Shown here piece after piece: positions 1 through 64,000 of a stretch of DNA of 64,000 nucleotides. The stretch covers positions 93,560,001 through 93,624,000 of the forward strand of contig CM059432.1 of assembly GCA_030390025.1 (NCBI GenBank). The letters are read 5' to 3'. Made by a program: the position numbers and the translations under genes. The notes below the pieces were generated by a model, which worked only from the letters and a program-made list of their open reading frames with translations, was not told where the DNA came from and did not search any database. Numbering within the stretch: position 1 is the stretch's first letter; each line of letters opens with the position of its first letter. This DNA is from Squalus acanthias. Taxonomy: Eukaryota.

Positions 1-39
1 TTAAAACTAAAATTATTGGGTAATTCATAAATATATTAC

Positions 40-390
40 TCTGTTCCAGAGGGAGAGAAGGAAAAACTGGGTAACCATAGACCAGTTAATACAGTATCAG
101 TTGTGGACAAATTTCTAGAATCCAAAAGTTGAGATAAAATTAATGAGCACTTAGAAATGCATGGGTTAATCAAGCTCAATCAGCATAGATTTGTTTAAGG
201 CAAGTCATTTTTGAAGAAGAGACCAATTGGACAGGTAAAGGGAATGCAGTAGATGCAGCATATATGGATTTTCAGAAGGCATACAAGATGGCTCAAAGAA
301 GGCTCATTCCAAAATTGAGACTTATGGTACAAGAAAATGTAACAGCATGGATATTAAGTTGTTTGACAGACCTGAAACAAATTGTCATGA
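40..390 (+). mobile_element. Degraded CR1-clade LINE ORF2 (RT) fragment
   Basis: Decayed versions of the GNYRPVS and [10 protein letters not shown] motifs found in the better-preserved CR1 copies in this window. Confidence 0.75.
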
Positions 391-434
391 TGTTGGGTGT
401 TCCTCGGACCGGCGTCGGATGCCCTCCGAGCCCA

Positions 435-3400
435 CCCTTCCAATACCCTCTCCTCCTCCCCTCCGATACCTTCTCCGATCTCCTCTACCCCCCGATACCC
501 TCTCCTCTCCCCCCCCCGCCCGATACCCTCTCCCCCCCCATCCCCGCTCCTCTCCCCCCCCATTCCCTCTCCACTGCCCCCATCCCCTCTCCCCCCCATC
601 CCCTCCCCTCTCCTCTCCCACCCCTCCCCTCTTCCCCCCATCCCCTCCCCTCTCCTCTCCCCCCCCTCCCCTCTCCCCCCCCTCCCCTCTCCTCTCCCCC
701 CCTCCCCTCTTCCCCCCCATCCCCTCCCCTCTCCTCTCCCCCCCCTCCCCTCTTCCCCCCCATCCCCTCCCCTCTCCTCTCCCCCCCCTCCCCTCTTCCC
801 CCCCATCCCCTCCCCTCTCCTCTCCCCCCCCTCCCCTCTTCCCCCCCATCCCCTCCCCTCTCCTCTCCCCCCCCTCCCCTCTTCCCCCCCATCCCCTCCC
901 CTCTCCTCTCCCCCCCCTCCCCTCTTCCCCCCATCCCCTCTCCTCTCCCCCCCCATCCCCTCTCCTCTCCCCCCCATCCCCTCTCCTCTCCCCCCCATCC
1001 CCTCTCCTCTCCCCCCCCCATCCCCTCTCCTCTCCCCCCCCCATCCCCTCTCCTCTCCCCCCCCCATCCCCTCTCCTCTCCCCCCCCCCATCCCCTCTCC
1101 TCTTCCCCCCCCCATCCCCTCTCCTCTCCCCCCCCCATCCCCTCTCCTCTCCCCCCCCCATCCCCTCTCCTCTCCCCCCCCATCCCCTCTCCTCTCCCCC
1201 CCCATCCCCTCTCCTCTCCCCCCCCCATCCCCTCTCCTCTCCCCCCCATCCCCTCTCCTCTCCCCCCCATCCCCTCTCCTCTCCCCCCCATCCCCTCTCC
1301 TCTCCCCCCCATCCCCTCTCCTCTCCCCCCCATCCCCTCTCCTCTCCCCCCCATCCCCTCTCCTCTCCCCTCTCCTCTCCACACCCCCCCATCCCCTCTC
1401 CTCTCCCCTCTCCTCTCCACACCCCCCCATCCCCTCTCCTCTCCACACCCCCCCATCCCCTCTCCTCTCCCCCCCCCATCCCCTCTCCTCTCCCCCCCCC
1501 ATCCCCTCTCCTCTCCCCCCCCCATCCCCTCTCCTCTCCCCCCCCATCCCCTCTCCTCTCCCCCCCCCATCCCCTCTCCTCTCCCCCCCATCCCCTCTCC
1601 TCTCCCCCCCATCCCCTCTCCTCTCCCCCCCATCCCCTCTCCTCTCCCCCCCATCCCCTCTCCACACCCCCCCATCCCCTCTCCTCTCCCCTCTCCTCTC
1701 CACACCCCCCCATCCCCTCTCCTCTCCACACCCCCCCATCCCCTCTCCTCTCCACACCCCCCCATCCCCTCTCCTCTCCACACCCCCCCATCCCCTCTCC
1801 TCTCCACACCCCCCCATCCCCTCTCCTCTCCACACCCCCCCATCCCCTCTCCTCTCCACACCCCCCCATCCCCTCTCCTCTCCACACCCCCCCATCCCCT
1901 CTCCTCTCCACACCCCCCCATCCCCTCTCCTCTCCACACCCCCCCATCCCCTCTCCTCTCCACACCCCCCCATCCCCTCTCCTCTCCACACCCCCCCCAT
2001 CCCCTCTCCTCTCCACACCCCCCCATCCCCTCTCCTCTCCACACCCCCCCATCCCCTCTCCTCTCCACACCCCCCCATCCCCTCTCCTCTCCACACCCCC
2101 CCATCCCCTCTCCTCTCCACACCCCCCCATCCCCTCTCCTCTCCACACCCCCCCATCCCCTCTCCTCTCCACACCCCCCCATCCCCTCTCCTCTCCACAC
2201 CCCCCCATCCCCTCTCCTCTCCACACCCCCCCATCCCCTCTCCTCTCCACACCCCCCCATCCCCTCTCCTCTCCACACCCCCCCATCCCCTCTCCTCTCC
2301 ACACCCCCCCATCCCCTCTCCTCTCCACACCCCCCCATCCCCTCTCCTCTCCACACCCCCCATCCCCTCTCCTCTCCACACCCCCCCATCCCCTCTCCTC
2401 TCCACACCCCCCCCATCCCCTCTCCTCTCCACACCCCCCCATCCCCTCTCCTCTCCACACCCCCCCATCCCCTCTCCTCTCCACACCCCCCCATCCCCTC
2501 TCCTCTCCACACCCCCCCATCCCCTCTCCTCTCCACACCCCCCCATCCCCTCTCCTCTCCACACCCCCCCATCCCCTCTCCTCTCCACACCCCCCCATCC
2601 CCTCTCCTCTCCACACCCCCCCATCCCCTCTCCTCTCCACACCCCCCCATCCCCTCTCCTCTCCACACCCCCCCATCCCCTCTCCTCTCCACACCCCCCC
2701 CATCCCCTCTCCTCTCCACACCCCCCATCCCCTCTCCATCCCCATCCCCTCTCCCCCCCATCCCCTCTCTCCGCCCCATCCCCTCTCCCGCCCCATCCCC
2801 TCTCCCGCCCCATCCCCTCTCCTCATATCCCCTCTCCCCCCATCCCCTCTCCTCTCCCCCCATTCCCTCTCCTCTCCCCTTCCCCATTCCCTCTCCTCTC
2901 CCCCCCCCCCCCATCCCCTCTCCTCTCGCCCCCCCCATCCCCTCTCCTCTCGCCCCCCCCCATCCCCTCTCCTCTCCTCGCCCCCCCCCATCCCCTCTCC
3001 TCTCCTCGCCCCCCCCCATCCCCTCACCTCTCCCCGCCCCCCCCCATCCCCTCACCTCTCCCCCCCCCCCATCCCCTCTCCTCTCCTCTCCCCCCCCCAT
3101 CCCCTCTCCTCTCCTCTTCCCCCCCATCCCCTCTCCTCTCCTCTTCCCCCTCCCATCCCCTCTCCTCTCCTCTTCCCCCCCCATCCCCTCTCCTCTCCTC
3201 TCCCCCCTCCCATCCCCTCTCCTCTCCTCTCCCCCCTCCCATCCCCTCTCCCCCCCCATCCCCTCTCCCCCCCCCCATCCCCTCTCCCCCCCCCCATCCC
3301 CTCTCCTCTCCCCCCCGCATCCCCTCTCCCCCCCCATCCCCTCTCCCCCCCCATCCCCTCTCCCCCCCCATCCCCTCTCCCCCCCCATCCCCTCTCCCCC

Positions 3401-5875
3401 CCCATCCCCTCTCCTCTCCCCCCCCCTCTCCTCTCCCCCCCCCCATCCCCTCTCCTCTCCCCCCCATCCCCTCTCCTCTCCCCCCCATCCCCTCTCCTCT
3501 CCCCCCCATCCCCTCTCCTCTCCCCCCCATCCCCTCTCCTCTCCCCCCCATCCCCTCTCCTCTCCCCCCCATCCCCTCTCCATCCCCATCCCCTCTCCCC
3601 CCCATCCCCTCTCCCGCCCCATCCCCTCTCCTCATATCCCCTCTCCCCCCATCCCCTCTCCTCTCCCCCCATCCCCTCTCCTCTCCCCTTCCCCATTCCC
3701 TCTCCTCTCCCCCCCCCCCCATCCCCTCTCCTCTCACCCCCCCCATCCCCTCTCCTCGCCCCCCCCATCCCCTCTCCTCGCCCCCCCCATCCCCTCTCCT
3801 CTCCTCGCCCCCCCCCCCATCCCCTCTCCTCTCCTCTCCCCCCCCATCCCCTCTGCTCTCCTCTCCCCCCCCCATCCCCTCTCCTCTCCTCTCCCCCCCG
3901 CATCCCCTCTCCCCCCCCATCCCCTCTCCCCCCCCCATCCCCTCTCCTCTCCCCCCCCCATCCCCTCTCCTCTCCCCCCTCCCATCCCCTCTCCTCTCCC
4001 CCCCCCATCCCCTCTCCTCTCCCCCCCCCCATCCCCTCTCCTCTCCCCCCCCCATCCCCTCTCCTCTCCCCCCCCCATCCCCTCTCCTCTCCCCCCCCCA
4101 TCCCCTCTCCACTCCCCCCCCCATCCCCTCTCCTCTCCCCCCCCATCCCCTCTCCTCTCCCCCCCCATCCCCTCTCCTCTCCCCCCCCATCCCCTCTCCT
4201 CTCCCCCCCCATCCCCTCTCCTCTCCCCCCCCATCCCCTCTCCTCTCCCCCCCCATCCCCTCTCCTCTCCCCCCCCATCCCCTCTCCTCTCCCCCCCCAT
4301 CCCCTCTCCTCTCCCCCCCCATCCCCTCTCCTCTCCCCCCCCATCCCCTCTCCTCTCCCCCCCCATCCCCTCTCCTCTCCCCCCCCATCCCCTCTCCTCT
4401 CCCCCCCCATCCCCTCTCCTCTCCCCCCCCATCCCCTCTCCTCTCCCCCCCCATCCCCTCTCCTCTCCCCCCCCATCCCCTCTCCTCTCCCCCCTCCCAT
4501 CCCCTCTCCTCTCCCCCCTCCCATCCCCTCTCCTCTCCCCCCTCCATCCCCTCTCCTCTCCCCCTCCCCATCCCCTCTCCTCTCTCCCTCCCCATCCCCT
4601 CTCCTCTCTCCCTCCCCATCCCCTCTCCTCTCCCCCCATCCCCTCTCCTCTCCCCCCATCCCCTCTCCTCTCCCCCCCATCCCCTCTCCTCTCCCCCCCA
4701 TCCCCTCTCCTCTCCCCCCCATCCCCTCTCCTCTCCCCCCCATCCCCTCTCCCCCCCATCCCCTCTCCTCTCCCCCCCATCCCCTCTCCTCTCCCCCCAT
4801 CCCCTCTCCTCTCCCCCCCATCCCCTCTCCTCTCCCCCCCATCCCCTCTCCTCTCCCCCCCATCCCCTCTCCTCTCCCCCCCATCCCCTCTCCTCTCCCC
4901 CCCATCCCCTCTCCTCTCCCCCCCCCCGCCCGATACCCTCTCCTCTCCCCCCCGCCCGATACCCTCTCCTCTCCCCATTCCCCCCGATACCCTCTCCTCT
5001 CCCCATTCCCCCCGATACCCTCTCCTCTCCCCCCCCCCCACCCGATACCCTCTCTCTCCCCCCCCGCCCGATACCCTCTCCTCTCCCCATTCCCCCCGAT
5101 ACCCTCTCCTCTCCCCATTCCCCCCGATACCCTCTCCTCTCCCCCCCCCGCCCGATACCCTCTCCTCTCCCCCCCCGCCCGATACCCTCTCCTCTTCCCA
5201 TTCCCCCCGATACCCTCTCCTCTCCCCCCCGCCCGATACCTTCTCCTCCCCCCCCTGCCCTGATACCTTCTCCTCCCCCCCCCGCCCTGATACCTTCTCC
5301 TCCCCCCCCCCCCGCCACCTTCTCCTCCCCCCCCCCCGCCCTGATACCTTCTCCCCCCCCCCGCCCTGATACCTTCTCCTCCCCCCCGCCCTGATACCTT
5401 CTCCTCCCCCCCTGCCCTGATACCTTCTCCTCCCCCCCCCGCCCTGATACCTTCTCCTCCCCCCCCCGCCCTGATACCTTCTCCTCCCCCCCCCGCCCTG
5501 ATACCTTCTCCTCCCCCCCCCGCCCTGATACCTTCTCCTCCCCCCCCTGCCCTGATACCTTCTCCTCCCCCCCCCGCCCTGATACCTTCTCCTCCCCCCC
5601 CTGCCCTGATACCTTCTCCTCCCCCCCCCCGCCCTGATACCTTCTCCTCCCCCCCCCCACCCTGATACCTTCTCCTCCCCCCCCGCCCTGATACCTTCTC
5701 CTCCCCCCCTGCCCTGATACCTTCTCCTCCCCCCCCCGCCCTGATACCTTCTCCTCCCCCCCCCTGCCCTGATACCTTCTCCTCCCCCCCCCTGCCCTGA
5801 TACCTTCTCCTCCCCCCCCCTGCCCTGATACCCTCTCCTCCCCCCACCACCCCCCGATACCCTCTCCAATCTCCT
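435..5875. repeat. ~5.4-kb C/T-rich compound minisatellite with ~20-28-bp units
   Basis: Tandem units such as CCCCCCATCCCCTCTCCTCT, CCACACCCCCCCATCCCCTCTCCTCT and CCCGCCCTGATACCTTCTCCTCCCC are read directly; the + strand has almost no G. Confidence 0.98.
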
Positions 5876-6349
5876 GACCTTCTCCCCAAACAGTTGCAGC
5901 ACAATCAGGCGGAAACTTTGGCCCAGAGTCTCCACCCGGTTGGGGGGGGGGGGGGAGAGCTGGGGCGGGGGGTGAAATGATCGCTCCAGAAATACCCACA
6001 CAGACAGTAAGCAGTGTTGAAGCTCCGGCCCCGCGGCTATAGAGCCAGAGTCTGGTCCCCACACCCAGACTCCCACCGCAAGGCTGTGGCCTACTGCTCA
6101 GGCCTACAAACGCCAGCCTGTCCCACAGATCACCAGCAATGGGAGGACAAGGGCCCTCCGGTGCGCATGCACAGCCGCAATGTTGGTTGCGCATGCGCAG
6201 CTCCAGTGGGGGCGGGATGGCATTTGTGCAAATGGGCACCCCCATGTTTGTGCAAATAATCACACCATTAAAAATACTTGATTGGTTGTAATTCACTTTG
6301 GGATGTCCTTAGGTGCTATATAAATGCAAGTCATCTCGCCTATACTAGG

Positions 6350-6745
6350 ACTGATGCCACTGGAGCACAGAAAAGTAAGGGAAGAATTAATAGAGATTTC
6401 TAAAATTTGAACAGTTTTGATGGGGTAAATAGGGAAAGGCTATTTCCTCTGGTTATGGAGTCAGTGACGAGGGTCATCAATTTAAAATTGACACGAAGAG
6501 TAAGGAGAGATGTTAGAAGAAACTATGTAGAAAGTTGTTAAGTACGGAATGCTTTGTTACGGAAAGTATTCGAGGCAGAGATCATTGCATCTTTTAAGGG
6601 AAAAGTGGATAAATATTCGAAGCAGAGAAAGGAAGATGGAGAGAGCATAGCAAAGGGATTAACTTTGGATTGCTCGGGCAAAGAGCAGGCACAGACACAA
6701 TGGGCTGAATAGTGTCTTTCTGTGCTGTAAATTTCTCGGTTAAGT
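6350..6745 (+). mobile_element. Degraded CR1 LINE 3' end
   Basis: Resembles the RGDLIEVFKI...LFPL region and the 3' tail (atgggctgaatag...ttctgtgctgtaaatttct) of other CR1 copies. Confidence 0.7.
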
Positions 6746-7629
6746 ATAGGTAGCTTATAATTTTAATAATTTGTTCCCAAGAGTTGAAAGCCACATTATC
6801 GAGCAACTTCCTTCATGGGAGAGTCTGAAGAGAACCATTTATTGTTAGCTCCAATCTGCTGACAGAAAGTAATTGAATCTCATTCCATTTTATCAGCAAT
6901 TTATGAATGGTTAATGGAAATGATCTTAACTAGCACAAAGTAAAGACAAAGGTTACTGTTATGCCCATCCTAATCCCATTGTACTGGTAGCCAACATATT
7001 TGCCATTATCTACAGTACATCCAAGTATTATTAATGTATTTGGAGACAATGAGCTTAATCACTGACAAGCTGTGGGCTGTCTAGTGCCAAAGTATCAAAA
7101 TAACCTATTAAAAACACTGACAAAATGAAGCATTTATGTCTTTGTTAAATCATCTATTGGCTCTGTTACTGCTGGCCACAATATACACATAAGCTGACAG
7201 TGAATTATTGCTAGCTGTTTCCTATAAACTGGATAGAATTTACCCTTCAGTCTGGTTAATATTCACACCTCGCAATTCATGGTCTGATTGTTCGTATTAT
7301 ACCAGGACAGGGACCAATCTAGCAGGTAATGCAAACTATTTAGCATAGATCCTCCATTATATATACTAGATTATGGTTTCCCTGCCACTAGTTGCTAAGC
7401 AGCAAATGTGCTTGTGAATTTTGTAATTCTATATTCAAAAATCAACCAACTAAAGGTTACTGTTAATGTCGATGCACACTTTTAAAATTAAATTATAACC
7501 TGGTCTCCGAATACTACTCCTTCAATTACTTCTTTATTATTAAGACCATTTGACAAAGTAGCTTTGGGAACAAATCAGATTTTAATTGTGTATTGATCAG
7601 CAACATAACTGTCTAAAAGTTCACGACCA

Positions 7630-8428
7630 ATGCAGTGAAGCTATAACTAAAGCAAATAGGCTACTGGGCTGCAATCACAGGACTATTCAATATAAAATGA
7701 AACATACCATTTTGTCCTTGTACAAGACCTTGATTAGGCCTCATTTAGAATAGTGTCTCCAGTTTTGGTCCGCTCAAATAATGGGTGATAGAGGCTTTGA
7801 AAAAGGTTCAGAATAGGGCCACAAGATTAATTTCCAGTTTAAAACACCTTACAAAGCTGGGTCTATTTACTTTAGAACAGTGTAGATTCAGGGTGATTTC
7901 ATTGAAGTCTACAAAATAATGAAGGGATTGGATTGTATCCATATTGACAAATTATTTCAATTAGATCGGTTGAGGATGACCTGGGGTTGTGCTTCTACGT
8001 TAAACAAGGGTAGAACTAGGTTAGATGTTAGGCAATTCTTCTGTTTCCAGAGAATCGTTGAGCTTTGGAACAAGTTGTCGACTCGTGCGGCAAGAGCTAA
8101 TTCGCTGTATACCTTCAAAAGACAGCTGGACCGGTTCCTGGCTGCGGCATAGACCACAACATGCAAGAGGTAGGTGCCAAGTAAGACAAGTCATGATCAA
8201 TGTGATCTCATGGACTAGTTTTGATCGCTGGGGAGTTGGAGAGGAATTTTCCAGATTTTTTTCCCTAACTGGCCTTGGGTTTTTGTTTCTTCTCGCCTCC
8301 CAGGAGATTACATGGCTCCTGGTGGGTCGGGAGTGTCTCACTGTAATACTTAAGGCTTCACGACTGGATGGGTCAGGCTGGATGGACCAGTTGGTCTTTT
8401 CCTGTCTGAAATTTCTGTATTTTTTAAT
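7630..8428 (+). mobile_element. CR1-clade LINE 3' fragment (divergent subfamily)
   Basis: LYKTLIRPHLE..QFW and EVYKIMKGLD motifs followed by a 3' UTR. Confidence 0.75.
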
Positions 8429-8930
8429 GCAAGTATTATGGACTCAGTAGGGACTTGAGACAGTGTATGACACCTTACAAATTAGAACAGGATCATTAAC
8501 AGCAAGAGATGGAATTCAGCTTTCCTGTGAACCAAAAATTTTAATAATAAACTTTAAAAATTATGTGGATGAAGTCAATATACTTTGCTTTCTGAGGGAT
8601 AGAGGGTGCATATAATGTCAGATATGTGAGATCGCTTGAATTAACACATCTTCCAATGGCAATTTCAGTTGAACATATGTTACACTATGGTGATGAACTG
8701 GTACCAGAGTTTTGCCTCCTATCTTTATACTTCCTCTCTCAGGTCATACGCATAGCGATGTTCATGTGACGGGGGATTCAGTCGTCCCTACCTTGATGCT
8801 GACTGCTGTGGTCATCACACAATATTTTCCTTTGCCTTTATACGCCCAGTTCATTCTTCCCTTCACCCATAATTCCAAGCCCATTTTGCAGCTTCTCTCC
8901 TCAAAGCACTGGCTTTGGAGTGGGGGCAGT

Positions 8931-10038
8931 TAGAATCATAGAATGGTTACAGCACAGAAGGCAGCCATTCGGCCCGTCGAGCCCGTGCCGAATCTCAGCT
9001 AGTCCCACTCCCCCACCCTTTCCCCGTAGCCCTGCAATTTTTTTTCCTTCAGATACTTATCCAACTCCTTTTTAAAAGATAAGATTCAATCTGCCTCCAC
9101 CACCCTTTCAGGCAGTGCATTCCAGGTCTTAACCACTCGCTGCGTAAAAAAGGTTTTTCTTCCGTCGCCTTTGGTTCTTTCGCCAATTACCTTACATCTG
9201 TGTCCTCTGTTTCTCGACCCTTCTGCCAATGGGAACAGTTTCTCTCTATCTACTCTGTCCAGACCCCTCATGATTTTGAACACCTCCATCAAATCTCCTC
9301 TCAATCTTATCTGCTCCAAGGAGAACAACCCCAGCTTCTCCAGTCTATCAACGTAACTGAAGTCCCTCATTCCTGGAATCATTCTCGTAAATCTTTTCTG
9401 CACCCTCTCCAAGGCCTTCACATCCTTCCTAAAGTGTGGTGCCCAGAATTGGACGCAGTTCTCCAGTTGGGGCCGAACCAGTGTTTTATATAGGTTCATC
9501 ATAATTTCCACAATTTTGTACTCTATACCTCTATTTATGAAGCCCAGGATCCTGTAAGCCTTATTAACTGCTTTCTCAACCTGCCCTGCCACCTTCAATA
9601 ATTTGTGCACACATACCCCCAGGTCTCTCTGTTCACGCACCCCCTTTAGGAATGTACCATTTAGTTTATACGTCCTCTCCCCATTCTTGCTACCAAAATG
9701 TATCACTTCACACTTTTCTGCGTTAAATTTCATCTGCCACGTGTCCGCCCATTTCACCAGCCTGCTTATGTCTTCCTGAAGTCTATCACTCTCCTCCTCA
9801 CTGTTCACTACACTTCCAAGTTTTATGTCATCTGCAAATTTTGAAATTGTGCCCTGTACAACCACGTCCAAGTCATTAATATAGATCAAGAAAAGCAGTG
9901 GTCCTAGAACCAACCCCTGGGGAACACCACTGTATACCTTCCTCCAGTCCGAAAAATAACCGTTCACCACTACCCTCTGTTTCCTGTCACTTAGCCAATT
10001 TCGTATCCATGCTGCCACTGTCCCTTTTATTCCATGCG
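8931..10038 (-). mobile_element. CR1/HER1-like LINE, 3' part (RT C-terminus and tail)
   Basis: ORF 9086-10183 has GVPQGLVLGP, KFADD and LYKTLVRPQLE motifs; microsatellite-like tail at 8931. Confidence 0.95.
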
Positions 10039-10039
10039 T

Positions 10040-11897
10040 TGCATCCCAGGTTGCTAAGGGAATTGGGGGAGGAGATAGCAGAAGGGCTTGCCATAATTTT
10101 CCAATCTTCCCTAGATGCGGGGGAGGTACCTGAGGATTGGAAAATGGCAAATGTGACACTACAAAACTAGAACTTGGGGGCATAGTTTCAGAATAAAGGG
10201 TCGCCCTTTTAGAACTGAGATGAGGAGGAATTTTTTCTCAGAGGGTCGTAAATCTGTGGAATTCTCTGCCCCAGAGAGCCGTGAAGGCTGGGTCATTAAA
10301 TACATTTAAGGTGGAGATAGACAGATTTTTGCAAGATAAGGGAGTGAAGGGTTATGGGAAGCGGGCAAGGAAGTGGATTTGAGCCCAAGATCAGCCATGA
10401 TCTTATTGAATGGCGGAGCAGGCTCGAAGGGTCAAGTGGCCTATTCCTGCTCCTATTTCTTATGTTCTTATTGTTAAAGAAAGGGTGTAAGGACAATCCT
10501 AGTAACTACAGGCCGGTCAGTTTAACATCAGTGGTGGGTAAAGTTTTAGAAACAATAATCAAGGAAAAAAATTAACGGGCATTTGGAGAGGTTTAAGCTA
10601 ATTAAGGAGAGCCAACATGGATTTGTAAAAGGCAGATCGTGTTTGACTAATCTAATTGAATTTTTTGATGAAGTAACAGAGGATTGATGAAGGGAATGCA
10701 ACGGATGTGGTCTACATGGATATTAGGAAGGCATTTGACAAAGTACCACATAGAAGGCTGGTTAACAAAATTGAGGCTCATGGAATAGGTGGGTCAGTGG
10801 CAGCTAGGATAAGGAATTGGCTTAAGGACAGAAAACAGCGAGTTGTGGTAAAAGGCTGTTTTTCAGACTGGAGGATGGTAGACAGTGGTGTTCCCCAAGG
10901 GTCAGTGCTGGGGCCACTGCTTTTTTTCATATATAAATGACCTGGATATTGGAATACAGAGTAGAATTTCTAAATTTGCCGATGACACCAAACTTGGGGG
11001 TGTGGCAAACAGTGAGGATGATCCCAATCGACTGCAACAGGACTTAGAAAGGCTAGCAGAATGGGCAGACAAGTGGCAGATGGAATTTAATACAGAGAAG
11101 TGTGAGGTGATGCATTTTGGCAGAAGGAACAGGGAGGCGCAATATACACTTCATGGCACAGTTTTAAAGAGTGTGCAGGGACAGAGGGACCTGAGAGTTA
11201 ATGTGCATAAGTCCCTGAAGGTGGCAGGATATATTGAAAGCGTGGTTAGCAAAGCATATGGGATCTTGGGTTTCATAAATAGAGGTATTGAGTACAAAAG
11301 TAGAGAAGTTATGCTGAACCTTTATAAAGCGCTGGTTAGGCCACAACTGGAGTATTGCGTCCAGTTCTGGTCACCACACTTTAGGAAGGATGTGAAGGCC
11401 CGAGAGGGTGCAGAGGAGATTTACCAGAATGATTCTGAGGATGGGGGATCTTAGTTACAAGGACAGGTTGGAGAAGCTGGATTTGTTTTCATTAGAGCAA
11501 AGGAGGTTGAGGGGTGATTTGACAGAGGTGTACAAGATTATGACAGGTTTGGGTAGGCTAGACGGGGAAAGGCTGTTCCCACTAGTTGTTGGTACAAGGA
11601 CTAGGGGACACAGATTTAAGGTTTTGGGCAAGAGATACAGGGGGGGACGTGAGGAAAAACCTTTTTACGCAGCGAGTGGTGAGGACCTGGAACTCGCTGC
11701 CGACGGAAGTGGTGGAAGCGGAGACATTCAATGTTTTCAAGGGGAGACTGGGTAGGCACGCGAGGGAAATAAACTTGCAGGGCTACAGGGATAGAGCGGG
11801 GGAATGGGACTGACTGGATTGCGCTACAGAGAGCCGGCACAGACTCGATGGGCCGAATGGCCTCCTTCTGTGCCATTATGACTCTATGACCCTATGA
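10040..11897 (+). mobile_element. 5'-truncated CR1 LINE inserted in the minus-strand CR1
   Basis: Frameshifted RT motifs ([24 protein letters not shown]); tail ctatgaccctatga at ~11897. Confidence 0.95.
10170..10470 (+). mobile_element. Short CR1/HER1 3'-end copy nested in the 10040-11897 element
   Basis: Ends in cctgctcctatttcttatgttctta; splits the host ANVT/LFKKG coding motif. Confidence 0.9.
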
Positions 11898-13840
11898 CTT
11901 TGCTGGCATGCCTATTATGTGGCACTTTGTCAAACGCCTTTTGGAAATCCATGTACACTACATCAACCGCATTACCCTCATCAATCCTCTCTGTTACCTC
12001 ATCAAAAAACTCGATCAAGTTTTTTTAAACACGATTTGCCTTTAACAAATCTGTGCTGGCTTTCCTTAATTAATCCACACCTATCCAAGTGACTGTTAAT
12101 TTTGTCCCTGATTACTGTTTCTAAAAGCTTCCCCACTACCGAGGTTAAACTGACTGGCCTGTAGTTGCTGGGTTTATCTTTACACCCTTTTTTGAACAAT
12201 GGTGTAACATTTGCAATTCTCCAGTCCTCTGGCACCACCCCCGTATCTATGGAGGATTGGAAGATTATGGCCAGTACCTCTGCGATTTCCTCCCTCAATT
12301 TCCTCAGCATCCTAGGATGCATCCCATCCGCTCCTGGTGATTTATCTACTTTAAGTACAGCCAGCCTTTCTAATACCTACTCTTTATCAATTTTTATCCC
12401 ATCAAGTGTCTCCACTACCTCCTCCGTCACTATGTCTATGACAGCATCCTCTTCCTTGGTGAAGACAGATGCAAAGTACTCATTTAGTACCTCAGCCATA
12501 CCCTCTGCCTCCATGCATAGGTCTCCTTTTTGGTCCCTAATCGGCCCCACCCCTCCTCTTACTACCCGTTTATTATTTATATGCCTGTAGAAGACTTTTG
12601 GATTACCTTTTATGTTGGCTTCCATTCTATTCTATTATACCCTCTCTTTGCCCCTGTCATCTGTCATACACACTCTTTTTCTGCTTCATCATATTCTCTA
12701 TCTGTTTCGTCATCCAGGGAGCCCTGACTTTAGTTGCCCTGCCTTTCCCCCTAGTGGGAATGTACCTCAACTGTACGTGAACTATTTCCGCTTTAAAGGC
12801 AGCCCATTGTTCCATTACAGTTTTGCCTGCCAATCTTTGATTCCAGTTTACCCGGGCCAGATCCGTTTTCATCCCACGAAATTGGCCTTCCCCCAGTTAA
12901 ACATTTTTACTCTAGATTGCGCCCTGTCCTTTTCCATAGCTAATCTAAACCTTAAGATACTATGAATAGTGTTCCCTAAAAGTTCACCTACTGACACTTG
13001 CTCCACTTGACCTACTTCATTCCCCAGAACCAGATTAGGCAATGCCTCCTCCCTCGCCGGGCCGGAAACATACTGATCAAGAAAGTTCTCCTGAACACAC
13101 TTCAGAAATTCTTCCCCTTCTCTGCCCATTACACTATTACGATCCCAGTCTATATTAGGATAGTTGAAGTCCCCCATTATTACTACTCTATAGTTCTTGT
13201 ACTGCTCTGTAATTTGCCTACAAATTTGCTCCTCTATATACTTGCTACTAGTTGGTGGCCTATAGAATACACCTAGTAGTGTAATGGCACCTCTATTATT
13301 TCTTAACTCTAGCCATATAGATTCTGTCCTTGACCCCTCCAGGACATCCTCCCTCTCCAGCACTGTAACATTCTCCTTAACGAATACTGCCACACCCCCT
13401 CCTATCTTTCCTGAACATCTTATAACCAGGAATATTTAAAACCCAATCCTGCCCTTTTTTGAGCCAGGTCTGTTATTGCCATCTCATATTCCAATGTGGC
13501 TATTTGTGCCTGCAGCTCACTTACTTTATTTACTACACTTCGTACGTTCACATACATACACTGTAAACTCATCTTAGACCATCCTGTATTCTCTTAGTTT
13601 GACCCCACCTAATACCTTACCATTTCTTAGTTTAGTGCTCTATGCCTCTCCCAATCCTTTGTGCACTTTATTTCCCCTTTCTAATGTTACATCCTGGTGC
13701 CCACCCCCCTGCCAAATTAGTTTAAACCCTCCCCAACTGCACTAGCAAACCTCCCCGCGAGGATATTGGTTCCGGCCATGTTGAGGTGCAACCCGACCGG
13801 CCTGTACAGGTCCCACCTCCCCCAGAACCGGCCCCAATGC
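11898..13840 (-). mobile_element. CR1 LINE 5' part (RT N-terminus, APE endonuclease, probable ORF1 end); continuation of 8931-10038
   Basis: GVFYRPP, IMGDFNYP and NYRPVSLTSVVGK motifs; colinear with the 30350-33126 copy across the junction. Confidence 0.93.
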
Positions 13841-14449
13841 CCATGAGTGCCAGTTGCCTACTAATACCTGATGCACGTAACGATTCATCATATGTGCTCC
13901 TGGCTAGTAAACTCAGCAGAAAATTTAATCGCGGATATCAGAAGTCAAGCTGGATCTTGTACTAACCAAATGTCCACAAACTCTCCAGCTATGGTCACTG
14001 AGCAGGGCCCAAAAATGGGATCATTGGCCAATTCTTCCTTTCCCTAGCCCAGGAATGCTGAAGATAACCGTAGAGCCTCCATTATTTACCCGACAGAGAT
14101 CTCAACTCAGCACAAACCGTGGGTCAAGCGCAGGAAACTTCCTAGTTAATATGGCTCAGAAACATACAGCAATGTTTTGTAACGGTTGCAGTAGAAACAG
14201 TTAACATTCTATTCTGAACTATTATTTGAATAATCTGATCACTCAGCTATTCACTAACTGAACAACAAAGGGACCAAAAATCTGATGTTTTTTTTGATAA
14301 CATGCCTGTTCTTTTTGTCAAGATAAATGAACCAACAGAATTGCTGCTCGAGAATATAATTTTAATAGAAATAACTGGAAAAAAAAAAATCATAATGGAC
14401 CTAAAATAATGATGCTTTAACAATTCTGAAGCAACTAATTTTTTTTTAT

Positions 14450-14995
14450 ATTTGTTCATGGGATGTGGGCATCACTGGGAAGGCCAGCATTTATTACCCA
14501 TCCCTAATTGCCCTCGAGAAGGTGGTGGTGAGCCACCTTCTTGAACCGCTACAGTCCGTGCGGTGAAGGTACTCCCACAGTGCTGTTAGGGAGGGAGTTC
14601 CAGGATTTTGACCCAGCTATGATGAAGGAACGGCGATATACTTCCAAGTCAGGATGGTGTGTGACTTGGAGGGGAACTTGGAGGTGGTGGTGTTCCCATG
14701 TGCCTGCTGCCCTTGTCCTTCTCGGTGAAAGAGGTCGCGAGTTTGGGAGGTGCTGCCGAAGAAGCCTTGGTGAGTTGCTGCAGTGCATCTTGTAGATGGT
14801 ACACACTGCAGCCACGGTACACCGGTGGTGGAGGGAGTGAATGTTTAAGGTGGTGGATAGGGTGCCAATCAAGCGGGCTGCTTTGTCCTGGATGGTGTCG
14901 AGCTTCTTGAGTGTTGTTGGAGCTGCACTCATCAAGGCAAGTGGAGAGTATTCCATCACACTCCTTACTTGTGCCTTGTAGATGGTGGAAAGGTG
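14450..14995 (-). mobile_element. Non-LTR LINE family B, 3' fragment
   Basis: ORF 14549-14959 (MEYSPL..KKLDTIQDKAARLIG) is nearly identical to 52170-52625. Confidence 0.9.
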
Positions 14996-15209
14996 GAATG
15001 TGCTACTAAACCAGTAGAAGTGCCAGAATGTTGGTTAATCCAACTGTGGAGTGCTGAACAATAATAGAAAATACCCCATCCGCAAAGAAAATCAGGTTAC
15101 CAATCAGGCTCTGCAATTTCTGTTGAATTTGGAGTGTTGCGAGGTACATTTTTGGTGGTGGGGGAGGGGGGTGAAAGTAACCCCCAAATATGCATAGTTG
15201 CTCATAGGT

Positions 15210-15802
15210 GAACCGCTGCAGTCCATGTGGTGAAGGTACTCCCACAGTACTGTTAGGTAGGGAGTTCCAGAATTTTGACCCAGCAACAATAAACGAATGG
15301 CGATATTAATCTATGTCAGGTTGGTGTGTGACTTGGAGGGGAATGTGGAGGTGATGGTGCTCCCATGCACCTGCTGCCCTTGTTTTTCTAGGTGGTGGAT
15401 GTCACTGGTTTGAGGGGTGCTGTCGAAGAAGCCTTGGTGACTTTCAGCAGCATATCCTGTAGATAGTACAAACTGTTGCCACACTACACCGATGATGGAG
15501 GTGGTGGACTAGATGTCGATCAAGCGGACTGCTTTGCCCTGGATGGTGTTGAGCTTCTAGAGTGTTGTTGGAGCTGCACCAGGCAAGTGGAGAGTATTCC
15601 ATCACACTCCTGACTTGTGCCTTGTAAGTGATGGTGAGCATTTGGGGAGTCAGGAGATGAGCCACTTGCCACAGAACACCCAGCCTTTAAACTGCTCTAG
15701 TAGCCATGGCATTTGTGTCCAGTCCACAAAAAGCAGGCCAAATCCAACCATGCCAATTATCACTCTAATTTGCCTACTCCCAATCATCAGCAAAGTGATG
15801 GC
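15210..15802 (-). mobile_element. Older family-B LINE fragment with a short inverted segment at 15712-15802
   Basis: Diverged match to the 52.2-52.7 kb region; the + strand piece resembles VHKKQDKSNPAN...IISKVM. Confidence 0.8.
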
Positions 15803-16834
15803 AGGAGACAAAAAAAAACTCTGCATGACTCACTTCTGTCACTACCGTGGTTTGTGAAGCTTACTAACTCCAAGTCTAAGGTGTAATACTTTGCGATTTT
15901 ACTGTGCAGCTGTGGAATGCTGCATAAGTTTCCCATTAATAACCCTGACTAGTTATTTAAAAAATGTCCTCCTTCCAGCCACTTCTCATAAATGTTCCAA
16001 AGTCCACTTTTGGAGAAATGGTCAGAACAGTACTAAACAGATGAATATCCATTAGCATTTCCTGCTTACATTCTACTTTTTAAACTCCGCTATATTTTTG
16101 CATAATTAGAAAAGTCCGAAATTTCTGCACCATAGTTGGCAGATTTTCACAAAGAAGTAAAACAAAAACAGACAAGTAACAATTAGAATATGGTACTTGG
16201 CCATTTTGCCATGTTCTTCAATAGTATCAACTTATTTCAGTGGCCATTACTTCCATATAAATCAAAACAGTTTCCTCTGGCCAAGAATGCTACCCTCCAA
16301 AAAAAGGAGAACTGATAGAATACAACCTGAACTCTCATAATTTTTCACATTTTAGCTTGTTGGACAGAGTTTATAATCAATTTCAATATTTGAATAAAGA
16401 GAATTGTTTCAATAGTTTTACTGCTACTCATCTCAAAAGAAGAAAGATTATTTTAAGAAAAGTGACAACTTAAAATTCAATTAGCTCACAACCAAAAATG
16501 TGGGTCATTAATGACTAGAAAGAATAATTGAAATTGCATCTAGCAAGATTTATTGCACAAATTAAGTAAACTGTTATTCCGATATAAGTGTGCACATACA
16601 TTTTCACACTTTAATTAAAATGTAGGGAAAGCCACTCAATTTTCTCCTTCCTCAGTGAAAGCACAGATGCGTATCAGAAATTATAATGCCAATTCTTGTT
16701 TCAAAAATCTATGGAATTAGTAAAATAATTAGACACAACATCAAAATTGTAATCTTACCGTCCATTGCCATTATGTATTCTCTATTATTTGGTAATGTAA
16801 TTTTATACAGTACAAGAGTTGACATCAAACATAC

Positions 16835-16898
16835 CTTGTGTTTCTGTTAACAGTAGCGTAGCAATAAAATGCAGTCTGCCCGCCTGATGCAAAGCCAT
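16835..16898 (-). CDS. Candidate first coding exon (MALHQAGRLHFIATLLLTETQ, phase 1) of an unidentified host gene
   Basis: Good Kozak context (GAGGCATGG) and AG|GTATGT donor in non-repetitive DNA; no homology recognised. Confidence 0.25.
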
Positions 16899-17573
16899 GC
16901 CTCCCTGTTCACCCTCTGTGGGTCTAAGAGATTCTGCAATGATTCATCTCCTCTACCTCCAACACTATCAGTTTAATGGTTCTGCAGCTGCAGGTTTCAA
17001 TCAGTAGGAGCTGAACAAACACCAGCACTGTACTTGAAGGGACTGGATCAATTACACTGGATCTTCTGACAGCCCAAAATTGCTTTTCCTGATGTCCAGC
17101 CACAGACAGCTTTAATAATTGCAACTCAAATATGTTGCTGAAATGTCAATAGTGAGGCATAGTGATGGACCAAAGCCTGGCAGCTGCACTTCTCAATTTT
17201 CATCAATGAACGAATGAGTGAACTTGCATTTATATAGGATTTAATATACAACAGGCAAATTATGTTTTTAAGTAGTAGCACCGAGCTGATGCATGTGTAT
17301 GTGCACTCACACGTACATACATTCCAATAATCTATAATTTAACTCTTGCAAGCACCAAATGGACTTAGAATCATAGAATGTTATAACTCAGAAACTGGCC
17401 CATCAAGTCTGTGGGTTTTTTCTGCATGAGGCACCAAGTCAAAACTCACTCTCCTGCTCTCTCCCAGTATCCTTCAATATTCCTCTTTTTCAAGCAACTA
17501 TCTGATTTCCTTTCAAAAGATATTATGGACTCAGCATCACCCAATTTTATTAGGGGATTTCCACATTCTTACC

Positions 17574-18345
17574 CAGTGTTGTCCAATACGTTAGCCACTA
17601 GTCACATGTGGCTAATTGGGAATCCAGATGTAGCTACTGCATTTTTGATTAGCAAATTTAAAAAAATGAATAACGGACACTGTTGTAGGGCATGCGATCT
17701 CAATACTCATTCGCACAGCACATGCATGTACACTTTAATTATTTTGTGTGTTAGTTGGTAAAGTGGCAAGACGAGAAACAGAGTGCGAGAGTGTTTTTTG
17801 ATCATTGTGTGTACTTTTCTTCCTTGGCTACTGCTTATTGGTTATCTGCTAAAATGTTGTGTAACACAAGTGAAAATTTCAGCACCAGTATGGATCAGGG
17901 AACGGTCATCGTGGTCAGCTCGACCAATCAGAATAACTGCTGGTCAGAAGACAGCAAGCCCAACCAATAACAAGCAGCTGCAACAGGGCACGTCATGGCA
18001 AAGGCAAGCAACATCCAGCCGCATTCTGGACAGAGAGCGGGGCGGGTCTGGTGCATCTCATCGAGTCAACATTCTCAGTAATCGCACTGATACAGTTAAA
18101 ATACTGCTCATAATTGCTGGACAAAAATCTAGAAGTTTCACTAGGATGTGCTGTGCCTGATAAGTTTATGCCAGAATTGCAAACTTTGGTGAAAGAGGAA
18201 GGCTACCGTGTTTCGCACTGAATGGTGGTAGCAGTTTAAGTAAATATACACATGACATGCATTTACCTGTATTGTGTGTAAGGCACTTACTATTAAAAGT
18301 GCATGTGGCTAAAATGGTGTTGCTGTATCCATGCCTGTGGCTAGT
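17574..18345. mobile_element. Possible hAT-Charlie (MER3/MER33-like) non-autonomous DNA transposon
   Basis: Starts CAGTGTTGTCCAATACGTTAGCCACTAGTCACATGTGGCTA; GTGGCTA motifs recur near 18300-18345; right terminus unclear. Confidence 0.5.
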
Positions 18346-18494
18346 GAGCAATTTTGAATCATACAGCACAGAAGGATACTATTCACCCCATTGTACCTGT
18401 GCCAGCTTTTTGAAAGAGCTATCCAATTAGTCCCACTCCCATGCTCTTTCCTATAGCTCTGCAAATTTTTATAGAAACACAAACACACACACCT

Positions 18495-18712
18495 ACCCTG
18501 CTCTTCTTCAAACTAGTGCCACGCAATTTTTTACGTCCACCCCCTCGGTTTAATGTCTCATCTGAAAGACTGCAAATCCAATAGTGCAGCACTCACTCAG
18601 TATTGCATTGAAATGTCAGTAGATTTTGTACTCAAGTCTCTGGAGTGGGACTTGCACGCACAACCTTTGGACTCAGGTAAGAGTGGTACCACTGATCCAA
18701 GGCCAACACCTA
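18495..18712 (-). mobile_element. Old tRNA-headed SINE fragment (DeuSINE/SacSINE1-like)
   Basis: Similar to 33830-34035 (ggtttaatgtctcatctgaaagac, cagcactcactcagtattgcattg). Confidence 0.6.
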
Positions 18713-19361
18713 CCTCACCTTGCAAATTCCTTAAATCATTACTACATTTTCCCCACTGATGTTACATCATTCTTTGCCAAAAATAGAGTTCAGATCACAA
18801 AATACAAACATGACTCCTATTACATATTAATCTATAAATATAAGTTTATTTTTGAAATAGATTATTAATTAGCATTGAAAATCATTACAATATCATAACT
18901 GAGTAATAGGTATGTGGCAAAAGCAAAGAATTAGAGGAATTTAGAAGACCCTAGGCATGTTAGAAATTGAATCAGTCAAGATGTTAGCATCAGATTAATG
19001 AATGTTAATATCTCAAACAGACCCTAATCATTAATATAAACCCATCCCAGCCATAATAGGTAATTAAAGCAATGGGTATAACAAACAGCAGTTAAAATAG
19101 AAAGAAGCTTAACATCAGTTAACAGTCGAAACCGCATATACTCCAGAGATTTAAAAGCAAGCCCACAGAATCAATAATGCTGACGTGGTCTTACTGATCC
19201 TCTCATTTGTGAGTCACATGTCACTGACATATTTCAGGCTCATGACTGATGTGAAGCTTGAACCTGTGAAAGAACTCCCAGGACACATGACTGGTACTCA
19301 GACTTTGATAACTTGCTGTACATTGTAAAGCTGATCAGGTGAACATTAAGTAGACTATACA

Positions 19362-20187
19362 GCGTCAGGGTCCTTCCAGGGATCAGCAGCAGACATTAGC
19401 GGAATCTCCCAGTCGGCTGCACACAGATGCATAACACAGGTTACCAATACCCTGTTTGCCAAGTCGGCCAATTACATCCACTTCTCAACGGATGAAGCAA
19501 GTGTTACCGTGCGGGCGGTTGGGTTTGCCAATATGGCAGGCTTCCCAAGGGTGCAGGGTGTCATCGACTGCACACATGGCCATCAGGGCACCCCATCACA
19601 ACCCAGCTGTATTTGTGAACCGCGAGGGCTTCCACTCCCTTAAAGTCCAGCTGGTGTGTAACCACAGGAAGAACATTATGCATGTTTGCGCCAAGTTCCC
19701 TGGCAGTTGCCATGACTCGTTCATCCTGCGGCAGTCTACTGTGCCTCAGCTCTTCAATCCGCCAACCCAACTTTCCGGATGGCTACTTGGAGACAAGGGC
19801 TATCTCCTGAAGAGGAGGTCATCAAACGAAGCTGAGGAGCGCTGCAATGAGAGCCACATTTCCACCAGAAGCATCATGGAGCAAACCATAGGCTTGCTTA
19901 AAATGCGCTTCAGATGCCTGGACAGATCTGGTGGAGCCCTAGAGTACGCACCAGCTAGGGTGTCCAGAATCATCGTAGTCTGCTGTGCCCTGCACAACAT
20001 CGCACTGCTGCCGCTGCCTGAGGAACAAGTGGCACAGCCTCCTCCTTCTCAGAGGAGGAGCCGAAATAAGGCTGCAGATGAGGAACACCTGGCGGAGGCG
20101 CCTGTCCCAGTTCTACCAGCACATGAGCATATTGCTGGCCATGAGGCAAGGGATGGACGAATCCATGCCAGATTCGCAGGTAGATAA
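19362..20187 (+). pseudogene. PIF/Harbinger DDE transposase (HARBI1-like) relic
   Basis: Two frames give ASGSFQ...GVIDCTH / AIRAP...[11 protein letters not shown]...LLGDKGY...[16 protein letters not shown]...CCALHNIA; frameshift near 19575; N-terminus absent. Confidence 0.92.
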
Positions 20188-20920
20188 ATGGTAGGATACC
20201 GAGAAGTGTAGAGGAACAGAGGGACCTTGGAGTGCATGTCCACAGATCACTGAAGGTAGCAGGACAGGTAGATAAGGTGGTTAAGAAGGCATACAGGATA
20301 CTTTCTTTTATTAGCCGAGGCATAGAATATAAGAGCAGGGAGGTTATTCTTGAACTGTATAAAACACTAGTTAGGCCACAGCTAGAGCACTGTGTACAGT
20401 TCTGGTCACCACATTACAGGAAAGATGTGATTGCACGAGAGAGGGTATGGAGGAGATTTACGAGGATGTTGCCAGAATTTTAGCTATGAGGAAAGATTGG
20501 ATAGGCTGGGGTTGTTTTCTTTGGAACAGAGCAGGCTGAGGGGAGACTTGATTGTGGTGTATAAAATTATGAGGGGCCTAGATAGAGTGGAGAGGAAGGA
20601 CCTATTTCCCCGAGCAGCGAGGTCAATAACCAGGGGGCATAGATTTAAAGTAATTGGTAGAAGGATTAGAGGGGAGTTGGAGAACTTTTCTCACCCAGAG
20701 GGTGGTGGTGGTCTGGAACTCACTACCTAAAAGGGTGGTAGAGGCAGAAACGCTCATCACATTTAAAAAGTACTTGGATATCCACTTGAAGTGCCGTAAC
20801 CTACAAGGCAACAGACGAAGAGCTGGAAAGTGGGATTAGGATGGATAGCTCTTTTTCGGCCAGCACAGACATGATGGGTCAAATGGCTTCTTTCTGTGCT
20901 GTAAATTTCTATGATTCTAT
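20188..20920 (+). mobile_element. 5'-truncated CR1 LINE
   Basis: LYKTLVRPQLEHCVQFWSPHY motif; tail ttctatgattctat. Confidence 0.92.
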
Positions 20921-20924
20921 AAAT

Positions 20925-22575
20925 CACAGGGAATACAACCCTAGTTTGTGTAATATTGCCTTGTAATTTAACCCTTGGAGTCCAGGTATCATTCTAGTAA
21001 ATCTACGCAGCACTCCCTCCAAGACAAATATATCCTTCCCAAGGTGTGGTGCCCAGAACTGAACACAGTACTCCAGGTATGGTCTAACCAGGGCTTTGTA
21101 TAGCTGCAGCAAGACTTCAAACCCCTTTTATTCTCGTCCTCCAGATATAAAGCCACCATTCCATTAGTCTTTTTGATTTTTTTTTACCTGTCCATGATAT
21201 TTTAATATTCTATGTACATGGAGCCCCAAGTCTCTTTCACTGCTTCTAGCTTTTCACCATTTAGAAAGTACTCTGATCTATTCTTTTTAGGTCCAAAGTA
21301 GATGACCTCACACTTGCCTACATTGAAATCTATTTGCCAGTTTTGCCCACTCATTTAATCTATTAATATCTCTGTAATTTTATGCTTCCATCTACGCTGC
21401 TTACAATGCCGCCTATCTTTGTGTCATCGGCAAACTTGGATATGCGGCTCTCTATCCCGTCATCCAAGTCGTTGATAAATACGGTGAATAGTTGAGGCCC
21501 CAACACAGATCCTTGCAGGACACCACTAGTCACATCCTGCCAATTAGAGTACCTGCCCATTATCCCTACTCTGTCTCCTGCTGCTCAGCCAATCTCCTAA
21601 CCAGGTCAATAATTTGCCCTTAGTTCCTTGAACTTCAACTTTAGCTAACAGTCTCTTGAGAGAATTTATTAAATGCCTTCTGGAAGTCTATATAAATAAC
21701 ATCCGTAGACATTCCCCAGTCCACTACTTTAGTCTCCTCTTCAAAACATTCAATCAGGTTCGTCAGGCATGACCTACCCTTTAAAAATCCACGCTGGCTC
21801 TCGTTGATCAGCTGAAAATTTTCAAGGTGTTCAGTCACTCCATCCTTAATTATAGACTCCAGTAATTTCCCGACAACAGATGTTAGACAAACCGGTCTAC
21901 AATTCCCTGGTTTCCCTCTCTCACCTTTCTTAAATAGCAGAGTGCCATATGCAATTTTCCAATCTAAAGGAACAGTTCCTGCATCAAGAGAACTTTGGAA
22001 GATCATAGTTAGGGCATCTGCAATCTTCTCACCTACTTCCTTTAAAACCCTGGGATGAAAACTATCCAGTCCTGGGGATTTGTCACTCTTTAGTGACATT
22101 ATTTTCTTCATTACTGTTAATTTGCTCATGTTAATTTTGGTGAGTCCCTGTCCCTGATTCAATATTCTTTTCCTTGGGCTGTCCGGCATGCTATCCTCTT
22201 CCTCTACTGTAAATACTGACGCAAAGTATTAACATGTTCTCCATTTCCTTATTTTCATTTATATCACCAGTCAGTTTTTAAGGGATCCACATTGCTCTTA
22301 GCCACCCTCTTTTTCCTAATATAATTGTAATTTTTTTTGTGTTGCTTTTGAAATCCCTTGCAAGTTTCTTTTCATACTCCCTTTTTGTAGCTCTTATTAT
22401 CTGTTTTGTCACCCTTTGCATCTCTCCAATTCGCCAGGATCTGTGCTATTGTTTCCTTTAGTTTTATGTTCTTTCTTAACTTTTTCAGTTGTCCATGGCT
22501 GGTTTTTTTGGAAAGTAGAGTTCTTGCCCCTTAGGGGTATAAACTGGTTCTATATCACATTACATTTTTTTTTGA
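20925..22575 (-). mobile_element. CR1 LINE ORF2 internal fragment
   Basis: KSPGLDSFHPRVLKE, GSVLGP, KFADD and LVRPYLEYCVQFW motifs, frameshifted. Confidence 0.9.
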
Positions 22576-23350
22576 ACACCTCTCACTGATCTTCTGTCGT
22601 TTCACCCATTATCATTAATCAGACTATTCTGTCTTTCCTATTGATCTTTATTTTAAAATCTCAATTGGCCTCATTTAAGAAAACACTTTTTTTTTTAAAT
22701 AATAGAAAGCTGTCCAATATTTCATAGTGGCATGATATTGGTTAATAACAATTTTTGGAGAAAAAAGCTACTCAGAATTTTTATGGATTACTTAAAGTTT
22801 ATGACTGCACAGAGTTTCTCCTGTATTAGTCTTGATTTAATGCTTTCTTGAGTACTGTATATTGCTTGCTTAAATATGGTTTTACCTTAATTCATTCGCC
22901 ATTTCATTCCTAAGTGGTCCCAGTCATCCCCAAATTAACTACATTTATTGGCTGTAATGGTTTTGTTTTGGTTTGTGTGTCAAACTAAAGTAAAAATGGG
23001 TATAAATTTCAGTGCACTGTTGCAAGTGCTGCCCTATGACCCTATCCTAAATCTCGGGGACTGGGTCATTAACATATTGAGGGTGGCAGCAGAACAGAGC
23101 CACCTACACAACAGAAACGGACAGTCTGCTGCTCCGAAGGAGAGTTCAGCAGCTCAGTCGGGCCAAAGATTTGAGCATTGCTTACAGTGCAGATATTAAA
23201 AGTTTTGCTTCCATGCAGGCAGGCCCCAAAATTTTCTGGTGGGGCCTGCATTTGGTCCAGAACAGAATCTATGCCTGATCTTCACAGATGTAGGTACCGC
23301 TGGGCCTATCTGAGTGTATCAGGCAGGAATCTCTGGGTAGCCTGGTAATA

Positions 23351-23780
23351 ACATAGAAACATAGAATCTAGGAGCAGGAGTAGGCCATTCGGCCCGTCGA
23401 GCCTGCTCCACCATTCAATACGATCATGGCTGATCATCCAAATCCAGTACCCTGTCCCTGCTTTAATCCCCACAGTACACATATCCCACCCTACCCCCGT
23501 AACCCCACGTATTTAATTCCCCCTAACATATCCCATCCTATCCCCATAACCCCACATATTTAATCCACCCCTAACACTAAGGGTCAATTTATCATAGCCA
23601 AATCAACCTAACCCGCACATTTTTGGACTGTGGGAGGAAACCGGAGCACCCGGAGGAAACCCACGCAAACACGGGGAGAATGTGCAAACTCCACACAGAC
23701 AGTCACCCGAGGTCAGATTCGAACCCGGGTCCCTGGCGCTGTGAGGCACCAGTGCTAACCACTATGCCACCGTGTTGCCC
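23351..23780 (-). mobile_element. HE1-like V-SINE (tRNA head, central domain, CR1/HER1-type tail)
   Basis: Minus strand: box A-like GGCATAGTGG and box B GGTTCGAATC; TGTGTGGAGTTTGCACATTCTCCCCGTG core; 3' tail shared with local CR1 tails. Confidence 0.85.
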
Positions 23781-24186
23781 ACCCACCTCTGCTTTTTCAG
23801 AGTTTGCTGTTTCTTTCTGAATCCAGCGGATCCAGGTTCTGCTCCAAATTCCAGTGCCTTTACCCATGTACTACACCACAATTTCACCCCAAGGAGTGAC
23901 TTTTCTGAGCTAAGGTCTTTTACTAAACTGGAGAGCTTGGTCATGACAGTTTAGTAAACGATTTTTTTTCTGCAACTTCATGCACAGGGCAAAACATACC
24001 CCACTGAGTTTAAAAAAGGTCTGGGGCCAGTAAACCCACGGTTTCTCCTCCTCCGAATACTCAATCTATGATGGTGTCATTTATCTCACCCTTTGTATGC
24101 TGCTTCATTATGTCCCATTTGGTTTTTTTTTTATTTCATTTGCCTCCAGGAATGCAATGCTTTATTGAAAATTGGATGACTAGATA

Positions 24187-24508
24187 AGAACATAAGACGT
24201 AGGAGCAGGAGTAAGTCATTTGGCCTCTCGAGCCTGCTCCGCCATTCAATAAGATCATGGCTGATCTGATCTTGGCCTCAACTCCACTTCCCTGCCCGCT
24301 CCCCATAACCCTTTACTCCCTTACCTTTCAAAAATCTGTCTGTCTCCACCTTAAATATATTCAATGACCCAGCCTCCACAGCTCTCTGGGAAAGAGAATT
24401 CCAAAGATTCACAACCCTCAGAGAAGAAATTCCTCCTCATTTCCAATTTAAAAGGGTGCCCCCTTATTCTGAAATTATGCCCCTAGTTCTAGATTCCCCC
24501 ACGAGGGA
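24187..24508 (-). mobile_element. CR1/HER1 3'-end fragment
   Basis: Reverse complement of the tail seen at 48170-48473. Confidence 0.9.
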
Positions 24509-24543
24509 ATTATTAACATGATTACCTCTGTCATAGAGTCATA

Positions 24544-25389
24544 GGAGGAAAAATTCGGTTGATTAGCGCCTCCCGTTAGCGCCCGGGCGCAGTGATGTTT
24601 GTGCTGCTCACGAAATTGACCAGACATTTTGCGGCGGCGCTAAACACTACCGCCACAATCTCCTGCGCCCGCAGATCGTGACGTCAGTCGAGCGTGCAAC
24701 GCCCCGGACCAGATATTGAGTGGCACCCCCTGCCTTTCCACCTGCCGCTAGCAATGACAGGTAGAGGGGAACGTTTTGCAGTCGGGAAGGGACTGGGGGA
24801 GCGCTATTTAAAGGCGGCCGCTTCCTGACTTTTTTTGTCGGCGACATTTTTACACCACGCATTCTGAGAGAGAGAGACAGACAGACACTTCTGGAGAGAT
24901 TCAACACTGTATGAAGGAGTTTTGGGTACTGAGCATCACTTTGCAGGTTCATTTTGATTTGACCTTTCTTGCATCGATTTAGAAGAGACTTGCGGGTTGC
25001 ACTCTGAGCTCTTACCCTGGGCCTCTCCATTGTTCTTTCCAATAGAATTGATGTACAGGCCTCTCCAGGCCGAGATTCAAGGCTGCAATGAGCAGGGTGT
25101 GGCTGGAGAGCAAGATCGACCCTCCCCTTTAAGAACTGGCCGGCGCCAGTGTGTCTGTGTTCCATTGCTAACTGACATCACATGAGCTTCGCCAGCGCTC
25201 TGAGGTAGCGCCTCGCTCCTCGGCGTTAGCGCCTTGAGAGGTGTGTAGCGCCTGATTTAGCGCTCAAATCAACTCCAGGGGCGATAGAAGCCAAGTTTGC
25301 AGTCGGAGGCAATAATTAGCGTCAGGCGTTAAACTTTGTGCCCGGCTGATAATTGCGCCCCAAACGGGACGATACCGAATTTCTCCCCC
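24544..25389. mobile_element. Harbinger-type MITE inserted in a CR1 tail
   Basis: TIRs GGAGGAAAAATTCGGT / ACCGAATTTCTCCCCC (14/16 match); ATA TSD; many TAGCGC subterminal motifs. Confidence 0.85.
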
Positions 25390-26342
25390 ATAGAGTCATA
25401 ACGGCACAGAAGGAGGCCATTCGGCCCATCGAGTCTGTGCCAGCTCTCTGTAGAGCAATCCAGTCAGTCCCATTCCCCCGCTCTATCCCCGTAGCCCTGC
25501 AAGTTTATTTCCCTCAAGTGACTATCCAGTCTCCCCTTGAAAACATGGAGTGTCTCCGCTTCCATCGGCATCGAATTCCAGGTCATCACCACTCACTGTT
25601 TAAAAAGGTTTTTCCTCACATCCCCCCATATCTCTTGCCCAAATCCTTAAATCTGTGTCCCCTCGTCCTTGTACCATCAACTAGTGGGAACAGCCTTTCC
25701 CCGTCTAGCCTATCCTAACCCGTCATAATCTTGTACACCTCTATCAAATCACCTCTCAACCTCCTTTGCTCTAATGAGAACAAATCCAGCTTCTCCAACC
25801 TGTCCTTGTAGCTAAGATCCCCCATTCCCAGAACCATTCTGGTAAATCTCCTCTGCACCCTCTCAAGGGCCTTCATATCCTTCCTAAAGTGTGGTGACCA
25901 GAACTGGACGCAATACTCCAGTTGTGGCCTAAACAGTGCTTTATAAAGGTTCAGCATAATGTCTCTACTTTTGTACTCAATACCTCTATTTATGAAACCC
26001 AAGATCCCATATGCTTTGCTAACCACTCAATATATCCTGCCACCTTCAGGGACCTATGCACATTAACTCTCAGGTCCCTCTGTCCCTGCACACTCTTTAA
26101 AACTGTGCCATGAAGTGTATATTGCCTCTCCCTGTTCCTTCTGCCAAAATGCATCACCTCACACTTCTCTGTATTAAATTCCATCTGCCACTTGTCTGCC
26201 CATTCTGCTAGCCTTTCTATGTCCTGTTGCAGTCAATTGGTATCATCATCACTGTTTGCAACACCCCCAAGTTTGGTGTAATCAGCAAATATAGAAATTC
26301 TACTCTGTATTCCAATATCCAGGTCATTTATATATATCAAAA
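25390..26342 (-). mobile_element. 5'-truncated CR1 LINE, same subfamily as 10470-11897; tail end displaced to 24530-24543
   Basis: ORFs 25715-26184 are nearly identical to 10885-11755. Confidence 0.92.
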
Positions 26343-26877
26343 AATTGTATTTAAGATATCTGCTAATAAATTGAACTAACAAATATATTCTGGTTGGCTC
26401 ATTTTCTTTTACTTCCTTTTTGCATTTTTTTTCCTTTTTAAGTAATTCCCTCTACCTTGGTGCATATAGCCTTTTCCAATGCTGCTCGGAGGTTGCGAGA
26501 TAACAATCTAGGCCAACTCACCTACTCTTTCTTCTTTCCAGTTGATATGGCTAAGAATTGGAGCTTGCCATAGGGAAAGCTGAGCTCACCTATTAGGACT
26601 GGTAGAGTACTGTAAGAATAGGTAGCCCATAACTTTTAAGGTACTGTATTACTTTATTTCTTCAAGCATCTGGTGTACATGCAATTAACATATCATGGTT
26701 TCACATATTTAATAGAAATTCATTCTGAACAGGTGACTTCTTTTGATGTCTTTTTTGAAATTGGGTTCTCAAGTACATTCTTGTTTTACGAAGCTATTAC
26801 ACTGACAAATTTTATGGAACTTTTATACTTGTGCAAATTCACATTCTATAAAGCAATTGTATGATTATAAAATATAT

Positions 26878-28325
26878 ATCATAGAATAGTACAGCACAGG
26901 AGGCCACCATTTGGCCCATCGAATCTGTGCCAGCTCTTTTGAAGAGCAATCCAGTTAGTCCCACTCCCCCGCTCTATTCCCATATCCTTGCAATTTTTTC
27001 TCCTTCAAGTATTTATCAAATTCCCCTTTGAAGGCTACTATTGAATCTGCATCCACCACCCTATCAGGCAGTTGCCTCTGGTTCTTTTGCCAATCACCTT
27101 AAATTTGTGCCTACTCGTAATCGACCCTTCAGCCATTGGGATCAGTTTCTCTTTGTTTACTCTATCTAAACCCTTCATGATTTTAAACACCTCTATCAAA
27201 TCTCCTCTTAGCCTTCTCTGCTCGAAGGAGAACAACTCCAGTTTCTCCAGTCTATCCACGTAACTGTAATCCCACATCCCTGGAACCATTCTAGTAAATC
27301 TCTTCTGTAGCCTCTCCAAAGCCTTCACATCCTTCCTAAAGTGTGGTGCCCAGAATTCTCCAGCTGGGGCCGAACTAGTCCTTTATATAGGTTTAGCATA
27401 ACTTCCTGGCTTTTGTACTACATGTCTCTATTTATAAAGCCCAGGATCCCATATGCTTTATTAACTGCTTTGTTAACCTGTCCTGCCACCTTCAAAGATT
27501 TGTGCACAAACACCCCCAGGGCTCTCTCTTCTTGCACCCCCTTAAAAATTGTTCCATTTATCTTGTATTGTTTCTCCTCATTCTTCCTACCAAAATGCAT
27601 CACCTCACACTTTTCTGCCCATTCCACCAGCCTGTCTATGTCCTCTTGAAGTCTATTACTATCTTCCTCACTATTTACTACACTTCCGAGTTTGTGTCAT
27701 CTGCAAATTTCAAAATTGTGCCCTGTACCTAGTACTGAAGCCTGGGGAACACCACTGTTTATCTCCCTCCAGTCTGAAAAACAGCCATTCACCATAACTA
27801 TGTTTTCTAGCCCTTAGCCAATTTTGTGACTATGCTGCTACTGCCCCTTTTATCCCACGGGCTTCAATTTTGTTAACAAGCCTAATATGTGGTACTTTAT
27901 GAAACGCCTTTTGAAAGTCCATAAATGCAACATCAACAGCACTGCCCTCATCCACCCTCTTGTTACCTTACCAAAAAACTCAATCAAGTTAGTCAAACAC
28001 GATTTTCCCTTAACAAATCCATGCTGGCTCTCCTTTATTAGTCCATGCTTGTCCAGGTGGCTGTTAATTTTCTCCTGAATTATTGTTTCTAAAAGCTTCC
28101 CCACCACCAACGTTAAACTGACTAGCCTATAATTGCCAGGTTTATCCTTCTCCCCTTTTTTGAACAAGCGTGTAACATTTGCAATCCTCTAGTCCTCTGG
28201 CACCACCCCTGTATCCAAGGAGGACTGGAAGATTGTGGCCAGCACCTCCGCAATTTCTACCCTTACTTCTCTCCGCAACCTAGGATTCATCCCATCCGGA
28301 CCGGGTGACTTATCCACTTTAAGTA
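26878..28325 (-). mobile_element. CR1 LINE with internal deletions
   Basis: RT motifs in ORFs 27038-27328, 27418-27627 and 27850-28167. Confidence 0.92.
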
Positions 28326-28823
28326 CGTGAATGTACATTTAAAATCATTACAAACTTAGGAGTACAATTATACATCTTATGAGAGTGTACACGCTTATAC
28401 ATTGTTTATAAAGTGACTTAAACATCCTGACTGCGTGGCATCTACGGGAGGAATGTATTGCCACATCAGGCTGCTTGGTGTAATGGTGTAAAAAGCACAA
28501 TCCTAAACCTGCTGTCCCATTCTGTCTAGATCTGCCGACAGTTAAAACATTTTCAGAGGAGAAATTGAGGAATTTGATATCTGATGTGGATGCATAAATA
28601 TTTTGAGGGTGCCTAATAAAGCATTAGTCTGCAAATAACTCCATCGTGATAACTATTCTAAATTAAGTCTAGCATGGATCTGATACAAGGTTTACCTCAT
28701 AACAAATAATTAGATGCTCAAAATTATTGACATAAAAAAAAATCACTTTTCATTCATAGATTTGGATATTTTTACAAACTACATTAGGAATTGTGCAACC
28801 AACTTTTCCTCTAAAAATTCATT

Positions 28824-29531
28824 GGCCCGTATTTTGCGACCTCTATGGGTGCGTACGAGGTGCGCATAAGTGCTGGGTTTAGGCATGTGAAGCGCATGAG
28901 CTGAAACCCGGCACTTGCGAACTGTCAAGAATCCTCGACAGAAAAGGGCCTCCTCGGGTGTAGAGTTGCGATTTGCCCAACTTCCGCCCGCTGAAAGGCC
29001 ATGGAATTCTTACACCTGGTTAAAAACTGCTTTTACCAGCATAAGAGTTTTAAAATATAGAAAAATAAAATTCTCACTTATACATCAAAAACCCTGTCCA
29101 ATAAGGTATGTTTATTTTTAGCCCTGTTAAAACATACAAGTGATTTTTTCAAAAAATTAAATGTTTAAAATATTTAATAAAATGCCATTTAAATGGCATT
29201 TTATATATGTAATTAAAAAAAAATTATTTCATGTGTTCGTGTATTTTTTAAAGTCATCTCCATTCATACTTTTGACAGTTCCATACATACAGAACTGTCA
29301 AAAGTATGAAGGGGGATTTCCTTCTTTCATTGGTTGGGTTAGCCCACGTGATCCCAGGGGCGCTTGCGAACCACATGCGTCCCTGGGATATGTGGACCTC
29401 TACGCATTTCCACCAAGAGAGGCCCAGGATCGCAAGCCTCCATATCTCCCGGACCACCTGGTAAATGCATAGAAAATTTGATGATCGGAGGCATCCATCC
29501 GCGAGAAGCTTCCGATCGCAAATTCAGGCCC
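28824..29531. mobile_element. Harbinger-type MITE
   Basis: Imperfect TIRs GGCCCGTATTTTGCG / CGCAAATTCAGGCCC; ATT TSD; internal similarity to 63150-63880. Confidence 0.85.
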
Positions 29532-30349
29532 ATTATGTCCTAAACCATTCGCAAGATCAACAAGAATGAGAGTCTTGCCCTGGAATCCCAATATAATCAA
29601 TAAACTATATATTCCTTTATAATGTTGCAACAGGCATGTTTATCACTTGATTCTTTGGAACTATGAACATTGATTTTAAAAAAGCAACAGTTACTTGGTT
29701 CTTTCCCCGTGAACCACTTATGGGTGTTATTTATATTGGGATGCATTTTGGAACATAAATGTTAGATTCTAAATTAGAGTCGATTTTCACCGAGTGACAT
29801 CAGACAAAAACTTTAGTTGGCAGAATATAAAATTCTACCAGAAGGTTAGAGGACTTGACTTTTTTTTGTACACATTTTATTTTCTGAAAAAAATTAATGT
29901 GACCATTTGGGACTAGATACAAATGGATTCCAAACTCGAGTTTGTCCATTAATGAGACCCCAATGGTCCATTAATATAATTCACTCTTACTCACTTATTG
30001 CAGCAAACAACATTTAAGGCAACATCAAGGTGCTCCTAGGAATAAAACAAAATACCTTAGAGGTTGAGGAGCTCTTATAATACCAAACGCAAATACATGA
30101 AATAAATACTGCTTTTGTTGAACAGTGAAAAGTGCAAATTGCAGTTTGGAATATTATATGACCTGCTTTCTAAGTACTTCATTCTTCAAGTCATCCATTA
30201 CATATCACAGCAAATGGAGCTTATTCACTTGTGCTAAAGCCATGCATCAAGCACACCTCTTAAAAAACAAACTGCAACATGATATCCTCTGGGTAGCAAT
30301 TGATATGAGCAGCTCCTGCCTTGTATAATGCTCCAATAAAGTGCAGCAT

Positions 30350-33126
30350 TAGAATCATAGAATGGTTACAGCACAGAAGGAGGCCATTCGGCCCATCGAG
30401 CCCACGCTGGCTCTCTGCACGCTCCCGCCCTTTCCCCGTAGCCCTGCAAATTTTTTTTCTTCAGGTATTTGTCCAATTCCCTTTTGAAAGCCACGATTGA
30501 ATCAGCCGCCACCACCCTCTCAGGCAGTGCATTCCAGATCCTAACTACTTGCTGCGTAAAAAAGTTTTTCCTCATGTCGCCTTTGGTTCTTCTGCCAATC
30601 ACCTTAAATCTGTGTCCTCTGGTTCTCGACCAATCCGCCAATGGGAAGAGTTTCTCTCTATCTACTCTGTCTAGACCCCTCATGATTTTGAACACCTCTA
30701 TCAAATCGCCTCTCAACCTTCTCTGCTCGGAGAACAATGCCAGCTTCTCCAGTCTATCCATGTAACTGAAGTCCCTCATCCCTGGAACCATTCTTGTAAA
30801 TCTTTTCTGCACCTTCTCCAAGGCCTTCACAGCCTTCCTAAAGTGCGGTGTCCAGAATTGGACACAATACTCCAGTTGAGGTTGAACCAGTGTTTTATAA
30901 AGGCTTATCATAACTTCCTTGCTTTTGTACTCGATACCTCTATTTATGAAGCCCAGGATCCCATATGCTTTTTTAACTGCTATCTCAACCTGCCCTGCTA
31001 CCTTCAATGATTTGTGCACATACACCCCCAGGTCGCTCTGTTCATGCACCCCCTTTAGAATAGTATCTTTCAGTTTATATTGCCTCTCCTCATTCTTCCT
31101 ACCAAAATGCATCACTTTGCACTTTTCTGCATTAAATTTCATCTGCCATGTGTCCACCCATTCCACCAGCCTGTCTATGTCCTCTTGAAGTCTAGCACTA
31201 ACCTCCTCACTGTTCACTATACTTCCATGTTTTGTGTCATCTGCAAATTTTGAAATTGTGCCCTGTACACCCAAGTGCAGGTCATTAATGTATATCAAGA
31301 AAAGCAGTGGTCCTAGTACTGACCCTTGGGGAACACCACTGTGCACCTTCCTCCAGTCCGAAAAACAACCGTTCACCACTACTCTCTGTTTCCTGTCACT
31401 TAGCCAATTTCGTATCCATGCTGCCACTGTCCCTGTTATTCCATGGGCTACAACTTTGCTGGCAAACCTATTATGTGGCACTTTATCAAACGCCTTTTGG
31501 AAGTTCATGCACATCACATCAACCGCATTGCTCCTATCAACCATTTCTGTTACTTCATCAAAAAACTCAATCAAGTTAGTTAAACACGATTTGCCTTTAA
31601 CAAATCTATGCTGGCTTTCCTTAATTAATCCACACTTGTCCAAGTGATTGTTAATTTTGTCCCAGATTATAGTTTTTAAAAGCTTCCCCACTACATAGGT
31701 TAAACTGACTGGCCTGTAGTTGCTGGGTTTATCTTTACAATCTTTTTTGAACAAGGGTGTAACATTTGCAATTCTCCAGTCCTCTGGCACCACCCCCGTA
31801 TCAAAGGAGAATTGGAAAATTATGGCCAGTACCTCCGCAATTTCCACCTTTACTTCCCTCAGCATTCTACGATGCATCCCATCTGGTCCTGGTGACTTAT
31901 CTACGTTAAATACAGCCAGCCTTTCTAGTACCTCCTCTATCAATTTTTATCCCATCCAGTATCTCAACTACCTCCTCTTTCACTATGACTTTGGTAGCAT
32001 GTTCTTCCTTGGTAACGTCAGATGCAAAGTACGCATTTAGTACCTCAGCCATGCTCTCTGCCTCCATGTGTAGATCTCCTTTATGGTTCCTAATCAGCCC
32101 CACCCCTCCTCTTACTACCCGTTTACTATTTATATGCCTATAGAAGACTTTTGGATTCCCTTTTTTGTTAACTGCCACTCTATTTTCATGCTCTCTCTTT
32201 GACCCTCTTATTTCCTTTTTCACTTCCCCTCTGAACTTTCTATATTCAGCCTGGTTCTCACTTGTATTTTCAACTCGACATCTGTCATACGCCTCTTTTT
32301 CCTGCTTCATCTTACTCTCTATCTCGTCACCCAGGGAGCTCTGAATTTGGCTGCCCTACCTTTCTCCCTCGTAGGAATGTACCTCGACTGCATCGGAACC
32401 ATCTCCTCTTTAAAGGCAGCCCATTGCTCGATTACAGTTTTGCCTGCCACTCTTTGATTCCAATTTACCCGGGCTAGATTCATTCTCAACCCACTGAAAT
32501 TGGCCTTTTTCCAATTAAGTATTTTGACTCTAGATTGCTCCCTGTCCTTTTCCATAGCTAATCTAAACCTTATGATACTATGATCACTGTTTCCTAAGTG
32601 TTCCCCTACTGACACTTGCTCCACCTCATTCCCCAGAACCAGCAATGCCTCCTTCCTCGTTGGGCCGGAAACATATTGATCAAGAAAGTTCTCTTGAACA
32701 CACTTCAGAAATTCTTCACCCTCTCTGCCATTTACACTATTACTATCCCAGTCTATATTAGGATAGTTGAAGTCCCCCATTATCACTACTCTATAGTTCT
32801 TGCACCACTCTGTAATTTCCCTACAAATTTGCTCCTCTATATACTTGCCACTAGTTGGTGGCCTACAGAATACACCTAGTAGTGTAATGGCACCGCTATT
32901 GTTTCTGAACTCTAACCAAATAGATTCTGTCCTTGTATCCTCCAGGACATCCTCTCTCTACAGCACTAATATTCTCCTTAATCAATACTGCCATGCCACC
33001 TCCTTTCTTTCCTTCCCTATCTTTCCTGAACACCTTATACCCAGGAATATTTAGTGTCCAATCCTGCCCTTTTTTGAGCCAGGTCTCCTTTATCGCCACG
33101 ACATCATATTCCCATGTGGCTATTTG
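30350..33126 (-). mobile_element. CR1/HER1-like LINE with almost all of ORF2 (endonuclease and RT), frameshifted
   Basis: 525-aa RT ORF 30366-31943; endonuclease motifs (IKETWL, GVFCRPP, MGDFNYP) upstream in other frames. Confidence 0.96.
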
Positions 33127-33623
33127 ACGTGATTGGAAGGTTTGCTCACGTTGAAGGTAAACACTGACATAGTTTAAAAAAATAAACTTCAGGGGGAAGT
33201 CTTAGTTTTTATGCCTTTCCTACCTGCTGATCCATCATTCTTGATTTCAGGCTCATCACATAGACTCAACGGACATCGGTCATTATTCCAAGGTCTCAAT
33301 GCGAACTGGGTGGCACCGAGGGTCTTCAAAACTGAATATTCACCAAATACACAGCAGTTACATGTATCCATGCTAATCACACCCAAAGCTGATTTGTCCA
33401 TGTGGTAATCAGACCCAACTCTGAATCATATTTTGTGTCTTCATTTCATAGTAGTGTGAAACAATATTACATAAATTATAACAAATAATGATGCAACAGA
33501 TATGATCGAGGTATCACATCAATAGCAGAAGCATAAGAATGTTCAGTTTTGAAAGGGAAGAGAGACTTATGGAGCACAAAAATAAAATCTGTTAAAAATT
33601 ATTTATTTTTTTGAACGAACACT

Positions 33624-34035
33624 CTTGCATTTATATACTGCCTTTCACATCCTCAGGACACCCCAAAGAACTGCACAACCCATTTTGAGATGCAGAAGTG
33701 CTGTTGGTTGTTGTGTAGGCAACTGTAGCAGCAAATTTATGCACAGTAAGATCTCACAATACAGATAAATAACCAGCTAATATGGTTTTAGTGGTGTTGG
33801 ATGAGGGATAAATGTTGGCCAGGACACCAGGAGAACTCACCTGCTCTTTCTCAAATGGTGCTGTGGGATCATTTTATATCCACCTGGGCAGGCAGATGCG
33901 GCCTTGGTTGAACATCTCATCCAAAAAACAGCACAGCATTCCCTCAGGGATGCACTGAAGTGGCAGCCTAAATTATGTGTCCCAGTCCCTGGATTGTAAC
34001 TTGAACCCATGACCTTCTGACTCAGAGGCGAGACA
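33624..34035 (-). mobile_element. DeuSINE-type (SacSINE1/AmnSINE1-like) SINE
   Basis: GGTTCAAGT box B-like head, Deu-domain-like ggccaggacaccaggagaac...gggatc segment, L2-like tail tatataaatgcaag. Confidence 0.7.
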
Positions 34036-34264
34036 CTCATATGGTACACAAACTGATATGGTACACAGGCCTTCATTTAGATAAGTGTATGTAATATTAT
34101 GTTACTGACTTGTTTATGTAAATAAGTGAGTACAGTATGAAGGGTACGGTATCTAGTCTAGTCTTCAAAATCTTTTAAAAAGAAAAATATGCAAATAAGG
34201 GCATCAAGTTGTAAGTCAAGTGGATGCGAAGTACTTTTCCCAGCAGAAAGCAGGAAAAAAAATT

Positions 34265-34370
34265 TGCAACAAAAACAGGAAATGCTGGAAACATACAGCA
34301 AGTCACTCAGCAAATGTGGAGAGAACAGACAAGTTAATATTTTAGGCATAAACCTTTATCAGAACTGAAA
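34265..34370. mobile_element. Degraded Penelope-like terminal fragment
   Basis: Similar to 38080-38150 (aaaacaggaaatgctggaa...tgtggagagaacaga). Confidence 0.5.
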
Positions 34371-36855
34371 AAAATGTAAAAGGATCAAGCATTTAAATAG
34401 AAACAGAACACACATGAAAAGACGCCTCAGTGGATTGACCTGTAATGTGCTTGTAAGAAAAACATATCATCTGTGCTATCGAACTATCTTAACGGCAAGA
34501 AGTGTAAAATAAATTAAAGACCTAAGAGAAACAAAGATCATGTGAATAACTGAAGCAGCGTGAGGTAATCAAATCTGAAATTGAAACAGGAGAAGCTGGA
34601 GTCTGACGACCCAAGAGTAGAAACAAAAGGGCCAACACCAAGAGTGTAGACTCCTCTGCCAGTAGAGCGTTCTAACAAGTCTCTACCCCAAGTATCAAAC
34701 TGCCCGACACCGACAGACCCATCCTACATTGTTATAAAAAAGTTGGAGATCAAGTCATCCCAAATCACTCCTGCACACCTCCAAGTATTCTGACTGCAGA
34801 GCAGCATCAGCAGATGGCTGGGAGCTGGTTGCCTGCCACAATAATCTTCAAAAAATATGCCTCAGTAGTGAGTATAAGTATCATGGAAGAAAAATTGGAC
34901 TGGAAGAATTGTGAGGGAGTTAAATAAACATTTTAAAATAAGAAGCTTACCGAATCCTTCTGTGTTATCTACCCCAAATATCTGCTGATGCAAACTAATT
35001 TTCTCATACAGTTGTGCTCAAACAGCAACTCCCAGCCAGTTCCACAATGCTGTCAGCAGTTCTCACATTAAGATGTCTATTTTTAACTCTTTATACTGAT
35101 GGGAACACTTCCTCTTCAAATACACATTTCTCTCAGTTTGATTGTACTACTTTACCTCCATTTGAAGATTGAGGGTTAAACGTGCACAGTAAACAGAACA
35201 TTATTTTGATTACATAGTTTTACATCTATCCCTCTCGGATTTATTTAAAAAAAGGATTGTTCCTAGTATGGCCACTATTTGAGTGTAGAGATATGCAATT
35301 GCAATAGGTTTGCTATGGTATCGTGAAGTGCTGTAAACTGTACATCACATATTCCCAGTTGCACATTAACCACAGGAACTTAGTGGTCAGCATACTGATG
35401 AAGTTGGAAACTTGAATGTTTCTATTTATAGCAACATTTAGTCTAAAAAAAACACCCAAAAAAGTTTTTTTTTTTTTTAACAGCTGCCAAGAAAAATTGA
35501 GTTAAAGCACTGCAAAATGTTTTTTGACTTTCCTATTACTAGAAGCTGTAGCTTTTCTGTTCCTGTCATGTTGGCAGTGACAAGAAATTAAACAGGGCTT
35601 TTATGTTGTTGTACCCACAGTACACAATTGTCCCTTGATGAAGGGGTTTTGTTGGATTTACATTAAAAAAAAACAGGGGTTTTGTCTGGCTTTCAAATAT
35701 GGCCCAAATTGTAGTCCCGCAGAATTTCATGGAAATGGGTCTTCCACTCGTCGAGGCAAGACAAGTCAGCAGATTTACCCTAAATGAAAATTTTCTTCTG
35801 CACAACACCATGCTGAGTGAGGCGACTAAACCACTCATTGCTGGTGGTGAAATTTTCCACGCCTAGTTGATCGTCAGAAGCCTTTCCATTCTCAATTAAT
35901 ATGTCGCAGTCAATTGTGGTGCTGAGATTTTGGGTTAGGTTTTCATTAAACCACGTGACTAATGCTTGTTCAACATCTTCCTACTTGACCCTTATGTGTT
36001 CAGCAAATTTCCACCAGCAGTATAGGGTGCTGTATTTCATGGAGAAAGTATAGCAAACTTCTTTTCTGGACTTTCCATTCTCAATTGCTTTATCCTCAAA
36101 TGTTCTCGTCAGGTTTACGCTTAATTCCAGTCTCAGTATCCATTTTAAGTAAAATGTGATGGGCACTCGCAACACAGCTAATTTATAGGCCTAATAAGCA
36201 CGTGTCACACTCACTCACAGGTCACATGTAACGATAAGGGCTTATCGACATACATCGTAATAAAAGGCCTTTAATAGTGTTAGGGACTTAAAAATGTTGT
36301 CAACGTCGATATGCATGCTTCATTTTTGTTATTTTATGCAGAGAAGGGACTAGGAGTTCACTTCTTTGTTGAAAGAATGACAAATGAGTTTGATATAAGT
36401 GGGTAGGGCAGTATATGGATTTTGCAAACTGTTGGGCATAATACCAACAAAAAAAAAAAATCACATTTTCAAATTTTGTTGTGTATTTTCATTTCAACCT
36501 GTGGTATCTATAAACCCCATACGCTATCTATCCTTTGAAACAGAATACAAATCACAGTTGAGATAAAATTAGTTTCTTTTAAACTGAATAAAGCAGTTTT
36601 TTTGTTTGAAGTTAAGTGTAAAAGAAAATGGAACTAAGATGTATTGTATTCTCATGACTCTTTTGATCATGAAAATTACCCTCATGTTATTAGAATAGAA
36701 TTTGTATTATTCTACTCATTTTGAGCGACAAACTTCCATCCTCCCTCACTGTCTTTCAGGATTGCCATCTGTTGATACTCTGTGGTACTAACTTTCATGG
36801 TATATCGTTTCTACAGTTCCTGTCCTTACTGAGTCGTGTGGCCAAGAGACTAATA

Positions 36856-37518
36856 GGGCTGGATTTTCATTGACCCGTGGAGGCGGGTTTGAAGGCGTGT
36901 GGGGGGTTAAAATTGCGAAAACTGCCGGGCGGGCACAAGTCCGCCTCCATCCCGCCTCCACGCAATTTTCATGAAATCGTGTCTGCTGGTCCCGACTGCG
37001 TCCCGCCTTTAAGAGACGGGATAGGCTGTTAAGGCCCTTAACAAGCACTAAATTGGCTCTATAATGCCATTTTGAAAGGCCTTTGTGATTTTAACCCTTG
37101 TTCTACGTGAAGCACGCCTGTTCTGAACCATGATTGTGAAACCTGGCAGGAGCACATTTGGATAGTTGACTATCAGTGGCTGGGCTGCAGGCATCTGGGA
37201 GTGGAAAAAAAATCTCTCAGTCTCTCTCTCAAATATCTGGGAGCAGACTTAGAGCTGCTGCTCATTTTGCATCCAGGTCCTCTCACAGCAAAGGCCCGGC
37301 AGTCTCTGAAGACCTTCATTGCAGCAGCAATGATGACATCATCAGAGGCGACTTTCAGACTGAAAACACTAATTGGTTCATGGGTTCCCACATACTTCAA
37401 CTCAATTGCCCAATTAGGTGAAAATTGCATCAATCTCCCACATCCAATTGCAGTCGGGTGGATAATACGAAAAGCGGATGACACGACCCCAACCCGCCCC
37501 AGTATCAAAATCCAGCCC
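36856..37518. mobile_element. Harbinger-type MITE
   Basis: Perfect 12-bp TIR GGGCTGGATTTT / AAAATCCAGCCC; ATA TSD. Confidence 0.9.
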
Positions 37519-37521
37519 ATA

Positions 37522-37920
37522 GAGTTTCAGAGATGCTGCACAATGACACCGGGGGGATCCGATCCCCAACCCCAGGGAGGGGCTGACTGCTGGTGGGTGA
37601 GCTTGGGAGGCCGGGAGGAAGCACTCCAGCTCCTCCCGACCCACAAGGATTGCTCCCCAAGGCTGTGCTCGCCTCGCTGCAGGCCCATGATTCCCAGCCG
37701 ACTGTAGTAAAACCTGCACAGCAGAGCCTTCAGGGCCTCTATCATATTTAAAATGCCAACCCACCTCCTGGCAGCGGGTTGGCTGCCCGCTCCCCGTCCC
37801 GCCTGAGTAAAAGATGAAAGTGGGCGGGTTGGGGTCGGGCTTTAGATTTTTAAAACATTAACTACCCCTACGCTCCTAATCCACCCATTTTTTTCATGTT
37901 TTCATGTTAAAATTTCCCCC
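37522..37920. mobile_element. Right half of another Harbinger-type MITE
   Basis: Ends AAAATTTCCCCC with CCCGCC/GGCGGG subterminal motifs; left end not found. Confidence 0.55.
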
Positions 37921-38044
37921 ATTGCATCTGACCTGCAACAAAAATGTGCATTTTCCCCATTTGGGGATGTTAGAGCCATACATGGATTTTTTTATAAAAA
38001 GACAATCAACAGGTGTGATATTACTTCAGACTATCTACTTTATA

Positions 38045-38215
38045 CAAAAAGAAAATACTGCAGATGCTGGAAATCTGAAATAAAAACAGAAAATGCTGGA
38101 GATACTCAGCAGGTCAGGCAGCATCTGTGAAGAGAGAAACAGAGAAACGTTAACTCTGTTTCTCTCTTCACAGATGCTGCCTGACCTGCTGAGTATTTCC
38201 AGTATTTTCTGTTTT
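38045..38215. mobile_element. Fold-back insertion, probably Penelope-like element terminus
   Basis: ~65-bp inverted arms with a 9-nt spacer; 13-bp direct repeat TATCTACTTTATA at 38032 and 38216. Confidence 0.75.
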
Positions 38216-38334
38216 TATCTACTTTATATTTGACTTTCAAAAAAATTACAGCACTTTTACTCTATAAATCTTTGATGGCACAATCTATGGACTCAAATCT
38301 AAAAATTAGGGTGCGACTGGATTTCAATCCAAGA

Positions 38335-38901
38335 AATGCCTTTTTTACCTCTAGACTTGACTATTCCAACGCACTCCTGGCTGGCCTCCCACGTTCTACC
38401 CTACGAAAACATGAGGACAAAACTCGGCTACTTGTGGCCTAATTCGCACCAAGTCCCGTTCACCCGTCACCCCTGTGCTCGCTGACCTCCATTGGTTCCC
38501 GGTTAAGCAAAGCCTCGATTTCAAAATTCTCATCCTTGTTTTCAAATCCCTCCATGGCCTCGCCCCTCCCTATCTCTCTAATCTCCTTCAGCCCAACAAA
38601 CCCCCCCCCCCCCCACCCCCCCAGATATCTGCGCTCCTCTAACTCTGCCCTCTTGAGCATCCCTGATTATAATCGCTCAACCATCGGTGGCCGTGCCTTC
38701 AACTCCCTCCCTAAACCTCTTTGCCTCTCTTTCCTCCTTTAAGACGCTCCTTAAAACCAAATCTTTGACCAAGCTTTTGGTCATCTGCCCTAATTTCTTA
38801 TGTGGCTCGGTGTCAAATTTTTGTCTTATGACACTCCTGTGAAGCGCCTTGGGATGTTTTACTACGTTAAAGGCACTATATAAATACAAGTTGTTGTTGT
38901 T
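38335..38901 (+). mobile_element. L2-clade LINE 3' fragment
   Basis: TSRLDYSNALLAGLP and LHWFPV motifs; tail gtgaagcgccttgggatgttttactacgttaaaggcactatataaatacaagttgttgttg. Confidence 0.88.
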
Positions 38902-41900
38902 TGGAAATACTTAGAATTCTGATCTCTCTCTCGGTTTATAAGCATTAGAAATGCTGTTCCAGGAGATCAAATCTCTCTCAATTCATGAGCCGAGTAACAA
39001 GTCATAAATAAAGCCAGTCAATGCATGCTCTAGGGGAAAATTGAAGACGGCTAAAGGAATGTGAAAAATCATTGATGGCCTTAGTTGCCACTTAACAGTG
39101 GAGGCGCGGGTTTGTTCTGCTTGTTTATTCCTAGCAGATCACTGGCAGCTTAAAGCTGTGTAGAGACACAAAGCAGAAAGCAATCTCTTGCAAGTGGTGC
39201 CAGTGCATAAAATGAACTAACTCAGTTGAATAAAAAGAGCACAATAACCGCTTTGTAACTACTCTAAGTGAATGGACTAGTAATAAATATACAACACATG
39301 CAAAACAGAGCGCCAAGGCTCTTACACAAATTAATACTGAGGAGATTTCAACAGTAACTCTACTAGACTAACTGCAACACATGGATGTGGAGAGAAACTA
39401 TATGAAGATTAAAGGAGATCTGTGTTTGAAGAGGTCACAGTAGATATAGAATACATGTTATTAGATCAAGAAAATTTCTTTAAGTATGACAACTGAAGAT
39501 TTATTGCTTTTATTAGAAACTTCTATACAATCTGTTATATTCCAAAGGACAGATTTATAGATACTTTGAATTACTGCCTTTTAACTAATTTCCATCAAGA
39601 AGATTGAGTTTACAGTTCACATCATCAGAACCCCAAAATGAAATTATTTCCTTTATCCAACTTCCAGGTACAGTGGGTTCTCTTATTTTTGAAATCCGAT
39701 TTGTCACTGGGAAACAGCAAAATGCCATTATAACTGGAAGTGGCTGATTACAAATTTTGACTCACAGGTTATAGGTACTGAGAAATCAATGTTTCTACAA
39801 TGGACCATAAACTGACATTTATACAGATTAACAAAGCTTGTGATCCAAAGACTGAAAACTTTGGTTCAGGTTGTAAATATGACTTCACAAAAGATCGTGG
39901 CCCTGGAGACTTGTTTATTGAAGCTGAACCGACCGGGATGAACACTTCTAAAACATGAAATTGAGATTCAAGCAGTTTCCAGGCATCGAGCGATTACTTA
40001 TATGGTTAACAGGTAGCACTAGTTTGCATTGATCCGGGATGCACATTTCATCACTGTTTATGCACAAAACAATGAAAGGTCAGCACACAGATACTCACTA
40101 TTGTTTGGATTATTCAATTACACAAGTGAATTTGGACCATTTTTCACAATAAATGGTATTTCAATTTATTCAAATTGACTGTATACCAAGCAGACTTTAT
40201 TCCAATACCAATTTATGTTATATAATATTAGTTATTGATACAAGTTTCCTTGTTTGAATTCATGTTTTCTGCTGTTGCTACCAAAACAGAAACCGTGCCC
40301 CCCATCCAACTCCCTCGTCTTTCACAGAGACACTCCTCTCCAACTTTCACACTTTGTACGGTCATTCTTTCTCCAATTCAACCTGGCATTCTTTTCCACC
40401 TCTAAACTAGTTAAGCTGCTCCTCTTCTTCCACTCTCCTTATTCAAGCTGGTGTTCCTCCTTCCCATCACCTCTCCCAAAGAGCTCACGCTGGCACTTTT
40501 TGCTCTATATGCCCAACTTATGCTGGCATTCTCCTTCCTCTCCATCCCAAGTGCCATGCCCAGCTTCTCCCCTCTTACCCCCTTAAGTACTGCTTTCAGC
40601 TGCTGCCCCTTTCCTTCTCCCCTTAATTACCACCCATTTCCCCATTCCATTTATCTCCCCTTCATTGGCAACCATTGCCCCCTGTCCATCCATAGCATCC
40701 ATCAATCCATTTCCTCCTTTTATTGCCATCCACTCCCCTCACTGCTATTCATTCTCCCCCTCCATCTTCTTGTTGCATTTTGACAGGCATTTTACTCCCT
40801 CTCCTTGTCAACCATTTCTCCTCACCTTGTCAATCATTTTCCCCCGCCAACCCGTCTACTCCTACCCGAGTCCAGTGGCTTATTCACCAGAGCTCTTCCA
40901 TCTTTCCTTTAACTTTTTAAAACATCAGACAATGAATATTAGAATGATCATTTTTCAATTTATCCGTGCAAGTTAGACAAGCCTCACTCCCCCCCTTTCA
41001 GTGCACTCCTGACGCTCAGGGCCGGATTTGCCTTCTGTGTATACTCGAGAAAATCCACTCTCACAACCCATTCAATGTACATAGGCAGCCATCCTGGCCA
41101 TTAGCACAGGAGGCATGCTGAAAGGAGGAGTGGGGCCTGTACAGTGTACAACTCGGATGGAGCAGGACCAGGGATCTGGGGGCAGAAAGGGGCCCAAGTA
41201 GCACTGATTTGTGTCAGCAAATGCTGCCCGGGCCCCCAAGGTGCTGACGGTCAGTAGAAAATGCTATCTATTTCTAGGAGGTACCTGACGGGGACATAAT
41301 GAAGCAGGCCTCTCTGCAATGAGGCCTGCAGAGCCTCGTCAAGGAGGACAAAAAAAAATCAGCCAGGCAACTTCATGCAGTCCAGTAATCATTCATCAAA
41401 CCATCAGACTCTTCTTATTTGATACTGATGTTTTTTGGTTGCCTCTCACCATTGTGTTTACTGAGAATTGTGAATCTCAGCTGCTATTTATATATCAATT
41501 TCAGGTAAATATATGGATTTTTACACAGATGGTGGATGCAGTTCAATGCAGAGATGCAAGGTGGTACATTATATTTAAAAAAGCAGTGAAAGGAAGTAGG
41601 GCTTGGGGGATGCAGAAATTCAGGTCGAGGATCACTAGGTGAATAAAGGGGGAAATGTGGAAGAATTTTTTATGGAAATGGTTCTTATAAAATTGAATAT
41701 TTCTTACAAGTGGTTATTGAAACAATGACAAGAACATAATTTAAAAGAAATTGGACAGGTATTTGAAAAAAGAATATAAAAAGGACAGACAAATGGTTGA
41801 CTTCAGTTGAAGAGCTAACATCAACAGACACAATGGGCCGAATGACTTCCTTTATTGCTGCAAGTTTTTCAATTCTAGGATGAATAAAACACACATTCAT

Positions 41901-42316
41901 TTTTCCCTCATTCATTTGAATTAGCGTCAAGTAAATGATAATTAAACAGTAACATCCCAATTATTACCAGTTCATGTGGTCGAACCACACAACGTCCCAT
42001 CATAAGGCATTGACAACAATCTAGAGGTACACATTTATAATTCCAACCAAGCGAACATATTTGTGCAACATGTTTATTTTACAGAATGGTTTTGTCTGTA
42101 GCTACACAGCAAGTAGATCAATTTGAAGATTAAATCCCATGATAACCACAGCTTTAGAAAATGTGTTATTTATATTCTGATAGAACGACTGCATCCTGCA
42201 TGCACATTTTAATCAAGAAAGCAGAACATGGTTTTGAAAAGCGTTCTTACTGCAGAATGTGCCATGAACAATACAACAAAGCATAATCGAAGTGAAAAAT
42301 ATGGTGGATTGTGCTA

Positions 42317-43540
42317 CATAGAAACATAGATGATAGGAGCAGGAGTAGGCCATTCGGCCCCTCGAGCCTGCTCCGCCATTCAATGCGATCATGGCTGATC
42401 ATCCAAATTCAGTACCCTGTCCCTGCTTTCTCCCCATATCCTTGGTCCCCTTAGCCTTAAGAAATATATCTAACTCCTTCTTGAATATATTTAATGAATT
42501 GGACTCAACTGTCTTCTGCAGTAGAGAATTCCACAGGTTCACCACTCTCTGGGTGAAGAAATTCCTCCTCATCTCAGTCCTAAATGGCTTACCCCTTATC
42601 TTTAGACTGTGAGCCCTGGTTCTGGACTCCCCCGCCATCGGGAACATCCTTCCTGCATCTAGTCTGTCTAGTCCTGTTAGAATTTTATAAGTTTCAATGA
42701 GATCCCCTCTCATTCTTCTAAACTCTAGCGAATATAAGCCTAATCGACCCAATCTCTCTTCATACGTCATTCCTGCCATCCCAGGTATCAGTCTGGTAAA
42801 TCTTCGCTACACTCCCTCCATGGCAAGAACATCCTTCCTCAGATAAGGCGACCAAAACTGCACACAATACTCAAGGTGTGGTCTCACCAAGGCCCTGTAC
42901 AACTGCAGCAAGACATCCTTGCTCCTGTACTCAAATCCTCTCGCTATGAAGGCCAACATACCATTTGCCTTCTTAACCGCCTGCTGCACCTGCATGCTTA
43001 CCTTCAGCGATTGGTGCACAAAGACACCCAGGTCTCGTTGCACTTCCCCTTTTCCCAATCTATTGCCTTTCAGATAATAATCTGCCTTCCTGTTTTTGCC
43101 ACCAAAGTGGATAACCTCGCATTTATCCACATTATACTGCATTTGCCATGCATCTGCCCAATCACCCAACCTGTCCAAATCATACTGCAGTTTCTCTGCA
43201 TCCTCCTCACAGCACACACGCCCACCCAGCTTTGTGTCGTCTGCAAACTTGGAGATATTACATCTAGTTCCCTCGTCTAGATCATTAAATATATATTGTG
43301 AATAACTGGGGTCCTAGCACCGATCCCTGCGGTACCCCACTAGTCACTGGCTGCCACTCGGAAAAAGACCCGTTTATTCCAACTCTTTGCTTCCTGTCTG
43401 CCAACCAGTTTTCTATCCAAGTCAGTACCTTACCCCCAATCCCATGTGCTTTAACTTTGCACGCTAATCTCTTATGCGGGACCTTATCGAAAGCCTTCTG
43501 AAAGTCCAAATACACCACATCCACTGGTTCTCCCTTATCT
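42317..43540 (-). mobile_element. 5'-truncated CR1/HER1 LINE
   Basis: [23 protein letters not shown] and LVRPHLEYCVQFWSPY motifs plus tail. Confidence 0.95.
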
Positions 43541-44393
43541 ACATAATTATATTTATATCAGGGATCAGTGCTGGGCCTCAACTATTTTCAATCTATATTA
43601 ATTATATCTACATAATTATATTTATTATTACAAGGAATTCAATTTCTTCCCAATCCATTACTTATTTCATAACTGCAATTAAATATTATATGGCCTTTAT
43701 TTGGGATATAATGGAAGGCAGGAAGTTTGCATACATGTTGATGACCTGAAATAATAGTATGCCTTATTTATAAACAAATGAAGACCCAGTAAACTATTAA
43801 AGTTTTAACATAAGAAATAGGAGCAGGAGCAGGCCCTTATTCAAAAAAGGAGGGAGACAAAAAGCAGGAAACTATAGGCCAGTTAGCCTAACATCTGTCA
43901 TTGGGAAAATGCTGGAATCCATTATTAAGGAAGTAGTAGCAGGTAATTTAGAAAATCATAATACAATCAAACAGAATCAACATGGTTTTATGAAAGGGAA
44001 ATCGTGTTTGACAAATCTATTAGAGTTCTTTGAGGAGGTAACAAGCAGGGTGGATAAAGGGGAACCAGTAGATGTAGTGTATTTGGATTTCCAAAAGGCA
44101 TTCGACAAGGTGCCACATAAAAGGTTACTGCATAAGATAAGAACTCATGGTGTTGGGGGTAATATATTAGATTGGATAGAGGATTGGCTAACTAACAGAA
44201 AACAGAGTCGGCATAAATGGGTCATTTTCAGGATGGCAATCTGTAACTAGTGGGGTGCCACAGGGATTAGTGCTGGGCCTCAACTATTTTCAATCTATAT
44301 TAATGACTTGGATGAAGGAAGCGAGTGTATTGTAGCCAAATTTGCGGACGATACAAAGATAGGTGGGAAAGCAAGTTGTGAGGAGGACATAAA

Positions 44394-47300
44394 GGGCTCG
44401 ATTTTAAATCCCAAGGCAGATTGGAGTCGGGTTGTGTGGTGGGTGGGTTCGGGAGCCGCTTCCGGCGGGATCATCTGCAAATGCGCGATTTTTATTCAAC
44501 AAGCTTGTTAATTTCTTGGAGGCGCGCTGGCTGGTCCAATGAGTGGGATCGGGTCGGCTGGCCGCCTCTGATGATGTCATAATACCAGCTGCTTTTAAAG
44601 CTGCCATCCAGCCTGAGCCTTTCCATTATGGTTTCCTGCACTTGATTTAAAAGCTATGACTTCTTCCAGAGGCAAGGCAGCTCCTCGTTTTAATGATGAG
44701 TCCCTCCACGTTCTTGTGGATGCTGTCAGAGGGCGCAGGTAGATTCTCTTCCCTCCTGATGGCTGGAGGAAGCCTCCTCAGCAGACCAAGGCAGCCTGGC
44801 TGCACATTGTTCAGGAGGTGAGCGCAAGGTCCATTTATGCACAGGTCATGGGCCCAGTGCCGCAAAAGGTTTAATGATCTTGTGAGAACATCAAAAGTGA
44901 GTATCCCATCTCACTTGCCTTCACTCTGCTTCCCTTCTCTTCTCATCACCAGCACTCTGCGTTGTAAGCCTCCTCCTTCACATCCCACCTTACTCTTACT
45001 TCCCTTGCACCCTTTCCTATCCATCTCTGTCTCTGTACTGAATCACTTCAGCATCCTGCCTATGCACCCCTTAGACTCGCTCTCACTCTCATGCAGTGAC
45101 AACAACTAATAACACACAGGGAGCTAGCTTCCTCTTGGCACCTTACCCATCTTCGTCTCCCTCAAAGCTTCTATGGTAGGGATTCTTCACACTCACTCCA
45201 TCACTGTGGCTGAAACACCGCTTGTGTCCCTCCTTGCAGGAAAAGATAGCCCACAAAAAGAGGGAGAGAGCAATGACTAGAGGACGAACACCTATACTAG
45301 CAACTTTGACCAGTGCGGAGGAGGCTGCTAACGAGGTTGTTGGAGGTGGCGAGGACCTGGAAGTGGGCGATGGACAGACGGGCACACTAGAGGAAGCTGG
45401 TGACATAATAGAGTTTCATCCCTCTCAGAAAGCAATGGCATATGATGTTCATAGAGAATCGCATTGTATCATCTGCTCAAAAGGATGTGTCTGCTACATC
45501 AATATCAGATGTCTAATTCAAGCCTTTACTCTCCCACAGGACTATGGAGCGTCCTCCTCCCCAAGATCCAGGACGAAGACCCGGACAAATCCTCAGGAGG
45601 AACCTGAAGCCTCTGAGGGACCAGCATCACCAGGACTCAGTGTACCCAGCAGCAACGCACACCTCGGTGGGGCCATCGCGAGTTAGAGTAGTGTTGCCAC
45701 CTGGTCTATCACAGCGCACAAGTGAGCATCAGCAGATGGTGGAGACAGCAACAGCAGTGGAGAGTCCTCGGTGGAGGTCGCAGGACTCTCCTAGCTCTGC
45801 TGAGCTGCATGCAGACGCTGTGCCTCTGGGGCCATCCAGAAAAAGAGCGGTTCGTGAAATACAGGATCAAGTGCAGGTGTCTCTGGAAGGGTTTGCCTCC
45901 AGGGTTAGTGCGAGTGTGGAGAGAATGGAGGAGTTCATCTCTAACATCAGCACTGTCGTGGTGGAGGCAATGGCACATGAATGCACCACCATGGATAGGA
46001 TGGCAACCTCCGTGGAAAGGCTGGCTACCTCAGTGGAAAAGCTGGCTATAGCCATGGAGGAAATAAGTCGCCAGAGTCAGGAAAACATGGTGACTGTTCA
46101 AAATAGAATGACATCTCTGGAGGAGCGATAGGCAGCTATTGAGCAGAGAGACCAGAGCTTCATGGACATCCTTGTGATGAGGACTGCCAGTGCAGATACG
46201 GATCCTCATGGCCCCCCTGATGTGCGGCAAGGTGCTCTCCAGCCACTTGCCAGCACTGAGGGGCGGCTGACCCATGAGAGGGATGTTGTTGGCAGGACAG
46301 AAGGAAGTGTGGGCTCCTCTCAAAGCGCTCACACGACCATGGCACTGCGGAGCCCTCAGTCAGAGACCCACTTTGCAGAGACAACCGAGATGGCCGTTTC
46401 AGCCCCTGCACAGCCGCAGGAAGAGCAGACTGTTGAAGAGCCCTCCCAGGCTCCCAAACCCAGAGGACGCCCGCCAAAGGCGTCTAAGCAGGCACAGGCG
46501 CCTAGTCAGCAAGGTGCCTCTACATCTGCTGAAGCCACAGGGGAAGAACCATGTAGAAGCACGCGTAAGAGAAAGATTAAGCACCTATAGTCACAAGGGG
46601 ACTCACTTGGGTGATGTTTCTTTTTTTTCTGACTCTTGCTGGCTTATTATCATTTTGTCATGTGTTAAAGATAAATTATGTCAAACAGTTGATTGTGTGG
46701 CCTATGTGTTATGCGAAATGGCAAAAGCGCATTGAGGGTTCAGGGTGACTTGCTTTTGTAATGCTGATGGTAAAAGTGAAAAGAAATAACAAGGTATAGC
46801 AGAGATTATGTATGACGTTGGACAAGTGTCACCTGCAATTACAGAGCCATATGGTAGCCACCTATGGTTGAAGAGTAAGCTTATGCTAATGTGGCATGGT
46901 ATTGTGCATACCCTGCTTGACGGGCAACAGTGAACTGGAGGGATGCTGCATTGGTCACAACAGGGCATGCAAGGCACCCCTCGTCCTCCTCCTACTCCTC
47001 TTCCCAGGAAGATCTGTGCTGAGCCATGTGGCTGCTACTCCTCGGATTATGAGGACCCGGATGAAAGGGCATAAATGTTTCCCATGCCCTTGCTATAGAT
47101 TTAATTTGAGGCAACAAGCTTGCAAGCGCACAGTCGAAATGGCCTGAAATTATTCCATTCATGCCACACTGCAGATGGGTGTCAGCTTGAACAGTCAGAA
47201 GGTCAGTAGGTGTGCAAAATGTTATCCAATACCTACAACAGCAAAGTTGCTGCATTTGAATGTCAGCCATGTTTCTGGGGCGCTTTTAAAGCGCTCCACC

Positions 47301-47602
47301 AATGCATACAAATCAGGTCCTCCAGCAACTCGTCTCCTTGAACCTGGCCTGTTTCTGACAAGTTGGGAAACAGGAGCCAGAAGCACGAAAATGGGAAACC
47401 ACTATCAAAATAGGATTAGCAAGGCAGCTTACTGCCTTAACTACCTGTCCCACCGGTTCCAGGCGGGTCACTTTGAGAGAGGCTAAACAGACACTCACGA
47501 AAATCAGCTGAGGGTGGGATATAGGCGGGTTGGGTGTCTGAAGCCATTTTTTCTGATTTTCCCAACAGACCCACCTCCTCAGGGCTATTAAAAATCGAGC
47601 CC
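44394..47602 (+). mobile_element. 3.2-kb PIF/Harbinger transposon carrying a Myb/SANT-like gene, no intact transposase
   Basis: TIR GGGCTCGATTTT / AAAATCGAGCCC; AAA TSD. Confidence 0.92.
44656..46590 (+). pseudogene. Harbinger Myb/SANT-like DNA-binding protein gene, three putative exons (44656-44896, 45240-45399, ~45540-46590), disrupted
   Basis: KAAPRFNDESLHVLVDAV...KAAWLHIVQEV...RSWAQCRKRFNDL; GT-AG boundaries; coiled-coil-like segment; basic C-terminus RSTRKRKIK; in-frame stops and frameshifts. Confidence 0.85.
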
Positions 47603-49429
47603 AAAGAGTCTGCAAAGGGATAGATAGGTTAAGTGAGTGGGCAAGAATTTGGCAGATGGAGTAGAATGTGGGAAAATGTGAAGTTATCCACTTTGGTAGG
47701 AACAATAGAAAAGAAAAATATTATTTAAATGGAGAAAGACTACAGAATGCTGTGGTACAGAGGGATCTGGGTGTCCTCGTACATGAAACACAAAAAGTTA
47801 ACATGCAGGTGCAGCAAGTAATTAGGAAGGCAAATGGAATGTTGGCCTTTATTTCAAGGGGAATAGAGTATAAAAGTAGGGAAGTCTTGCTACAACTGTA
47901 CAGGGCGCTGGTGAGACCACACCTCGAGTACTGCATACAGTTCTGGCCCCCTTATTTAAAGAGGGATATACTTGCATTGGAGACAGTTGAGAAGGTTCAC
48001 TAGGTTGATTCCTGGGATGGAAGAGTTGTCTTATGAGGAAAGGTTGAGCAGGTTGGGCCTATACACATTGGAGTTTAGAAGAATGAGAGGTGATCTTATA
48101 GGAACATATAAGATTCTGAGGGGGTTGGACAGGGTAGATGCCGAGAGATGTTTTCCCTAGTCAGGGAATCTAGAACGAGGGGGCATAGTCTCAGAATAAG
48201 GGGCCGCCCATTTAAGACAGAGATGAGGAGGAATTTCTTCTCTGAGGGTCGTGAATCTTTGGAATTCTTTACCCCAGAGAGCTGTGGAAGCTGAGTCATT
48301 GAATATATTCAAGGCTGAGATAGACAGATTTTTGAGCAATAGGGGAGTCAAGGGTTATGGGGAGCGGGCAGGAAAGTGGAGTTGAGGCCAAAATCGGATC
48401 AGCCATGATCTCATTAAATGGCGGAGCAGGCTTGAGGGGCCGAATGGCCTACTCCTGCTCCTATTTCTTATGTTAAAACTTTAGTAGTTTACTGGGTCTT
48501 CATTTGTTTATAAATAAGGCATACTATTATTTCAGGTCATCAACATGTATGCAAACATAATTTCTTGATTCACTTCATATACTTATACTTCCTTAGGTTA
48601 AAATTGATAGTTATAACACTTCACCTCTGGCTCTAAAATTGATCAGCACCTTCTTGTTCAATGCTGTATGACCCCTCTCCATTTTCACCATAAACCAGAA
48701 CTCCCTGCCTCATCAAAAATGGGAGTTGTAATACGACGGCAGATCTGCATAAAAACAAATTTGAGCAGCGATAATTCATGTAGTAAAACACAAGAACCCA
48801 ACAGTTTGAAAGAGCGCAGCTCAGATCCAGCTTCATGTTGTCATTGAAGCCCTCCACCTTAAATACAAATGCTGTATCCAAACGTGGATGGTAGGCATTC
48901 TTCTGTGCACTTCATACCTTAACCCAGAGCGTGCCTTTACTGCAAAACTCAACGCTAGCTTACCCCCTCCGCATGGATTCACCTCCCCCACCCTTAACTC
49001 TACGACACACTCTCTGCCCTCCTCTTGTCCATTAAGTTTCTATGGTTCTATTGTATAGTTCTCGGGTTGACCACAAGGTCAATCAGCCTGTTGTGTCTGT
49101 GTCAGCTCCAGAACTAATCTCACTACCCCACTCTCCCCATAACTCTGTCTTTCTCTGCTTCAAATGTTTGTCTATTTTTCCTTAAAAGATATAATGGTCT
49201 CTGCCTTGACAACTCCCTGTGGCAAAGCGTTCCATGCTCTAGCTATTCGCTATCTAAAGGGATTTTCTCCTTGTTCTCTGACAGTTTTGAAATGATGAAT
49301 CTGCGTCAGTGATTCCCCAACCAGAGGAAAGAGTCTTTTCCTATTCACTCCATCAAGATCTTTCAAAGTTTTTAAAAGCTCTATTAAATGTCATCTTGGC
49401 CTTTCTCTGCTCTAGTGGAAATAGTCCAT

Positions 49430-50084
49430 GGGGGAAAAATTGAGTCGCATCCCCTTTGGGGCGCTAACTTATCAGGGGCCCGAAAAAATTAGCGCCCCAG
49501 CAGCCAACATTGAGTGGTAGCGCCCCAAGAGGGAAGCGGGGCGCTACTGGAAGCGCCCCACGTCCCTCTTGGGGCGCTGCGAGGGAATATCACGGCACGT
49601 CACGCCGCGGTACTGCAGGCCTTCCTCCCCTTCTTAAAGGGGAGGAGCCTTGCGCAGCGCAACCTGTGGCCCAGCTGGGCCACCGGGAATCGGAGGGCTG
49701 ATGGAGCGCAGCCGGCACTCCGCCGGGGGGGGGGGGGTGCTCAGGAGGCCAGGGACGGCAGCGGAGGCAGGTGCTGGCAGGTGGCCAGCAACAAAAATGG
49801 CTGCTCAGCACCTCACCTTTAAATAGCGCCGCCCCGGCCGCAGGTAGGCCCACCTGACCACGTCGGACATAGCGTCCAGCAGTAAGTCAGGGGGTGCTAC
49901 CAAAGATTGCAGCCAGGGCACGAGCGGGGCGCTGCACACGGCGATGGTGTCATCGCCAGTGGCGCAGCGCCGTGCTAACGGTTACTGCCGCCGCTAACCT
50001 CCCGCTGAATTTCGCGGGAGGCGCCGCGCCCGGGCGCTAGTTGCTTTGCGCCCCGTTAGCGCAAAGCAACCAAATTTTCCCCCC
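49430..50084. mobile_element. GC-rich Harbinger-type MITE inside an old CR1 tail
   Basis: Termini GGGGGAAAAATTG / CAAATTTTCCCCCC; AGCGCCCC repeats as in 24544-25389; TSD not clean. Confidence 0.75.
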
Positions 50085-50842
50085 TGGTATCTTAAGTCTC
50101 TCCTCATATCTATACTTTCTCATCTCTATCATCATCCTGCAGAAGATCCACTGATGATAAAGATTATCTATTTAGTGTTCCATAAGTAGTGTTTTATTTT
50201 TCAGAGAACTTACATTACTTCATAGATTAAAAAGAGTCAAGTGTCAAAATTCTACAAACAAGTAAAATGATTTTTTTTTAAATGGTTCCCAGGTGGTGAC
50301 ACTACTTCTGAATTTAACCATGTTGTTACAGTTTTGAACTTTTATGCCCAATTCCTTCCTTGTACTTAGTGCCAAAGAATACCCCTGCAAGCATGCCCTT
50401 GCTCCCCATGAACCAGCATAGGCCTTTACACACCTCAGCATCTGGGTAATTGTAATTAGCCCTGTAGTCAAACAGAAGTTTTTTGTTACTACATACAACT
50501 TACTAACTATATTAAATGCCCACACATGATCTGTGCGACTTTGAAAAGTGGTGCAACAAAATCTACTGGACCACAGCCTAGGCTATAAAATACTGAACAA
50601 ATTCATTAACAGAGAGGGAAGAAAGAAGTAGTGAGCCCAATTATTATATAGAAAATAAACATTAAACCCCAGGGTAAAACTGGACATGAAACAAGTTATC
50701 TGATAATAACTTTACATATAGTTCATTGCTATCTTTTCATGAGTCATCCATCTGTCTGCTTCAGATGATTGCTCAACTGGAGAAAGTCAGCCCAAGATAT
50801 ACTTTTTAACTATTCTGAAGTTCAACTTGTGAACAAAAAAAC

Positions 50843-50990
50843 CCACCAAAACTCTGCTGCCTGTATCCTAACCGGAACCCAGCCCTGCTCACCCATTACC
50901 TCTCTGCTCACTTACCTTCATTGGGTCCCCCAATGCCACCAATTTAAAATTCTCAAGCTTGTGTTCAAATCTCATCATGGCCCCCTGACC
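50843..50990 (+). mobile_element. Old L2 LINE fragment
   Basis: QNSAACIL...PITSLL..LHWVP...FKILKLVFKS. Confidence 0.65.
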
Positions 50991-52114
50991 AATGTTGCCT
51001 TTCCTCCGCCATGCTCTTTTCTAGATAACTTATGCCGTGCAAACATCAGGAGCCACGACATTCTATTTTTCAGGTATCAGAGCAGTAAAACAGAGTGCTG
51101 CTAACCTGGGTGAGCCACAAGTCCTTCTGTCCTACCAGATGCTTAAACCACGCGATATGTCAGCACGTACCAACGTGCATCTGCATTGAAAACTGAGCGC
51201 AAGAACCTGGAATGGGTGTCTGCACCGGACCCAGCTCCATGCAGAATTTTAAAGCCAAAAATGCAGACAGAGTGGATGCAGGGTGATAATGCTACGTAAA
51301 ACACCTGTAGTTGGCATTTATAACCTACGATGACGAATAAGCATTTAACTCTGAATTATTGTTTCAAATCAGTTTCTTAGGTTATAAACATTACTTAGTG
51401 GGTAGATTTTCCAGCAAGTAAAAAAATAAGATGGTGGTTCAAATCAGCGTTACAATATTATTTGAGCAATTTGATTGCTCAGTTTTCTGGTGCTAACTTT
51501 TCCTCATTAGTATTTACTGAATGAATCAAGCTGCTTTTGGTTCATTCATGCTTAGTCAATCAAATATTTGATTAGCTGAAATAAGGCCCTAGTTGGCAAG
51601 TTACTAATTATCAACTTTGCCTGATAGATATGTGACAGAGGGTAGGGCTAGATTTTCTGTCCCTTGACTATGAGTCAAGCCTCTGATGCCTATGAAGCTA
51701 CATTTTCAGGCGTGATGTGATAGATGTGCACTGGGCCCAAGAGCTATCACATTACTACATTCAGCTTCCTTTCCCTGTCCTCTACCCACCATGAAGCAAA
51801 GTCTTTGAGCGAATGGCTTGTTTTATCATGATTCAATTGATTAATAAAAGACACTTTTGCTGTGAGGGAATGCCGTTGATGGCAGGTGTGCAGCTTTCCC
51901 GCAGTCAATGGCACTCCCAGTATAAATGACTTGACCCCTTAAGTTCCAATAATATTGAAAGCCCAGATATTCAATGTTTGAGATCTTTCAGATTAGGCAT
52001 TTCCTCCTGTTCTTCCCTCCTAAATACATGGAGCTGCATATATGTGTCTGTGTCCTAGCATAAAAGCAACACCAAACCAGTACCCAGGTTCTGCAATTTA
52101 TATATTTTTTAAAA

Positions 52115-55100
52115 ATTTGTTTTATGGGATGTGGGCGTCGCCGGCAAGGCCAGCATTTATTGCCCATCCCTAATTGCCCTCAAGAAGGTGGTGGTGAGCC
52201 GCCATCTTGAACCGCTGCAGTCCGTGTGGTGAAGGTACTCCCACAGTGCTTTTAGGGAGTGAGTTCCAGGATTTTGACCCAGCGACGATGAAGGATCGGC
52301 GATATACTTCTAAGTCAGGATGGTGTGTGACTTGGAGGGGAACTTGGAGGTGGTGGTGTTCCCATGCGCCTGCTGCCCTTGTCCTTCTCGGTGGAAGAGG
52401 TTGCGGGTTTGGGAGGTGCTGCCGAAGAAGCCTTGGCGAGTTGCTGCAGTGCATCTTGTGGATGGTACACACTGCAGCCACAGTACGCTGGTGGTGGAGG
52501 GACTGAATGTTTAAGGTGGTGGATGGGGTGCCAATCAAGCAAGCTGCTTTGTCCTGGATGGTGTCGAGCTTCTTGAGTGTTGTTGGAGCTGCACTCATCC
52601 AGGTAAGTGGAGAGTATTCCATCACACTCCTTACTTGTGCCTTGTAGATGGTGGAAAGGCAGGAGGCGAGACACTCGCCACAGAATACCTAGCCTCTGAC
52701 CTGCTCTTGTTGCCACAGTATTTATCTGGCTGGTCCAGTTAAATTTCTGGTCAATGGTGACCCCCAGGATGTTGATGGTGGGGGATTCGGTGATGGTAAT
52801 ACCGTTGATGTCAAGGGGCAGTGGTTAGACTCTCGTTTGTTGGAGATAGTCATTGCCTGGCACTTCTGTGGCACGAATATTACCTGCCACTTATCAGTCC
52901 AAGCCTGAACGTCATCCAGGTCTTGTTGCATGTGGGCATGGACTGCTTCATTATCTGAGTAGTTGTGAATGGAACTGAACACTGTGCAGTCATCAGCGAA
53001 CATCCCCATTTCTGACCTTATGTTGGAGGGAAGATCTTTGATGAAGCAGCTGAAGATGGTTGGGCCTAGGACACTGTCCTGATGAACTCCTGCAGCCATG
53101 TCCTGGGGCTGTGATGATTGACCTTCAACCACCACAACCATCTTCCTTTGTGCTAGGTATGACTGCAGCCAATGGAGCGGTTCCCCCCCTGATTCCCATT
53201 GACTTCAGTTTTACTGGGGCTCCTTGATGCTACACTCGGTCAAATGCTGCCTTGATGTCAAGGGCAGTCACTCTCACCTTACCTCTGAATTCAGCTCCTT
53301 TGTCCATGTTTGGACCAAGGCTGTAATGAGGTCAGGAGCCGAGTGGTCTTGGCGGAACCCAAACTGGGCATCCGTGAGCAGGTTGTTGGTGAGTAAGTGC
53401 CGCTTGATAGCACTGTCGATGACACCTTCCATCACTTTGCTGATGATTGAAAGTAGACTGAGAGTTGGCCGGGTTGGATTTGTCCTGCTTTTTGTGGACA
53501 GGTCATACCTGGGCAGTTTTCCACATTGTCGGATAGACGCCAGTGTTGTAGCTGTACTGGAACAGCTTGGCTAGAGGCGCGGCTAGTTCTGGAGCACAAG
53601 TCTTCAGCACGATAGCCGGGATGTTGTCAGGGCCCATAGCCTTTGCTGTATCCAGTGCGCTCAGCCGTTTCTTGATATTACATGGAGTGAAATGAATTGG
53701 CTGAAGACTGGCTTCGGTGATGGTGGGGACTTTAGGAGGAGGCCAATATGGATCATCCACTCAGCACTTCTGGTTGAAGATGGCTGCAAACGCTTCAGCC
53801 TTGTCTTTTGCACTCACGTGCTGGGCTCCTCCATCACTGAAGATGGGAATATTCATGGAGCCTCCTCCTCCCGTTAGTTGTTTAATGGTCCACCACCATT
53901 CACGACTGGATGTGGCAGGACTGCAGAGCTTTGATCTGATCCGTTGATTGTGGGATCGCTTAGCTCTGTCTATAGCATGCTGCTTCCACTTTTTAGCATG
54001 CATGTAGTCCTGTGTTGCAGCTTCCCCAGGTTGGCACCTCATTTTTAGGTACGCCTGGTGCTGTTCCTTGCATGCTCTTCTACACTTCTTATTGAACCAG
54101 GGTTGGTCCCCTGGCTTGATGGTAATGGTGGAGTGAGGGATATGCCGGGCTATAAGGTTACAGATTGTGGTGGAATACAATTCTGCTGCTGCTGATGGCC
54201 CACAGCACCTCATGGATGCACAGTTTTGAACTGCTAGATCTGTTCTGAATCTATCCCATTTAGCACGGTGGTAGTGCCATACATGATGGAGGGTGTCCTC
54301 AGTGTGAAGACGGGACTTCATCTCCACAATGACTGTGCAGTGGTCACTGCTACCAATACTGTCATAGACAGATGCATCTGCGACAGGTAGATTGGTGAGG
54401 ACGAGGTCAAGTAGGTTTTTCCCTCGTGTTGGCTCTCTCACCACCTGTTGCAGGCCCAGACTGGCAGTTATGTCCTTCAGGACTCGGCCAGCTCGGTCAG
54501 TAGTGGTGCTACTGAACCACTCTTGGTGATGGACATTGAAGTTTCCCCACCCAGAGTACATTTGTGCCCTTGCTACTCTCAGTGCTTCTTCCAAGTGGTG
54601 TTCAACATGGAGGAGTACTGATTCATCAGCTGAGGGAGGGCGGTAATCAGCAGGAGGTTTCCCTGCCCATGCCTGACCTGAAGCCATGAGACTTCATGGG
54701 GTCCGGAGTCAATGTTGAGGACTCCCAGGGCCACTCCTTCCCGACTGTATACCAGGGATGGTGATGGAGGAGTCTGGGACATTGGCTGAAAGGTATGATT
54801 CTGTGAGCATGACTGTGTCAGGCTGTTGCTTGACTAGTCTGTGGGACAGACCTCCCAATTTTGGCACAAGTCCCCAGATGTTGGTGAGGAGGACTTTGCA
54901 GGGTCGACTGGGCTGGGTGTGCCGTTGCCGTGTCCGTAGCCGGTGCCGAGGTCGATGCCGGGTGGTCCGTCCGGTTTCATTCTTTTTCATAGCGGTTTGT
55001 TACAACTGAGAGGCTTGCTAGGCCATTTCAGAGGGCAGTTAAGAGTCAACCACATTGCTGTGGGTCTGGAGTCACATATAGGTCAGACCAAGTAAGGACG

Positions 55101-55298
55101 GCAGACTAAAGGAAATTAGTGAACCAGATGGGTTTTTACGACAATCTGATAGTTTCATGGTCACCATTACTGATACTAGTAATTATTCCAGATTTATTTA
55201 ATTAACTGAATTTAAATTCCCCAGCTGCCGTGGTGAGATTTGAACTCACGTCTCTGGATCATTAGTCCAGTGACATTACCACTACACTACCGTTCCCA
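52115..55298 (-). mobile_element. Near full-length family-B LINE (endonuclease + RT, disrupted) with tRNA-like 5' head
   Basis: LLTNIWGL, LTESYL, GNFNVHH, LDLVLTN, SDH, KAMGPDNIP and MFADD motifs; box A/B-like head at 55237-55289. Confidence 0.92.
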
Positions 55299-56896
55299 CG
55301 GTACTACACAACTGATTTAAAAAGTCAATTTTGTATGAAGTTCCAGTGATAATTAGAAAAGACTGGGGGAGGTTAAACAGTTGGGTCTAATGGGCCTTAA
55401 CTTAGACCACTCATGTGTTAGTAGAGTACTGGTAGCATTTTCAGCAGTGATAGTGAGCAGGCACATCTGTGGTCATACTGCCTGCTCATATCCCCAAACA
55501 AGATAAACAGAAGAGGAGAATAGTAGCTACTGGTCTCCTAGTTCCATACTGAGGTTAAAGTCAGGATCCCACAAGTGCCTAAAGATACATTGATAGTTCT
55601 TTTCATACATGCACAAATAAGTACAAAAATCTTTAATGAGCAAGGTTCTATTCACATATTTCAGTATACATGGAAAAAGCTCCACCCTTTCCCACTCAAT
55701 AGCAATATGAGCAAGAAGTGTGATCACAGCTGTCAGCTAATCATTACTGCTGAAAATACTGCCACTTGAGTGGTCTGACTGGAGATTTAGATATAACTTG
55801 CATTAGTTTGCAAAATCTGCTTTAACTAGTGCTTTGCTACTAACTCCTATAAATATACTCGATAACAGGCCCCACTTTAGACTGTTCGGAAACCTGAATA
55901 AAGTGGTCAGCGTATAGCAAAAAGAAGCAAAATATCATCACCTCCCCCACCCTCATGTTACAAAAATCGCAGTGGTACAACCCATGTTCCTCCCTTTAAC
56001 ACAGCAACAGACCTAGCAGATAACTGCAAATAAACCTTTCAAATTATTTCAGTAAATACTGGGTTGAATTTCTTGTTAGAAAGACAAGAATTTGCACTCA
56101 AATTCAATATTTGTTTTTGCTGTTATCAGTATTTCACATGTACAGTAACCCAATTCAGTTTTAGCCTATTCCATAGAAATCAATGATTGAATCATGTGTT
56201 TCTCCCAAGGGTTTCCTGTTGCAGCATCTTTATGCTCATTTTTGATTGTGTTGCTGTGTCTCTTAAATTATTGCATTTTATATTAACCAACTCACAAACC
56301 CCGATTCTATGAGTTGTAGGAACATTACACTAGTACAAACCCATTTAAACAACTTCCAGAATAAATTAGGTTTAGAATGGTTCACTAGAGAATGTACAAA
56401 ATAATAGGGATAATCTGTATAGGACTATGAAAGCTAGGTCTAAAAGTCCCACAGGAATGTGGATCCATTAAAAAAGTGTAGCATTTTAACTGAGTTGGTG
56501 GAAATTGATCAATGGAGTTAACACCAACATACACATTGAAAAGTGTAGGACAGAGCTGTAAAAAGGCTATTTGCATTGTAGGCTTAACACATTGCAATAC
56601 AATGTTAATTTCTGAATTGCTGACATGCTGTGCTATCTGTAACATCTGCCTAAAATTGGTTACTGCAGTGCTGATAGATTTTGATGAACAATATATCATC
56701 AACTGCTAATCTTTTCAGCTGTGCACAGCACTGTTGCTAATCGAGTCAATTATTTGACCTTTACTATATTGTATGTACAATTCAATTATTCTCACTTACT
56801 GTAAAATGAATATCAGGGCCTCCCTTGCATACAATAGCATATATCATCTCTCCATTGAACTAAATTTGTTTGAGGTAAAATCTTTTATTTAAAAAA

Positions 56897-57112
56897 GAGA
56901 CCCAAAGCTGATTCATTGAACGCTTTGGTGAACAAACCGTTCTGTCCACAAATGTGATCCCGACCTCACTGTGGCTTGCTGCTAAATCTCCCTGCCATTC
57001 CTATTCTGACCTTTATCTTTGGCCTCCTACATGGTTCCAGTTAAGCTCAATGCAAGCGTCAAGAACATAATTTCTTCTTTCCCCTGGGCACTCTGCAGTC
57101 CTCTGGTCTAAA
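56897..57112 (+). mobile_element. Penelope-like element GIY-YIG region relic
   Basis: Decayed RF.EH...DPDL.VA...GLL...RK..E...F.LGTLQ..GLN pattern. Confidence 0.6.
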
Positions 57113-57626
57113 CAGTAGCTGCAGAATTTAGCAAAGTCCCTTTTATATTAGAGCCACATAAGTCAGATTGTTTCCTGTGAGGAGTTACAATTCAGGCTTC
57201 TTAATAAGGATTAGCAATATTTATGACATTGCACTTCATGCACTAGGAAGCTACGCCAAACACTTCTACTATTCATCATGCTCAAATAAACTCTTGTTTT
57301 TTCAGGCTATTCTGTTTGAATCATGAATGCACTTTATCTCAGAAACCTCAGCACATTCCTGCCACAATTTTCAATTGAAGGCAGGCACTATTTATGTCAA
57401 ATGATTAGTACAATTCTTGCAAATAAACCTCCACAGAGAGCAATTACATTAACTTTTTTATATTATCAATATTAACAGTCACAGCTACATAAATCTGCAC
57501 ACAGGTGGTAACATTCACCAAAATAATGATGAACTTTAACTAGGTAAAATATAGGTTAGTCTATAATTGTATGGTATTGTATTTTACACCACAGATGGGC
57601 ATTAAAATTGAAGATGCATTACATAC

Positions 57627-57765
57627 AAAAACAACTTGTATTTATACAGCGCCTTTAACGTAGTAAAACGTCCCAAGGCGCTGCACAGGAGTATTTTAAG
57701 ACAAAAAATTTGACACCAATCCACAGAAGGATAAATTACGGCAGGTGACCAAAAGCTTGGTCAAT
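57627..57765 (-). mobile_element. L2 LINE 3' tail
   Basis: Reverse complement of 38765-38900. Confidence 0.8.
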
Positions 57766-57934
57766 GCCAACATTCAAGAGAAAATAAAACCAAATTTCTT
57801 TACAAGTTATATTTATATGCATTAATAATTGTGTATGGCATGCACCTCTTGTCCACAAACGTTGCTTCCAAAGTCAAGCTTGTATAATGTAAACATGTTA
57901 TCCAAGCATCAACATTTCATTTTGTCATCACACC

Positions 57935-58574
57935 AGGGTAACAATTGATCATGGCCCGCTTCGGTGTATAACCAACGGTGGCAGACAGCACGCACTCGAA
58001 CTGGGAGGCCCAAGGATTGCCCGAAATTGGGACTCAGCCTCATTGTAATAATTTAGGCACGCTTTCGCCGCTTGTCGTGTCTCCAGAAGCAGCTCACTCA
58101 TTATAATGGTTTCAATTTTGTGCTGCCTGCCTCGCCAGCAGCAGCCCCAAGGTTAAGTCTTAGGAGGGGGCATGCAAGGACAAAGGAAGGCAGAGCCAAT
58201 TGCATGCTGGCAGTAACCCGGAGGAGTGCTGTGGAGCCGTGAGGAGCATCCCATTCTCTTCCTGGCTCCGTGGGAGCGTTTTTAACAAAACCATTATGTT
58301 TTTGGTGGGTGGTGGTCGCTGTTTAGGTCGCAGCAACCGTTGAAGAGTTGGCAACCAATTTAATTTATGATTCCTGAAACAGGCATTAGGTCCCTCATTT
58401 ACATATGTAGGACCTGTTTCAGGCAGGCGTCACGGATGCCTGGGCAACAACCTATGCCAATATAGTGGTGTTCGTACCCCTGATGCTGATCGGGCACAGG
58501 GCATTGTTCCCTGAAATTAGCCCTCGTTTTGCCCATTTTACACCCAAATGTGTGAAAAGTCCAATTTCCACCCC
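57935..58574. mobile_element. Old Harbinger-type MITE (tentative)
   Basis: Degenerate termini AGGGTAACAATTG / CAATTTCCACCCC around a GC-richer interior. Confidence 0.45.
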
Positions 58575-58989
58575 AGTTTGTTTCAGCAAATCACTGAAAA
58601 TGCTTTTTGAAGAAGATTCTGTCTGCCATTTTTCTCTATAACTAAAATTTGCTATCCAAAACTTTTCTAAGCAAAATCAAAAACTGAGCTATTTAACAAT
58701 AATGATTAACTTGCTTTGTGTGTCTTTTAATAACTTCATTCAAATGTTTTTGTTCAACACTTCAGCAGGTCTCAAAATCTTAGACTTTTACTGGATATTT
58801 TTACCTCACAACCACTGGACCGAGCTTTCAACCACATCTGTGCATTCTGAGCATGTGCAATTTGCAGAACTTTCTATTATGTAATTGTGCACCAGCATAA
58901 CCTGAATGGTAGAACAGACCCCTCATCCTGTGAGCATTTGAGAGTTTTTTTTGCTATTTTCAAAGGAATATCAAATAAATTAGAGATTG

Positions 58990-60772
58990 AAACATAGGAA
59001 CAGGAGTAGGCCATTCAGCCCCTCAAACCTGTTCTGCCTTTCAGTTCAATCATGGCTGATCTGTATCTTAACTCCATTTATCTGCCTTGCTCCATATCCC
59101 TTAATACCCTGACCTAACAAAAATCTATCAATCTCAGTTGTAAAATTTTCAATTGACCTAGCCTCAACAGATTTGGGGGAGAGAGTTGCAGATTTCCACT
59201 ACCTTTGTGTGAAGAAATGCTTCCTCACATCACCCCTGAACGGCCTAGCTCTAATTTTAAGGTTATACCCCCTTGTCCTGGACACCCCCATCAGAAGAAA
59301 TAGTTTCTCTCCATCTACCCGATTGAAATTCTTTTAATCATCTTAAATACCTCAATTAGATCATAGAATTACATAGAATTTACAGCAAAGAAACAGGCCT
59401 TTCGGCCCAACTGTTCCATGCCGGAGTTTATGCTTCACATGAGTTTCCTCTCACCCCTCTGCATCTAACCACACCAGCATATCCTTCTATTCATTTCTCA
59501 CTCAAGTGCTTATCCAGCTTCCCTTTAAATGCATCTGTGCTATTCATCTCAACTACTCCTTGTGATAGCAAGTTTGACATTCTTACCAATCTCTGGGTAA
59601 AGAGATTTCTCCTGAATTCACTATTGGATTTATTGGTGAATATTTTGTATTTCCCCGAGTTTTAGTCTACCCCACAAGTGGAAATCTCTTCTCTACGTCT
59701 AACCTATCAAACTTCTTCACAACTTTAAAGACCTCTATTAGGTTACACCCAAACCTTCTCTTTTCTAGAGAAAAGAACTCAGCCTGTTCAATCTTTCCTG
59801 ATAAGTATAACCTCAGTGTTCTGGCATCATCCTTGTGAATCTTTTTTGCACCTTCCCCAATGTCTCTATATCCTTTTTATAATATGGAGACCAGAACTGT
59901 GCACAGTACTCCAAGTGTGGTCTAACCAAGATTTTATACAAGTTTAACATAACTTCTCTGCTTTTCAATTCTATCCCTCTAGAAATAAGCCCCAGTGCTT
60001 TCTTTGCCTTCGATAAGGTACCGCATAGTAGACTCATAACTAAGGTCAGAGCATGTGGAGTCAGGGGACACGCAGCAGAAGGGATAGCAAGTTGGCTACA
60101 GGACAGAAAAGTTAGTGGGTGTTAGACTGGCAAAAGGTAGGAAGTGGTGTTCCACACATCACTACTTTTAGTGATGTGTATCTGCACCCCAGATCCCTTT
60201 GCTCTGCTACCCCATTTCGACTCTTCTTTTCCGAGCAGTATAAGGTCTCCTATTCTTCCTACCAAAATGTATCACCTTGCACTCATCTATACTGACATTT
60301 ATGTGCCAATTACACACTCATTCTGCAAGTTTATTAATGTCCGCTTGTATTTTATCGAAGTCTTCCTCAGTATTAACTGTACCCCCCAATTTGGTGTCGT
60401 CCTCAAATTTTGAAATTGTATTTTTGATTCCAGAGTTCAAATCGTTTATGTAAATGGTGAACAACAGTTGCCCCAGCACCGATCCTTGTGGAACACCACT
60501 TCCTACCTCTGCCAGTCTAACACCCACTAACTTTTCTGTCCTGCAGCCAACTTGCTATCCATTCTGCTGCGTGTCCCCTGACTCCACATGCTCTGACCTT
60601 AGTTATGAGTCTACTATGCGGTACCTTATCGAAGGCCTTTTGAAAATCCAAATATATTACATTTACTACCCTACCCTTGTCTACTCTTTCCGTTACATCT
60701 TCAAAGAATTCAAAAAGGTATTCCTGCATTACCTTCCGATTTGAAATCTGTGCTGACTATTCTTTATTAAAT
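58990..60772 (-). mobile_element. Two adjacent CR1 fragments (58990-59360 and 59362-60772)
   Basis: Two tails; [26 protein letters not shown] and [13 protein letters not shown] motifs. Confidence 0.88.
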
Positions 60773-61419
60773 TCTGCTCATGTTCTTTCTACTCTGCCTT
60801 GTCAACTAGACATACACTCAAGTGCAACTGCATGATGCACAGTATATTGCCATGGAAGTAATATTTGAAGGGGTGTTAGACAGGCAGTGTTCCAACATCA
60901 GTTCCTCTTCTATTTCTATAGATGGTCTGCCAACTCCCAAGAATCAGGTACAACATACAGTCTCAGTTGAAGAAATCAGCAGGTCACTCACTCCACCTGT
61001 TACAACCACCTCTCTGGTCCAAGGTTCTGTGATGTTTAGCTAGGATATATGGAGCTGTTCCAGCAATAATTTTCAATTACCCCATGAAACAGAGTAACTG
61101 TAAAACATTTTCAAAACTACTACTTCAGTTTCAAAAGTATGAAAGACTACACAAGTAGCATGATCTTAGATATAAGTCAGGTTCAAGTAGAAAAAAATCT
61201 TTTTTTTTTTAAGATTAGATTACTTCTTTTTATTCGTTTGTGGGATGTGGACCGCGCTGGCAAGGCCAGCATTTATTGCCCATCCCTATTTGCCCTTGTG
61301 AAGGTGGTGGTGAGCTGCCTTCTTGAACCGCTGCAGTCTGTGTGGTGAATGTACTCCCATGGTGCTGTTAGGGAGGGAGTTCCAGGATTTCGACCCAGTG
61401 ATGATGAAGGAACGGCGAT

Positions 61420-63880
61420 GGGCCAAAAATTCGGCCCTTCCCGGGTGAGTACTGTAGAATTCGCAATATATCGCGATTTTATTAATAAGGAGAAAAACAC
61501 AGAGTTTCGTTCAAACAGCTTTTATTTCAGCGGAATGCTGTCAGGTTTCAAAGTGGACACAAGCAGCTTGTAAAATGGCCGCCGCACCTCGTGGCGGAAC
61601 ATTCTAGACTTTGACAGGCAGACAAGATGGCGTTCCAATAAACATTTGTGCAAGATCGATTAAGATTCAGCACATTGAAGATAATACACGAGACATCATG
61701 GGTTTACAGTATACACATAAATACTGAAATCGGTCTCCCAGGTACGAATGAAAGCTATTGTACCAAGTAATCAAGAGCCCATCCAAAGACATTAATATGT
61801 AAAATCCCAACGACTCTACGATGAGAGAGCCGTTAGCGGGTAGTTACAGAAAACACTTGGAAGCCCCAAAACCCCTCCAGGGAGAACACCGACCGATTAA
61901 ACAATGGGAGAAATATTAACAGGTACTCAGACATTTACGAGTAGCCCCGAAACCCATTAAAAACGGAGATCACCTATACAAGACATTTGAGCGCCAAACC
62001 ATAACAAAAGGAAAAGACATTAAGGTTGGGCGGGAAACGGAAGATTTTGTACTATAATTACAAGCTCCAACCGTCCATCTCTCTCTTATCTTCGTATCTT
62101 GCTGGTGTTCATCCTCGTGGCTGCTCCTGTGTTCTTGACTCGCCGTCTCGTTCCTGCTTGCCTCGTGTCTCTTTTCAAAAGACTGTTGAACTTTATGATC
62201 CGCTCGGATCTACCTCGTGTCGTGTCGCGAAGACCTGTGTAGAACTGGGCTCTGAAGCCTTGAAGCGGGCGCACCATTCCGATAAGTCGGTAAACGGTGT
62301 TGGAACCGAAGGCCCGAGATGAGATGAGATGAGATGAGAAGAGAAGAAGACCATACTTATCGCCACGGTCAGTAAGCCCCGACCGCGCCTGTAGGTCGAA
62401 TAGACATTTTCCTTGCCAGGAAGACTTCTTCGAATTTTACAGAACTGCCAGGAAGATTACTTTTTGAATTCTATCGCATCCGTGCGAGGACACAGGAAGA
62501 CTCTTTTTTTGAGTAGAGTCGGAACTCCGAGGACAACACAGATCTTCATGACAGCAGACGTTCCAGCCTGCTAGCCGGAGCAGAACGAGTAAACAAGTGG
62601 GGCCAGGAGACCCCCTGATCGACACGTGGGTGCTGCGGTGAAAAACATCCGATCAGAGGTTTCAGAATTCTCCGAGTTATCACGAGTGGTGAGCATGAGT
62701 CTCGAATCCTACGAATCTAGCTAGGACAGATATTGATAGGGGAGGGTTTTAAGTATTAAGGATAATTGTAATGTGTGCCCCATTTACAATGTGTCGTTCG
62801 TTCCTCGTTTCCCTGAAATTAATTACATAACTGCGTGCAAGATTGTACTGTCATTAATCTGTGCGTATGACATGTATTTCGTAATCTTAAGTACTATGCA
62901 ATAAAGATTTTCCATTTCGTACCATTCAACCGAGTCTACCTGAGTTTTATCTCCATTACTGCTCTCGCATCTAAGTCCAGTGTCTAGAACCGTAAGGGCG
63001 AGTGGGTCGAACCATTCACAGGTGTGTCTAGTGCTCCCAGACTGGCTGGAGACCAGAACAGGCAACAAGGCCTAAACCCGCACTAGCACCCGGGCTGCAC
63101 AGAGCCACACGAATCTCACAGGCTGAGAGACATCAACCCTTACAGTACGCACTGTGTACTCACCCGTAAGGCGTCCTGAAGTGCCGGTTTCCTGCATGCA
63201 CTGCGCATGCGCGGGAAACCGGAACTTCCGGTCTGGTGAAGGGGGCGGTTCATAGGTGAACCGCGTGCGCGGTAGAGGCTGCGCGCACACAGCAAACTTA
63301 GGTTTTTTTTCAGGTTTCTACGGGAAAGTAAGTATTGAAGAACCTACGCTTTTAAAAAGGAGGCGCAGGAGCCGTTTTCAACAAGGTAAGTGGTCAATTA
63401 AGTATAATTTAAAAAAAATTTCAACAGGTTTATCTTTTTTAGATACTTTAAAGAAAGGTAAGTTTATTTTTAGCACTGTTAAAAAGTATTTTAATTTTTT
63501 CAAAAATTTAAATTTTTGTTTAAAGTAGTTAATTTATTTAACTATAGTTATTTTATAAATGTGATGGTTTTTTAAAAAATTTATTTTAAGTTTAGCTGTT
63601 CTTTTGGGGCCGATTTCAATTCATAGATTTGACAGGTCTTCCTGTCAAATCTATGAATGAAAGATGGTCTGCTGCCATTGGCTCTCCATGGCCCACGTGA
63701 TCCCAGGGGATGCATCGCACTAACTGCACCCCTGGGACACGCAAGCACTGCGCGCCAGCACTTGGAGCAGGCCCAGGAGCTGAAGTTCCCGTGGGCCCAA
63801 AACACAACGGCAGGCGCGGTACGTAAGTGCGCGCGGGATCCTTACCCCCGCAGCAAGCCGGAGAGGCGAATTTCAGGGCC
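61420..63880. mobile_element. Harbinger-type MITE related to 28824-29531, containing the solo LTR
   Basis: Imperfect TIRs GGGCCAAAAATTCG / CGAATTTCAGGGCC; TSD GAT/AAT with one mismatch. Confidence 0.82.
61453..63144 (+). mobile_element. Solo LTR (1,692 bp) of an ERV or LTR retrotransposon
   Basis: TGTA...TACA termini; exact GTAC TSD; GC box at 62028, TATAA at 62053 and AATAAA at 62900 in order; CpG-rich. Confidence 0.85.
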
Positions 63881-63962
63881 AATATATTTCCAAGTCAGGA
63901 TGGTATGTAATTTGATGGGGAACTTGTAGGTGATGATGGCGACTGCTGCCCTTGTCCTTCTA

Positions 63963-64000
63963 AGAACATAAGAAATAGGAGCAGGAGTAGGCCATTCGGC
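63963..64000 (-). mobile_element. CR1/HER1 3' tail cut by the window edge
   Basis: agaacataagaaataggagcaggagtaggccattcggc. Confidence 0.8.

Follow-up and report, generated by a model that had tools for sequence, protein, structure and literature searches.

A probable solo LTR of 1,692 bp from an abundant repeat family, nested within a MITE and a LINE fragment of Squalus acanthias

Organization of the locus

Three repeats lie one inside another near the right end of the window, which is the whole stretch of 64,000 nucleotides analysed here (Squalus acanthias, contig CM059432.1). The outermost layer is a LINE 3' fragment. Its left part (61224 to 61419, minus strand) shows 87-89% identity to uninterrupted copies at 14442-14637 and 52121-52303, and its right part (63882 to 63961, minus strand) matches 14636-14722 and 52302-52388 at 79%. 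The strand of the fragment was assigned from a minus-strand RVT_1 frame (52725-53204) adjoining one such copy.

The middle layer is a MITE at 61420-63880, which measures about 765 bp without its insert. Its terminal inverted repeats are imperfect, and the 3-bp duplication around it shows a one-base mismatch on the right. The left copy of the duplication, GAT (61417 to 61419), was recognized by comparison with three empty LINE sites, and the single change in the right copy (63881-63883) would fit CpG decay. The left part of the MITE (61420 to 61452) contains a terminal inverted repeat and the left arm of a split hairpin, and the right part (63149 to 63880) contains the right hairpin arm, additional inverted repeats and the terminal inverted repeat of that side, with a 68% match to a relative at 29103-29360. 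The MITE is probably of the PIF/Harbinger type, judging by its 3-bp target site duplication (TSD), a trait of that type. A DDE_Tnp_4 frame is present elsewhere in the window (19435-20184).

The innermost layer is an insert of 1,692 bp, probably on the plus strand (61453 to 63144), which begins with TGTA and ends with TACA and is flanked by the 4-bp TSD GTAC on the left (61449 to 61452) and on the right (63145 to 63148). Excision of the insert together with one GTAC restores the hairpin of the MITE, whose arms CGGGTGAGTAC and GTACTCACCCG pair with a folding energy of -14.9 kcal/mol as DNA. No second copy of the insert was found within the 64-kb window, and no terminal inverted repeat beyond 4 bp was found at its ends. 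Neither a PBS nor a PPT lies beside it at the locus: both flanks are MITE sequence, with purine shares of 0.47 and 0.53, and TGG follows neither end.

The empty site of the insert is present in other copies of the host MITE. A joint from 61447 to 63144, which skips 1,696 bases (1,692 + 4), was found in 18, 13, 5 and 4 contigs of the public runs X1, X3, X8 and X12, respectively. Since this skip occurs in contigs of all four runs, the boundaries of the insert and its 4-bp TSD are real. Empty sites of the MITE in the LINE were found at 14637, 52303 and 15304 of the window and in 17 contigs of X12, and the two sets of empty sites establish that the MITE entered the LINE and the insert then entered the MITE. 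The initial annotation had described the insert with its ends and perfect TSD, the splitting of the hairpin and the order of the nest, all of which are confirmed by the sequence, the restored hairpin and the empty sites in the window and the runs. No piece spanning the junction of the LINE, the MITE and the insert was found among the pieces listed from the four runs. As a single insertion site, the locus shows nothing about targeting of hairpins; the preference of plant LTR elements for palindromes is described as slight (PMC6911290).

Identity and proposed formation of the probable solo LTR

Very probably, the insert is a solo LTR from a family of LTR elements that is very abundant; this judgement does not extend to the class of the element. 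The TG..CA ends, the short TSD and a single LTR with no PBS, PPT or genes alongside all support this reading, which had been proposed in the initial annotation. The term LTR is applied on account of the ends, the TSD and the layout, as neither a paired copy nor a PBS, a PPT or a gene was seen.

The 4-bp TSD shows that integration proceeded with a 4-base stagger. A full-length element would have been inserted by an integrase of this stagger into the hairpin of a MITE that already lay within the LINE fragment, and its two LTRs would later have recombined with loss of the interior. The recombination step is suggested by the single LTR between matching TSDs, and recombination between LTRs is the usual origin of solo LTRs (PMC11853044).

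Copy number and variation of the family

Words of the LTR were present in 20 of 21 listed runs, which come from eight studies and carry four organism labels, and the best word share was 0.74. Contigs were mapped at 85% likeness for four of the 21 runs (three of organism A and one of organism B). Small word shares among the remaining 17, which include all runs of organisms C and D, are not counted as proof. The LTR was covered in 30 of 30 bins in each of the four mapped runs, and its terminal bins were deeply covered. None of the 24 listed of 1,121 loose contig ends from these runs lies at either LTR terminus, and the exact termini with their TSDs were not seen at other loci.

Across the 23 inner bins, summed depth had a median of 376,879 in X1 and 338,066 in X3; the corresponding medians for the eight listed pieces per run were 43 and 18. 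The resulting ratios of about 8,700 and 19,200 are a rough guide, as summed depth does not count copies and the listed pieces may themselves be multicopy. By that rough guide the family numbers from thousands to the order of ten thousand copies. In depth, the LTR is close to its host MITE, and the LINE lies about ten- to twentyfold higher.

The copies are varied. Over 2,051 aligned bases, 210 places vary in at least 5% of the depth (40 of them listed), and the region of CAGGAAGA repeats has length variants among the copies in the run contigs. The same variants are also present in the run of organism B, which shows that the family is common to both labels. The LTR had been called hidden, which, in the sense of rare, is not supported: it is one member of a varied family with a very high copy number and with words in runs of four organism labels, and it is covered over its whole length at high depth in all four mapped runs. 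Other copies, whose absence would have counted against the initial annotation, do exist.

The LTR contains 84 CpG sites, with an observed/expected ratio of 0.95; the ratio is 0.20-0.62 in 33 equal tiles of 6001-61836. The abundance of CpG noted in the initial annotation was therefore found, but it is not peculiar to the LTR, because the host MITE without its insert is equally rich (observed/expected 1.0). Of the 29 listed variant places in the LTR, 12 have a minority letter in the window copy, with another letter above 80% of the depth in both DNA runs, and only one of these 12 changes resembles CpG decay. The window copy is little decayed, and it is either a member of a minor subfamily or a bearer of private changes. 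Its description as young was not borne out, given the equal CpG content of the MITE and the minority letters. Little decay does not translate into recency in years, because the neutral rates assumed for cartilaginous fishes are low (PMC4422223, PMC10699275). The best word share of 0.74 would correspond to a distance of about 1% to the nearest word, or 20-45 Myr at the rates of PMC10699275 and PMC4422223, a range that is no date because contig filters drop rare words.

Motifs and the putative U3, R and U5 regions

The motifs listed in the initial annotation are all present, the second YY1-like motif being placed at 61624. A putative U3 of about 620 nt (61453 to 62075, plus strand) is A-rich and contains YY1-like motifs at 61572 and 61624, a GC box (GGGCGG) at 62028 and TATAA at 62053. 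A putative R of about 0.84 kb (62076 to 62925, plus strand) contains a pyrimidine run, a (GAGAT) repeat of 5.8 units at 62316-62344, a region at 62406-62534 with CAGGAAGA at 62417, 62449 and 62493, an AT-rich stretch and AATAAA at 62900. A putative U5 of about 220 nt (62926 to 63144, plus strand) contains a predicted multi-arm fold at 62992-63143 with a 7-bp closing stem. Within the LTR the GC box lies at position 576, the TATA-like site at 601 (25 nt past the GC box) and AATAAA at 1,448. Further AATAAA motifs occur at 61637 on the plus strand and at 61526 and 61483 on the minus strand. The borders of U3, R and U5 are placed by motifs, and LTR borders need RNA data (PMC3601003).

Chance levels were estimated from 2,000 first-order resamples of the LTR, for patterns that had been picked after being seen. 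Three copies of CAGGAAGA occurred in none of the 2,000 resamples. Two YY1-like motifs and a GC box followed by TATA each gave P 0.005, and TATAA (P 0.77), two AATAAA (P 0.12) and GGGCGG (P 0.12) were singly at chance level.

No special overall fold was found in the putative R (z 0.16), and simple patterns gave no matches to splice sites. The longest stop-to-stop frames of the LTR have 105 and 116 amino acids, and no frame beyond chance was found in the putative U3. Pfam searches gave a match for none of six frames at E 0.01 and for one of 12 at E 0.1; a sub-threshold match to DUF6056 in an LTR frame, from the search at E 0.1, was taken as chance. Protein searches, which weigh little here, returned no longer proteins overlapping either end frame.

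Transcription of the parent element would have started about 25 nt past the TATA-like site at 62053, near 62080 on the plus strand, and the transcript would have been polyadenylated about 20 nt past the AATAAA at 62900, near 62920. If these motif calls are right, R measures about 0.84 kb and R plus U5 about 1.07 kb, compared with an R that is several times shorter in well-studied retroviruses; that they are right is possible but doubtful. A short R on the plus strand is a separate possibility with about an even chance. It is favoured by the chance-level occurrence of TATAA and AATAAA taken singly, and it is common for an LTR to be without a TATA box or to use several starts (PMC3601003). No class-specific R lengths were found in the available portions of PMC8672886 and PMC2664473.

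None of the listed runs with LTR words is recorded as RNA. The depth of X8 and X12 relative to the DNA runs is 0.27 and 0.48 over 62956-63162 and 1.55 and 1.48 over 62059-62817, respectively. A plus-strand 3' end near 62.9 kb would produce such a drop, but depth is also low at the left end. X8 and X12 are RNA by guess, and their contigs cannot give strand, start, end or level, so this contrast in depth is not counted.

The last 155 nt of the LTR fold with z -2.73 on the plus strand (two of 200 shuffles as good), compared with -0.58 on the minus strand (54 of 200). This fold is the strongest of 30 tile-strand folds, and its z falls to -1.58 once the closing stem is clipped by 5 nt. Three listed variant places lie within it: those at 63015 and 63034 are in stems and keep pairing on the plus strand as G-C or G.U, and the third is unpaired. 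The motif TCGAACC, complementary to the T-arm of tRNA, occurs at 63007-63013, about 135 nt from the LTR end; such a 7-nt complement has P 0.013 in 220 nt and 0.14 in the whole LTR. Seven contigs of X3 differ upstream of 63024 and keep the T-arm complement without the 5' arm of the hairpin, which speaks against a universal structure.

The folded U5 of the parent may have helped a host tRNA to prime reverse transcription. Pairing of U5 with the T-psi-C loop was suggested for avian sarcoma virus (PMC3185550). Both that interaction and the primer activation signal of HIV-1 involve a part of a folded U5 that can pair with the T arm of the primer tRNA (PMC3185550), whereas the LTR described here has a predicted 7-nt match only and is known from sequence.

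Class of the parent element

The parent was likely a retrovirus-type element, and this is more likely than a Gypsy retrotransposon. A fish foamy-like ERV is tentatively the single likeliest class. No PBS, PPT or gene was seen that would fix the class, in line with the earlier statement that an LTR alone does not permit its assignment.

The foamy-like class, to which the initial annotation had pointed, is a fair lead, as the length of the LTR, the 4-bp TSD and the mid-LTR TATA match the LTRs of teleost foamy-like ERVs. Those of AcERV, PfERV, PrERV, SpERV and LcERV range from 988 to 1,707 aligned positions, with TSDs of 4 nt (PMC5210030), and the LTR of AliFLERV has 1,634 nt (PMC5512871). The 1,692 bp found here thus fall within the fish foamy-like range of about 1.0-1.7 kb, which is not exclusive to that class, and the LTR is not unusually long as had been claimed. 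The 4-nt TSD is not diagnostic of foamy-like elements, because gammaretroviruses share it (PMC5210030). Solo LTRs are also known for the teleost foamy-like ERVs, with which the present LTR was compared by description only.

Two published LTRs show a similar layout. In our own reading of the printed sequences (PMC5512871), the AliFLERV LTR carries TATAAAA near 618, preceded by a G-rich box near 595 and followed by AATAAA near 1,180, and the AciFLERV LTR (about 1.5 kb) has TATAAAA near 450 and 662, a CT-rich run after 662 and AATAAA near 1,012. No annotation of these motifs by the authors was seen in the portion of PMC5512871 available. These LTRs resemble the present one in a TATA about 600-660 nt from the 5' end, followed by 0.8-1.0 kb in which the poly(A) region is AT-rich and the end GC-rich. 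They differ from it in several respects. The three printed LTRs begin with TGTC, whereas this LTR begins with TGTA. The AATAAA lies 847 nt past the TATA here, compared with about 350 and 560 nt, and U5 is shorter here. The apparent copy depth is far higher than the few to tens of copies described for these elements.

The mammalian foamy viruses share a very long LTR and a 4-bp TSD. The LTR of the gibbon SFV has a U3 of 1,704 nt, an R of 207 nt and a U5 of 160 nt, for a total of 2,071 nt (PMC6669568), and is therefore long through its U3, whereas the putative U3 here has about 620 nt without a frame beyond chance. A mammalian-type foamy LTR, with a U3 above 1 kb and a short R and U5, was rejected by motif, since the only TATA-like site is at 601 of 1,692. 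A mid-LTR TATA followed by 0.8-1.0 kb has a precedent in the fish LTRs above, and the mammalian layout is the wrong yardstick.

Parentage by a lokiretrovirus-like or tRNA-Arg-primed ERV or by a class I (epsilon-like) ERV, taken together, is a minority possibility of some substance; the lokiretrovirus-like or tRNA-Arg-primed part is by itself rather unlikely, and class I by itself is improbable. In favour of this group are the U5 fold of about 152 nt with its T-arm complement and the U5 pairing suggested for avian sarcoma virus (PMC3185550). Lokiretroviruses are characterized by an F-like Env, a tether plus RNase H and an RT that is sister to retroviruses (PMC7947760), and neither an LTR length nor a TSD for them was found in the available text of that paper. 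For class I, the 4-bp TSD agrees, the 5' end of the LTR fits the gamma motif TGWAG, and epsilon-like and snakehead-like ERVs occur in the elephant shark (PMC4422223), but the fish epsilon LTRs tabulated in PMC11117352 are only 377-665 bp long. Class I LTRs can be longer: LTR12 reaches more than 1,300 bp and has 4,000-6,000 copies (PMC11853044). LTR12 of ERV9 is the best functional analogue of the present family: its solo LTRs number in the thousands, are long and CpG-rich, and contain internal repeats of variable length. It differs in being of primates, with repeats in U3 and U5 and a short R, and no sequence relation is implied.

A long-LTR Gypsy retrotransposon of the Barthez or Osvaldo/Gmr1 clade is an unlikely parent, though weightier than any rival class taken singly other than the foamy-like one. 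4-bp TSDs occur in some animal Gypsy clades. The LTR's 3' end matches the integrase motifs of Sushi (5/5) and rGmr1 (5/6), but the end motifs do not discriminate: rGmr1 scores 4/5 and 5/6 on the plus strand and 5/5 and 3/6 on the minus strand, and Gamma scores 6/8 and 4/4. Both clades have LTRs with TG..CA ends, some of them longer than 1 kb, and many families (PMC11117352, PMC4746887). Barthez LTRs measure 1,025-1,116 bp in pufferfishes (PMC11117352, Table 2), and Osvaldo/Gmr and Barthez are the richest Gypsy clades of zebrafish, with 61 and 60 families, respectively (PMC4746887). The 1,692 bp found here exceed all Gypsy LTRs tabulated in PMC11117352, of which the longest has 1,116 bp, but lie inside the fish foamy-like range, and the TSD length is not given in the portions of PMC11117352 and PMC4746887 available. 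The T-arm complement suggests priming by a tRNA, which is a poor fit to self-priming Gypsy elements. A parent outside the foamy-like, Gypsy, loki-like or tRNA-Arg-primed and class I groups is very unlikely.

Orientation and non-autonomous alternatives

The LTR probably reads on the plus strand. The plus orientation of the initial annotation is supported by the GC box and the sole TATA-like site (position 601), which are present on that strand only, and by the better U5 fold there. A reading on the minus strand is improbable. It stays alive because two AATAAA motifs lie near the left end on that strand, 68 and 25 nt from it, and the 5' end on the minus strand fits rGmr1 at 5/5. Against it, the minus strand has no TATA-like site, the U5-like fold and the G.U-tolerant variation favour the plus strand, and two published fish LTRs have the same motif order on the plus strand (PMC5512871).

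That the insert is a non-autonomous TG..CA-ended unit, mobile as such (LTR-only or DNA-type) and not a product of recombination, is very improbable. Its very high copy depth and the absence of an internal region among the listed loose ends would suit such a unit, but the terminal inverted repeat is at most 4 bp, and the promoter-to-poly(A) layout and the end fold are LTR-like. More than 90% of HERVs are solo LTRs (PMC11853044), so an excess of solo copies is normal. A TRIM of the Helenus or TRIMp3 type was rejected: Helenus-type TRIMs are short and have two LTRs (PMC10886601), and the insert is a single 1.7-kb unit without a tRNA call. Helenus and TRIMp3 carry a tRNA-derived promoter in the LTR, whereas this LTR has only a B-box-like 10-mer on the minus strand. 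No tRNA gene and no Rfam family at gathering level was found in the LTR, which gave two chance-level Rfam matches.

Significance of the family

No description of this LTR family was found in the literature by a text search, which cannot match sequence and has most subscription papers outside its scope. Neither the inner nor the 5' terminal 23-mer of the LTR was found in metagenome contigs, and no pattern matches were found in viral contigs; neither collection is expected to hold animal DNA.

The solo LTR of a retrovirus-like repeat family described here is an ordinary genomic fossil, unusual only in that its transcribed middle may be long. Solo LTRs from high-copy families are routine genome content in repeat nests, and this one matters little as it stands. 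Any de novo repeat library of the host genome should contain this family, and the LTR offers a way to trace its parent within the retrovirus-like families that cartilaginous fishes carry. The copy works like a solo LTR, and the long R is the one remaining point of interest.

If the long R is true, the parent would copy more than 1 kb before the first strand transfer. Every one of the CpG-rich solo copies, thousands in number, would then carry a promoter 0.85 kb from a poly(A) signal and could yield a self-contained, capped and polyadenylated non-coding RNA with a length-variable repeat inside. LTRs with a long R might be general among fish retroviruses and have gone unremarked, given the two teleost foamy-like LTRs with a mid-LTR TATA. 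A long R, should it hold, would extend the range of LTR designs known so far and would point to a large class of LTR-contained transcripts.

Comparison with teleost foamy-like LTRs

The LTR sequences of the teleost foamy-like ERVs AciFLERV and AliFLERV, as printed in the supplement of PMC5512871 and read by eye, carry TATAAAA approximately 620-660 nt from the 5' end. The position of this motif in the printed sequences implies an R+U5 of 0.8-1.0 kb. Such an implied layout is unlike that of mammalian foamy viruses.

Pol III- and tRNA-like motifs

A Pol III B-box-like 10-mer is located at 63004-63013 (-), where it mirrors the T-arm complement (TCGAACC, 63007-63013) in the putative U5 of the solo LTR (61453-63144). 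Inspection by eye revealed no clear A box upstream of this 10-mer. An Rfam tRNA-like match (35.3 bits) was found at 55232-55290 (-); ARAGORN called no tRNA there, and the segment is probably the head of a SINE or LINE.

Other features of the window

The region 447-5867 is a 5.4-kb C-rich tandem array with units of 21-28 nt and a GC skew near -1, and G runs are plentiful on its opposite strand. The stretch 24510-25388 is CpG-rich (o/e 0.86, GC 0.53). No repeat partner of it was found within the 64-kb window, and its 176-aa frame had no match in a Pfam search. Several overlapping frames of 150-200 aa occur in a GC-rich stretch (45180-46735), one of which gave weak coiled-coil-type Pfam matches below the cut-off. 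Between two LINE-like pieces, some 150 bp are duplicated in inverted orientation almost without change (60006-60156 and 60487-60636), with 98% identity over 127 nt and 100% over another 22 nt. This arrangement resembles the outcome of template switching or folding back as the sequence inserted.

Host MITE and candidate transposase

The MITE split by the solo LTR (61420-63880) is itself rich in CpG (o/e 1.0) and contains several hairpins, including a perfect 18-bp hairpin at 63619-63658. This element is very abundant across the four public sequencing runs compared, and a diverged relative is present at 29103-29360. A 250-aa frame at 19435-20187 (+) matches DDE_Tnp_4 in Pfam (E = 1.4e-29) and is a piece of a PIF/Harbinger-type transposase. 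This piece is a candidate relative of the enzyme that mobilized the host MITE.
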